DNA of 64,000 nucleotides. Origin: Podarcis tiliguerta. Its lineage: Eukaryota. The stretch lies in NCBI GenBank assembly GCA_965153285.1, contig OZ229111.1; one strand, written 5' to 3'. Below the pieces are notes generated by a model that was given only the letters and a program-made list of their open reading frames with translations, had not been told where the DNA came from and did not search any database. The position numbers were made by a program, and so were the translations under genes. Shown here one piece after another: positions 1 to 64,000 of the stretch (its first letter is position 1; the number at the start of each line of letters is the position of its first letter).

Positions 1-258
1 CTGTTTATGAGGACGAGAATGGGTTTGTGTACTCATTGAAGATTGGCATGGTTTCAATAATTACAGAGGCATAGTGTGGGAGAGGCATTGGGGCCATGGC
101 CCCAAGCCAACATTTTTGAAGGGGTGCAATCAGGTGCCCCCATGACAGGCAAGGAACCCTGGCAGTGCACACCCCAACCCCAGCTGCCCAGTCTACCGGG
201 GGGGGGGGTGGTGAGACCGCCCCAGGTGTCAGCAATCCATGAGGCCGCTAGATGAGTA

Positions 259-484
259 CAGTGGTACCTCTGGTTATGAACTTAATTCGTTCCGGGGGTC
301 CATTCTTAACCTGAAACTGTTCTTAACCTGAAGCACCACTTTAGCTAATGGGGCCTCCTGCAGCTCCCACACTGCCGGAGCACGATTTCTGTTCTCATCC
401 TGAAGCAAAGTTCTTAACCCGAGGTACTATTTCTGGCTTAGCGGAGTCTATAACCCGCAGTGTTTGTAACCCGAGGTACCACTG
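259..484. mobile_element. Tc1/mariner (pogo/Tigger-like) MITE
   Basis: TIRs CAGTGGTACCTC...GAGGTACCACTG flanked by TA on both sides; no ORF. Confidence 0.85.
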
Positions 485-591
485 TATAGGCTTTTCCCAT
501 GGTCTTGACTGGCACAATCAGATTATAAGTCATGAACCCTCATCTTCAATCCCAGTTTCAATTTAATTTTGTGTATTGATTTGCATTTCAG

Positions 592-648
592 ATGATGAAG
601 GAAGGTGCTACATGCTGGGAACCTAGCTCTCGAGGACATCAGAGACAG
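592..648 (+). CDS. FAXDC2: FAXDC2 first coding exon ([19 protein letters not shown])
   Basis: tttcag|ATGATGAAG acceptor directly before the ATG; CAG|gtaaaa donor, phase 0; MMK start as in human. Confidence 0.8.
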
Positions 649-1948
649 GTAAAAGGTACCACTCCCACAGCTTTCAGTGGTACAGTTTTAAAGTTGATAG
701 GGAAAGGTGCCGAATTCCAAAAGCAGAGAATTCAATCCATAGCTACAAAGAAATTTTGGAATGCGCTCAGAGTGTGCTCCTGATGCTTCCTTTTGAATTT
801 GCTGCATTATTTTTCTTTATTCGTTTTTATATACCACTTATATCCCAAAATATAACTGGTGTACAACTACAAAATCAATACAGAATTAAAATACACAGTA
901 ACAGTTCCTTTGGGCAGCAGGCCTGGATTTGGGCAGGGAGAGCAAGATAGCTTTCCATTATTTTCATTTACAGTGGTGCCTCGCAAGACGAAAAGAATCC
1001 GTTCCGTGAGTCTCTTCGTCTAGCGGTTTTTTCGTCTTGTGAAGCAAGCCCATTAGCGGATTAGCGCTATTAGCGGTTTAGCGGCTATTAGCGGCTATTA
1101 AAGGTTTAAGGGATTAGCGGATTAGCTGCTAAAAGGCTATTAGCATCTTAGTGCCTTAGAAAAAGGGGGTGGGGAGCGAAAAAACCCCTCAAGAATCGCA
1201 AGACATTTTCGTCTTGCGAAGCAAGCCCATAGCAAATTCGTCCTGCGAAGCACCTCCAAAACGGAAAACCCTTTCGTCTAGCAGGTTTTCCGTCTTGTGA
1301 GGCATTCGTCTTGCGGGGCACCACTGTATTTCATAAAATGTATCTAATGCTTGATTGTATATATATTTAAAAACCTCAAAGAGATTTACAAACAGAATAA
1401 AACAATAACATGCACTAAATGGAGGTGCCAGGGAATCCCCACATACAACACATTACAGTAATCCAGTCTTGAACTATCCAATGCATAAACTACTGTGGCC
1501 AAGTTTCCCAGTTCAGGAATGGTCATGGCTGTTGTACCATTTGCAGTTGGTAAAAGGCACTTCTAGCCACTGAGGCTACCTCCAATGATCCAACTACCTT
1601 CTGGAGTTGGATCCAGAAGCTCCCTCCCCCCCCCCAAACTGTGAATCTGCTCTTTCAGGGAGCATTGCAACCCCATCCAGGGTAGGTAGGCAGTTGACCA
1701 ATTTATTGGACGTGGAAACGATGACCCACAGTGCCTCTGTCTTTCCAGGATCAAAGTTCAGCTTGTTTTTCTCAGAAACTGTACGTTCTGTTCAAATTAA
1801 GATGCTGTGGAGAGATAGAGCAGCTTGTCATTTGCATTCTGAGGGCACCTCCCTGCAAGATTCCTAATAACCATTCCCAGTGTCTTCATATAGATATTGA
1901 ATAACAGTGGAGATTAGTTCAAGCCCTGTAGTTACCCATTTAATTGTG

Positions 1949-1981
<33 letters not shown>

Positions 1982-4900
1982 TGTGTGTGTGGTTGACGAA
2001 ATGGAAGCTAAACTAAACTAGGGTGTCACCTTCACCGGTCAATAGAATTGGTGTTAAAGTCCACTGCTTATTCCAGCAGATCAATGCTAATAATTTCTCA
2101 TCAACATTTCAGAACAATCCTGTGACACACCACCCCAATCTCTACAGCAGTGTGAGATTCCAGGCGTCCAGGCACTTAACCCAGGGCCTGAGTTTCCTTT
2201 TTTTTATATATATAAATATTTTTTATTAAGTTTGACATAAAAAAAATAGAGACAACATACAATAAACAGCAAGCAAAACAGAAAAAATACACAATTATCA
2301 AAGAAAGAAAAAAATAAAAAATAAAAACAACAAGAATAAAAACATTAACTTGTTTCTCCGACTTCCCCAAGCCTTCCTTCCCTGTATTCCAAATCATACC
2401 ATCAAACAGCAAATCCCTTCCCTCTGTCTTAATTAAATTTTTATCTTAATTTAAATATCCTAATTTAGATTGTTCAATTCTTATATCTTAAAATGTTGGA
2501 TCTTTTAATTTTTGAAATTTTTAACTAATAACCTTTTACATTCAATCTGATGTCCTTCTAACATTCATTAATCTTATAATATTTCTGTAAATAATCTTTG
2601 AACTTCTTCCAATCCTCTTTCACCGTCTCTTCTCCCTGGTCTCTGATTCTGCCAGTCATTTCAGCCAGTTCCATATAGTCGATTACTTTCATCTGCCATT
2701 CTTCCAGAGTGGGTAGTTCTTGTGTCTTCCAATGCTGTGCGATGAGTATTCTTGCTGCTGCTGTAGCATACATAAAAAAAGTCCTATCTTTCTTTTGCAC
2801 CTGTTGGCCGACCATGCCCAGAAGAAAGGCCTCTGGTTTCTTCAGAAAGGTGTATTTAAACACTTTTTTCATTTCATTATAGATCATCTCCCAAAATGTC
2901 TTAATCCTTGGGCATGTCCACCAAAGGTGGAAGAAAGTTCCTTCAGTTTCTTTACATTTCCAACATTTATTATCGGGCAAATGATAGATTTTTGCTAACC
3001 TGACGGGTCATGTACCATCTGTATATCATTTTCATAATATTCTCTCATAAGGCATTACATGCCGTAAATTTCATACCAGTGGTCCATAACCGTTCCCAGT
3101 CAGCCAGCATTATATTGTGCCCATCTTGTGCCCATTTAATCATTGCGGATTTCACCATCTCATCCTGTGTATTCCATTTCAACAGCAAGTTATACATTCT
3201 TGACAAGGTCTTAGTTTTGGATTCTAGCAATTCTGTTTCCAATTTTGATTTTTCCACCTGGAAGCCAATTTTCCTATCCAATTTATAAGCCTCCATTATC
3301 TGATAGTAATGAAGCCAATCACGGACTTTACTTTTTAGTTTGTCAAAACTCTGCAGTTTCAATTTATCTCCCTCTTGTTCTAAGATCTCCCAATATTTTG
3401 GCCAGTTGGCCTCCATATTGAGTCTTTTTAAAGCTTTTGCTTCCATTGGTGACAGCCACCTTGGGGTCTTATTTTCAAATAAATCTTTATATCTATTCCA
3501 TACGTTAAACAGTGCTTTCCTGACAATGTGAATTTTAAACATTCATTTTAAACATTTTAAACATTCTATGCACTTTAACTTTGTCATACCATAAATATGC
3601 AGGCCAACCAAACACATTATTAAATCCTTCTAAATCTAATATATCTGTATTTTCAAGAAGTAGCCATTCCTTCAGCCAGCAGAAAGCTGCTGCTTCGTAA
3701 TCGTGCTGTGCCGCCAGAGCACGATTTCTGTTCTCATCCTGTAGCAAAGTTCTTAACCTGAGGTACTATTTCTGGGTTAGCGGAGTCTGTAACCTGAAGT
3801 GTATGTAACCTGAGGTAACACTGTACTAAAACAAGCAATGAGGAGAGAAATTAGAAGAAAAGGAGGAGGGTAAAACTGTTCCAGCTAAGGAAAAGATGCT
3901 AGGGCAAACAAGAGGGAAGGGGGTGTTGAAACAAAGCCACTGTGCAGCTGATCAGCAAGCGATCAGGAGAGAGATAAGGGACGCTAGCGATAAAGGAGGC
4001 TGCCTGGAAGCGGGGAGGTAAAAGCACATGGATCCTCAGGATTTTTGCATTGGGTCACCCCAAATTAACCATCAAATCACATAGCATGTCCATGGCTACA
4101 GCCTGCACCCAAAAAAACATGCATCCACTGTTTCGTGGGGTCGCAATGGCGCAAAAACGTGGTTACAAGTCATAGAATCATAGAGTTGGAAGAGACCACA
4201 AGGGCCATCGAGTCCAACCCCCTGCCAAGCAGGAAACACCATCAGAGCATTCCTGACATATGGTTGTCAAGCCTCTGCTTAAAGACCTCCAAAGAAGGAG
4301 ACTCCACCACACTCTTTGGCAGCAAATTCCACTGTCGAACAGCTCTTACTGTCAGGAAGTTCTTCCTAATGTTTAGGTGGAATCTTCTTTCTTGTAGTTT
4401 GGATCCATTGCTCCGTGTCCGCTTCTCTGGAGCAGCAGAAAACAACCTTTCTCCCTCCTCTACATGACATCCTTTTATATATTTGAACATGGCTATCATA
4501 TCACCCCTTAACCTCCTCTTCTCCAGGCTAAACATGCCCAGCTCCCTTAGCCGTTCCTCATAAGGCATCATTTCCAGGCCTTTTGGTTGCCCTCCTCTGG
4601 ACACGTTCCAGTTTGTCAGTGTCCTTTTTGAACTGTGGTGCCCAGAACTGGACACAGTACTCCAGGTGAGGTCTGACCAGAGCAGAATACAGTGGCACTA
4701 TTACTTCCCTTGATCTAGATGCTATACTCCTATTGATGCAGCCCAGAATTGCATTGGCTTTTTTAGCTGCCGCGTCACACTGTTGGCTCATGTCAAGTTT
4801 GTGGTCAACCAAGACTCCTAGATCCTTTTCACATGTACTGCTCTCAAGCCAGGTGTCACCCATCTTGTATTTGTGCCTCTCATTTTTTTTGCCCAAGTGC

Positions 4901-7900
4901 AATACTTTACATTTCTCCCTGTTAAAGTTCATCTTGTTTGTTTTGGCCCAGTTCTCTAATCTGTCAAGGTCGTTTTGAAGTGTGATCCTGTCCTCTGGGG
5001 TGTTAGCCACCCCTCCCAGTTTGGTGTCATCTGCAAATTTGATCAGGATGCCCTTGGGTCCATCATCCAAGTCGTTGATAAAGATGTTGAATAAGACCGG
5101 GCCCAAGACAGAACCCTGTGGCACCCCACTAGTCACTCTTCTCCAGGATGAAGAGGAACCATTGATGAGCACCCTTTGGGTCCGGTCAGTGAGCCAGTTA
5201 CAAATCCACTGAGTGGTAGCATAGTCAAGACCACATTTTACCAGCTTCTTTACAAGAATATCATGGGGCACCTTGTCAAATGCCTTGCTGAAATTAAGGT
5301 AGGCTACATCCACTGCGTTCCCTTCATCTACCAGGCTTGTAATTCTGTCAAAAAACGAGATCAGGTTAGTCTGACATGACTTATTTTTCAGAAATCCATG
5401 CTGACTATTGGTGATCACAGCATTCCTTTCTAGGTGCTCACAGACTGCTTAATGATCTGCTCCAGAATATTCCCTGGTATTGATGTCAGACTGACTGGGC
5501 GATAATTATTTGGGTCCTCTCTTTTCCCCTTTTTGAAAATAGGGACAACATTAGCCCTTCTCCAGTCTGCCGGGACTTCGCCTGTTCTCCAGGAATTCTC
5601 AAAGATGACTGCCAGTGGTTCTGAGATCACATCTGCCAGTTCTTTAAATACTCTTGGATGCAGTTCATCTGGCCCTGGAGACTTGAATGCATCTAAACTA
5701 TTCTTGTACTATCTCCTTAGTTATTTTGGGCTGTGTTTCCTCTGCTGAATCATTTGCTCCAAATTCTTCAGGTCGGGCATTGTTTTCCTTATCGGAGAAG
5801 ACTGAGGCAAAGAAGGCATTGAGGAGTTCAGCCCTTTCTGTGTCCCCTGTTTGCATTTCACCATCTTCTCCTCTGAGTGACCCCACTGTTTCTTTGTTCT
5901 TCCTTTTGCTACAGACATACCCATAAAAGCCTTTTTTGTTGCTTTTAACCTCTCTAGCAAGCCTGAGTTCATTCTGTGCTTTAGCTTTTCTGACTTTGTG
6001 TCTACATGTGCTGGCTATTTGTTTGAATTCCTCTTTAGTGGTTTCCCCCCTTTCCCATTTTTTGTACACATCCTTTTTTAATCTTAACTCTGTTAAAAGT
6101 TCTTTAGATAGCCACCCTGGCTTCTTTAGGCACCTTCCATGTCTCATTGGTATTGCCTGAAGTTGTGCTTTTACTATCTCCCTCTTGACAAACTCCCAGC
6201 CATCATGAACTCCCTTTCCTTTTAGTATTACTGTCCATGGGATCTCACCCAGCACTTCCCTAAGTTTTATGAAGTCGGCTTTCTTAAAGTCAAGAAATTG
6301 AGTCCTAGTATGCTTGGCTGCTCCTTTCCACTGTATAGTAAACTTCAGAAGAGCATGATCACTCGCACCTAATGATCCTTCCACTTCTACCCCACTAACC
6401 AGGTCATTAACATTGGTTAGGACCAGATCTAAAATGGCTGTTCCTCTTGTTGCTTCTCCCACTTTCTGGACAATGAAGTTGTCTGCGAGGCCAGTGAGGA
6501 ATCTGTTTGACCTTATGCTCTTGGCTGAGTTTGACATCCAACAAATATCCGGGTAATTGAAGTCCCCCATTACTACTATCTCCCTTCCTTTTGCTTGCTT
6601 GGCCATCTGTTCCAGGAAGGCATCATCTATGTCCTCCGTTTGGCTTGGGGATCTATAGTAAACTCCCACAATGAGGTCTCTGTTATTCTTCTCTCCCTTA
6701 ATTTTGACCCAAATGCTCTTACTTTGGCTTTGAGGTTCTAAATCTTGGATCTCTTCACAGGTATACACATCCCTGACATATAACACCACTCCTCCTCCTT
6801 TCTTGTCTGGTCTGTTTCTCTGAAATAGATTGTATCCCTCCATTATTACATTCCAATCGTGGGACTTATTCCACCAGGTTTCAGTGATGCCTATTATGTC
6901 ATATTTAGTTTGCTGTACCAAGAGCTCAAGCTCATCTTGTTTATTTCCCATGCTTTGCGCATTAGTGTACAGACATTGAAGTCCATTAATCATTCCCCCG
7001 TGTCTTTTATTTAAGGATTTTTTCCTCCCACCACTAGGTCTGCGTGCTGTTTGCTCCATTTGGTCTATGACATTTGGATGATCATCTTCATCAATTGATA
7101 GACTCCTACCTTCAGGAGCACTGTCTCCCTCCCCCACATTAGTCAGTTTAAAGCCCTCCTGATGAGGTTTCTGAGATTTTTGGCAAAAACACTCCTCCCA
7201 ACCGTTGTGAGGTGCAGCCCATCGCTTGCCAGAAGTCCATCTTCAAGAACCTGCAGTCCGTAATCTAAGAATCCAAACCGTTCCTGTTTACACCATTTGC
7301 GAAGCCAGCTGTTCACTTCCACTATTTTCCCCTCTCTCCCTGGGCCACGTCGTTCAACTGGGAGGACAGATGAGATAACAATTTGTGCATTTAATTGCTT
7401 CAATTTCCTGCCCAGAGCCTCGTAGTCTCTTTTGATCTTCTGGAGGCTATTGCTTGCAGTGTCATTGGTTCCCACATGAACCAAGAGGAAGGGGTATTTG
7501 TCAGTGAGTTTTATGATTCCTTGCAGTCGTTCAGTTACATCTTGGATCTTAGCCCCAGGGAGACAGCACACCTCCCGAGACATCTTGTCAGGCCCACAGA
7601 TCACTGCTTCTGTTCCCCTCAGTAGGGAATCCCCTATCACCACTACACGCCTCCTCTTAGGTTTGGTCGGGGTTCTTCCGTGAGCTGTCCGTTCCAAGGT
7701 CGCCTGCACATTCCCTGAGGACTGACTTTGCTGCTCGTCTTCATATACCTGATCGAATGTAATGAGGGAGAGATCCTCAAATGGAGTCTGTTCTTCGTCT
7801 TCCATGCTAGGGGAGAGGATTTCAAAGCAATTGTGTATTTATAAACAATCAGAGCGAACCCTGGGCCTCCTACTTCTTTGAGTCACGTTTCTCCATATAT

Positions 7901-10900
7901 CTGGCACCTGTGTTGGTGAACTAGCCTCCTTCTCACGGGTGTCCCCTGTCTCCTCCTTGGTGGAGACGGTGTTCTCTGTTGCTTCCAAGAAGAGCTCCAG
8001 CTCTCTAATTCTTTGGAGTGTAGCTACACGTTCCTCCAGTTGCTGGACTTTGTCTTTTAAGAGGGCAATCAACATACAATTGCTGCAGGTAAAGCTGCCT
8101 GCAACCTTTGGCAAGATGGCAAACATTGCGCAGGAACCGCAGGCGACTGCAGCTGTTCCCTCACCCTCCATCTTGAGAACGTGTCGTTGGGGGGTGGCTA
8201 CAGTGGTCCTCCATCTTAAAAAGCGTGAAAACAGGACAAATACCCCCCCCCAAAAAAAACCTAGGTCTCCCCCAACAAACGTTTGAGACTAGCTCCCCTA
8301 AACCTAAAAGATGGATCAAACTGCACAAGAAAACCCTTTTTGCTCCTTCTTCAGCTGCTGCCCTGCAAACTCTAATAAGCTCCTCCCACAGCTAATCACC
8401 TGACTCAACAGAAACCCTGCCCCCTCTGACCTTTGCACAGGGAGAGCAGCTAATCAGCCTTCTTCAGCTGCTGCCCTGCAAAGCATGGATCCACATGGAT
8501 TCTCAGGATTTTTGCAAACTCACCGTCAAATCACATATCATGTCTGTGGCCACAGCATGAACCACAAAAATCATACATCCACTGTTTCGTTCAGAATATT
8601 TTTTTTTCTTGTTTTGCTCCTCTAAAAACTAGGTGCGTCTTATGGTCAGGTGCGTCTTATGGAGTGAAAAATACGGTACATTGTTGCCCACAGCAATCGT
8701 GAACCTACCCCCTCCCACTCTGGCACTGTCTTTCTGGCTAACCCAGGGCTCAGGGCGGGGCTCTAGCCATTGCCTTGCACTTTATGGGCCTGGATTAATG
8801 ATTCATCTTCCAGGTTATCACCAGGCTTTGCTTATCTAATAATCAACATGAGCTGCATCCAAACCACAGACTGACTCTCCAACCCTTCATTAATTCTAAT
8901 TAGGGTGCCTCACACCCTACAAACTCACAACAGTACTCTGCCTACTGATATAAGACTCGTCCTTCATGGAAGGAGGTTGAGAGCAAACACCTATAGAGCT
9001 TCCAGTCTGTCTTTCCCCAAGGCAAGGAGCAGAAGCTTTTTGGAGAGTGGATGAGCGGGGTGTAAGTTCTGTCAACCTTTCCAAGGTTTTATATAACTCC
9101 TTTAAAGTACATTCATACTAGCTAGATTCCCATATTCTGTGCCTCTCATTCTCTCCATTTTTTGGCTTATTGACATTGAATATGCCCTTGTGTTTTCTTG
9201 TATTCTCAGGTATGGAAGTTCTGGGATTCGATGAAGACCGCTGCCTTTATACTGGGTCCTGCCCTGCTCATGTTTCTTGCTTTCAGGAACTCAGTCACAT
9301 GGTAAGTCCACCAGGTCCCTGGAGCTCAATAATGGTTTGGCCAAAAGGAAAGCAGCAACTACTACTGTCACAGGATCTCTTTTGTGTTTCAGGCACCTGG
9401 AGAAATTCTGGGGAGCCTCTGGCTTGTTCTGGCAGACTCAGTGGGAGAACTTCTACCACCTCCTAGGGAGAAATGAATGGGCGATTTTCATAGTTTGTGA
9501 GTCACTTTGAACTGAAGTCAGTTATTGTCTGTGTTTTTAATGGCTCTTTCAATTCTGTTAGGATTTAATTCCATTTTAATAATGGTCTTTTCTATGTTCT
9601 TAACTTGTTCTATTTTATCTGTGTAAGCTGCCTGAGTCTCAAATTGGGGGGAAAGGCAGAAATAGTAATATTTGTAATAGTAATAATAAGCTCATTTCTT
9701 ATCTATGTATAAGGGTGGTTTTGAATATAAAAGTTTTCCTGTAATATAATGCCTTGTCATATCTGTTCACCATTGGGCGTGTGCCCCATTGAACCCAAGC
9801 TTGCTGATACACAAGTTAGGCAAAACGTCCTGATTGACCAATAACACATACTGTCCCTATTCCTCCTTTCCTTCACAACATGCAGAGTTATGTGACGTGA
9901 CTTAGTTAAAGGTTTGGGGCTGTGGCCAAGGCACAGATTAACTCTCCAACCCTTCATTAATTCTAATTTTATTGGAACATTATGGTGCCTCACACCCTAC
10001 AAACTCACAACAGTACTCTGCCTACTGATATTACACTCGTCGTTCATGGAAGGAAGTTGGGAGACATTTTGGACTCACAGCTATCCATGGAGGCGCAGAT
10101 CAATTCTGTGGCCAGACAGCTGTCTACCAGCTCCACCTGGTATGCAGGCTGAGATTCTGCCTGCCCACAGACTGTCTCATCAGAGTGGTATGTGCTCTAG
10201 TTATCTCCCGCTTGGACTACTGCAACGTGCTCTACGTGGGGCTACCTTTGAAGGTGACATGGACACTACAACTAATCCAGAATGCGGCAGCTAGACTGGT
10301 GACTGGGAGTGGCCGCCAAGACCACATAACCCTGGTCCTGAAAGACATACACTGGCTCCCAGTATGTTTCCGAGCACAATTCAAAGTGTTGGTGCTGACC
10401 TTTAAAGCCCTAAATTGCCTTGGCCCAGTATACCTAAAGGAGCGTCTCCACCCCCATCGTTCATCCTAGACACTGAGGTCCAGCACCGAGGGCCTTCTGG
10501 TGGTTCCCTCACTGGGAGAAGTGAGGTTACTGGGAACCAGGCAGAGGGCCTTCTTGGTAGTGGTGCCCACCCTGTGGCACACCCTCCCATCAGATGTCAA
10601 GGAAATAAACAACTATCTGACTTTTAGAAGACATCTAAAGGCAGCCCTTTTTAAGGAAGTTTTTAATTTTTGATATTTTGATGCTGTATTATTATTATGG
10701 GTGGGGTATAAATAATAAGGTTGTTGTTGTTGTTATGGTGCTGCATCTCACCAAGGAACCTTTTGCATCTCTTCCTATGTAGCCCACTGGTATAATGCAA
10801 ATAGCAGGGGAACTTGTGGCCTTCCAGAGCAGGGGTCAGCAAGGTTTACCTCGCCTGAGCTGGTTCACTTCCCTCCATGGGCTGGATCGCGCACAATTTC

Positions 10901-13900
10901 CAATATCTGTGTTATGCGCAGATGCAATTTTTGGTGCTGCGTCAGTTTAGTGCAGCATGCGGGGACTCACCGAGCGGGCGGCTCGTGGGCCAGTTAAACG
11001 ACCCCTGTGGGCCGCTTGTGGGCCTTAGGTTGCTGACCCCTGCTCCAGAGGATGTTGGACTACAACTCCTATCAGCCCCAGCCAGCATGGCCAATGCTCA
11101 GGGAGTTGTACTCCAAGAATGTCTGTAGGGCCACAAGTTCCCTACTCCTACTATGAAGCATCAGGCGTGAACGTAAGAGTCTCTAGCAACGTAAGCTCCA
11201 GCAATTGCTCAAGTGAAAGCCACAATGAAATTCAGTTGACAAAAATAGAATTATTCTCTCCCTTCCGCTTGTCCATTTGAACAACATCTATGACTGTGGT
11301 CTCTTCCCATGCCGCTCATTTCCTGCTCTTATCCTTTTCTTATTGAGCTGCTGTCCTCTGGTTAGGAAGTTTACGTTCCATCTCTTGTGTCTGAGCCCAA
11401 AAGAAGCCCTCCTGTCCCCATTCACTCTTTCCCTCTTCTTGTACTACAGGCACTGGGATAATTCCTTTCCTGGTTTTCTGGAGCTTCAATGGAATCTTGC
11501 TGGTAGCAGATGTGACTGGGAAGCCGAGTTTCATCACCCAATACCGCATTCAGTTGGGAAAGAATGATCCTGTGGGTATTTTTTTGCACAAATATGGCAG
11601 CCCTGTGTTTGTTTGTTCTGAGTGGGAGCTGTTGATTCCTCCCCATCACAGATAGCCTTTCTAGCCTTTGTCAGGGGATACATCCAGCAGTTAAAAATAT
11701 GTTGATTTGGGCAGATATCATTTTGTTATTTTTATCTGTTTCTCCAGGAAGTGTCTTCTTCCCTTCGTTAGCTCTGTGCAATAGCGTAGACGAGGATAGA
11801 AAGTGATTGGCCCAAGGTCACAGTCAGAGTGAGCTTCAACTCCCTGCATAGGCCTTACGGAATAAAAATGTTTTCAGCAGGCATTTAAAAATTGGAACGG
11901 AAGGCGGCAGCATTTTTAGTGACTGCTAGTTATTCAAACATTTTCTTTATAGTGGTGGGTAAATTTATCGTCCCAATTGTCCTAACAGAAGATGCACCTT
12001 CAATAAAATAAGAGAACTGTTTCCCAGTCCCACAAAAAAAGCATCAGTGTTGTTCCTGTGCCTTTATCCTAATTGCTCCACAAGGACCATGAAGCCTGAA
12101 TATGCAGTGACTGAAGATTTAGAACTTACCGTATTTTTCGCTCTATTAACATGCACCCGACCATAACACGCACATAAATTTTTAGAGGAGGAAAACAAGA
12201 AAAAAAATATTCTAAACGAAACAGTGGATGTATGATTTTTGTGGTTTATGCTGTGGCCACAGACATGTGATCTGACGGTGAGTTTGGGGTAGCCCAATGC
12301 AAAAATCCTGAGGATCCATGTGGATCTGTGCTTTGTAACCACATTTTTGCACCACTGCGGCCCCAGGCAACAGTGCGTGTGTGATTTTTTTGGTGTAAGA
12401 TGTAGCCATGGACATGCTATGTGATCTGATGGTGAATTTGGGGTGACCCAGTGCAAAAATCCTGAGGATCCATGTGGATCCGTGCTTTGTAACCACGTTT
12501 TAAGTGGGGAGGGAAGGAAAAGCACTCAAGGGACAAGGAACACGCGTGGGGTGGGTGAAGAAGGATGCTGTTAATAATGCAGAAGAGGGGTATAAAAGGA
12601 GAAGGCTCTTATAGGAGGAGTGGGGAGAAGAGAGGGACAGAGAGCCTGCTTGCGAAAAACTGCTGTTATTTAGCGAGTGGGGAGGAGAGATGGACAGAGA
12701 GCCTGCTTGCGAAAAACTTTGCTGCTATTTAGCGAGTGGGGAGGAGAGAGGGACAGAGAGCCTGCTTGCGAAAAACTTTGCTGCTATTTAGCGAGAGGGG
12801 AGGAGAGAGGGACAGAGAGCCTGCTTGCTTTAAAGGAGCCAACCAGACAGGAGCCTCTTACACTCGTGTAAGCGGCTCCTCTCCTCTCCTCTCCCGCTTT
12901 GCTCCTTTAAAGCAGGCTCTCTGTCCCTCTCTCCTCCCCACTCAGTGGCTCTTCTCCTGCTTTGCTGTTTCAAAGCGAGCCACGGAGGAGGAAAGGAAGG
13001 GGAACCATGGATCCTCTGCTCACGACTGCAGCAGATCCCCCCACGCCACCCGTAGGCATTCCCTCCGTAACACGCACAGACATTTCCCATTACTTTCTAG
13101 GAGGAAAAAAGTGAGTGTTATGGTGCGAAAAATACGGTAAAGCCTTTTTATTTGGCAAGTAGAGAGGAAAAGCCACTTCAAGCCTCTAACTGTAGCCAAG
13201 AGTCTTCCAGGCTTGCAGAATGTTCCTCCCAGCATAGGCGGTGCTGTTCCACATTTTGACCCAGGTTCATTTTGCCTCTCCCCCTAGGTGGACAGAAAAA
13301 AACTGCAGAATGTCATACGAACAGCCCTGTTCAATGATTTTTTCATCTCTCTGCCCATGATTATCCTCATGCTCCCTATCATGAAATGGAGGGGGGAGCC
13401 ATGCAGTTTGCACTTGCCCACTTTCCATAGGTTTCTTCTCGAGCTGGCAATCTTTACGCTATTGGAGGAAATTCTCTTCTATTACTCTCACCGGTAAGGC
13501 GCACATTACATTGAGGTAACATGCTGGGCTCCCCTCCTGGGAAAGCCAGTGTGGTGTAGTGGCTAAGAGCGGTGGACTCGTAATCTGGTGAACTGGGTTC
13601 GATTCCCTGCTCCTCCACATGCAGCTGCTGGGTGACCTTGGGCCAGTCACACTTCTCTGAAGTCTCTCAGCCTCACTCACCTCACAGAGTGTTTGTTGTG
13701 GGGGAGGAAGGGAAAGGAGAATGTTAGCCGCTTTGAGATTCCTTAGGGTAGTGATAAAGCGGAATATCAAATCCAAACTCCTCCTCCTCCTCTTCTAATG
13801 TGCAGTATTCTACAGGCTAGATTTAGACTGGCATTTTAAGGCTCTGGTTTCCACGCCTTCAAAAAAGTTATTTTCTAGTTAAACATAGCTAACAGGATGC

Positions 13901-16900
13901 GGTAGATTAGATAGTGGTGGTGGTTGTTTTACTGAAGTGTAGTTGCCACAATTGCACATGTACTGTGAAGTAATCTTGCTGTTATCCCCATCCCCTTGTA
14001 TTTACTCGAATCTAATGCTCACCTTTTTTGGCCAAATTACATTGCGAAAATTAAGGTGCGCATTAGATTCGATGGCACATTTACATTCGCCAGCAAATAC
14101 CTTTTTTGGCTTTAAGGTTCTGAAAATTGAGGTGCGCATTCGATTCAATTGTGCATTAGACTCAAGTAAATACGGTAGCTGCCTTGCATGGTGCCTCAAC
14201 ACCAGCTGTTCTGCCCACAGATAAAATATGTCACATTGTCTCTGCTTCTTCACCTGCAGGCTTCTTCATCACCCTCTCCTATACAAACACATTCATAAAA
14301 AGCACCATGAATGGACCGCTCCTATCGGTGTAACTTCTATCTATGCTCATCCAATTGAGCATGTGGTAAGTGGCACAACCGGTAGCTGAAGGAAGTCTAA
14401 TGAAACAATTGCAACACCTGAGCTGCATGTCTTAATAAAGTTTCAGATTAGGTAATATTGGCAAAACAACATCTTATTTAAGCAGCTCACTTATATTGGC
14501 AAGTGTCTATTCTGGGAAAACTGGTTGCCCTTGATAAAATATTATTGGGAAAAAATTACCTCCTGCGAAAGAAAATTCAAGTAGGTTTTGAAATATTTTT
14601 AGTAAAAATACTGCAATTCTGTGTTAACTGAAAATTTCCTTGCATAATGAAGTAAAAAAAATTGAGTTTTGTTGATTATTGATAGTAAAGGACCTCTTGA
14701 CGGTTAAGTCCAGTCAACGGCAACTATGGGGTGCAGTGCTTATCTCCATTTTCAGGCCGAGGGAGCCGGTGTTTGTCAGCAGACAGCTTTTCTGGGTCAT
14801 GTAGCCAGCATGATTAAAATGCTTCTGGTGCCCAGAACACCATGATAAGTGCCAGAGTGCATGGAAACGCTGTTTACCTTCCCGCTGCAGTGGTACCTAT
14901 TTATCTACTTGTGCTGGTATGCTTTTGAATTCCTGGGTTGGCAGGAGCTGGGACAAAGCAACAGGAGCTCACCCCATTGCATGGATTCAAACTGCTGACC
15001 TTACTATCAGCACCCCCCGAAAGGCTCAGTGGTTTAGACAATTGCTAAGTGCTCATATAAAAAAATCAAAATGTTCCAATATACCTCTGCATAGGCATAA
15101 AATCTGTATAGACTGCATAGAGACCACAGAAAAGAATGTTCTTAGCTGTGAATCTTCTTCTCAGAGGCATTTCCGTCTGCTTCAGGAAGGTTCCTATGAG
15201 GTGCCAGTCAGACATTCCCATTCACTGACCACAGTGGAATGAGAGAGATGCAGGAGGATGACTCTCAAAACCACCTCTGCTTTATAACCAAAATGGTACG
15301 GTCTAGGTGTAGGACTCTAAGGCAAGGTGGAACTAAAGGTAAAGGTAAAGAACCTCTGACAGTTAAGTTCAGTCATGAATGACTCTGGGGTTGCAGTGCT
15401 CATCTCGCTTTACTGGCCGAGGGAGCCGGTGTTTGTCCGCAGACAGTTTTTCCAGGTCATGTGGCCAGCATGACTAAGCTGCTTCTGGTGCAACAGAACA
15501 CCGAAACCAGAAGAGCGCATGGAAACACCGTTTAGCTTCCTGCTGGAGTGGTACCTATTTATCTACTTGCATTTTGACATGCTTTCGAACTGCAAAGTTG
15601 GCAGGAGCTGGAACAGAGCAACGGGAGCTCACCCCGTCACTGGGATTCAAGCCGCCGACCTTCTGATCGGCAAGCCAAAGGCTCAGTGGTTTAGACCACA
15701 GTGCCACCCGCGTCCCTAGGGTGGAACTACTGTCCCTTAAAATATACAAACAAGTTTAAGTACTGCATTTCCCATTCTTTTCTTAGGAGACCTTAGTTGT
15801 CTGTTTGGGGATATTAAAAAGTAGTTTTATTGCAGGTGGGCAACATGACTCCTTTAGCCAGCAAGGATAGCAGTACTAATTACTGAAAACCCTCTGCAGT
15901 GCACTTCTGCCAGGGAGCTAGAAGCTGCCTCGAGTATCTCAGGAAAACTGGGAGGAACTGAATGACTCAGCTGGATGACCTAATGGGTGAAAGACCAGAA
16001 GGTAGCTGACTACAGATGGCCTTTGGGGGAACAGAAGAGAGATAGTGGAAAGGGGTGGGGAGAGCTGAAGTGTGAACATTCTTAAGGACCTCTCTAAGCC
16101 ACTGCTTCTGGCTGGCCATATCCACAGGGAAGGGGCTAAGTGAACTGGTCTGCCCATTTGAGTTGGAACAGCTTTCCTTATTGAGTAAGGTGACTAGAAT
16201 TACGCAGCAACGTAGGTGATCCTGTAAGAACCTGTCTCTTTTGACTGTTTGAAAAAAATCGGAGGGGTTACAGGAATCATAGAATTAAAGAGTTGGAAGG
16301 GACCCTGAAGATCATTTAATGCAACACCCTGCATTGCAGGAATAAGCAGCTGTCCCATCTGGCGATCGAACCTGCAACCTTGGTGCTATCAGCACCACGC
16401 TCTAACCAACTGAGCTATCCAGAATGATTTCCTTTTCCTCTGCTGCCTCAAAAGGGATCTCTCACAACAGGCTGAGAAGAGAATAGATGACATATGTCAG
16501 ACAAAAATAAGTAATACGAGCCAATCATGGTTCTGGGAATAAGATGGTGTAAAATAAGGCATACAAAAGGTAGCCCTACTAGTCTCCTGTTCCCGCTTAT
16601 GGACTTCAATTGCTACTCACCCACCCTGGCATATCAACAAAGTATGAGGGAGACCAGGCCTACGGTTCTTCCTTCCATTAATTTGACACGGCTTCCTCTT
16701 TCACGTTAGCAAGTGCCCAGGGCAGAACCAGGTTAGCACTGAAGCACTTTTGGAGCGGGGGAGTAACGTCAAAGGAGATTTGCAACCAATATGCAGCGTC
16801 AGATGTTAAAACGCCCAGCAGATCTCTTTGAATAAACCCTTTTATCTGCACATAGAATATATATGACACTCAAAGCACCAGCTTTTCAACAGTGGAGCAT

Positions 16901-18726
16901 CAATCTTTGAAGCTCACCACCCTCTGTTTAGGAATATTTTCTGTGTACATGTTCACCATTATGAATCTGCACTTATATTCCAGGTTTCCAACATGCTGCC
17001 TGTGATGACTGGCCCAATCCTCATGGGATCTCATGTTACATCCATCATGGTTTGGCACTCCCTTGCCTTTCTGGCCACCACCATTTCTCACTGTGGCTAC
17101 CATTTACCTTTCCTGCCCTCACCAGAGTTCCATGACTATCATCACCTCAAGTAATTAGATTTTGTTCTTACAGGCCACATTTCCCTCACTCAGAATGGGG
17201 ACCGGGGGGGGCGGGTTGATGCATACAGCTGCTGGAACGGACTTCACTTAATTTTGTCAGCATTCTTAGGACCATTGTCGAAGCCTTGGCTGAAGTTCAA
17301 CACACAAGAAGATTCTAACTTTTCGCCACAGCATCTCTGTAATATCTATTCTAATGCTTTCCATACCCCCCTCCCCCCCAAACCCACAATTATCCTAGCA
17401 TATGAAAGTACTCAAAATCTTCAGGCATATCTTGTTTTCTGGGGTGGGGGTGGGGGAAATACTCTTCTGCACTCTGTGCTCAGCTACTTATTGTGGCTTT
17501 ATGTAACTGGTCTCACGCTGCCAGAAATGAATTTGGTCTAGGCAAACTATATTGCTAGCCATGGGATGAAATATTCCCCAACAGGCACTCATATAAATAT
17601 TACCTCTAAAGCAATCTGTGGCCCTCCAGATCACTGCCAATTCCCATCAGCACCAGCCAGCATGGCCAATGATCAGGGGGTGGTAGAAATTGAGCTTCAA
17701 CAATATCTAGAGGTCCACTGATTTCCTACTCTGGCTCTGTGAGTCACATTACAGTGGTGCCCCGCAAGACAAATGCCTCGCAAGACGGAAAACCCGCTAG
17801 ACGAAAGGGTTTTCCGTTTTGGAGGTGCTTCGCAAAATGAATTTCCTATGGGCTTGCTTCGCAAGATGAAAATGTCTTGCGAGTTGCTGCGATTTTTTCC
17901 CGCTCCCCACACCCTTTTTCTAAGGCACTAAGCTGCTAATAGCCTTTTAGCAGCTAATCCCTTAAGCCGCTAATAGCCGCTAATAGCCGCTAAACCACTA
18001 ATCCGCTAATGGGGTTGCTTCGCAAGATGAAAAAACCGCTAGACGAAGAGACTCACGGAACGGATTCTTTTCGTCTTGCGAGTCACCACTGTACAGTTAA
18101 GTGTAGTGTTTCTACTTTCAATAACAGCAGTGTTTTACTCTTCCAATATGCTCTTTGCAACTAAAGCCATTGCCAGAGATATTTGTGTTGGGGGTGGGGG
18201 AAGCAGCAATAGAAAGTTTGCCTCCCAACGCAAATAGCAGTTTTATGGGGTTGGGTTTTGTTTTTTGCAGGGTGGGGTGGGGTGTTTAAAAAAACTTTGG
18301 GCTTTTTAAATTAAAAAACCTTCCGTATACAACATTCACAAACCTGATAAGTCACTATTGCGCAAACATATCTATTTAAAACTAGAAAATTGAAACATGC
18401 AAGGCTTTCAGATGGCAGAGAGCTTCAAAGCAACAAAATGGTACAAAACAATATGGAGGATCAAAATTTAAATGTTTAAGTCAGGGTTGAATGGAAGGGA
18501 AACGCCTACATTATTACAGTATGTTCACCATTAAAAGTATGTAATTATTTCCCCTTTATTTTTCACCAGATTCAATCAGTGCTATGGTGTCTTGGGTGTG
18601 CTGGACCGCCTGCATGGAACAGATCTGTTGTTCAAGCAATCCAAGGCCTACGAGAGACACACAGTTCTGTTGAGCTTCACCCCCCTCACTGAAAGCATTC
18701 CTGATTGTCCTAAGAAATCAGAGTGA
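592..18726 (+). CDS. FAXDC2: Fatty acid hydroxylase domain-containing protein 2, 8 coding exons: 592-648, 9210-9301, 9393-9496, 11450-11571, 13288-13493, 14260-14365, 16984-17150, 18570-18726 (1011 nt, 336 aa)
   Basis: All introns GT-AG with matching phases. Translation has the sterol desaturase/hydroxylase His boxes (YYSHRLLHH, HKKHHEW, SHCGY, FHDYHH) and follows vertebrate FAXDC2 throughout; adjacency to LARP1 matches known synteny. Confidence 0.96.
971..1326. mobile_element. pogo/Tigger-like MITE (family with CGCAAGACG subterminal repeats)
   Basis: TIR CAGTGGTGCC..GGCACCACTG, TA TSD; two further copies at 17752-18091 and 51877-52217. Confidence 0.9.
1945..1992. repeat. (GT)n microsatellite
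   Basis: Visible dinucleotide run. Confidence 0.95.
2192..3701 (-). mobile_element. 5'-truncated L1-clade LINE (ORF2 C-terminus, 3'UTR, A-rich tail)
   Basis: Frameshifted ORF pieces 3045-3542 and 2558-2980 with the CWKC...HLWWTC cysteine-rich motif of L1/Tx1 ORF2; AATAAA and A-rich tail near 2195-2230 on -. Confidence 0.88.
3702..3823. mobile_element. Right half of the same MITE family as 259-484
   Basis: Matches roughly 370-484 (gagcacgatttctgttctcatcctg...gaggtaacactg+TA); left half absent. Confidence 0.85.
4242..7152 (-). pseudogene. CR1 ORF2 (endonuclease + reverse transcriptase), broken by short deletions near 5695, 5445 and 4580
   Basis: ORF track pieces 5698-7137, 5430-5630, 4558-5418 and 4242-4655 are colinear parts of one CR1 ORF2. 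Confidence 0.92.
7143..8171 (-). pseudogene. CR1 ORF1 (zinc finger/leucine zipper + SGNH esterase) with one in-frame premature TAA at 7839-7841
   Basis: ORFs 7839-8171 and 7143-7805 are in the same frame; [15 protein letters not shown] and DGLH esterase blocks; ends RALN*. Confidence 0.92.
9210..9301 (+). CDS. FAXDC2: FAXDC2 coding exon 2 ([16 protein letters not shown]...RNSVTW)
   Basis: ctcag| acceptor, |gtaagt donor, 92 nt. Confidence 0.93.
9393..9496 (+). CDS. FAXDC2: FAXDC2 coding exon 3 ([18 protein letters not shown]...)
   Basis: ttcag| and |gtgagt, 104 nt. Confidence 0.95.
10060..10735 (+). mobile_element. L2 LINE 3' fragment
   Basis: [11 protein letters not shown]...[11 protein letters not shown]...HIT...HWLPV motif typical of L2 ORF2 C-terminus; short (GTT)n tail. 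Confidence 0.88.
10830..11042. mobile_element. hAT MITE nested in an older palindromic MITE (~10803-11147)
   Basis: TIR CAGGGGTCAGCAA...TTGCTGACCCCTG; 8-bp TSD ttccagag/ctccagag. Confidence 0.85.
11450..11571 (+). CDS. FAXDC2: FAXDC2 coding exon 4 (...[32 protein letters not shown])
   Basis: tacag| and |gtgggt, 122 nt. Confidence 0.95.
12129..13137. mobile_element. TcMar (Tc2-like) non-autonomous element with internal tandem and inverted repeats
   Basis: TIR CCGTATTTTTCG...CGAAAAATACGG, TA TSD; ~180-nt internal duplication and ~60-nt tandem array. Confidence 0.9.
13288..13493 (+). CDS. FAXDC2: FAXDC2 coding exon 5 ([16 protein letters not shown]...LFYYSHR)
   Basis: cctag| and |gtaagg, 206 nt. 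Confidence 0.96.
13541..13797 (+). mobile_element. tRNA-derived SINE (Squam3-like)
   Basis: A box TGGTGTAGTGG, B box GGTTCGATTCC, CORE-like body, (CTC/CTT)n tail. Confidence 0.85.
13996..14175. mobile_element. Short Tc2-like MITE
   Basis: Imperfect TIR (tt)GTATTTACTCGAATCTAATGC...GCATTAGACTCAAGTAAATACGG+TA. Confidence 0.75.
14260..14365 (+). CDS. FAXDC2: FAXDC2 coding exon 6 ([23 protein letters not shown]...)
   Basis: tgcag| and |gtaagt, 106 nt; His box. Confidence 0.96.
14683..15040 (-). mobile_element. Sauria SINE (Squam1), diverged
   Basis: Colinear similarity to the copy at 15336-15717. Confidence 0.85.
15336..15717 (-). mobile_element. Sauria SINE (Squam1), full length
   Basis: Head GGGACGCGGGTGGCACTGTGG on -, (ACCTTT)n tail, TSD ggtggaacta at 15326-15335 and 15720-15729. 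Confidence 0.9.
16274..16420 (-). mobile_element. tRNA(Ile-like)-headed SINE with CR1-type tail
   Basis: GGATAGCTCAGTTGGTTAGAGC...GGTTCGATC head; ends ...CTTCCAACTC...ATTCTATGATTC like the CR1 3' end. Confidence 0.8.
16984..17150 (+). CDS. FAXDC2: FAXDC2 coding exon 7 ([11 protein letters not shown]...[10 protein letters not shown])
   Basis: tccag| and |gtaatt, 167 nt. Confidence 0.96.
17752..18091. mobile_element. pogo/Tigger-like MITE, inverted relative to 971-1326
   Basis: Same TIRs and internal motifs, TA TSD. Confidence 0.9.
18570..18726 (+). CDS. FAXDC2: FAXDC2 last coding exon ([18 protein letters not shown]...PKKSE*)
   Basis: accag| acceptor; TGA at 18724-18726. Confidence 0.96.
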
Positions 18727-19125
18727 CCCTTAAGTGCAGCTTATTTCCTTCGCCATCATCCAGATAATCACAAAAATCAGCAGATATCAGATTTTCTCGC
18801 AAGGCACTCTACAAGAGTATTGTGGCAGGTTTCATGTTTTCATTGGCAAGAGACAGCTTGACCTATAACACAGCCTCTGAAAAGGATCAGGGTAACACTC
18901 ATGTTTGGAGAGCACCATGACAGATGATGAATGAATGGTAGCATCAAATGGTTGTGGTTGACCAATGAAAGCAAACAGCTAAAAGTACTGTATAACAAAG
19001 GGTGCTGGAGGTGAGAGAATATACTTTCTGGCTTACAGAAAACAACCAACTCTCATAGAATTCCAAGTTAGAATTTCAGCCTGACTCAACAAAGGACCAA
19101 GAGCAGGGACATTCGAGAGCATTTA

Positions 19126-19566
19126 CCGTATTTTCCTGTGTATAAGAGGATGTTTTTTGCTTTAAAAAAAATAGGCAAAAATTGGGTGTCATCTTATACA
19201 TGGATAGTGAATGCAGATGGGGACGTGTGATTAATGGAAGCAACAAGCAGAAGATTGGCAGTGGCGATTGGGCAGGTGATTGGTGGCTGCAAGGCCTGCT
19301 GGCGATTGGCTGTGGCAACTGGGCAGGCAATTGGCGGCTGTGGCAAGTGGGTGGGTGGGCTGTTAGTTGCGGCAAGTGGGCAGACAATTGGCTGCAGCAA
19401 GGTGCGTGATCAGCAGTGGCTGTGGCAAGTGATCGGCAGTGGCGGGCAGGCAGGTGAGCAACTGACCCCCTCCCCACACCCCAAAAAAGCTAAACAACTT
19501 AATTTCGGTTTTAAAAAATGGAGCTCGTCTTATACATGGGGGTGTCTTATACACAGAAAAATACGG
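19126..19566. mobile_element. Tc2-like MITE with internal degenerate GATTGGCTGTGGCAAG tandem array, in or near the FAXDC2 3'UTR
   Basis: TIR CCGTATTTT...AAAATACGG, TA TSD. Confidence 0.85.
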
Positions 19567-20098
19567 TATTCCTAATCTCAGAAGAAAGCAGGGGACTGAA
19601 ATCTGCCTTCTCCCAGAGTACCAAGCTGAATGAGTAGTCCTACTGAACAGTACAATGCAAGGCATCATGCTGTTGTATAGCAAGAAATTCTTGTGCTGCT
19701 TAACTGTAAAAAAGGCGGTGGGGGGTAAAGTTTTATCACTCTATATGATCTATTAAAGATTTCTATCTGTTTAATTGATTTTTTTTATTTCTATTTTTCC
19801 TTATGTTTGCAGCTGTTTCTATTTTAGCTGTAGGGCACATTGAATCCATCAGGGAAAAATGTGGATATATATAAATATCATTGTAAGCCATGCCTCTCCA
19901 AGTAACAATTGAAGATTTTTAAAGAGATAGTGGAGTTAATTAACATAGCCAAAGAGAGCATTATGATGATCTTCTTTTATACTCACTAAAACTCATTAGA
20001 AAAATTAGCTGTTTGGTGACCCTGGAATGGAAAGCAAACACAACCATTCTCGTTTTACTTCCACATGGGCCTAGTCCTCAAGGAACAGCAGATGAGGC

Positions 20099-20160
20099 AA
20101 TAAATATCACTGTGCCACTCTAGGCAGAAGACATACAAGAGGCTTGAGTCCTACAATAAA
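20099..20160 (+). terminator. Candidate FAXDC2 polyadenylation signals (AATAAA at 20099 and 20155)
   Basis: AATAAA hexamers ~1.4 kb after the stop codon; usage not demonstrable from sequence. Confidence 0.35.
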
Positions 20161-20559
20161 ACATCCCTAAACTTAAGAGCTTAATTATTCATTCCTGGAG
20201 AATGCTACAGTACAATGATCTATTCCAAATATTTAGCTGTCGGTGTGCAGTAATACTTATTTTTGTATGGAGGCCCATTTAGTCATTTGAGTCTATAATC
20301 AAAAGTGGCATACACACAGGTTGCTTCTTTGCCTCATTTTTCATTCTTTGAAGAACAGTTTGAATAACTTAGGCAACCAGGAATCTTGCTAGAGTACATA
20401 ATACTGAAAGTGCAAAAGGACATTCATCTTGAAAAGTAACATTTTAAGCACACTTATCCTGCCATTGCATCATCATATCATGCATCTCCCAGTTCTCTGG
20501 TCCACATGTGGTTGCCATTAGTAGAAATAGCCTCAAGGTAGAAACGAGTGTGCAAATTG

Positions 20560-23500
20560 CATGGTCTTTTGAGGTTTTTATTTTTATACATTTTTGTATT
20601 AAAAAGGAAAAAGCATAATTACCACAAATTACAAAGGACTAAAGCACTACTAGAATAATGAGTCACATCAGCCTAGAAAGCAGATACTCTGAATAATATT
20701 ACTGTTTATAATACAGGCTCTCATTCAAGTATTTTACAATTTGTTTCCTCTTCCTTCCCCTGTCCCCCCTCCCCCTCCCCCAATGTGATGATGATCCTAG
20801 CACATGGGTTAAGATTTACATACTATTAACAGATGGGATTGTGTATGGTGGGCCATATTAACAAGATCTTTTCCTCCCAGGTGATATACGGTAACAGTTG
20901 GTTTAAAAGGTCTCTCAATAATAAATACAGCTGAAAGTGATTACAAACACTTCTGGGGTTTTGTTTTAGCAGAAGGGGCAAGGTTGGAGCATGAATACAT
21001 ACAGGTTTGCTCAGGCAGAGCAAGCAAACCAAACAAACAAACTGATGATTCTTTTCCTACTGTGATGGCGTTATCAGACATCTATACAAAACAATCATTG
21101 CATCTTTTTGCAGGTTCCTCATCTGAAGGGTTGTTTTTTTGTTTTTTTTTAGCAGCTTAACACAACTTCACACTAAGGAAGCTCCAACCACCACCATTTA
21201 AAGCTCAGTGTTGACTTCTGAGTCACAGTTTCATAGGCTGGAAATCCCAACCACCACGGTAGTGCACCACTGCAGGGACAAAGCCAACGATGATAGGAGA
21301 ATTCAGCCATTCCTGTTTTATAGCACATGGCAGTGCTACAGCAGGAAGGCTCTGGTGGGCAAAAGCTTCTGCCAAGGACATTGAAATCCATTTTCCAAAG
21401 GACATCAGTGACCCAGACCACCCTGTTGTACCAAGATCTATATTCTGGGAAGGAGGACAAATAGATACAGGAACAATACCATTGAGGAAATAAACAAAAA
21501 AGAAGGGCAACAGAAGGCCAGACTTGGAAGAACAAAGTCTGTAAAACCAAAAAAGGATGGTTAAACCCATGCCCTTTCGATGCTTCCAACCATAGGGTGT
21601 CCTCATCACAGATACATCGGTCCTATGTTCAAGTGTCTTCAGAAAGTTAAAATGTAAACTAACAGAAATGTTATCCTTAGAATTTTTTAATTTAAAAAAC
21701 CACTTTGTCCAAACCCATGTTGCTGAGATGAAATTTCCCGCCACCCCCCCATAAAACCACTCATATATGAAATTTGATTAAAAAAAATAACTGAGGCATT
21801 TAACAATGTAGCTACCCATCCCTTCTAAAAACCTAGCTGATTTTTAAAAAGTTATTGACAAATCCAAGTTTCAGAAGAGGATCCATATGGAGAGATAATA
21901 GAGCACGGCAGAGTTTGCTGCGTTAACAGATTTGATTGTTTTTGCTTAAAAGAAAAATGAGCAAGGCATGAAAGATGGCTCCCATCCCATTACTCTATTA
22001 AAAACAACAACACAAATGTTATGGCAGAGTACTGAGGTTACTGTGTCATGTGTTAACGGTACATTCAACTAACCAACTAGAAGCAAGATGGACAAGTACA
22101 GAACTGGAGCAACCCAACAGCTGCAAAAGTGGGAGAAGGAGCAGAAAGGGGCTAAGGACAGACTGAGCACCAACACCTAATAAAGGTCACTTACTTTCCC
22201 TGTATGTCCTAAACCAGATTTCAGACCCCCACCCTATTACCCTGCCCAGAGGTCAGCTACCCAGGATGACACTTCTTTCAAGATACTGCTTACCTATAAG
22301 ACTGCTTGAGTTCCCACTGGGAAACACTTTCTGTTTTAACCTGAGTCTCATACATTGGGCAATAGCTGGTGGCTTCCTAAAAACAACACGACTAGAACTA
22401 CCACTGCATGTTTGAGGGACAGGATACCAGTGTCCATTGACTTGGTCTGCTTTAAAAACCAAGACACAACATTGAAACAAAATCGTTACTATACTCTCTT
22501 CCCAAAGTGTAGGGAAACTCTGAACCAGGGTGGTGAAAACTGAGTGTACCAATACCCACAGAGAAAGCTGGATACCATCTTTATAGGAATAATGCTATGA
22601 CTTTCTGGCACTGAACAGCCAAGGCACTGGATGTGCATACTAACAGTAACGTGTCTACAAACACATGCGGCCATTGTCATGTCAAGATGATGCAGAAGAC
22701 TGACCCATCAAGGTTCCAAAAGGCTACGCTCCCTTCAAGTAAGCAAGTACCTTCAGCTTGTCGCTTGAACGGTAGGTAAGAACTTTGTGGTCCAATTTCA
22801 TGGTATATCCTGGGACATCCACAGAGGAATCAATATGAGATTCTTATCTCCTCTTTCCACAAACTAACCCTGCATCTTTAACTGATCTCCTATACCACAG
22901 CAGAATGCTTTTCTACACCACCAGCAATTGTTTTCCTTCAGTTCTTCATCAGCAAAGACAAGCAGCTTATCACTGAAATGAAACAGACAAACCATTTTTA
23001 GAGCAAGACTTCAGCACTCATCGCCACTTGGATGAAAGTTCAAAGACCATTTCCTTTCAAAGATGAAACCTTTAAACAAAAATGCTCTGGTTAATCTCAC
23101 TATGTCATCGAGCCTGAACACATACTCCTGTCTCACAAGCAGCAGTTTCCCAATACATGCTTTGCCTTATTCAAAACTGAATTGTGATCAAGTTACAAAA
23201 GTTAGGATTTCAGCCCATTACCAATTGAAATCCTGCCAAACAAGAAAAACAGCTTCGTTGCACCATGTTGTACTAGCGAAATTAGAAGACAGCAGTAGTT
23301 CTGACTGCCAATTCCATGTTAACATGGTTCTGCTACTGCAATGCACTCGGCGAAGCTCACAGTGGGTATTCTGCCACACCTGGTGAAATGCTCATGTCTT
23401 TTAATGGTACCACAATGAGAGGCTGAGGGTTTGATATAATACAGGATCACAACTTATGCAGCAAAAAACTAGAACCACGGGGCACAAGTTAACTGCATGG

Positions 23501-26163
23501 TCACCCAAGACTGCTCCGTAACAAACTCCCATTAATAGCATGCTTGACACAGCTAAAATGAAATAACATTAGCTAGACACAACAGGCTCTCCTAAGGCAG
23601 TAAGGCCCATGTCCTCAATTATCTACATCTGCAGTACCAACATCCTAGAAGAGGAGTGACAGAAATCAACCACCCTAGCATCATATCCCCTGCATTCCTA
23701 AAGTAAAAAAGTGTTGCTCCAACTGGCTGGGAATAAAAACATCCTTACCTGACACAGGCCTCATTGCCACACTCTTTGCAGCATGTTAAAAATCTGAGAA
23801 ACAGGCCTAGAATGTAACCTCTAAAATGTGTGTTGATGACACACCTCTCTTCCCCTCCCCACCCCTAACAATGGTCTAGGATCCAAAGTAGCGTAAGGGT
23901 GCTCCTTCGCACCCTTTATGGCAATAAGTCTCCACACCCAGAAAAGGCTGTGGGATCCTCCAGAGCAGAGTATGTGAGTGGCTGCAGACAGGAAGGTATC
24001 AGCCTCCAGCATCATGGAAGTGCCTCCAGCATCATGCATTACTGGGAAAGAAGAGTGGAGACTGTTTGGAGCCAGGCCATTGTGTGTAGGACCACATAGA
24101 AATATTGCCACCACCATTCATCCCCACCACCATTCATCCCTCTTTAGAGTCACAGGGCAAGCTTGGGTGGCATAATGACCAAGCAATCGCAGCTCTTCCA
24201 TCTCCTACTAAAATCTCTGGCTTGCAGAACAGGGACAGTACATTAGGCAATATAACAAAATGTAGGAAACAATAAAGCATGTTGTCAGAAACAAGTTGTC
24301 TGTACACATATGCTTCCATCTTCTCTGAAGTTCACTTCTATAGCTCCAGTACCAGCTGCTTTTAAGATGTCAAGAGCCATGCAGTCACACACTGCCAATA
24401 GTCTCAGACTTAGTTCCAAGCAGTTAACCCAAGAGCAGTTAAGTCAATCATGGTGCTTTGTATAAAGTTCTATGACACAGGATGAGTGGACATGGTTCCA
24501 ATACATGAAGTGATTTCATGATGCAAGACAGTCAAGGTGTTGGTAGCTAGAGAAGAGTCTAAACACAGCTGGGTCCTCCGTGGCTACATGGTCAACCCAG
24601 GGAAGGCAGGCAGGCAGGCTAGCATGCCAGTAATTCAAGAGTCTACAGAAAGGGAGGGCCTGCATAGGGAAGTTAACACTTAGCAAGCCACCTCTTTTTT
24701 GGAAACCACCACACACAAAAATCCCACCTCGTTTGCTTTAAAGCTCATTTCTCTGTACACACATTCTTCAACCATATATATTAAAGAGCAAGGATGTGTG
24801 CCAGTGGATCTTCTCTGTGCAATTACCTATTCCTGGCACATCTGCCTGCCTACCATGGGATAGGAAGAGTTCATGAGATCAACAGGCTAGTTCCTGGCCT
24901 GGCCTGGCCTGCCCTGGTGGGAGAGGGAGGAAAATGGCAGTGCACCTGGAGGTCTGAGTGAGGCAATAGCATGTGTAGTTGCTGTAGCAGGAAGGGCACT
25001 AGAAAAGTTGACACATTTACATCAGCACCGACTACACAATAGCAGAAGTCTTAGATTTTAGTGCTCCAGTACCCCCTTCTCCAGAGATAAACTGTCTAGG
25101 TGGCTTGAGACAACATTCACCTAGAAATCAACAGTACTGTTCCAGTCGATGCAAATCACAGCTGGGTCAGAGGGGAGATCACCAGCCACTGCAGACAAGA
25201 GTCACTACTGGACAGGGAAACAGTAGGTATTATCACAGCCCGGATGAGTCCCAAGCAGATGCCATGTTCCAAATTTGCTCAGAGAAGTCAGGGATGCCTC
25301 CAATTTCCCAACTCCACAATAAGGCAACTTATTATTTTCAAGGAAGGAAGCAAAGACAGACTTTTTTTTTAAACAAGTTTTTTGTGGGGTTTTTTTGTTT
25401 TTGTTTTGTTTTGTAAGAGAAAGCTGTTTTAGCGAAGTCTCATCACGAGAGTAGCATTCCTATGTGAGGGGAGACACTGTGCGAGTTTATGTTCTACCCA
25501 TCACACAAAGGAACTGGGCGAGCCCAATGCGAGGTGGGCCCATGTTCAGTTAGGGTCCTTTGGTTGACTTCCAGTAGTCAAGTCTGTGATGGAAAAGGTG
25601 TGCAGCATGGAAGGGAAGCCGTAACAGAAGTGATACTTGTGATGGTGGTAAAGGGACTCCTTGTGCATTGTCATAACCAGAATGACAGGCGCCGGGTGGA
25701 CTTAGAAAGCCGAAGGCAAATTCCAAATGGAACCACACTGTCCGGCCCACCGCCTCCAGCTTCTTTCAAGTGGGCTGCATAGTTGATCGGTGGGATGAGG
25801 AGGAGCTGGATCATGTCGCCGCATGATGCAGAATTGTTTTGGTTTATCCAAACAAACTTCTATCAATAATTTAAAACTTGATATAGATATATATATATTT
25901 ATATTTATAAAAATCTCCCCCTTCCCAACCCTACCCCAGAAAGGCGCTAAGACGTGAAAATGTGTGGATGTGGCTCCAATCAGTAACTTAATCACAGCGA
26001 AGAAAAGGAGGCTTTCAGCTTGCTTCGTCTTGTTTTCCCAGCCAACAAGAGAAATTGTGTGCGTTGTAGTCCCCACCTCTGGTAAGCAGCCTGGTTTGGG
26101 ATGCCCACATTCCAACTCCCTCAAGTGTCCCTGCCCCCTTTCCATTGGAAGTTCTGGTGTGTC
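20560..26163 (-). other. LARP1: LARP1 3'UTR (~5.6 kb, inferred)
   Basis: Between the stop codon (26164) and AATAAA (20577-20582); no recognisable TE. Confidence 0.6.
20577..20582 (-). terminator. Likely distal LARP1 polyadenylation signal
   Basis: AATAAA on - preceded by TGTA and U-rich upstream elements, at the end of a long repeat-free tract. Confidence 0.6.
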
Positions 26164-26409
26164 TTATTTCCCTATTGTTTGCGTTTCTACAGTCGCTGTA
26201 GAAACTGCATGTGGCTGGCTCAGGTTTTTGGCATCCTCCTGCACAGGCTGGCTAGATGAGGTGGGGACTTGGTTGGATGAGACAGAGACTTGATGGGATG
26301 GGGTCTGGGTGACAGGTTTGCTGGAAGACTGAGATGGGTATCGCTTCCTTCCATCGACTCCCAATGCTGCTGGGTATCTCTTGTGGCCACCTTCTTCCCC
26401 TATAGGGGG
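26164..26409 (-). CDS. LARP1: LARP1 last coding exon (PPIGEEG...TQTIGK*)
   Basis: tttcag| acceptor, TAA at 26164-26166. Confidence 0.93.
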   Translation of the reverse strand, partial: PPIGEEGGHKRYPAALGVDGRKRYPSQSSSKPVTQTPSHQVSVSSNQVPTSSSQPVQEDAKNLSQPHAVSTATVETQTIGK

Positions 26410-26860
26410 CTGAAACAGAAAATAAATAATTATGTAGCACTTGGCCATCCCTCTCAAGCATGCTTCATTTAAAGCAAAGGTTTCCCAAATCCTGGTTGTT
26501 CACCAAAAACAAAATAGAAGATAGCTAACAAGCAGGAATTGAACTAAAGGTAATACACAATGTGGATAGCAGCTAAAGTAATGATGCAAAAGTACCATAC
26601 AATTTGGGTTGGGGATAAGTACAGGAGATGAAAGATTCTCCCATACAGAGATAGAAAAGGGAGAGAAGATAAGCAAGTGAGAATACCAGATACAATTAGC
26701 TCTAGTTGTGTCAGCTGAATACAAGGCTTTGAAGAACACCTCTCTGAGTAACAAGACTGCCCTGTGTGTTCTTTTAGGAAGGCTTTTTTGAGATTCTAAA
26801 GCAACGTTTATATAAGGCAATGGACAATATGAAGATATTAGAGGTGAAATTTAAGGAGTG

Positions 26861-26935
<75 letters not shown>

Positions 26936-29900
26936 AAGAGGATGAATGTGAGAGGTGACTGAAATGAATTGGACTGTGCCTCTCAACAGAGCTGTAATCA
27001 GTCCCCATGCCAGTGGATGCTTCTGCTACTGTACTTCCAATTAATCTGACCTACTTCTAGCCACAGGCTACAGAATTAAGTCGGGTTCAGGTTTGCCCTT
27101 GGGAACTGCACTTTGAACTTATGCATTCTTTGCACTATGATTTTCTACCTCACTTACCAGTTTGCAGCAAAGAGATTTTGCTGTGGCATCTGAATTGGAC
27201 AAACTACAGTTATCATAAACCACAGTTTGCCTTCAAGCCAGAATCATTAACCTATTTTTATTTCTGGTGTGGACTATGACCAAATCATAAGATGGTCACA
27301 ATACTAAAACTGGGCAAATGGAGGGGGGTGGGAAAGCACATGGCTCCGGAGATGATTTCTTAATCAGTAAGGCAGCAAAGAGATGGTTCAAGCAGTAATT
27401 TCTCCCCCTTCAGTGCAATACCACAGGGAGAGACTTAGGGTGCTGTTCAATGATGCACAATCACCTGAAGATCACAACAATGAATGCCAACTTTCATATA
27501 GGAATGAGCCATCAGAGATATCAAGTTATATGGAAGTCTGTTACCTCAAACACAATGTTTTAGTAGTGTCCGCGCATTAAGGTTGGATGAGAATTTTGTT
27601 CCATTTTAAAGAGAACCGATCTCATTCACACCTCATAGATCAATATACTGATTAAAACACAAATATCCTTCAAATTTCACACTTATTTTATAATGAGTTG
27701 TAAAATGTGTGCATTTAAATATGCATTCTGTGCTAAAGGATAGGCACAATAACTATTTGATACATAAATAGTTATAAATATAAAAATTTAGGGTTCAGAA
27801 AATGTTTATTAACTGACAAACTAACTTAAGCAGATTTAAATAGGTGGCTTTACTGAGATATTGCATTGTTTATAATATGTGATTATAAAAGTTGAGATTA
27901 TATTTTTTTGTACACCTGAATTTAAGTTAAACTTTTGTTTAAAAGATACATTCACCATGGACCCCCTGCAGGTCTACAAGATGCATCTATTACAAGTGTC
28001 TAGTAGAAAACTACAAGAAACAGTTACTTCTACTTACATCCACTCGGAAGTCTTCAAGGCGTCGGAATTTGCTGAGGTATTCTTGCAATTTGCAATCAAT
28101 GTCCAAGTTTTTGGCTTTGGAATATTTTAAGAAGGCCCAAAACTTTTCAAGCCCATAAAGCTGCCCTATTAAGACAAGGAGCAAAACAGACACAAGTCAG
28201 ACCCTGTCATCAAAGAAGTTTCCAAAATCTCTCATTTAGCAACAGTGGAAGGGAAAAGGAGGAAAGCTGCAACTATCAAGTTTCGGTAAAAAGCTGGAAT
28301 GAATAAACAACGGCAATCTAGTCAAATGTCAGAATAGAACTCTTCTGCAACTACAAATTGCTGCACGTTAACAGTATCTAAACAGTGCTAGAAGCAGTGG
28401 TGCTGAAGGGAAAGAAGAGGGTCAAGAAATGTGCCAGTCCTTTGCTGGAAGGGAGACTTCTCTAAAAGCAAGAAGGGTGATCATGTCCCCACAAGACAGG
28501 CTGCTGTAACATGTTCAAGATCCTTTAATAAAGATTTGGATACCACGCAATGTCCTCAGAACCCCCATTATATTAGGGGTCTGGAATCACAGAAGAATGT
28601 TTTTAGTCGAAAGACAGGCTGAATGATTCAAGGCATCATTCCTCACAGATCACTGCCACCGCAATGGCACAGAAGGAAGCCCCTGGAATACCAGCCAGTC
28701 AGACCCCCCACTTACCAGCTTCATAATCTTTTATAGTTTCTTCTTGGAAATCCTTAAATATGTCAAGTCGGAATTTCTTCTCCAGTCCATAGCTATAATA
28801 TCTGAAAAGGCACTCCAGTCCATACCTGCAAGACCATGACATCCACCTCATCAACATTTGCCTCCAACCGTACCCTTTTCCTCCCCAAGAGCCTTCCACG
28901 CTGCATTTCTCTTCCTGATTAAGTCCCGATAAATTACACATCTCATGTTTCCTGCAGAAGACAAGGGCTCCCCCATATTCACCAATTTAAGCTAGCCCAC
29001 ACTTCTCCTTTCCATCCTTTAATATGCAAGCCACCTTATGGTGGTGCTCTGAAGACACAAGGACCTACCTGTACCCTTCCTTTGCATCTTCCAAGGCCAA
29101 CTGCTTGAACTCTTCGTACATTTTCTTGTTGAAATGATCACGAAGGAAAAACGACCAGAATCTGAAGAGCGTATTCATCTCCTGCGACTGACCAATGCCC
29201 AGTCGCTTCCGCTCTGTTCAAGGGGAAAGAGGCAAACCTCATAAGAACCAGCTTATGGTACACCCAAATTAAAACACTGCATCCTGTCCTGAAAGTGGGG
29301 ATCATAAAATCCCCTGGTTCTCCATGATTCCATCGTAGTATCTCTCCTTTCAAACAAAAAAACCACTGGTATTCTATTTATTCCTTAGCACAGGGAATGC
29401 CCGATCCTTTTCCATATTGGAGTCAAGTATATGTAGACATTCCTTTAGTCTACGTCATCATTCTGCAAGGAGCAAAGACTAGCTACCTTTGAAACTATCC
29501 TATGACTACTGGAAATAGAATGGCTTTAAAATTAAGGAGAAACTAGATTTGCAAGGCTTCAAACATCATATAATATAATCAACTCAGTCACATTCTTGTC
29601 ACAGAACTGTGTAGTACACAGATGTCCTTCCTCCAGATTACTAGAGTCCATGCCTGCTGTAGATCATGCAGATGTGCTGCTCACAGATCACTAAACTTCT
29701 TCAGAAATGCTGAAAAGCAGCTAAATTCAGCACCAGACAGTGTGCTGCAAAACAGACCCAAGAATGCAAGTTTTGGATGCCATCTGATTATCTGCTTACA
29801 TTCTGCTAGAGGAGCACCAGCTATTCCTGCTCTGGTGAGCCTATCATTCCCATTCAGGAAGTATACTATATCATAAACATACAGTTCTAGCATTTGCCTT

Positions 29901-32900
29901 ACAGTCAACTCACATCTTACGCATGGGTTACGTTCTGGGGGTAGTGGGCATAGTCAGAATAACCCCTTGAAATCGCTCCTGCGTAAGCAATCTTACCTTC
30001 TGGAGCCAGCATGCCAAACAGGTCATCCTCCATGCCCCCGGCCCTTTCAGGCCACAGGAGGCTCTCACAAGATCTTGGACAGCCACACAAGATCTCACGA
30101 GAGCCTCCCAGAGCAAGGCAGAGCGCTTAAAAGTTACTTTCACATTGGGAAACCCTGCACAAAAAGCTTTCAAGCTCCCTGCCTTCTGTGCATTTAATTT
30201 GTGTGATTTCAACTGGCAGGCTTCCAGATGCATAAAGCTGAAATTGCATGAGTTAAGTTACGAGTTGACTGTACTAAGAAAAATGATTGCTGTCTTCAGC
30301 ACCAGCTTGACTGCTATCAAGGCCTGCATAAAAGCCAAGTATCTAGACAACTTCAAGTGTATCTATACAACTCACCATTAAGGCAGCGCCGGCGATACTT
30401 GTGGTAGACATGTTGTGTGAAGCCATTCTCCTTGAGGAGTTCGTGGGAGGGGTGCTGGAACTTGGGCAATGATTGTGGAGTGCAGCCATAGCTGCCAATG
30501 GCTGGTGTGCCTTCTGAGGGGCTGGAACTGAGCAAGGAGAAAACACTTGAGTCAGAGCAGTCAGAAGCATTACTGAAGGATTCAGAACGCTACAGAAATG
30601 ACATAAGGTTCAACTAAACTTCAGAAGGGGATTTTCTCTGACTGCAAGCATGTTTCTGAGGAAATGCTGAAAACTAAGTTAATATGGAGAAGAGGGGGTG
30701 AAAAAAAGAGAACTTTTGCAAAGAAATAAATAAATCTGTTTTCATCTGTATCTAATGCCCCCTGCCACCTGTTTTAAAACTTCACTGAGAATTATCAACT
30801 GCCTGTCTTTGTAGTACCTTATGGATGCAGTTCTAGGTCTATGCTCCCGGGAATCCATCACCCAACCAACATGACATTCCATTGGAGGATTTGAACTGTG
30901 CCGTGTCTTCCTCTTCCGGGGCGTCTGCAAGAAGCAGGGGCTCAGTTGACATAATGGAGACTGGTATTTCTTACAGTCTCCAAGTCAAGAAGAATCACAA
31001 ATACATTGAGCATAAGCACATGCATTTGGCATAGGCAAAGCTTTTGGTATGCAAGACTTACCTTGGCATCTATCAACCTGCCTTCCTTAACCACTGGGTA
31101 AAAACGGGGCGTCTGTGTTGGGTCTTTCAGTTGAGGTGTGCGAGGAGTCCTGGGAGTCCTGGCATTGCGATAGTTTGGGGATTCTGGCACAGTTGTTGGC
31201 AAAGATCGGGCAATGGTTGAAGGCTCTGGCACACCAAAGAGCTTATTTGCCAGAGCATCTGTAGGAACTAAAACAACAACACCAAAATCTCTATAGCTTC
31301 TCCTGTATATATGTCCAACAGCCAAATAAACACACTTCTTTCTGACTCTTAATAATCTGCCACAAGGGAAATTATAGTCAGGGCTTTTTTTCCAGCCGGA
31401 ATTCACCTCTCAGGTGGGCGCCATTGCCATTGTAAGAGAACAAGGGAGGAAGTTCATGGTGAGTTCTGGCACCCCTTTTTCTAGAAAAATAGCACTGATT
31501 ATAGTAAATAGGCTTCCGGGGGGGGGGCAGGGAGTGCTTTAAAAATAAAAAATAAAAGCACCACCAAAACAATGGATAAGGACTGTAAAGATAATAAACA
31601 TACTAGAGTAACTTCCTATTTGTTGTTATTTTAACCAGCATGGTCATATGAACCACTGAAATACACACACACACACACACACCCTGTACAATACATAGAT
31701 ACAACATTAAAACACAGTATCAACCAACGCACGCACGCACAAACACACACAAATGAACGAATACAAACAGGTTTTTATATTTCATTCCAAATTAAATCTT
31801 TACAGTCCCAATTAAATCTTTACATTTATCCTCAGTAAATGTTCCCCTCAATTTTGGGGCAGCAACTGCAAATCTCACAACTCTGAAGTAATTATAGTTG
31901 CTAGACTTAGCATGTCCAAACTCTGGAATAACAGAGCAGATAAGAGAATATGGAAATGTAACTTAAATGGTTGGAAGGGTTACAGGGCGAGACCCTCCTG
32001 TAAGCAAAACGATAACGCCGAGCATTCTGCAAAGGGTTTGGTCTCCTACCTTGTTGGAACCTTGGTGGTCCTGGAGGAACTTCCTGATTTGGATCAATGG
32101 GAGGCTCAGGAGTCAAAGTGTCAAACTGTTCTCGGCTGATCATATTGACCTTCTTGAAGTTCTCTACTTCTTGCTGCATTTGGGGGAAGGAGGAATCACA
32201 GAGAAATGAAACGCTTATATCTGGAGGTGGTAGGATACATAATAATAATAAATAAAATAAAATATAGCTTATTATTCCGTTTCGTGTTTTTCCCCTCCCC
32301 ACCCACCACCCCAGGAAACGTCAAATCACAGGCTACATGTGTTAAAGAACAATGCACCAGTTTCAAGTGTGACAAAATCTACAAGTCAGTCCACTAGATG
32401 GTTGCAACATTAAAAAAAAATCTGGTGAAACAGCCACCCACATCACACAAAACTTCTTCTGAGGCAAAGCTTTCTTTATTGGAAGGCAAAACTTTCATCA
32501 ACAATCCCAGTCATGGAGACAACCAGTCGGTCAGCTGAGACCCAACAATAAAAACGGGGTGCCGATTACAAATAATTATATGTGGAACTCAGACATACTA
32601 GAGGCCACTGTATATTGAGTTGAATATATAGAGAATATACAGACAACAACCGTTTTGTGCAGAGGTTGTATTTCGGCCCCGTGCACATCTGTGGAGCGCG
32701 TGCAAGTCTGCTCTGTTATGCGCCACCACTTTTTAAGACCACTTCCGAGTTGCAGCAACTTGTGTGGGCTTTGAATGAGCACAAGTCACTGCCTGTAGGG
32801 GGATTCATTACAACTCAGAAATACAGACCCCCATGTGCAGAGTTTGGCAAGCATAACCAAGCCAAAATAGGTATGGAGATGGTAGACACATTTTTATTTT

Positions 32901-35900
32901 CGTAAAAGGAGCGCACAGCCTAGCCCTCCCTCCAGCTGTTATTTCTACTACTCCTCTTTATTTCCAGCTCACTTCCAGTACCACGCCCTACATTTAAAGT
33001 ACATGGCTTAGCCTAAAGAATTCCGGGAACTATAGTTTTCCCCTCCCCCACAGCTCCAATTCCCAGCACCCACAACAAACTGGTTCTCAGGATTCTGCGT
33101 GGGAGAAACCATGTGTTTTAAAAGTCTGGTGTGTATACACAGCCAGAGCCAGAACAGGGGAAGTGGGGCAAGAGCAACCAATTATGGGAAGTTGAGCCAG
33201 AGGAGGAGAGATGGTTCTGCATATTTCTCTCCCATCTTTTTCATTTACAAGAAGGCCTTGCACCCATAGGCCAGTGAGGCCTGTAGTTACGGTAATTTGC
33301 AATTTCAAACTGCACATTAGGAAACACCTTCTAGTAATCTGTACGTGCTCAACAAAGCCTCCTTAGGCACCCACACCTAACATAATTCCTCTCTGTGAAG
33401 CAAGAAGCAAAATGTATAGTATGCTTGGTCCTGATCATCTTTTTGTAAAGTAAGCCCTCAAGTGGGAAATACAGAAGGATTCTCTGATTTGCTGCAGCCA
33501 GCACTGAACAGCTGCAGTCCCTTCAGCAGCAACTCGTATGTTCCCATCTCAAACATCTGCCACCAGATCATCCAAGGCCAGCCTTAATAAGGACTGCATA
33601 TTTAAGTTGTAGGTCTGTGTTTAGTAGCTGATCTTTGCATGCTCTCAAATGTTGCAAGAGCTCCCTCTGGGAAGCAGCTGAGCAATTACCTCTGGCAGCT
33701 ATTCATTTCTGAAAATAAGAGGCACCACAATCTGCTGGCTGGTAAGCCTGAAAGCCCTTCTTCCTTACCCGGATTACTCAGTGGAAAAGTGAATGACATT
33801 TGGCATGTGCTCAGAGGCACTGTTTCACTGAGTGAATACAGATTCCAGAGCTAGAACAAGCAGGGTTCAAATAAAGTCTTAACAAACAAGTGGCATAAAA
33901 CTGCAAGGGGTTAAGGAGACAAAGTCTTCATCCAGTATGTGCCTATGGACTACACTCATAGAATTTTGCACCTAAAAAGTCAGCTTTGCCAAAATTCACC
34001 ACCCCAAGCAAGGGAAGATGAGACAACAGCACAACAGAAAGTCTTAAAAGCAATTGCTCCAGAGAGGAAGACAAGACAGCACGTGAAAGCATTTGAGGCA
34101 TAATAGGTTGCAAGCACAATGGCAGAATAAAGGCTGAAAATTAAGGGCCAGTTTAAACAATACATCAGAAATGTTTGGGAGGGGAGAATATTACCTGTTT
34201 GATACTACACATACTCAGACGTATATAAACAGAGTATGCCAAAACATGTTAGTTTGTCAGGGACCAGAAAGCCCGCAATGCCAGCATGATAACATGACAT
34301 GCACAAGTACTGTCAATTCAGATTCTAAACAACACATTGTCAAAACTGCACATGTATTATTTTTCAGCAAGTCCAGAATCATGTTTAAAACTAGGCCTAA
34401 GTAACAAAAAAGCACGGCATGGGTGTGATGCAAGGCGGAAGGAAACAATTACGTAGTGTGAAGACTTCTTACAAACAGGTGGTGGTACTTATTGTTTGGA
34501 ATCCATAACCAGGGTTATCATATATTATATATCGAAAAAGATACAATAAAAGAAACTGAACAATACTTTCATACTCAAGATAAAAGCATATAGGAACATA
34601 GTTAATGACTGCTGGTTCCAATTCTATCTTCTTTCATCAGTCACTTCCACACAAAGGAAGCAGAAAAAGGTAGAAGAGACAACTTGCATGTTAGTTATGT
34701 TCCCAGGGCAAACAGATGCTTGTCAGATCCACTGCTTGCAATGTTCCCAACTCAGTTACATATAGGTGGGTTGGCAAGTGATTTTAATACTTTTTGCGCA
34801 AGGCACAAGTAATATTATCTCATAAACTGTGAAAATTAAACCACCGTTGAACTAAAAATATGATCAAGACAAAGTACATACAACCCCTTTTCCCGCTCTC
34901 AGAACACAACCATTTTTGTTTGCGCTACGGTGGTGCACCCCTGGTTCTCACCTTTATCTGAGAGTACTCTGGCTCAAACTGCTCTGTCCACAGATCCTGC
35001 TCATAGTAGTACAGCCCATCATTGATCACCTTAGCCAACTCTGAGCTCATCTTCGCCCTGGATGTGTGGTTGCCCGTTCTATCTCCCCCCGGATGCCGGC
35101 GCAGATAAGGGGGTGTCTGTGTTACAATCAAAATCTTATTCACGTCTCTGTCATCAATTTCGTAGTCTGAATCCTCATCTGACCAATCTGTAAAGGTGTT
35201 TTTTCGGCCATCCATCTGTTCCATCTCCTCATCAAACATGAAGTCCAGCTCCTCAGGCTCATCCTGATCTTTCTGCTTCACTGGCGTTTTGGATTCTTCT
35301 GGTTTCTGGTTTCAAAATACATAATGCTGTTAAGACAGAAGCTGCTGGGACACTGATCACAGAAGACTTAGCTAGGGGATCCTATGCAGCAAAACAACAC
35401 AGGCACAGTTTCAACCTCAAAACAAAGGTCAATGCCTAACAAACCAAACACACCCTGGTCACATAAAGCCCAGCCCACCATATGACCATCTTCCACCCAT
35501 CATGATCCTCCAGGCACAGCAACCCTTCTATAGATGCTCATCCTTCAAGCATAGCAAACCAGCCTTGGGGCCTTAAAGTAGAACCCTGCACAGCTATAAC
35601 TCCAAGAGACGTGAACCAGCATCTAAAGCTCACAAAATTCAATAGTACAAATTACAGAAAAAGGATAGATGGAATTATGAAGTAGTCTGTGTGCAGGAAT
35701 AACTCTTTTGGGAAAGGGCAGAAACACCATCTCCCTACCCAGCATGTTTGACACAACTAAGGAGAGAAAGTGCCACATAAACGTTCTAGAACAGGGGTCG
35801 GCAACTATGGCCCGGGGGCTGGATATGGCCCACCAGGCTCGTAAATCCAGCTTGCAGACCCTGCCACCCGCTCAGTCAGTCCCCGCACTGAGCTAAACCA

Positions 35901-38900
35901 GTGCGGCGTTTCCTTGAAAAGAAGCCGCGGATGCCTCTGGGCGGGCAGCGACGCTGGCGTGGCTTCGGATTGGCTGCAGGAAGTTCCCGCGGCCAATCCA
36001 AAGCCTCACCACCCGCACACTGAGGTAAATCCGGCGCGGCCATGGATGGAGAGGCCAGTGGGCAGGCGGCAGGTCTGGGCTGCACCATGGGCATTGTGAC
36101 GGGCGCGTCGTGGGGCTTCAGCTGGAGCGTGCCCGGTTCAGCGTTGCCGCTGGTGGCATCATCGGCGGCCGAGCTGGAGTAGCTGGAGGATGAGCTGCAC
36201 ACTGCCTGCCCGGCGCTCTGCATGCGCGGCCTGCCCACAGACCCGGCCTCGGACGATGGGCCACAGCATGTGGTGCATACCGCCTGGGAGCTCTGAAGGA
36301 CAGGCTGATGGAACAGCTGCTGCTTGCCAACAATGCCGGTGAGCGGGCGGTGCTGAGACATGCTCCTGAGCACATGCAGAGTGTGTTCCTCCTCCAGGTC
36401 CAGAGGCAGCTGCAGGACCGGCTTGGAGGGTATTTCTATTTTTCAAAATATAGTCTGGCCCCCCACAAGGTCTGAGGAACAGTGGACTGGCCCCCTGATG
36501 AAGAAGTTTGCTGACCCCTGTTCTAGAACCTCCTATGTCTAGGAGCATTAAATGTGTCCAATTGCAGGTCTGACATACATGAGGATGTCAGCTAATGCAA
36601 TTCACCAACTACCTTGGGTCTGATTGGAGAAGGCCTAGGCCTCTTCTTCACTTCAATCCATGCTTCAGAGTCCAAGTCTGGCAGGCTGGCAGAAAGGCCT
36701 TTGGGCATTGTCTTCAGATTACTAACTTCCTCTGTCTTCGTTGGCACAGGACTAGCAGAGCGGGGAGACCCAGGAGCAGATTCTGTAACATGGTATTTCA
36801 GTAAAAGATAAATATCTGTACATGCAGGCAACAGCCCTTTACAAAATACCCACAAGGATAAGCCTGGTGCTGTGAATAGCATGTGCTTTGCAACAGAGTA
36901 CGGGTGGCAACTTTCACCTCCCTTTACAGAGCTATCATGAACATCTGAGATGAGTGCAGAGCTTTGGCTATTTGAATATTTTCTACTTAATTTGTATTAA
37001 GCACTCATGAAAAATTGTTGGTTCTATTATATGATCCTTAGAATTTTTGCCTAAGCCTTACATAGCCCTGGCTAATTATGAAGTAGCTTTCCTTTCACCA
37101 GCTGAGACTCCCATTTCTCTACAGGGAAGAATGCTAGAAATATATAAAATGTTTTCACCACCTGCCTGAAGAACAACAAAGAAGGGGCCAGTCTAACCAT
37201 CCTTGGGAGGGAGTTCCAAAATGAGAGCACTACAACAACAAATGCTTGTATCTCCACCTAGCGCACCTGCCTTGGTGGTGCAATACATGGAAGAGCTATG
37301 CTAAAGATTACTGTAACTGATGGGCAGGTTCATACAGAAGCTGTTGAAATATCTTGGCCCCAAGCCACTTAAGGTGTTACAGTTATAAGCCAGCACCTTT
37401 ATCTGGACCTAGAAATCAACTGAAAGGAAGTGCAATTTTTATGGTCAGAAAAAATGAGCACCAGAAATTAAGTATAACTACCAAGAGTGGTGGTATCCAA
37501 GGGGGGCTTTGTCAATAAAAACCTTACAACTGTTTCCTTTAATGGAGTTAGAAAGCAGCTCTCATGCAGAGAAGCATTAACAGTCTCTGCAATCCAAACA
37601 GCCAGCCCTCCTCTAGCACTTTTACTCAGCGAAGATGTATATGGATTTAAAACGCAAGTGGTTGGTCTCAATCTTCAAAGCAATTTGTCCACATCCTCAA
37701 GCTCAATATTTAAGTCACTAAAATAGCAGACGTCTTAGATCAGGTGTTCTTAACCTGTGGAGGTCCATGGAACCCCTAGGTGGTCAATGGAGGGCTTCAG
37801 GGGGTGAACCAGGAACACACAAAAATTCCAATGCAATAAAATAAATTGTTTTGTGTGCATGTGTATTTTTCTGGGGAGGTGTTCCATAGTTTTCATCAGA
37901 TTCCAACAGGGGTACATAACCCCAGAAAGGTTGGGAACTGCTGAGCTATAGATTCAGCTCAGATATAAGCAATTTTATTGGCAAATTATTTTGTCAACTG
38001 GCCACAGCGAGCTGCCTAAGGTTCCTCCTCATCACCTTGGGGACTAGTATTTAATATTCCCTTCACCATTTAAAACAGCTTTGCTGGCCAATACTGTGCT
38101 CATCAGGCATACACCAAGAACAAAACAGAACACAATGCCTGCTCAGCAACACACAACACACTCAACTTGAGTGTGAGGCATAGGGCTGTACCTTTCAAGG
38201 TCTTGATCAATTATATTTCCAAGAAGCTCTCAAAGCCAGCACAAAGGGAATCAGACATTATTTTTCTTAGAAGAATCTGTCTCCTAATGGATTGAGATCA
38301 CCCATTATTTACATGACTGGATAGCAATACAGTCGTACCTTGGAAGTCAAACGGAATCAGTTCCGGAAGTCCGGAAGGCTTCCAATCGGAAGCCCCATCG
38401 GATGTTCGGCTTCCAAAAGAACTTTCGAAAACCGGAACAGTCACTTCCGGGTTTCAGTCGTTCAGGAGCCAAAACATTTGAGAATTAAAAAACAGGATGT
38501 ACACATTACATGTTCAAGAAAGTCTTGATAGAACAGTGCAGTCAACTTTGTGTGCACGTGTTCGTTAAGTAAAGCTGAAGTTTTGCTAACCATTATGCAA
38601 GATACATAATGGTGTCCTGGTCTCAAATTCATCACCACCAACACAAATAAAACTGCTTGGGTAGAGTTTCTAAAACACTATCAACAAACCTGTTTCCTTT
38701 TGGAAGCTTTGCCTGGGCACAAACTCTGGGCAGTTGATGAGCTGAGAGAAGTCAGTCTGTGCATAGTCTGTCATGGGAGGGCCAGGTAAAGGCCATTTTT
38801 CTGGTTCTTCCTTTCTCCTGATTTTCTGGTCCACAATCTCTACCACTTTGCTGTCTTTCAATGCCTGAAAAACAATCACTGTCAGCATTAATACTAAAGT

Positions 38901-41900
38901 AAGATACCCTTCTCCCTCTCTTTCTCCCACATGCCCTCTCCCTACTCCCCACAGAAACAGAGACGTATATTTAATACTGCGTATAAAGGTTCACCTTCCT
39001 TTTTCTTCAGACCATTGTTTGTTTACAAAAAAATTTCTCTAACACCCTTGATTGTGCAGACAGAGAAATCCCAGCAGAAGTATGCAAATAATATCAATGC
39101 AGAACAGAGCTGCAAGCCCTGTCTTACAGCTATTTAAAGCCTCAGTCTTCAAAATGCAACTGCATCCTGAAAACTGCAAGCATGCAGTTGGCAGAATGCA
39201 TGAACTACCTTTTGCATAACTGCAAAGAACACAAGTCTGCATAGACATTTGCCACTCTGCTTTGATCATCTTGCTCTGAGGTATATCAGGACATGCCCAA
39301 GGGTCTGAAAAGCGCATTTCAGTCTTGACTGCCCAGCACTCCACTACAAGTGGCCCAAATAAGAAACACAGGGTAATTTTTTACCTTAATTATGAGGCCA
39401 ACATCTGTAGTCAAGGCCTGCACCCGATGGAAACTGGCAATCAGAGTGATGGGAAGAAAGCCTTCTGTATCCATTTTCCGTCTCAGGAAAAAATCTCGTT
39501 CCAAGTTGTCAACACTGAAGTAGTACTCTCTGAACACAGCAAATAGTAGACGATGAAAATAACACACACACACACGGACCAGGTAACACTTAACAGAATA
39601 AATACCTCTGACCTCCTGAAAATTCCACCTCTCTTTCTGTTTACTAATACTTTACAAAAATAGGTAATTCCCAAGCTCTCTTTCAGCACTGGATGCTATG
39701 GGGAAAATTCCAGGACCATAGCTCAAGACATGTCCACATGAATAAGTATATATTTTATACTGTATTTTCAATATTCTTAGGCCCCCTTTCAGGTTTATTT
39801 TCCCCACTATGAAATACAATAATTAAAACCATTTGAACAACAAACTGCAACATTTAACAACACACATTATTACATCTATCATTTCAAAAGATTCTAACAG
39901 AATCCTTTAATATCAACAATAAAATATAAAACAAGCAGCAGAAAATCCCCTGAATACTAATAAAAATATTGATTCAGCCCTGCAGAATGTATTCATGTAG
40001 GCAGAAGAAAACTCATCATTTCCTCCTTTCTTCTCTAGTTTCAACTAAAACTAGCCCAAACTAAGCTAATTCTGCATGAGTAAAAGAAGCTGAATGACAT
40101 TCTAAGAAAAAATAACACCTGAAGGACGCAAATCCTGAATTCAGCTGTTCTAGGATTTGGTAAGTAGTCCAACTTGCGTGTCATGCTCTAACTAATGGGC
40201 TGCCAACTTCTGAAGTTCGTGGGAACCAAACACTTAGGGGCATTTCTGTTTAGCTATGCAGTGCCCAGGGAGTCCAGGCTACCCCTTGAAGGGGAAAGCA
40301 AGGCTACCCGTCTCCTCAGGGCAGCCAATCTCAATTCTACCAGGTTTCAACACATGAAAAAGGTGATTCATTCTCTTCCTCTGCACATCAGGACAGAGTG
40401 CAGATACTGAAGGTGTAGGGTGCAACTTCCACCAAAAGGCAAGCTTTCCTTTTCTAGGAAGCAGGCACTACTACCACTGATTCAACAGAGGCATTAGCTG
40501 GCATCAAGTACAATGATATGTTTCTAGAGAGGCAATTTATGTCAGAGGCTGCTCACTTTTCCTGCTAGAGTCTTAACTGGAAGTGCAGGGCATGGCTATG
40601 GAGACTGCCACCGTTGATTCAGGGGCCAGCAAAAATCTTGCATATTTCCAATGGGCCACCCTGTTATAAACAGTTGTGCCAGTGTACCCACTGGCACGTA
40701 TTCACAGGCTGTGATGGTGGTACAAGAATCCCCATTCTATCTACTTTTACTTTGTAGAACCTCAAGAATGAGGATGAAGACCATTGTCTTTGCAAGCACA
40801 ACTCCCAACTTTTAATCTACAACGAAAAGGTATAAAACTAGCTACAACTCTTCAAAAGGCAAATACTGTTTAGTTAGCTACTGCTAGAATCAAAACCAAC
40901 ACTTACATCTGCCGTTTGATATAATCCTTGAGCAACTCTTGGTCAACACTGTACAGCTCAGTGCTACTGATGTTGTCAAAATAGTAAGTGATATTACTGG
41001 TGTATTTCTGAGTGCGTGAGCCATCGGAGCCATCAAATTTCCGGTAACCGTACTGATAATCAAAGTGAGCTGCAGGGGGAAAGAAGCAAAAGGAAATTTC
41101 TTAAGACCTCAACTTTTCTAAGACCACTCTACGCTGTCAATATCCACAGATTAGGAGAACCAGGCTTGCAGCAGCCTAATTTAGGAACTGGAAAAGGCAC
41201 TGACATTTTCTTTTGGAAAGACCATTTTAAACAGAATTGCAATGCGAGATCCTCAGAAAATATGCATCTAGCACTGGCCAAGCAAAACAAAGTTGCACTA
41301 TATAATAACAGAGGTTCACAACTAGCCACTTCCTGAATGACTATTATATTTGTAATATATATTTGAGAATCTACAAAAAGTCTGTTTTCTTAGTGTAGTA
41401 GCTTTTTAGTTCAAAATGCTCAGTTAACTAGTATGGTTGCATTTCCAGTGGCAATAAATTTACACAAAAATTACATGAACAATGCTCTTTAATGGTACAC
41501 TTGTTTTAGTGCATCTACTCAAACTGTGCTGAGTCACAGTCCGGCCAAAATAATGCAACTGATCCCTAGCCATTGATATTCCAAGTGGGGGAAGAAATTT
41601 GTTGTCTGCCAGCTCTTTATCTATAGCATCAACCACATCCTGTACACAAAGCCACAATTATAAAAAATATCACGGTCTTATACGTACAGCGAGTACCTCC
41701 TCTTCCTCGCCCTCTCCCTCGTCCCCGACCACGGCCTCTGCCCCGGAAGGAACCACGCACAGTTGCTCCCTCACTCTTGACACTAGAGGTTTCATCATGG
41801 TCAGGCCAGCTTCGTTCATGTTTGTTATCCAGATGCCAACCTGCAAGAGAATGTTAGAGATGAGCATATCCCTAAGAGCCGTGAAATGCTTGGGAGATGC

Positions 41901-44900
41901 TGGTTGAATCATAGAGGGCTAGTGGATTCTATCTCCCTCATACACATTATGCAGACAAGGACAGAGGCTTAGCCAGAGAACAAACCAGTTCCTTGAATGA
42001 AGTACATAAGAATTCAGTTGGGATATTATTTTGATTTTTTAAAAAGAGTCAACACCACCACCACTCAGAAGTATCAGTAGCATGCACTCATCTACTTGTA
42101 AGGGAACTCCCAGTCAAACTGCTAAGCCTTTGAGGCTATGCTGCAGCCCACATGGAAATTAGAAGCCTACCCTATGAAAGAGCTGAAGGAACATGACAGC
42201 CTGAACATTACGAAAAATATAATTAAAAAATACATTACCAAAAATACCTTTTGAGTCACTTCGGTTGTTGGAAGGGTGCCGGTGCTGCTCATTTTGTCTG
42301 TTGTTGCGAGAAGCTGTTTTGTCTCTTGGTACCTCAGACTTCATGTCTATTTGCAGAGGGACCCATTTGTGTCTGCTACCTGCAAGGCATCAAGAACCGG
42401 CTGTTACAAATCTTTATGAGGAAGTACAAAACATCTCACCCAGGAAGGCACAAGGAGAGAAGGCACATCATTCAGGTCTTCGTAACTGACCTTAGCCAGC
42501 AAAAAGTGTAAAGAACATAATAAAAGTTCTGCCGGATCGTACCTTGGACATACCATACGTCAGCCTTTACCAACGTGGTGCCATTCAGAAGTTTGGGACC
42601 ACAACTCCCATCAGTCCCAGTTAGCACAGCTGGGCCTGATAAGAGTTGTAATCCAAAGAATCTGGAGGGCATCAGCTTGATGAAGTCCCCGAGATCCCAG
42701 ACCACTGTGCTTCAGCACTTTCAAATAGTTTCTTTTTACCCTTCTTCTTCTGAGCTGATTTCTGGTTGTCATCATCTCCATTCTTCTCCTCCCCTGATTC
42801 ATCTGACCGGGCTTTCATGTTCTCTTTACCATCGCTCCCTTCCCCTTTCTCCTGCTCCTTCATGTTTTTCTTTATAGGAACCTTCCGGAGAGATTGAGGC
42901 TTGTGTGGCAGCTGCTGAAAATGACAATCAGACATGCAAGCTGGGAATCAAAATGGCGGCTGAGCAAAGGTGGATCACAACTGACACAGCAAGTTCATTT
43001 AGTTGCCTGATGTGCTCACAATCACACTTGCGTTCACAATCACTCTTATGAGCCCACCCGAAGAGTCTAGAAACCAAGAACAATTGGTTACCCTCAAGAG
43101 AGAGCTCCAATTCATGAGCAATAACTTCTTGATAAAGCACGACTTCAAGCCGAAGTAGTTATTGCATAGTTATATAGGAGCAGCATGTTCCGAAGTTAAG
43201 AAGGTTACAAGAGCAAGACTTTAGTCAAATTAGAAGGCAAGTGAGTACTTCAGGCACATGCACTGCAGAATGAATCCCAATGATTTACGATATACGATAC
43301 GATATCTTTATTGTCATTGCAGTTGCGGAACAATGAAATTGAAAACTACATAAAACTACCACAAAACTACATAAAACTACATAAAACTACTACAAAACTA
43401 CATAAAACATTCAAAAACCCCTATCATTTCTGAATGATACAGAAACCAGACATGGTAAGTTTGGTGAATGACACCAGGACACCAGACCCAGAGAAGGGGC
43501 TGGCTGACAAGAGATAATGATGCTGGAAAGCTACTGCCAAAGGGGAGGGAATCCCAAAAATAGAAGTATGCTTTAAGCACTTCTGCATCTGCGCTGTGTC
43601 CCTCTTTGAGTGCTTATCCCACCCACCATAAAGCCATACAGCAGACAAGGCACTGGCTCCAGAAGCCTGGCTTGGTGCTAACCAGCCCACCTGCTTCATC
43701 CCCTCGTAAGAACAATCCCAGGTTTGCCTGAAGACTTGGTAAATTTACCTTCTCCGTTGTGGCCAGATTTTAGAATGGGCTCCAAGCTGATGTCCCAGAA
43801 TAGCACCGCTGAGCTAGGGAGCATAGTGGGCAGGGAAACCCTAAAAGGAAATCATCTGCCTGGGATCTGTAATGAGCTATTCCTGGCTTTCTCCTAAGCA
43901 GAGATTTAGCACCCCCAAAAAGTGTTGCTCAAACTGAACTCTCAGCAATATGGGGGGGAAACAACAGACTCTGTGCCGCAGCATGAATTATCATGTTTCC
44001 ACACTTCTTCACCCCTTCAAACATTCACCTATGCATACATCTTTAGACATATTTGACCAAATACGCTCATGGTAGGGGAATATCACTTTAAGTTTATGAC
44101 ATGTTGGTACACCACATGAAAGTAACAGGAAGATTGTACAGGTAAAATCGAACATATACACACTTTTGCATATGTGTGCACGTGCGGGGTTTTTTTTTGG
44201 GGGGGGGTAAAAGTAAGTATATTCTTGCCTTCCTTCAATTTAATCTTTAAAAATATAGCACTTTTTTCTTTTAAAGGAGATGAACTTCAATACTTTTAGT
44301 AAGTATACTGGGGGTTGCTCAAATAGCTCAATGCTGTAGGGTTTGCAACAACAAGGAAGCACTCAGCAGGAAGAGCGCAACCAAGAAGGGAATGGAATGT
44401 GACTCCCAGAAAATCATAGCTTACCTGATAGGTAAACTAATTGTTCTCTCTTTCTGAACTGTATCAGGGGCGGGTCAGTTTGTGCTCATGCATAAAATAG
44501 GAAGAATTGGAATTTATACCACAATTTACACCCTATTTGCTTCCTGGTGATTCCACTGTGTTTTTAAACAAATTGTCAGGAATATTTATATGCCATCCAA
44601 TAACCAAGTTATCTGGACAGCTTATGCAGCACCAAACTAAAGTTCAAGGAGAAAATGCAGAAAATTGGTCCACCTGCAAAACCAAACTGAAAATCACTTT
44701 CAAGGACTAAGAAGAAATAAATGCTGTGGAGAGAAAGGGAATTCCCTGGAAAAAGAAAATACACCCTTTAATCTTTGACCTTTTATACAAAGCACCATGT
44801 TGCAATTCTGCTATCACAACACTAGCCAAAGGACAGTTGGCTTTCTCCACTTAACAGAAGCAGAGACAGTGGTAAATTCCCAGCGATTGAGAATCTGGTA

Positions 44901-47900
44901 TTGAAAAGTGACACTTTGCCCACTGAACAAAGGGTTATTCTTTAACCTGCTTTGTAACTGATTTGCTGTATCTTTTTTATTTTTTAAAAAAACCTTCAGT
45001 GAGCAGGCATAAATACCTCTACAACCTACAGAGCAATTGGAATGAATTCAAAATGTTCTCTTTTCCTTCTTTTAAGTTAAGAAATGATCAAAGTTATATC
45101 CCAAAGCCTAGATTTTTTATATGAACAAACACAGGTCATTTCTCTAACCATTAGAAAAACAAGTTCAAGGCATTCAACCTCAACCTTTGTCTTTGAAAGA
45201 AGACAAAAACTAGGATGTGTACACAGGCCAAGTTTCACCTTGTATCACCTGTGCGCTTCAGAAAAAAATTCAGAAGTTTCCATGATATTTTTCTTGAATC
45301 CACGTCTCAGGTTCCAAGTCACTCCATATAAAATGAAGCTCTGTAGGCCAATTAACTATAATGAAAAATCTAAATATGGCAATATTTCCCTCCTTTTGAC
45401 CAAGTTGTTGAAATTTACAGATGCAAGAGTTCCTGCAGTGCAGATTAGGCCTGCCAAGTTGCAGATAATCAGGTCCACAGTCTTTTGGGCATGGGGCGTG
45501 TACAAGGTAGTCATAATCCTTTAAGAGGGACTGGGGAGGTTTGTTTCTTGCTCTTTCTTATCTTAAAATAATTAAGAAGTGTTTGAGTAGTATATATTCT
45601 TCCTAGTACATTTTTTTAAAAAAAGTTTGTAGCTTCACATTGGCCTTAGGCTTTACTACCCTGGCCTGGGTAACAAATATCCCACCCCATGTTTGATGGT
45701 GTGCCTCACAGTTCTATCCTGTCCTTCATGCTACCTAATGTCTGTATAAAGCAATGGGGGAAAGCTATTCAGAGGTTTGGGCTGAGTTGTCATTTGTTTG
45801 TGGATTAATATGATGCGCCACTTATTTTCAATCTATCCAACCTAGGGAGGCTGTGGAACTTCTGAGCCAATGCTTGAAGACCTTTTGAGGATGGATCAGG
45901 AAGAAGACTGAGCAGCAGCTTAATCCAAACAGGATGGAGGTCTTGTGGGTAGGAGAGCTGGCAAACTTGAATAGAGGTGTTCAACCTGTCCATGATGAGA
46001 TTGCACTTCTCCTAAAGAATCAAGTTCCCAGTTTGGGGGTGCTGCTAGATTCCTTGCTGTTGAGGTCCTGATAGTACTCAGGAATACCTTTTACCAGCTT
46101 AGTCCGGTACACCAACTGTGGCCCTATTTGGAGAGATCAGACTTCACCTCATTTATCCACCTATATGATATATGGATTGGACTACTGTAATGTGCCCTAC
46201 ATACAGAGCTGCCTTTGAAGACAGCACAGGTGCTTCAACTTGTATGGGATGTGGTTGTCCAGGGGGTCACAAGATCAGAACCCATTATACCAATTTTGTA
46301 TTAGATGAACTGGTTACCAGTGCATTTCCAGCCCCAATAAAAAGTGTTAGCCATTACTTTAAAGCACTGAATGGCTTAGGTTCAGGTTACATAAATGACT
46401 GCCTTTACCTAACAGGGATTGTTGGTTACTGAAATAATTTTGTATGAGTATAAAGCCCGCTTCCACAATGCCAATTCATTTTAAGCACAACAATGTAATC
46501 TGTTTTACATACTTCTACCTCTTTCCATCAACTATGGATATTGTATGGATATCTGTGTGTACATTAAATCACCATTTTAATTGAACTTTCATAATTATGT
46601 GATTTATTGCATCCAATAAACACTTTCAAACAGTAAATTGAGGGAACACCAATCTTTGGAGGCAATTAAGGCACCATTCCGCCCCCCAATCCCCCATTTT
46701 TCTCAATTTTCGTTACTGGGTGTAAGGGGACATAGTTCTTACCACCCTATTACTTCCCTTTCAACACAAACACACACACACACAAAATAATCTGAAGGGA
46801 TTTCTTACTCTATATATACTTTTAAAAAAATTCTCAGCTTTTATTTAACTGGCAGGATTTAAGGAAGACTAAATAGACACTGCATTTATAGAAGGGTGCA
46901 AATGTTAATCCTGATGCACTGTAGAAATTTAAGCCTAAAGTATTCTGGGTTGTATCCCACTTAGTCACTGCAACACAACTTCCCCATCTCTCCTCCCCCT
47001 GCATCATCCCCAAATCTGCTCTAGAGGGATGAGGGAACCGCCAAGAGTAGTTTTTGGGCTGTGGGAACACACAGAGAATAGGAGGTTCCACTGTGCAAGA
47101 AGTTGTTCTGCTCACACAATCACTTAGTTGGATATAACTCTGACTCTAAAAACCTTTTAAAAAAACCTTACTTCTAAACTAGACAAACTTTCACAGTGGT
47201 GCCTAGGCATAAGAAAAATACCGTATTTTTCGTTCTATAAGGCGCACCAGACCATTAGACGCACCTAGTTTTGGGAGGAGGAAAACAAGAAAAAAAATAT
47301 TCTGAATCCCAGAAGCCAGAACAGCAAGAGGGATCGCTGCGCAGTGAAAGCAGTGATTCCTCTTGCTGTTCTGGCTTCTGGGATAGCTGCGCAGCCTGCA
47401 TTCGCTCCATAAGATGCACACACATTTCCCCTTACTTTTTAGGAGGGAAAAAGTGAGTCTTATAGAGCAAAAAATACGGTACATATCAAGGCTGCAATTC
47501 AACACAGTTACCTAGAGTAGGTCTCATTTAACTTAATGGGACTTCCTGCTCGATAAACATGAATAGAATTGTAATGCTACCATCATAGCAAGCCACTTCA
47601 CTACAAGGAAATTCCCAAAGGCCCATGGAATCGTTTGCTTTTGTACAGAACACTATTCGTTCAGGATCCCTAGTCATCCACAATCATGCCAAAGAACAGA
47701 AGCACCTTCCTTCTCAAGTCAGAATGGGTGTTTTACCTGGACACTCTTGTGAGCTATTTCTCCTGGCGTTGGCCAGTTTGTGGCATCCCCAAAGTCACCA
47801 ACCTAGTAAAAAAAAGCAGAGTTATCAAATCAACAGAGTATCATATAACAAGGAATTACCCTGTGTAAAACTGCAATATTTCTCCAGCAGGAGAACTTTT

Positions 47901-50900
47901 CACCTCCTTTAAAAATCCATATTAAGCACCTACTGTTTCTGTCCTTTTTCATGGTGAACAACATTTCAGATTTCAAAGGCCATGACAGAGTACAGTAAAT
48001 GGGCAGCGCCTACTCTTACATTCTCTAGAGAAGGGGTAGTTAGCATGATGCTCTTGAGGCGTTGTTGGACTACAACTCCCCCCATCCCTGACCATTGGCT
48101 ATGTTGCCTGTGCTGATGGAAGCTGCAATCCAACCTTGGAAGGCAACCCATTCTCTAGAGGCCCATTCATCTTTGACTTGGTTACCCTGTGACACCAATT
48201 GCCAGAGAGAGTAATTCTTAAGACTATTTATATCAAGCATTTAGAAATTAAAACTGCGCAAAACACTTTTTAAAAAGAGCAGGTGTGTCTGCTGCAGCAT
48301 TGCTGGGTACATTTAATCTGCCTTCTTTAAATTCTTGTCATCTGAACTGTTCCTGACACATTTCAATGCTGCAGTTTCCACAGTCTTGTGTTCCTCCTTA
48401 AAATGCAATGGAAGGAGGGGCTTCAATTCAGTTTCAGCAATAAAGGCATGACTAAATGTTGTCATTGCAAACACAGTGCCACCTAGTGAACACTGTTTAC
48501 ACTAGCAACACAGGTGCTACGAAAAGTTGGGACGATAATTAATTTTGGGGGTGTGGCTAGCCATTCACATAAAACACCTACTTTGAAACAACTGCAATGG
48601 CTGCTGATTATCTTCTGGGCCTTTATTGCTCTGTGACTGTAGGGTTGTTGCTGTATTTTATATTAATTTTGGTTTTCAAATGCATTTTTCACACCTCAGT
48701 GGAGGGCATATTTTAAAATGTTGCAAATAAACAAAAAACAAAATTAAATAAATAAACAGAAATAGTGATGTTTGGGGTTTAAATTACAAGAATCTCATAC
48801 ATACAATAAGGAGAAATCTCAAAGGCCAATCCTAATTGATTTGGCCCACATTTCTTGCCTTGTAAGGATACTTACAAGGCCACAGTTGGTGGCCACAGTT
48901 GGTGGCCTAAATGCAGTTTCACATATTTTAGAAAGTGCCAAAAGCAGATATGCAAGTGCCTCACACATATGCCTGTGTGTGCATTTCAGCAAATATACAC
49001 AAGCTCAACAGATACAGATGCACATGCAAGGAGCATTTGTATCTTCTCCTGGAATAATTCCAGCTGCCATGGAATAATTCAGTGGATCTCCAAGTCATTT
49101 GTGTATCTGTTTCTCCACACTGTCTGCAACATGAAACATTACCTTAAAATAAAACTGACTTATACAATAGGTTTGCTTTAAGAAAAATGGTTGACTTTAT
49201 TCTTCCTATGCGGATGGGGGTATGGGATGTGGAAAGAGAAGCAGGTTTCAGCAAGGACAAATGCTGCTTCCCAAGTAAGTATGGGAAGAAGGAATTCAGT
49301 CACCAGAAAAAGGAGGAAATAGCAAGCAATGATATCCTTAGAAGATAGGGGACGTTGCATGACACTGTACAATGGATTAGTCTTACATGGGGAAGGTTTT
49401 GCTATCCTTGCACATGACACGGCAATTTTTGTTTTGCAAAACTGGCTGCATAAAGTTAACCATCACCAGCTCTCTCACTTACTGAGCCAAGGTTGCTTGC
49501 TGCATTACTGCCATTATGTTTTCAAACAGTAATATTTTTATTCATTAAACATCACAGTCTATGCCTAGGAATACCGGATGGCACATAAATGTTATAATTC
49601 AATGAACTTTGCCATGACTGACTGAGCTTAAATTAGCAGAGCGTCTTGATTTGCAAGCACATCTTGAGCTTTGCCCTCTAGCAGAGCCTGTGACTGCATA
49701 TCAAATCAATGGCATATCCTGCTTCCAGCTGTTTTCATTTTCTAACCCTTGATATTCCATTGAGATTTCTTCTGATCTAGCCTGAAATATGTCACCTTAA
49801 AGTCCTCTCTAAAGTTTGGAACAGAACCTGCATGTAAGGTGCCGTCGTTTAGTCGTGTCCGACTCTTCGTGACCCCATGGAAGGTGTCAAGTCCCCTTAA
49901 AAACTACATATAAAGTAAGCAAAAAAGTTGCAGAGAGGCCAAATGAAGCTGGGCAAGAACAACACGAGAGCACACTTTTAGGAAGGAAGGCATTTCATTA
50001 ATAATGGAACTTTATTGCCTACCATCCATAGCAAACATACAAGGGAAACTACTTTTGTTATACAAGGGAAACTATTTTTGTTATTAATTTGTTATCACCA
50101 AGAGGGCCCCCTGCAACAAAATTGCAGTGGATCTCTGGTGTGTGTGCCTGAGGGGACAATTTAAGTAGTCACACCCCATCTTTTGCTTTAATGGGGAATT
50201 GGATAAATTAATGATGGGATGAAGTTAAACACAGCTACTAGTATTGTTGGCCTCCAGGACCAAAAATTGCATTCAACACCAGGAATGTGCTATTGTCCTC
50301 ACATCCTGCATGTGGACATACCATAAACATCTAGTTTGCCACTGTGCAGAACAGGATGGGTCTCTGGTCTGATTCAACAGGTCTGTTCCTATAATGCAGT
50401 CTCTAGTGCCCAGAAAAAAATAGCAGCATAAACCCAAGCCTACTCGGTACAGGTATAGTAGCTAAAACCAGACATGCAACTTCAACAAGCAAACATCAGT
50501 TTTTCTGATGTGCAGCATTGCAGACTGAAGCATTTTTACCACAGACTAAAACTGCTCCGTGGGCACCATGTGTAGCAGAAGGCAACCTATTGTACTGATG
50601 GTCAAGGAATAAACAGCAGAGAAGCCCAGAGGGTTAAAGAAACCAGCCAATGATGGAGGGTGGGGAGGATGTTGGCACATCTTCCCAAAAACAGTTAACA
50701 GGAGTTGTTTGTTACCAAACCAGTAACAGGCAAATTGAGTCAAAGCTGAAAACGTATTTGCAAAAGGCTTTCCAGATAAATCTCCTGTCGTAAGACAGAA
50801 TCATCCATTCACCAGCAGCTGCACACAGATTAAGACATGTACTTGCAGACCACTAAGTGCCACAAGCACAGAACAGGTGCACAAGCAAGGAAAGCCTAAG

Positions 50901-51206
50901 AACAGATACACTAAAAAGGTGCTGATCATGAAAGTTAGAGCTGGAAACAAAAAATAAAGACCCCTAAAGCTGCCTTCAAGTTTTGTCAAGAAACCACAAG
51001 CAAGATATCTCTGAGAACCACCGTTAACCCACATAATAAAACTGAAACAGTCCCACAAATTCATTCTGATACACAACTGAGTGTCACATTCCACCTCTTC
51101 CCACACTTTGTGGAGTATTCACAAATATGAACATTAGTACTTGCCTTGCTTCCTTTACGTTGCCTTGGATTTGCAGCTTTCACCACCTTGGCTGGGGTTG
51201 AATGCT
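26164..51206 (-). CDS. LARP1: La-related protein 1, 5'-partial, 18 coding exons (2813 nt); first exon not identified in the window
   Basis: Exons join in phase into one frame containing RG repeats, La motif ([23 protein letters not shown]), PAM2-like [14 protein letters not shown] and DM15 region (FQHPSHELL...[12 protein letters not shown]). Confidence 0.97.
26863..26930. repeat. Compound (GT)n(GA)n microsatellite
   Basis: Visible runs. Confidence 0.95.
28038..28165 (-). CDS. LARP1: LARP1 exon ([17 protein letters not shown]...EDFRVD), DM15
   Basis: AG/GT boundaries, 128 nt, phase 1 to 0. Confidence 0.96.
28716..28825 (-). CDS. LARP1: LARP1 exon ([19 protein letters not shown]...DYEA), DM15
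   Basis: AG/GT, 110 nt. Confidence 0.96.
29069..29213 (-). CDS. LARP1: LARP1 exon ([28 protein letters not shown]...EGYR), DM15
   Basis: AG/GT, 145 nt. Confidence 0.96.
29902..30271. mobile_element. Old Tigger-like MITE
   Basis: CAGTCAACTC...GAGTTGACTG termini with TA flanks. Confidence 0.7.
30376..30527 (-). CDS. LARP1: LARP1 exon (SSPSEGTP...[28 protein letters not shown])
   Basis: AG/GT, 152 nt. Confidence 0.96.
30818..30924 (-). CDS. LARP1: LARP1 exon ([14 protein letters not shown]...RTASIS)
   Basis: AG/GT, 107 nt. Confidence 0.94.
31062..31267 (-). CDS. LARP1: LARP1 exon ([12 protein letters not shown]...[15 protein letters not shown])
   Basis: AG/GT, 206 nt. Confidence 0.95.
31379..31497. 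mobile_element. Small hAT MITE
   Basis: CAGGGCTTTTTTT...AAAAATAGCACTG termini; perfect 8-bp TSD attatagt. Confidence 0.8.
32050..32173 (-). CDS. LARP1: LARP1 exon ([18 protein letters not shown]...PPRFQQ)
   Basis: AG/GT, 124 nt. Confidence 0.95.
34952..35305 (-). CDS. LARP1: LARP1 exon (KPEESK...[10 protein letters not shown]...[13 protein letters not shown]...SQIK)
   Basis: AG/GT, 354 nt, phase 0 to 0. Confidence 0.94.
35792..36520. mobile_element. Non-autonomous hAT element carrying captured host DNA (Pack-hAT)
   Basis: TIR CAGGGGTCGGCAAC...TTTGCTGACCCCTG; perfect TSD ttctagaa at 35784-35791 and 36521-36528; last ~80 nt shared with the hAT at 54856-55086. Confidence 0.92.
36042..36338 (+). 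pseudogene. SPR: Captured, decayed sepiapterin reductase exon 1 (SDR Rossmann-fold N-terminus) followed by its GTGAG donor
   Basis: Translates [83 protein letters not shown]..(frameshift)..[11 protein letters not shown]|gtgag, colinear with vertebrate SPR (GLGRAVCLLTGASRGFG...PGSVLVLSAR...LEAEL...PADL...LLLINNAG). Confidence 0.85.
36613..36782 (-). CDS. LARP1: LARP1 exon (ESAPGSPRS...[29 protein letters not shown])
   Basis: AG/GT, 170 nt. Confidence 0.95.
37120..38120 (-). mobile_element. Degraded L2-like LINE fragments interrupted by a hAT MITE (37741-37943)
   Basis: RT-proximal remnant VNASL...[16 protein letters not shown]; MITE termini CAGGTGTTCTTAACC / GGTTGGGAACTGCTG. Confidence 0.6.
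38690..38864 (-). CDS. LARP1: LARP1 exon ([12 protein letters not shown]...[22 protein letters not shown]); La motif end + PAM2-like
   Basis: AG/GT, 175 nt. Confidence 0.95.
39385..39529 (-). CDS. LARP1: LARP1 exon ([20 protein letters not shown]...LIIK); La motif
   Basis: AG/GT, 145 nt. Confidence 0.96.
40907..41069 (-). CDS. LARP1: LARP1 exon ([12 protein letters not shown]...[10 protein letters not shown])
   Basis: AG/GT, 163 nt. Confidence 0.95.
41688..41840 (-). CDS. LARP1: LARP1 exon (GWHLDNK...[10 protein letters not shown]...[17 protein letters not shown]); RG repeats
   Basis: AG/GT, 153 nt. Confidence 0.92.
42248..42379 (-). CDS. LARP1: LARP1 exon ([18 protein letters not shown]...SDSK)
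   Basis: AG/GT, 132 nt. Confidence 0.94.
42740..42914 (-). CDS. LARP1: LARP1 exon (QLPHKPQ...[13 protein letters not shown]...KKK)
   Basis: CAGCAG tandem acceptor, GT donor, 175 nt. Confidence 0.92.
43284..43420 (-). repeat. Short retroposon 3' remnant with (AAAACTACAT)-like tandem repeat
   Basis: AATAAAG followed by (ATCGT)-type tail on -; ~6 copies of a 10-13 nt unit. Confidence 0.5.
45860..46420 (+). mobile_element. Degraded L2 fragment
   Basis: Remnants of the LDYCN / [11 protein letters not shown] motifs seen in the 10.2 kb L2. Confidence 0.65.
47221..47479. mobile_element. Tc2-like MITE with internal 35-bp hairpin
   Basis: TIR CCGTATTTTT...AAAAATACGG, TA TSD; ends related to 12129-13137. 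Confidence 0.9.
47737..47802 (-). CDS. LARP1: LARP1 exon ([22 protein letters not shown])
   Basis: AG/GT, 66 nt, phase 0 to 0. Confidence 0.95.
49844..49880 (-). mobile_element. 37-bp RTE/BovB-type 3' tail insertion
   Basis: CCATGGGGTCACGAAGAGTCGGACACGACTAAACGAC on -; flanked by aaggtgcc / aaggtgtc. Confidence 0.75.
51145..51206 (-). CDS. LARP1: LARP1 exon ([21 protein letters not shown]) with GC donor
   Basis: actag| acceptor, AAG|gcaagt donor, 62 nt, phase 1 to 0. Confidence 0.92.
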
Positions 51207-51876
51207 CTAGTGAGAGGGAAGAAAAGCCAAAAAATTAATATGCTAAGTTGGTCACTGAAGCGGTTTTTAGTCCCTATTGTATCACTCCATGCAATCACAC
51301 TTAACATTCATCTACCTTCCAAGGAACGACCAGGTCAGACTCTAAGAAAATCAAGTCTCTCTTCCATAACTACTGGGAAGATTAGTAGATTGAAACATGG
51401 TATTCAAATTCAATATGTAGAGCCATGACTCTACTGAGATTCCCCCCCCCCCCTTCTTAACAGATTGCTCTAAGCACTCTGTACCCAGAAAACGCTCAGT
51501 GTTCCATCTGAGAGTAAATGGACAGCATTTATCTTCAAATGGTTCTCACCCACCCATAGGCAATACCTATGTTTTCAAGCCTGGCATGAAGAGGAGTTAT
51601 TACCAGCTAGAACTGGCTCCCAAAGCCAGGCTGTGAACCTGCTGTGTCCATTCACTGCAAAGGAAGGAAAATGCCAACTCTTGGGAGGAAGTAGGAGGTA
51701 CTGCCTACTACCCAGGAGTAGGCAGGAGTAGGCAGTGCTTCCTACTGTCTCTCAATTCTTTCTTCAGAGGAGCCTGCCCCCTAGTGGAGGGTGTGACAGA
51801 GCATCCCAGTAGCTGGACAATGCCAAATAGGGAGAATACCTTTCTTTCCCTAGTAAAATAATCCACGAGACCAATA

Positions 51877-52217
51877 CAGTGGTGCCTCGTAAGATGAACT
51901 GTTCCGCGAGTCTCTTCGTCTAGCGGTTTTTTCGTCTTGCGAAGCAACCCCATTAGCGGATTAGCGCTATTAGCGGTTTAGCGGCTATTAAAGGCTTAAG
52001 GGATTAGCGGATTAGCTGCTAAAAGGCTATTAGCAGCTTAGTGCCTTAGAAAAAGGGGGTGGGGAGCGGGGAAAAATCGCAGGAACTCGCAAGACATTTT
52101 CGTCTTGCGAAGCAAGCCCATAGGAAATTCATTTTGCGAAGCACCTCCAAAACGGAAAACCCTTTCGTCTAGCGGGTTTTCCGTCTTGCGAGGCATTCAT
52201 CTTGCGGGGCACCGCTG
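51877..52217. mobile_element. pogo/Tigger-like MITE (third copy of the 971-1326 family)
   Basis: Same TIR and body, TA TSD. Confidence 0.9.
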
Positions 52218-54855
52218 TAACTTAAATCCCCTAAAGTTGCTGAATACAACAGCAGCAGCAACAAAACGTATCAGAAGCAACTACCCATAAATCAAAATCT
52301 CAAAATAAGCAGGCTTCCCCACTAAAGCAGGGCAAAAGCTAGCTGCGTAGAAGCCAGAAAACAGCACGTTGCAGAGTACTCTCCCAAACTCTCCTGCCAG
52401 CTTCTATTACATTCCCTTACTATGGTTTTCCCAGTATTTGGGTTGTGTATGGGTCTTCAGAAATACATCCTTATACAGGGAGCATACAGTTTTGTTTTGT
52501 TCATCCAACGGGGGGGGGGGGGGGGGAAGGTTGGTAAGAAGCTTACTGTGGCCCAACACTTTTTTGTGGATCAGCAACCAATGCTGAGAAAGATTTTAGG
52601 CACAATGATACCAGAGTCTCTCCTGAACTTTGCTAGAAGCACAAAATCACCATTGCTGTAAGAATCCTAGTATGCAACATGCGCTAATGAAGGGATAGTG
52701 TATAGACTGCCAACATTATCCACAATATGCATCTCATGGACAGAAGGCAATTTTTTTAAGTGAAAAAAGGAATTCACTTCCAGGCTTTCCAAAAGCAGGG
52801 TGTCAGCTAAAAGATCTGAATTAGCATAGATACTTAATGCTACTAAAAATTACATTGTTGAGCAGAAATGCTTCTATTATTGTATGCATGAAATGAGACC
52901 ATAGATGAGGAACATCACTCCTGTGTTTCTTAGTGATTGGCTATGGCCCTGGAACTGGAAGCAGGGAAGGCAAATTTGAGAAGGGCATGCAAGTGGGGAG
53001 GCTGGCACTGGCTTTTTGTACAGTATCCTGATACCCTTCAAAGCACTCAAATTAAAGCCAGCTCTATTGCTATTCAGCACATCCAACCATAAAGGGGGTA
53101 TTTTTGCAAGGGTGTCTGTGTAGGGTGATTAAAATGTCCACATAGCAGATTTCAGCAACCCCTACCCCCATGTACACATGGGCTAGTCCCGCCAATTTTA
53201 AGCTGCAACAATTAAACTAAATCAGAAAAGACCAGTGCATGAAAAATAAATTGCTATTTTGACTTTGTACCATACAAAAGTCTCTGGTTACAGATCAGGA
53301 ACAGCTATATGCAGTACTGCTGCTGGGAGAATCTAGTGTAGAGGGAGAAAGAATGCTAAAACCCACAGCTGAACAATACCTTCACTGGAGCAATAAAAGT
53401 ACTGCCCAACTATGGATTTTGGAGGGCTTGTTTCTTACAGACCAACACTGCTACCATTGCTCATTTTTTCACTGCAGTGTTACTGTTCATTTAAAAGTTG
53501 TTTACAACATAAAACTTGACACTGCAGTAATTCTCGTGGCTTGGTTTTATACAAATTCAGCATATATAGCTTTTCCTTCCACGACATGTTTATGTGGATT
53601 TTCATAGGCAGCTAGGAAAATGCTACTCTACACATGAAGAAACAGTTATACTAATTAAAGTTCATTAACATTTCCACTGTCAATACTGTCTTCCTGCCAC
53701 GTGCGCCTGTTTCTAAACTATGTGATTATCTTTGAGGATTAAAGTACAGAACAAACCAATTCACCTCATGGATTACAGAAAAGGAGTTCATGATTGAAGG
53801 AAAATCTGCTTTCTGATCCCAAAGAACTCAGAACCCTGAAGGTTAACAAAGGAGCAAACCCCAAATTAACATGCCACAAAGTGACCTAGAGGAACAGCTA
53901 ATTTCCCTTAACAATGAAAAGGCTAACAGTCCCTGTTCAAAACAAGAAAAAGCAGAAGGCACTCAGAACCTGCCAGTCATTCTGCCAAACTATTTCACAA
54001 AAATGGAACGGGACACTGCCACACAAGACTCTGGATGATCCTAAATGATATAGTAACTTGCGGGGACTTATTCACAACAAGCTGAGGCAGCAAAAATTCA
54101 AACTTTTCTGGGTGGATGGAAAAATGTTCCAATGGTTGGTTTCCAAGGGTGGCCACTTCCAACAACACTGCTGAGGATCACTTTCTAGGAAGCGTTAAAA
54201 AAATATGGGCAAGTTTTCCTAGTCTGTTAAGAGCAATGTAGCACTTCTTCCCAAAAGCAGACTGAGCTTATGGGGCAATGACAGGAGCAATCAGCCATTC
54301 ACCCTCAAAAATCATATGAATTAAACAGTCTTCTGCTAAAGTGCATACAATCTTTAATATCACTTGGCTTAGTGAGATAAAGACTGTGATAGTCACAAGA
54401 ACCTATTGCTCCCTAGAGCTTTCTTTCCCCTTCCATCCATTCTGAACTTCCCCCCAAGGGAGGGGAGAGGAAAGCCATAGTTTGAAAACCACTGAGCTAA
54501 ACGTAAAACTACAACAACCTACAACACAACCTACAACGGTAGAAAAAGACTGCCATTCACCCCTCTGAACAGGTTTGAATTTGAAAAGAACCCAAGTAAA
54601 TAAGAAAGTCAAGGAACTTCTACCACATCAAAAGCCTAGCAACTTTTAATTATGACTTACTTTTTAATTTAGGGAATGATATTGCATTCACCAATTTTGT
54701 ATGGTTATGTAAATGTTGCATGATAACACTAGCAATAAGCAAAATCCAGTTTGCTCCTGTTTGGCATGCAACTCTCTGCTGAGATTCCAAGAACCAAATC
54801 CACTTAGTGTGGTAAAAGCCTATCAGGCACCACACTAGGAATTCATGCTGTAGCC

Positions 54856-55086
54856 CATGGGTAGGCAAACTAAGGCCCAATTGCTTTCTAAATCCAGCCC
54901 GCAGACAGTCCGGGAAACAGCATGTTTTTACATGAGTAGAATGTGTGCTTTTATTTAAAATGCATCTCTGGGTTATTTGTGGGGCATAGGAATTCGTTCA
55001 TTTTTTTCTTCAAAATATAGTCCGGCCCCCCACAAGGTCTGAGGTACAGTGGACTGGCCCCCTGCTGGAAAAGTTGTTGACCCCTG
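54856..55086. mobile_element. hAT MITE, cargo-free relative of the 35792-36520 element
   Basis: CATGGGTAGGCAAAC...GTTGTTGACCCCTG; TSD ctgtagcc/ctctagcc; shared 3' subterminal ~80 nt. Confidence 0.85.
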
Positions 55087-55093
55087 CTCTAGC

Positions 55094-55231
55094 CAGTGTT
55101 TCCCAACCCTGGATCTCAAGCTGTTTTTTGACTATAATTCCCATCATCCCTGACCACTGGTCTTGCTAACTAGGGATGATGGGAGTTGTAATCCAAAAAC
55201 GGTGGGAGACTCAAGGATGGGAAACACTCTG
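55094..55231. mobile_element. Palindromic hAT-type MITE abutting the previous element
   Basis: CAGTGTTTCCCAACC...GGATGGGAAACACT termini; ctctag on both flanks. Confidence 0.7.
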
Positions 55232-55745
55232 CTCTAGAGAAAAGAGCACATTATTGCTGGAGAACTCATAACTTTCATAACCACTTCATGCACTTGATTT
55301 CATCACTTGATTTCTGAAGCAGAGAACAATTTGCATGTGTGAATGAGCAATTGCATATACAAGCGTACAGGCAGAACTTTTAATATTGTTTTAAATCAGT
55401 GTAGATAATCAAAGTGTTAAGCGATCAAGTGATGCAAATGTCTGTGTGAGCCATTATGTGGGATTCTATTACCTAAAAAGAGTACACAGAGCTGTAACAA
55501 TTCGTCTCCAGTTACATTCCCTCAGGGGGAGCATGTTTAGGGCCACATGCCAGCAATGAGTAGAGCCAGAATAAATTTGCAATGCTGCAGGTTAACATCC
55601 TTTATTTGTGTTCCCATTTCCTCCATTTTTATATCTGGATCACACTTCGCACTTTACCTCTTCCAACAGCACAGGGTGGAAATATGCGCACCTGCATCAA
55701 TCCATTCATTTTGATTCCACCCATTTCCATCCCTGCCCCCCCCCA

Positions 55746-55782
<37 letters not shown>

Positions 55783-56689
55783 TCATGCTCCCCGAATCCT
55801 ACAGCTCACTGCAAGCCACAATGCATAAAACTAAGCGATTCCCTGAAGGGGCTGGCTGAAGACCAACATTGGTCTGCAACAGCTGTATCGTCAAATGAAA
55901 GTAGGCCAGGGGCTGGGAAAAACTGGTTCCCCACCACTACCTATATATTATAGTTTATGTTCATTTATATTGTGCTTGTTTATAACAAAGCACCTAAAAA
56001 CTTAAGGACTTCTTTACTACTGGTCCAATACTTTATCTTTACTACTTTTCTACTGGTCCAATAATTTCATGTTTTCATATCCCCACCAAGAAAGAGATGG
56101 TTCAGGTCCATCTTTTCCGCCGATGCTCTCCTAGAGTAGAAGCTTTGTGCAATGGTGGACTCCATTTCATTTCATTATATTTATACACCACTTGATTGTA
56201 AACAACACACACGCACACCCAAAATCCAAAGTGTGTTTTTTTTTTTACTATGCTTCTAGTTTCACTTTTAATTTAATTCTCAAATCATGATGTGCTGTTG
56301 ATGAAATGAGAGATTAGAGCATAAGGCAAAGGAGTAAAATTAGGCAGATGAGTGGAAGCAGCAGCTCTACCCTTAAGCTTCAAGGAAAAACAACTATCAT
56401 CTGGCAGAAACCATTCTATCAGGCTGCAGCAGAGGAAGAAAAGGGAAGCAGCTGAACTCCCACCAATTCTGCTGGAAGACCAGTTCTATTCGGTTTCTCC
56501 TCTTCCTTCAACTGTTTCTCCCCCAGTTTCTCATGGTAAGAACTACGTAACATTATAAAGAACTGATACCTGAGTTTGCTTGCTTTCCTATTCCCTCTCC
56601 ATCACTTCTTCCATTTGTATTGCATATTTTGGACTGTAAGCGAGAGGGGGCAGGAGCTGTCTCATCTTTGACTGATTGTTAAGGCTGCA

Positions 56690-56837
56690 TTACTATAGCT
56701 CAGTCGGTAGAGCATGAGACTCAATCTTAAGGTCATGAGTTCGAGTCCCACATTTGAAGAAAAAGATTACTGCATTGCAGGTGGTTGGACTAGATGACCC
56801 TTGTGGTCTCTTTAAACTCTACAATTCTATGATTCTA
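56690..56837 (+). mobile_element. tRNA(Lys-like)-headed SINE with CR1-type tail
   Basis: TAGCTCAGTCGGTAGAGCATGAGACT...GTTCGAGTCCC head; ...ACAATTCTATGATTCTA tail. Confidence 0.8.
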
Positions 56838-59800
56838 CTATCCCAACCCCACTCCACCCCACTCCTGTGAACAGCAGCGGGGCTTGATGGAGTAGCACAG
56901 CCACCTCCATAGCTCTGCTGCTTGCTCACACCAGCTAGGGCAGAAAGGGAGGGGTTAAGCTGATGTAGCAAAGAGGCCTGGATTGGGCCCGTTTCGGTGA
57001 CAGGGCAACAACAGAGCCTATTCAAGATCCAGCAGATCCTGTGCCAGTTTCTAATCACCCCCTTTGGGGGGTTTCCACTGGCTAGTGCTGCAGTATAGCT
57101 TGTGACTACTGTCCAGTTGCACTGGAGCCAGGCAATGCAAAGGTGGATAGACATTTCCACTCCATACAAACCCCTCCAGTATAGCAGATCAGTGGTTTGA
57201 ACTGTTCTGTAAATCACAGTTCTTTAAACAAATATAACCTAAAAGAAAACTTTTTAAAACCTGACATAATGGCATCCAGTAAAACAACCTACAGGTTATT
57301 AGTATCCTGCAACTGCTGTGTAGTGTAATTTTTTTTGCCATAGCTGTTTGGTTAGGTGTTGTGAAAGCCATATTGATAGCATTCACAGTGCTAGAATTCT
57401 CATGAATGTAATGTAATGGATTTCCGATTTGCAATGGTTAACAATTGTAAAAAAGAAAAAGAAAAAAGAAAAAACTTCTCTGCCACCCCATACCAGGATT
57501 TGTAGTAACTCCTCATGTAGATGTTTAGTGGTAAATGCAAATCATTCAAATGCAGTAGACAGCAGGCTCTCCCTTGAGCCATCTTTTTGCCTCTGGCTAC
57601 ACCTCAGCCAGTATGCTGCACCTGGCTCCAGGTGGTGGATTCTCAGGAATCCAGTTAACAGAATAGATTCTGAAAGTCTGAAGCCTGCCCACCTCTATTG
57701 TGAATTATTCTAAAGTTCTAACTTGCCATCAAAACAGCTCACAAAAAGCATCTATAGACCTTTTATCACCAGATGGCAGCATACTGTAAATGCACTACCA
57801 GCCCTTTCGGTCCTGCACTAACAAGGCAGATCTACTAAAAAAACACCAGTTCCAGAAAGATACAGAGGAGCGCTTATAAAAACCAGTCTGATGTTAGCAG
57901 CAAATGCATATTTAGCACACATGCATGAACAGACACACACACACACACTTTGAGCTAAAAGCAAGGGAAGGCAAATAATTTACATGCTCAAGGTCATATG
58001 CTCAAAGGATTTCACTCCCATTCTAATTCAAAGGGCACCTCCCCACACACACCTTTTAAAAATCAGCTAGGCTAGGTCACTGTGTCTTTTCAAATCAGGC
58101 TAGAGACGGAAAGACAGAGAAAGAAATAACAGCTTTTTGACAAATGTACCTCCTCACTTGCAGCATATTAAACTGGAAAACAACAATTCAGTGGGAAATC
58201 CAAAGGTTGACTGCCTTTCCAAAAACAGGCAAGTTAATCAATTAGCAGCTCTCTATATCTATAGGCTATATGCCGTATCAGAACCTTGCATTTGCCACTG
58301 TAGTCTAATCTGGAAGCACACACTCAAGGTAAGAGAAGCTGTTAACATAGGAAAGAGGGAGGAGGGAATGCAAGAGTGGGCTGGTTTTGGTCACTTCCGG
58401 AAGAGAGCTGCAACCCAGCTGAATGCCACGTTAGTCCTTCCACCTGTGCCTGTCTATCATGACCATAGGCAGGGACTGTATGACATTTCTTGGGAAAAGC
58501 TACATATTTTTCAGCTGTCACAATGCACCTCCATGAACACAAGATGCCGGCTTCTAACAACTATCCTCACCTGGGCAACTTCACAGAGCTATGCTCAAGT
58601 TCACCCAATAGCTACAGCAGCTTAACAAGTCAGCAGCAAAAAAGTAATTGAAAAAAGGGTATGTGGGTCAGACTTTCTTTATACTCAAAATGAATAGCAC
58701 CTCTTACAAGCAACGTCTCTCTTAAGCCAAGAAGCTTCACTGTCGAGAAGTTGTACCTCAAAACAGTGTTGCAGTATGGGAGTAACTGCCACACAAGTTA
58801 TTCAGGGAATGAACGCTAGCAAGCATTCAAAGAGGGGGCATCAGCCTAAAAGCATTACAACCTTGTCCTGAGAGAGAAAGCAGGTTTTTCCACAGAGCCT
58901 TAGCTCTGCCTCCCTGTGCATATACAGTCAGGCCTCTAATGAAAAGCTCGTTAACAGTTAATTATTACCTATTCAGATACATGATCTCAGCACAGACGAG
59001 CAGCCAAGGAAGGAGGAAAATGGTCACATGACCCAAATCTTGTTCTATGAAAGCAGAGTCAACTATATTTAGTGCTATAAATAATGCCTACATTCCCACC
59101 CTCAACCCTCCATGACAACCCAAAGAGGCCACCTATCTCTGTCCCACGGCAAAGGAAAGCCAATCCCCTCCCTCTTGTCAGATATCTTTCATCCCCTTCT
59201 GCCAAGGTAACTGGCCGGTGCCCAACTCTGCAGAGAATGGTGCACTCTGCATATGAGTGACAGGCTGCAATCCAGCAATACAGGGTGATCTGTTCTACTT
59301 CTTGGCCCATGCAAATGAGAGCAACAAGTTCTGCAGCAGCCACCGTGACAAGGAGAGCAAAAAGCGCAGAGGGGTTGGCAGCCGAATTCCAGAATCTAAT
59401 TTAAAATGCTTGTAGTTCCCTTCAGAGCCTCAGAGAGCCCGTGTGACCACTCTCCCTTTTGCAATGTAGTAGCAGTGCCTTGGCTGCTTGTCCAAGCACA
59501 GATCCTGTAGCAGAGGGACTCAGTTTTGATGCAGGTTCATTTTCTTCAGATAGATAGCATTCCATACCAGACACAATCCTACTTACTGCTGGAAAGTGAA
59601 AACTTAATACGCAAAGACAAACAGTTCCCATTCAGGAAGGGCACCTTAAAACTGTACAAAAATAAAGAACTCAAGCAGAAAAGCATAACTTACATTAGTC
59701 ACAGACAGATTTTTAAAATCCCATAACAGGGCCGTCCAAAGGTCAGCCATGCCTGGAAAGAAACAGAGATGAAACCCCTGGATGCATTATTACAACGTTC

Positions 59801-62800
59801 TTTTTGAACAGTTGCCATTAGGGCATTTAAATGAGCAAAACATAGCTCTGAAGCATCCTAAAATGGTTTAGGTGTAAGCAATTAACGACACAAGACACAA
59901 CTCACTCAAATAACTGAATGATATAAGCAGTGTAGAAACCTATACTGTTCAATAATATATGTTTCTAATTTTAAACACTGGTTAACTGGATTAACAACAA
60001 AAAAGTAAAGCAGAAGAAAGCAGCAAAGCCTGAGAAAGTTGCATTCTTTTGGCATGCAAAAGAGATCCTCTGTGCCTGTAGCTCAAGTACTAACTAGTAT
60101 GTGTCCTAGACCTAAAAAGGAAAATTCTAAATCAATACCAACAAAACTTAGTTAGTGTAGCAACCAATACAGTTTTTGGTACAAATATATAATATAAATA
60201 TACCATGAAATATAAAGCTATTATAATCCAACATGGATAGTTGACAAAACACAACCATCACTGCGAAGTTAACCTCTCAAGTGCCAGTTTTTTTATATAT
60301 CCACCTTCCAGCTTTATAGTCCTGCCAAAAAGAAATCTGATGTAAGGAAGTGTTTCAGAGCTTTAGTGGCACCACTTAGAAAGCCCTGTCTCGTACACTT
60401 GCCACCTGTCTTCTCACAATAATAGGACAGAAAGCAGGGTCCCTAGCTGAACTTAAAGACTGAGGTGGTTTATTATGCCTGGTTGTTTGGAATCAAAATA
60501 TGCTTTGAACTTGCTAATTCTGGTTGGCTAACCCCATGATTTGGAGTTTGAGGTCTGTGAGCCTAAGGCTGCAATCTTAAACATCTGAGTAGACCTGCAT
60601 TGGATTCTCCTGTTAAATGTTCCATTGAAGAGTATCAGAAACCCAGGATAAATGGCCTCTTTTCTTTCTGTTTTTAGATGAGTTTTATCATTTTTAAAAT
60701 TTCACACAATTTTTAATGTTTCATGGTCTGCAGCTTTCAGATGTCCAACTGCTGTTGCCTCAATTTTTAGTGCCTTGCTTATGTTTTTTATTGTTACATT
60801 TTGTGATTTTATTACATAAACTCCTCTCGACAGATTTACACAAAGTAGCCCAATAATACGTAAAATAATTTCAGAGCTACTTCTGTACTTGCATTTTCCA
60901 TCTACTCTGCATTAAGCTTTATGTTCACTCCACCCTCATCTTTACTTTACACTCATAACAATTCTGTGAGGATACCACAACCAGCTCAAGATCAGAAAGC
61001 ATGGTTCATGGCCAAACAGGAGAATCTGAACCAGGCTACCCCAGAGCTGGTTCTCTGCAAGCCACATCATGATTTGCAAACCCACCTCAACCCATGGCTT
61101 CTAATTCTAGTTTGGTAGCCCACACATAATCTTCAGAAACCATGCTAGACTGTAGTTAAGCATTCTCAACTATGGCTGACCATGATGTCCAAACTGACTA
61201 TAACTATGCATTAGGATGGTCTCTGTGTGCTGATTTTCACAAGCATTGCTTCCCCCCCCCCCCAAACTTCTAAGAAAACCCAGTTTAGAGATGAGATGCC
61301 TTTGAAATGAGGAAACTGTGCGGAAGTCCCGCGTTACAATGTTGCTTTATTTATTATGGTAGAGTAGACCTCCCTTCAATCACATTCCCTGGGCAGTATA
61401 CAAAAAATAAAATTAGAATGTAGCAAGTATTTCTCAAATTGATTAGGTAGTCTTGAGGTCAATCAGTTTAGGAGTATGTAAAGCAAAGCAAAAATAATAC
61501 TACAATTAAGAATTGAAAATAGATTTGAAATTTTAGCAATTTGTTTTTACCAGTTATCCTCCCCCCTCCCTGAAATGATAAACAACACTGTTCAGATGCA
61601 TTCATCCACAGTAAACCTTTATTTTCTGACAAGCTAGCACAGCCTGCAAATTCAAATGAACAGGAATCCTATTTACTGTATGGACCCCACAGAAAACCTG
61701 GAGAATCTGGAGATGAATAGTGGAATCTAAAAATACAAAACTGATAGATTTTGGATTGACTCTGAAGCACCTGGCTTAATTCTCTGCTCACGTACAGGTT
61801 CACTTAATTGTTCTGGACAATTTCCACTCTTGCCTTCAACACCCAAATAGTAAAACACAGTTCATCAACCACTTTTGTCATCAAACCCAATGACAAAGCC
61901 TTCAATGCAGATCCAACCTCCATGCCTCATTGCAATTCTGCCTCAAGCGTACTGAGCAAGAGATCTGACTGCAACGTGGCAGGCATATTGGATGGACTCT
62001 TATGCCAGAGGCACCCTCTTCTACTCCTGCGTGCAATAAAGAACTGCTGGCTGTCCCACAGGCTGGCCACCCAGGCTGCAAAAGATGACCAGTTAAATAC
62101 CAGGTAAATTATAACTAAACTACTATTCTTTATTTATTCTTGAAGGAAGGGAACTCTCTCAGCTACACCCACTTGCCATATTGATGCAGCACCAAAATTG
62201 TTCTGGGGCAGGGCGACTTACTATGGTGTACCAGACTACAGACCTAGAGTTCTCAACTGCACTGTGCTGTGGAGGGTTTTTCAGTACCTCCCTAGTCACG
62301 TTCAGACCACTTCCTGCTGGGTTTAAGCCAGCAGCAACTACTACCCTCTGTAGGAGCAGCAAATCCAGTAGGACAGTCCAAAAATGAACTTAATTCAGTG
62401 GTTTCCAAAAAGCCCTCAAGGAGTCCTGTTGGCATGTCCAGCACACCAAGCCTTCGTCTCAATTGCTCAGGAAGTTAGCACAATTGTTCCTAAGGGTTCT
62501 CTCTCACAGGGCAGAGCCTGGTCCCTGGTTTACCTAGTAACTTAGCTAAGGAAGCAGGCAGCAAGACTACTAGAATGCAGGTGGTAGAAGGCTCACATCG
62601 AATATGACTAAACACAGGTAAAAGTTCACTACTGAGCCTACTCTGTGGCCATAACAGCAAGGAAACACTTCTCTGCTAACCATCACATACTTGGGAGTGG
62701 TGTCCAGCAGAGATATTCCAAGCAGCTCATGGCTTAGTACCACATGAAAGGATTCAAAAAACCTTCAGCGCCTGCTGTAACATGTTTGCTAAACATGTTG

Positions 62801-64000
62801 TCAAGACAAAATCGTTTACCTTCACCTTCATCAGAGTCTAGATGCTACAATTATGGCAGTTCAGTCCGAGGATGTGTCAAAAGCACTGTCTGATGTAGCA
62901 TTGTGGGATGAATTTCAGTTGATGCAGCTTGAAAATGCAAGACAAGGTGCTTGGGGCTATGTAACCTACTTTTTGTTCACTTGATCTTTACCACTCATGG
63001 CTAATTACTAGAGATGGGGAAGATCTCCCAAGCTTTCCTCAGATTAGCATGGAAATTACCAGGGTTTTTAAAGAGAGAAATGGAAGAACTCTGAACCTGG
63101 GCACAAACAGTCTAGCCAGTTATCCATACTTTGCTGCAATGTGTTACGAGGGACCTGAACAGATTTGGCAAGCTGGAGTTAGAATTCTAGCAGCTACATT
63201 TTAGAAAAACCAGGATCTCTAATTAGAAATATGATTTTTGAAAAATAATAAAAAAGACCTTTACTGGCTGTTCATCAACTTCCAATATCAAGTCAAGGTG
63301 CTTACTTTTAAACCCTTCACAGCTTGGGATCCAGGTATGTAAAACAACACCTAGTCCCTACTACGCATATATCAATATTTAGTGACATTTTCCACCAATT
63401 GGAGAAGGAGATGGAAACTAGAGAAAGCACATTTGTGGCTGTGTTATAGTGTCTTTGGAATTCCCTCCAATGAAACCCACTTGATTCCTTCTTTATCTTT
63501 TAAGTGCCATGAAAAAACTTTATTTGCCCAGGATTTATAAAAATATATCTGGTATTTTAAGCTCCCTATTCCTATAATTGACAGTACTTGACACTATTTG
63601 ATGGTTTTAATATTGCTTTATATTTATTGTATCTTAATGCACAGAAATACCATTAGCCACCCTGGGAACCATTGATGGTAATACGAAAATCTTTTTTTTA
63701 AAATATATTGAACCTGTGCTGTACATCACTTATCAAGGACAGTATACAAATAGCTAATATTTAATGATATGGTTTGAGGCCAGCTCCAAGCCTGTTTAGC
63801 ATCTGGACTGGTGACCAGAGAGCAGCAAAACAGCTACAATCTCCTCTCTAGGAGCCCATACAATCATGTTAACTGGGTTGTTCATTATACAAATTATTAT
63901 AATTACATGTCAATTTATGATAGCACCTCATGCATCAGATGAAGCAGACTTTACTCTATGAAAGCTTATCCCACAACAAATTTGTTAATTTTTAAGTCTG

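Follow-up and report, generated by a model that had tools for sequence, protein, structure and literature searches.

A 729-bp hAT-type element in Podarcis tiliguerta with a captured gene 5′ end, very probably from sepiapterin reductase

In the 64-kb stretch of Podarcis tiliguerta DNA analyzed in this study (the window), a 729-bp element with hAT-type terminal inverted repeats (TIRs) and a flanking target site duplication (TSD) was found in non-coding DNA at positions 35792-36520. The evidence supports its being a non-autonomous hAT element that encloses foreign, gene-like cargo, and likewise supports reading that cargo as the N-terminal half of a short-chain dehydrogenase (SDR) with sepiapterin reductase (SPR) as its best match; judged from the sequence, SPR is very probably the gene of origin. 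The history we favor, and consider likely, is that a non-autonomous hAT element took up about 534 bp of SPR 5′ genomic DNA and moved after the capture. With non-TE sequence between TE termini and cargo-free TE relatives in the window, the element is a Pack-hAT, a further case of a kind already known in animals, good but not unprecedented.

The 5′ TIR (CAGGGGTCGGCAA, 35792-35804, + strand) and the 3′ TIR (CAGGGGTCAGCAA, 36508-36520, - strand) were located by a repeat and TIR scan. The repeat CAGGGGTCRGCAA is 13 nt long, is complementary between the two ends at 12 of 13 positions and has the CAG/TAG start of short hAT TIRs. TIR-like matches numbered 10 in the 64-kb window against 2.9 expected, a count that none of 100 shuffles reached. 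On both sides of the element stands a perfect 8-bp TSD, the direct repeat TTCTAGAA (left, 35784-35791; right, 36521-36528), which agrees with the hAT target preference nTnnnnAn and with the consensus NTCTAGAN. The preliminary description of this DNA had reported a 729-bp element with hAT TIRs and a perfect 8-bp TSD, and this was borne out. No transposase ORF was detected within the element or among the ten long ORFs of the window that were scanned, and the search of these ORFs for a host gene around the element returned only LINE endonuclease and reverse transcriptase.

Both ends of the element continue inward as transposon arms with relatives in the window. The 3′ arm (36434-36520, + strand) is about 90% identical to 55001-55086, the end of a cargo-free 231-bp MITE (54856-55086, + strand) that has a TSD of its own (CTGTAGCC/CTCTAGCC, 7/8 match); the common stretch shows 90% identity over 82 bp (E 1e-26), so the cargo-free relative with a shared 3′ end that had been proposed is indeed present. 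A second cargo-free MITE with identical TIRs lies at 10830-11042 (+ strand; TSD TTCCAGAG/CTCCAGAG, 7/8 match). The 5′ arm (35792-35898, + strand) is similar to the MITE at 54856 over 35792-35859, and its segment 35863-35898 matches the 10830-11042 MITE in the arm, at an equal distance from the terminus (E 2.5e-4); an 18-bp stretch is duplicated within this 5′ arm. Such a mosaic of similarity to two window MITEs could suggest that two unrelated half-MITEs flank a duplicated SPR pseudogene fragment. However, the perfect 8-bp TSD stands directly outside matched inverted TIRs, and independent insertions would each bring their own TSD and inner ends, whereas inner TIRs are absent; this explanation is close to refuted. 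A second partial arm copy suspected just upstream of the ATG was dismissed as chance because 132 of 500 shuffles reached its best local alignment score.

The internal segment of about 534 bp has no match to the MITEs at 54856 and 10830 and differs in composition. From composition and the arm matches, the captured cargo extends over ~35899-36433 (+ strand), each boundary being fuzzy by about 10 bp. The preliminary description had it begin at 35860, but its start at ~35899 is about 40 bp further in, because 35863-35898 still matches the MITE arm. The cargo is the sole large CpG island in the window, with a GC content of 0.64-0.70 and a CpG o/e of 0.65-0.90, against 0.44 and 0.09-0.13 in the flanks and a window-wide o/e of 0.27; the initial impression of a GC/CpG-rich island unlike its surroundings is thus confirmed.

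Three parts can be told apart in the cargo. The first (35899-36041, + strand; CpG o/e ~0.9) is promoter/5′UTR-like, a putative role suggested by its sequence, and includes a GC box (GGGCGG, 35939-35944) and inverted CCAAT boxes (ATTGG, 35969-35973; CCAAT, 35993-35997) within a 28-nt imperfect palindrome (35955-36011). The second is a decayed SPR-like first coding exon (36042-36338, + strand), which starts at an ATG in the Kozak context gccATGg and in which all the peptide strings quoted in the preliminary description are present in the + strand translation. The third is an intron-like tail (36339-36433, + strand) that begins with the donor GTGAG, where the SDR reading frame ends. The junction G|GTGAG was found at 36338|36339 on the + strand after LLLANNA, as previously claimed. 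Since the cargo continues past this donor into non-coding sequence, genomic DNA rather than mRNA fits as the source of the capture, in agreement with the earlier proposal.

The identity of the cargo was assessed mainly from the 46-aa first piece of the exon, upstream of the in-frame stop. A PDB search with this piece gave three matches at E ≤ 10, with mouse SPR in first and second place (1sep, E 0.39; 1nas/1oaa, E 0.97), the only PDB matches with E < 1. The alignment runs from N-terminus to N-terminus, pairing residues 8-31 after the ATG with SPR 2-25 (24 residues). An E of 0.39 by itself is at noise level, as wrong-frame ORFs from the cargo, used as controls, had unrelated PDB matches at E 1.4 and 2; the set searched held 177,635 distinct sequences, only a few of them SPR by our estimate, and SPR had been predicted before the search. 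The remnant of the cofactor-binding motif, TGASWGF (36099-36119, + strand), aligns with TGASRGF of mouse SPR. The mismatches W, S and W opposite R, G and R are encoded by TGG, AGC and TGG, and one CpG transition per codon would derive these from CGG, GGC and CGG, which accounts for all three motif differences. Set against the TGxxxGxG pattern, the sequence at 36099 reads TGASWGFS, its last G lost by a CpG transition. The GF of TGAS.GF is typical of SPR, whereas other classical SDRs usually have GIG at this position.

Further downstream, an NNAG motif (36329-36340, + strand) has its Gly codon split G|GT by the donor, and the spacing of 77 codons from TGASWGFS is within the ~75-85 residues of classical SDRs. 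In 20,000 dinucleotide shuffles, TGAS.G never had an NNAG 180-300 nt downstream on its own strand; the motifs for this test were picked after the sequence had been read. Like exon 1 of human SPR, whose Gly102 we take to be the G of NNAG, the exon-like part stops in phase 1 after the initial G of a glycine codon (AAT GCC G|GTGAG). The human gene has the first base of Gly102 at c.304 (PMC5676966) and its intron-1 donor at c.304+1 (PMC6454308). The cargo resembles SPR (mouse 1sep, 1nas, 1oaa) in its N-terminal GLGC..(V/L)TGAS.GF, its NNAG and its phase-1 exon-1 end on the Gly G, but it is a disabled first exon only, a gene fragment rather than a gene. The 64-kb window contains none of the SDR motifs that come later in the protein, and the cargo is therefore an isolated 5′ fragment. 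A native SPR gene inside the window was considered and rejected, since neither a later-exon SDR motif nor a second cargo match (35 kb upstream, 27 kb downstream) was found there.

Several broader searches returned nothing that recognized the cargo. Neither Pfam nor NCBIfam assigned any of the three stop-free pieces to a family, even at E ≤ 10, and PDB searches with piece 2 (36183-36293) and piece 3 (36269-36340) gave nothing. The sole phmmer match of piece 1 among 1.84 billion representatives was a low-complexity repeat protein of 457 aa, which was set aside as irrelevant, and the ESM Atlas had no usable match to this piece. A word-index search with a 52-aa stop-free stretch yielded no candidate within a length window that excludes full-length SPR; with the 165-aa antisense ORF, searched for homologous DNA, 82 word-sharing candidates were obtained, none of them significant. 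These blank profile and large-database results, together with an E at the level of the wrong-frame controls, are what would be expected if the cargo came from the 5′ end of some other SDR gene, or were GC-rich DNA with a chance likeness to one. Against this, the two top PDB matches belong to the predicted family and lie at its N-terminus, the motif differences and the GF residues point to SPR, the motif pair is absent from the shuffles, and exon end and phase agree with human SPR, so that a non-SPR origin is improbable. The preliminary identification as SPR exon 1 is accordingly supported in part, by PDB matches that are specific but statistically marginal (E 0.39 at best) and by circumstantial features such as the exon end, while the profiles are blank.

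As a coding sequence, the captured SPR-like copy is dead: it has an in-frame stop, a frameshift and CpG-transition substitutions in the cofactor motif. The stop is a TAG in the + strand translation at 36180-36182. Of the two stops listed originally (36180 and 36294), only this one is retained, as the TGA at 36294 is outside the homologous frame because the SPR-like reading has already shifted by ~36284. The middle of the exon was compared with what we take to be the SPR sequence, and by this comparison the single frameshift that had been reported was placed at ~36276-36286 (+ strand), where the SPR-like reading leaves the frame of 36042 for that of 36041. The SPR-like exon probably carries a 27-bp deletion as well. 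If the copy has any activity today, this would lie at the regulatory or RNA level, through the putative promoter and the splice donor.

Considering these results, we propose a plausible model for the origin of the element. In a MITE backbone of about 190 bp, a short internal segment may have been swapped for ~534 bp of host genomic DNA, which would comprise the SPR core promoter/5′UTR, coding exon 1 in full and some 95 bp from the start of intron 1. The most likely route would be a double-strand break in the element followed by template switching during repair, by gap filling or by synthesis-dependent strand annealing onto an ectopic template in open chromatin. The loaded element would then have inserted at the TTCTAGAA target with hAT transposase supplied in trans. 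Alternatively, the MITE was still empty when it inserted, and gap filling of an internal break, independent of transposition, later brought in the SPR fragment at this site, leaving a loaded element that never moved. The TSD fits both histories alike, and in-place filling is the route that Tan et al. infer for most single-copy animal Pack-TIRs, with an empty orthologous TE in 94% of primate cases (Tan et al., 2021, PMC8277862). However, 57% of such cases lie ≤15 kb from the parent, whereas here the 35 kb upstream and 27 kb downstream hold no cargo copy or SDR exon, and ~95 of 231 bp of the backbone were replaced, while in gap-filled cases the gap has a median size of 4.6% of the TE (PMC8277862). 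In-place filling is thus rather unlikely, although it keeps some weight beside capture followed by transposition.

Pack-hAT elements have precedents in animals. Tan et al. (2021, Nat Commun, PMC8277862) counted 370 animal Pack-TIRs, of which 208 were hAT, the commonest carrier; the statement that Pack capture is much less documented in vertebrates than in plants therefore needs qualifying. In the frog, Pack-hAT-N8_XT is a hAT element that captured a 291-bp CAPSL 5′UTR and was amplified (PMC8277862). The element described here resembles animal Pack-hATs in having TIRs and a TSD around a few hundred bp of host DNA, a 5′-end cargo and cargo-free family members, but unlike the CAPSL UTR piece, its cargo comprises a promoter-like part, a full first exon and a donor. 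In the only lizard genome of that survey, annotated hAT elements and Pack-TIRs both numbered 0, and transposition-dependent Pack-TIRs were very few in vertebrates, 4 of 281 unique cases (PMC8277862); if multicopy, the present element would join them.

Plant Pack-MULE and Pack-TYPE elements show a bias toward GC-rich 5′ ends and often retain exon-intron structure in their cargo. They are similarly non-autonomous TIR elements with gene fragments, but belong to the Mutator and CACTA superfamilies, have 9-bp or 3-bp TSDs and occur in another kingdom (PMC8903248). Plant Pack families are often high-copy and transcribed.

When DNA transposons capture gene fragments, new exons, new promoters and chimeric transcripts can arise; the process is well charted in plants, while the animal picture used here comes from one survey (Tan et al., 2021, PMC8277862). 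This element represents a clean and fully delimited case, with TSD, TIRs, empty relatives and a cargo of putative promoter, complete exon 1 and donor, and is suited as a seed for a genome-wide search. It is conceivable, though we lean well against it, that hAT-type MITE families in this genome repeatedly load CpG-island promoters with first exons and donors and then transpose. If so, vertebrates would have an equivalent of the rice Pack-MULEs, and dispersed SPR 5′ ends could serve as mobile promoters or initial exons, or give rise to antisense or small RNAs directed at a gene of pterin pigmentation. What makes the cargo gene interesting is that the orange morph of wall lizards is due to regulatory variation immediately upstream of SPR (PMC6431182); a link between the decayed SPR copy and lizard color morphs is speculation.

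Among lizard transposons, hAT-HT2 and hAT-N4_AC are similar in that their TIRs start with CAGGGGTC, their 8-bp TSD consensus is NTCTAGAN and they include non-autonomous members 700-800 bp long (Novick et al., 2010, PMC3014272). In this comparison by TIR and TSD alone, TIR positions 9-10 are CC/CY in those families but GG/AG here (PMC3014272). The filler-DNA capture described by Novick et al. (2010) concerned hobo and Helitron families only and not host exons (PMC3014272). In the present window, MITEs of this group have enough CpG to satisfy an island filter even when they carry no cargo (10801-11050).

The element under study, a 729-bp hAT-type transposon at 35792-36520, has termini of the type CAGGGGTCRGCAA. 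Its 13-nt 5′ TIR, CAGGGGTCGGCAA (35792-35804, plus strand), pairs with the 3′ TIR CAGGGGTCAGCAA (36508-36520, minus strand), and directly outside the TIRs lies a perfect 8-bp direct repeat, the TSD TTCTAGAA (35784-35791 and 36521-36528). The TIR pattern has 10 matches in the window against 2.9 expected, and at least 10 were obtained in 0 of 100 shuffles. The TSD length of 8 bp, the TIR starting with CAG and the TSD pattern NTCTAGAN agree with the tabulated lizard hAT families, in several of which the TIR starts with CAGGGGTC (Novick et al., PMC3014272). No transposase ORF was found within the element, which is therefore non-autonomous. The single perfect TSD, together with the lack of inner TIRs, rules out two independent half-elements. 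The structure claimed for 35784-36528 in the preliminary description (TIRs, perfect TSD, 729 bp and a GC/CpG-rich interior) is thus all present; what had been observed there largely stands, with corrections to the start of the captured insert (cargo) and to a second stop, and its interpretation stands in part. Isolated TIR matches with one mismatch each and no partner TIR nearby occur at 223-235 and 40620-40632, and could represent truncated elements or chance matches.

The termini of the loaded element recur in two MITEs elsewhere in the window that have no cargo. The first is a 231-bp MITE at 54856-55086 with the TSD CTGTAGCC/CTCTAGCC, whose proposed kinship with the 3′ end of the loaded element was confirmed, the 3′ arms being 90% identical over 82 bp (E about 1e-26); the first ~67 bp of the 5′ arm are also common to both. 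The second, a 213-bp MITE at 10830-11042, has identical TIRs (CAGGGGTCAGCAA) and the TSD TTCCAGAG/CTCCAGAG, and one of its arms resembles 35863-35898 of the loaded element at an equal distance from the terminus (E 2.5e-4). On these matches to both MITEs, the 5′ arm ends at about 35898 and its 3′ counterpart begins at about 36434, leaving a cargo of 534 bp on the plus strand (about 35899-36433); it begins ~40 bp further in than had been proposed, as 35863-35898 belongs to the arm. The insert took the place of an AT-rich internal MITE segment of roughly 95 bp (~41% of the backbone). Compared with the empty relative, the loaded element is ~18 bp longer in its 5′ arm at 35806-35838, where TATGGCCC occurs twice (35806 and 35824); this looks like a small internal duplication.

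The element interior has a GC content of 0.64-0.70 and a CpG o/e of 0.65-0.90, against 0.44 and 0.09-0.13 in the flanks and a CpG o/e of 0.27 in the whole window. The cargo contains 41 CpGs. A CpG-island filter on the 64 kb was passed solely by this interior and, at 10801-11050, by the 213-bp MITE, which has a GC content of 0.56-0.58 and a CpG o/e of 0.7 despite having no cargo. Such cargo-free, CpG-rich MITEs may figure among calls of CpG-island cargo in MITEs elsewhere in the P. tiliguerta genome. Two antisense ORFs lie over the GC-rich cargo on the minus strand (35876-36373, 165 aa; 36159-36548, 129 aa); the longer had no homologue in a collection of 5.8 billion proteins, and both are probably a by-product of GC content.

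On the plus strand, the cargo is organized like the 5′ end of a gene. A putative promoter/5′UTR-like part (35899-36041) contains a GC box (35939-35944) and, within an imperfect palindrome (35955-36011; 28 nt, 82% complementary, 1-nt spacer), two mutually inverted CCAAT boxes (35969-35973 and 35993-35997). These boxes are 20 bp apart and flank a GGAAGT core, an arrangement that looks like an NF-Y/ETS-type core promoter. An apparent second copy of the arm, immediately 5′ of the ATG, was attributed to chance, its score being equalled by 132 of 500 shuffles. From the ATG at 36042, in strong Kozak context, a first piece of 46 residues runs to an in-frame TAG at 36180, followed by 31 further residues in frame; at about 36276-36286 the reading that makes sense switches to the 36041 frame, which gives 19 residues. 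Because the reading has already shifted there, the TGA at 36294, previously counted as a second stop, lies outside the homologous frame. The exon-like part ends with AAT GCC G at 36338, followed by a donor-like GTGAG from 36339, and 36339-36433, in which the SDR (short-chain dehydrogenase) reading is not continued, is taken to be intron.

The stop-free pieces of this reading were each queried separately. With the 46-aa first piece, phmmer returned three matches at E<=10 among 177,635 distinct PDB sequences, and the best two were mouse sepiapterin reductase (SPR; 1sep, E 0.39; 1nas/1oaa, E 0.97). The alignment pairs residues 2-25 of mouse SPR with residues 8-31 of the query; GLGC, TGAS and GF are identical. 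The three motif mismatches (W/R, S/G and W/R) have the codons TGG, AGC and TGG, each one CpG transition from CGG, GGC and CGG, and are what methylation-driven decay of TGASRGFGR would be expected to produce. An E of 0.39 is not significant by itself; two wrong-frame ORFs of the cargo, searched as a control, gave unrelated matches at E=1.4 and 2. The weight of the match lies in the protein matched and the position of the alignment, because SPR had been predicted beforehand and is rare in PDB, where we estimate that no more than a handful of the 177,635 entries are SPR. No useful match was found for pieces 2 (36183-36293) and 3 (36269-36340) in PDB, for the stop-free pieces in Pfam and NCBIfam, in a search of 1.84 billion proteins, or in two word-index searches and Atlas. 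When the cargo was shuffled 20,000 times with dinucleotides preserved, TGAS.G with NNAG 180-300 nt further on along the same strand never arose; the motifs had been picked after the sequence was read, and singly their shuffle frequencies were 0.035 and 0.003. Mammalian SPR appears to fit the colinear mid-exon alignment proposed earlier, with about 9 codons missing after GF. GT directly follows the last base of the exon-like part, which is the initial G of a Gly codon; in human SPR, the Gly102 codon starts at c.304 (c.304G>T = p.G102C; PMC5676966) and the intron-1 donor is c.304+1 (PMC6454308). Considering all these results, the cargo is very likely of SPR origin, and the fuller reading, a hAT element carrying the 5′ end of SPR, is probable.

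A native SPR gene within the window was rejected, as the cargo has no second match there and later-exon SDR motifs (YxxxK context, PGPxDT, NISS) are absent from every frame of the 64 kb. Ten long ORFs of the window, scanned for a host gene, gave nothing but the endonuclease and reverse transcriptase (4.5-7.1 kb) of a minus-strand LINE, which lie in adjacent ORFs (4558-7137, probably to about 8170; Exo_endo_phos E 3e-16, RVT_1 E 8e-25).

The element belongs to the Pack-TIRs of the hAT superfamily. Across 100 animal genomes, Tan et al. described 370 Pack-TIRs, with hAT elements making up 208 (PMC8277862), and the present element is therefore a further, neatly delimited example of a known Pack-hAT type. 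Among those 208 is a frog hAT in which a captured 5′UTR was amplified to three loci. The sole lizard genome of that survey had 0 annotated hAT elements and 0 Pack-TIRs (PMC8277862); a squamate hAT survey reported filler capture for hobo and Helitron families only (Novick et al., PMC3014272). The orange morph of wall lizards results from regulatory variation upstream of SPR (PMC6431182), which makes SPR a cargo gene of interest; nothing connects this decayed copy with colour.

The sequence comprises a hAT MITE backbone and a foreign genomic cargo made up of promoter-like, exonic and intronic parts, and it shows insertion with an 8-bp TSD and later decay. The cargo may have been copied into the element by template switching during double-strand-break repair, and the loaded element would then have been mobilized in trans. 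Less probably, the MITE sat empty at the present site and received the cargo there, which is how single-copy animal Pack-TIRs most often arise (Tan et al., 2021; PMC8277862); however, no parent lies within 27-35 kb here, while 57% of such cases are <=15 kb from the parent, and the replaced share of the backbone is about 41%, compared with a 4.6% median in those cases (PMC8277862), neither difference being decisive. The arm divergence from the relative (about 10%) and a cargo CpG o/e still at 0.65-0.9 fit a moderate age, for which no protection from methylation need be invoked.
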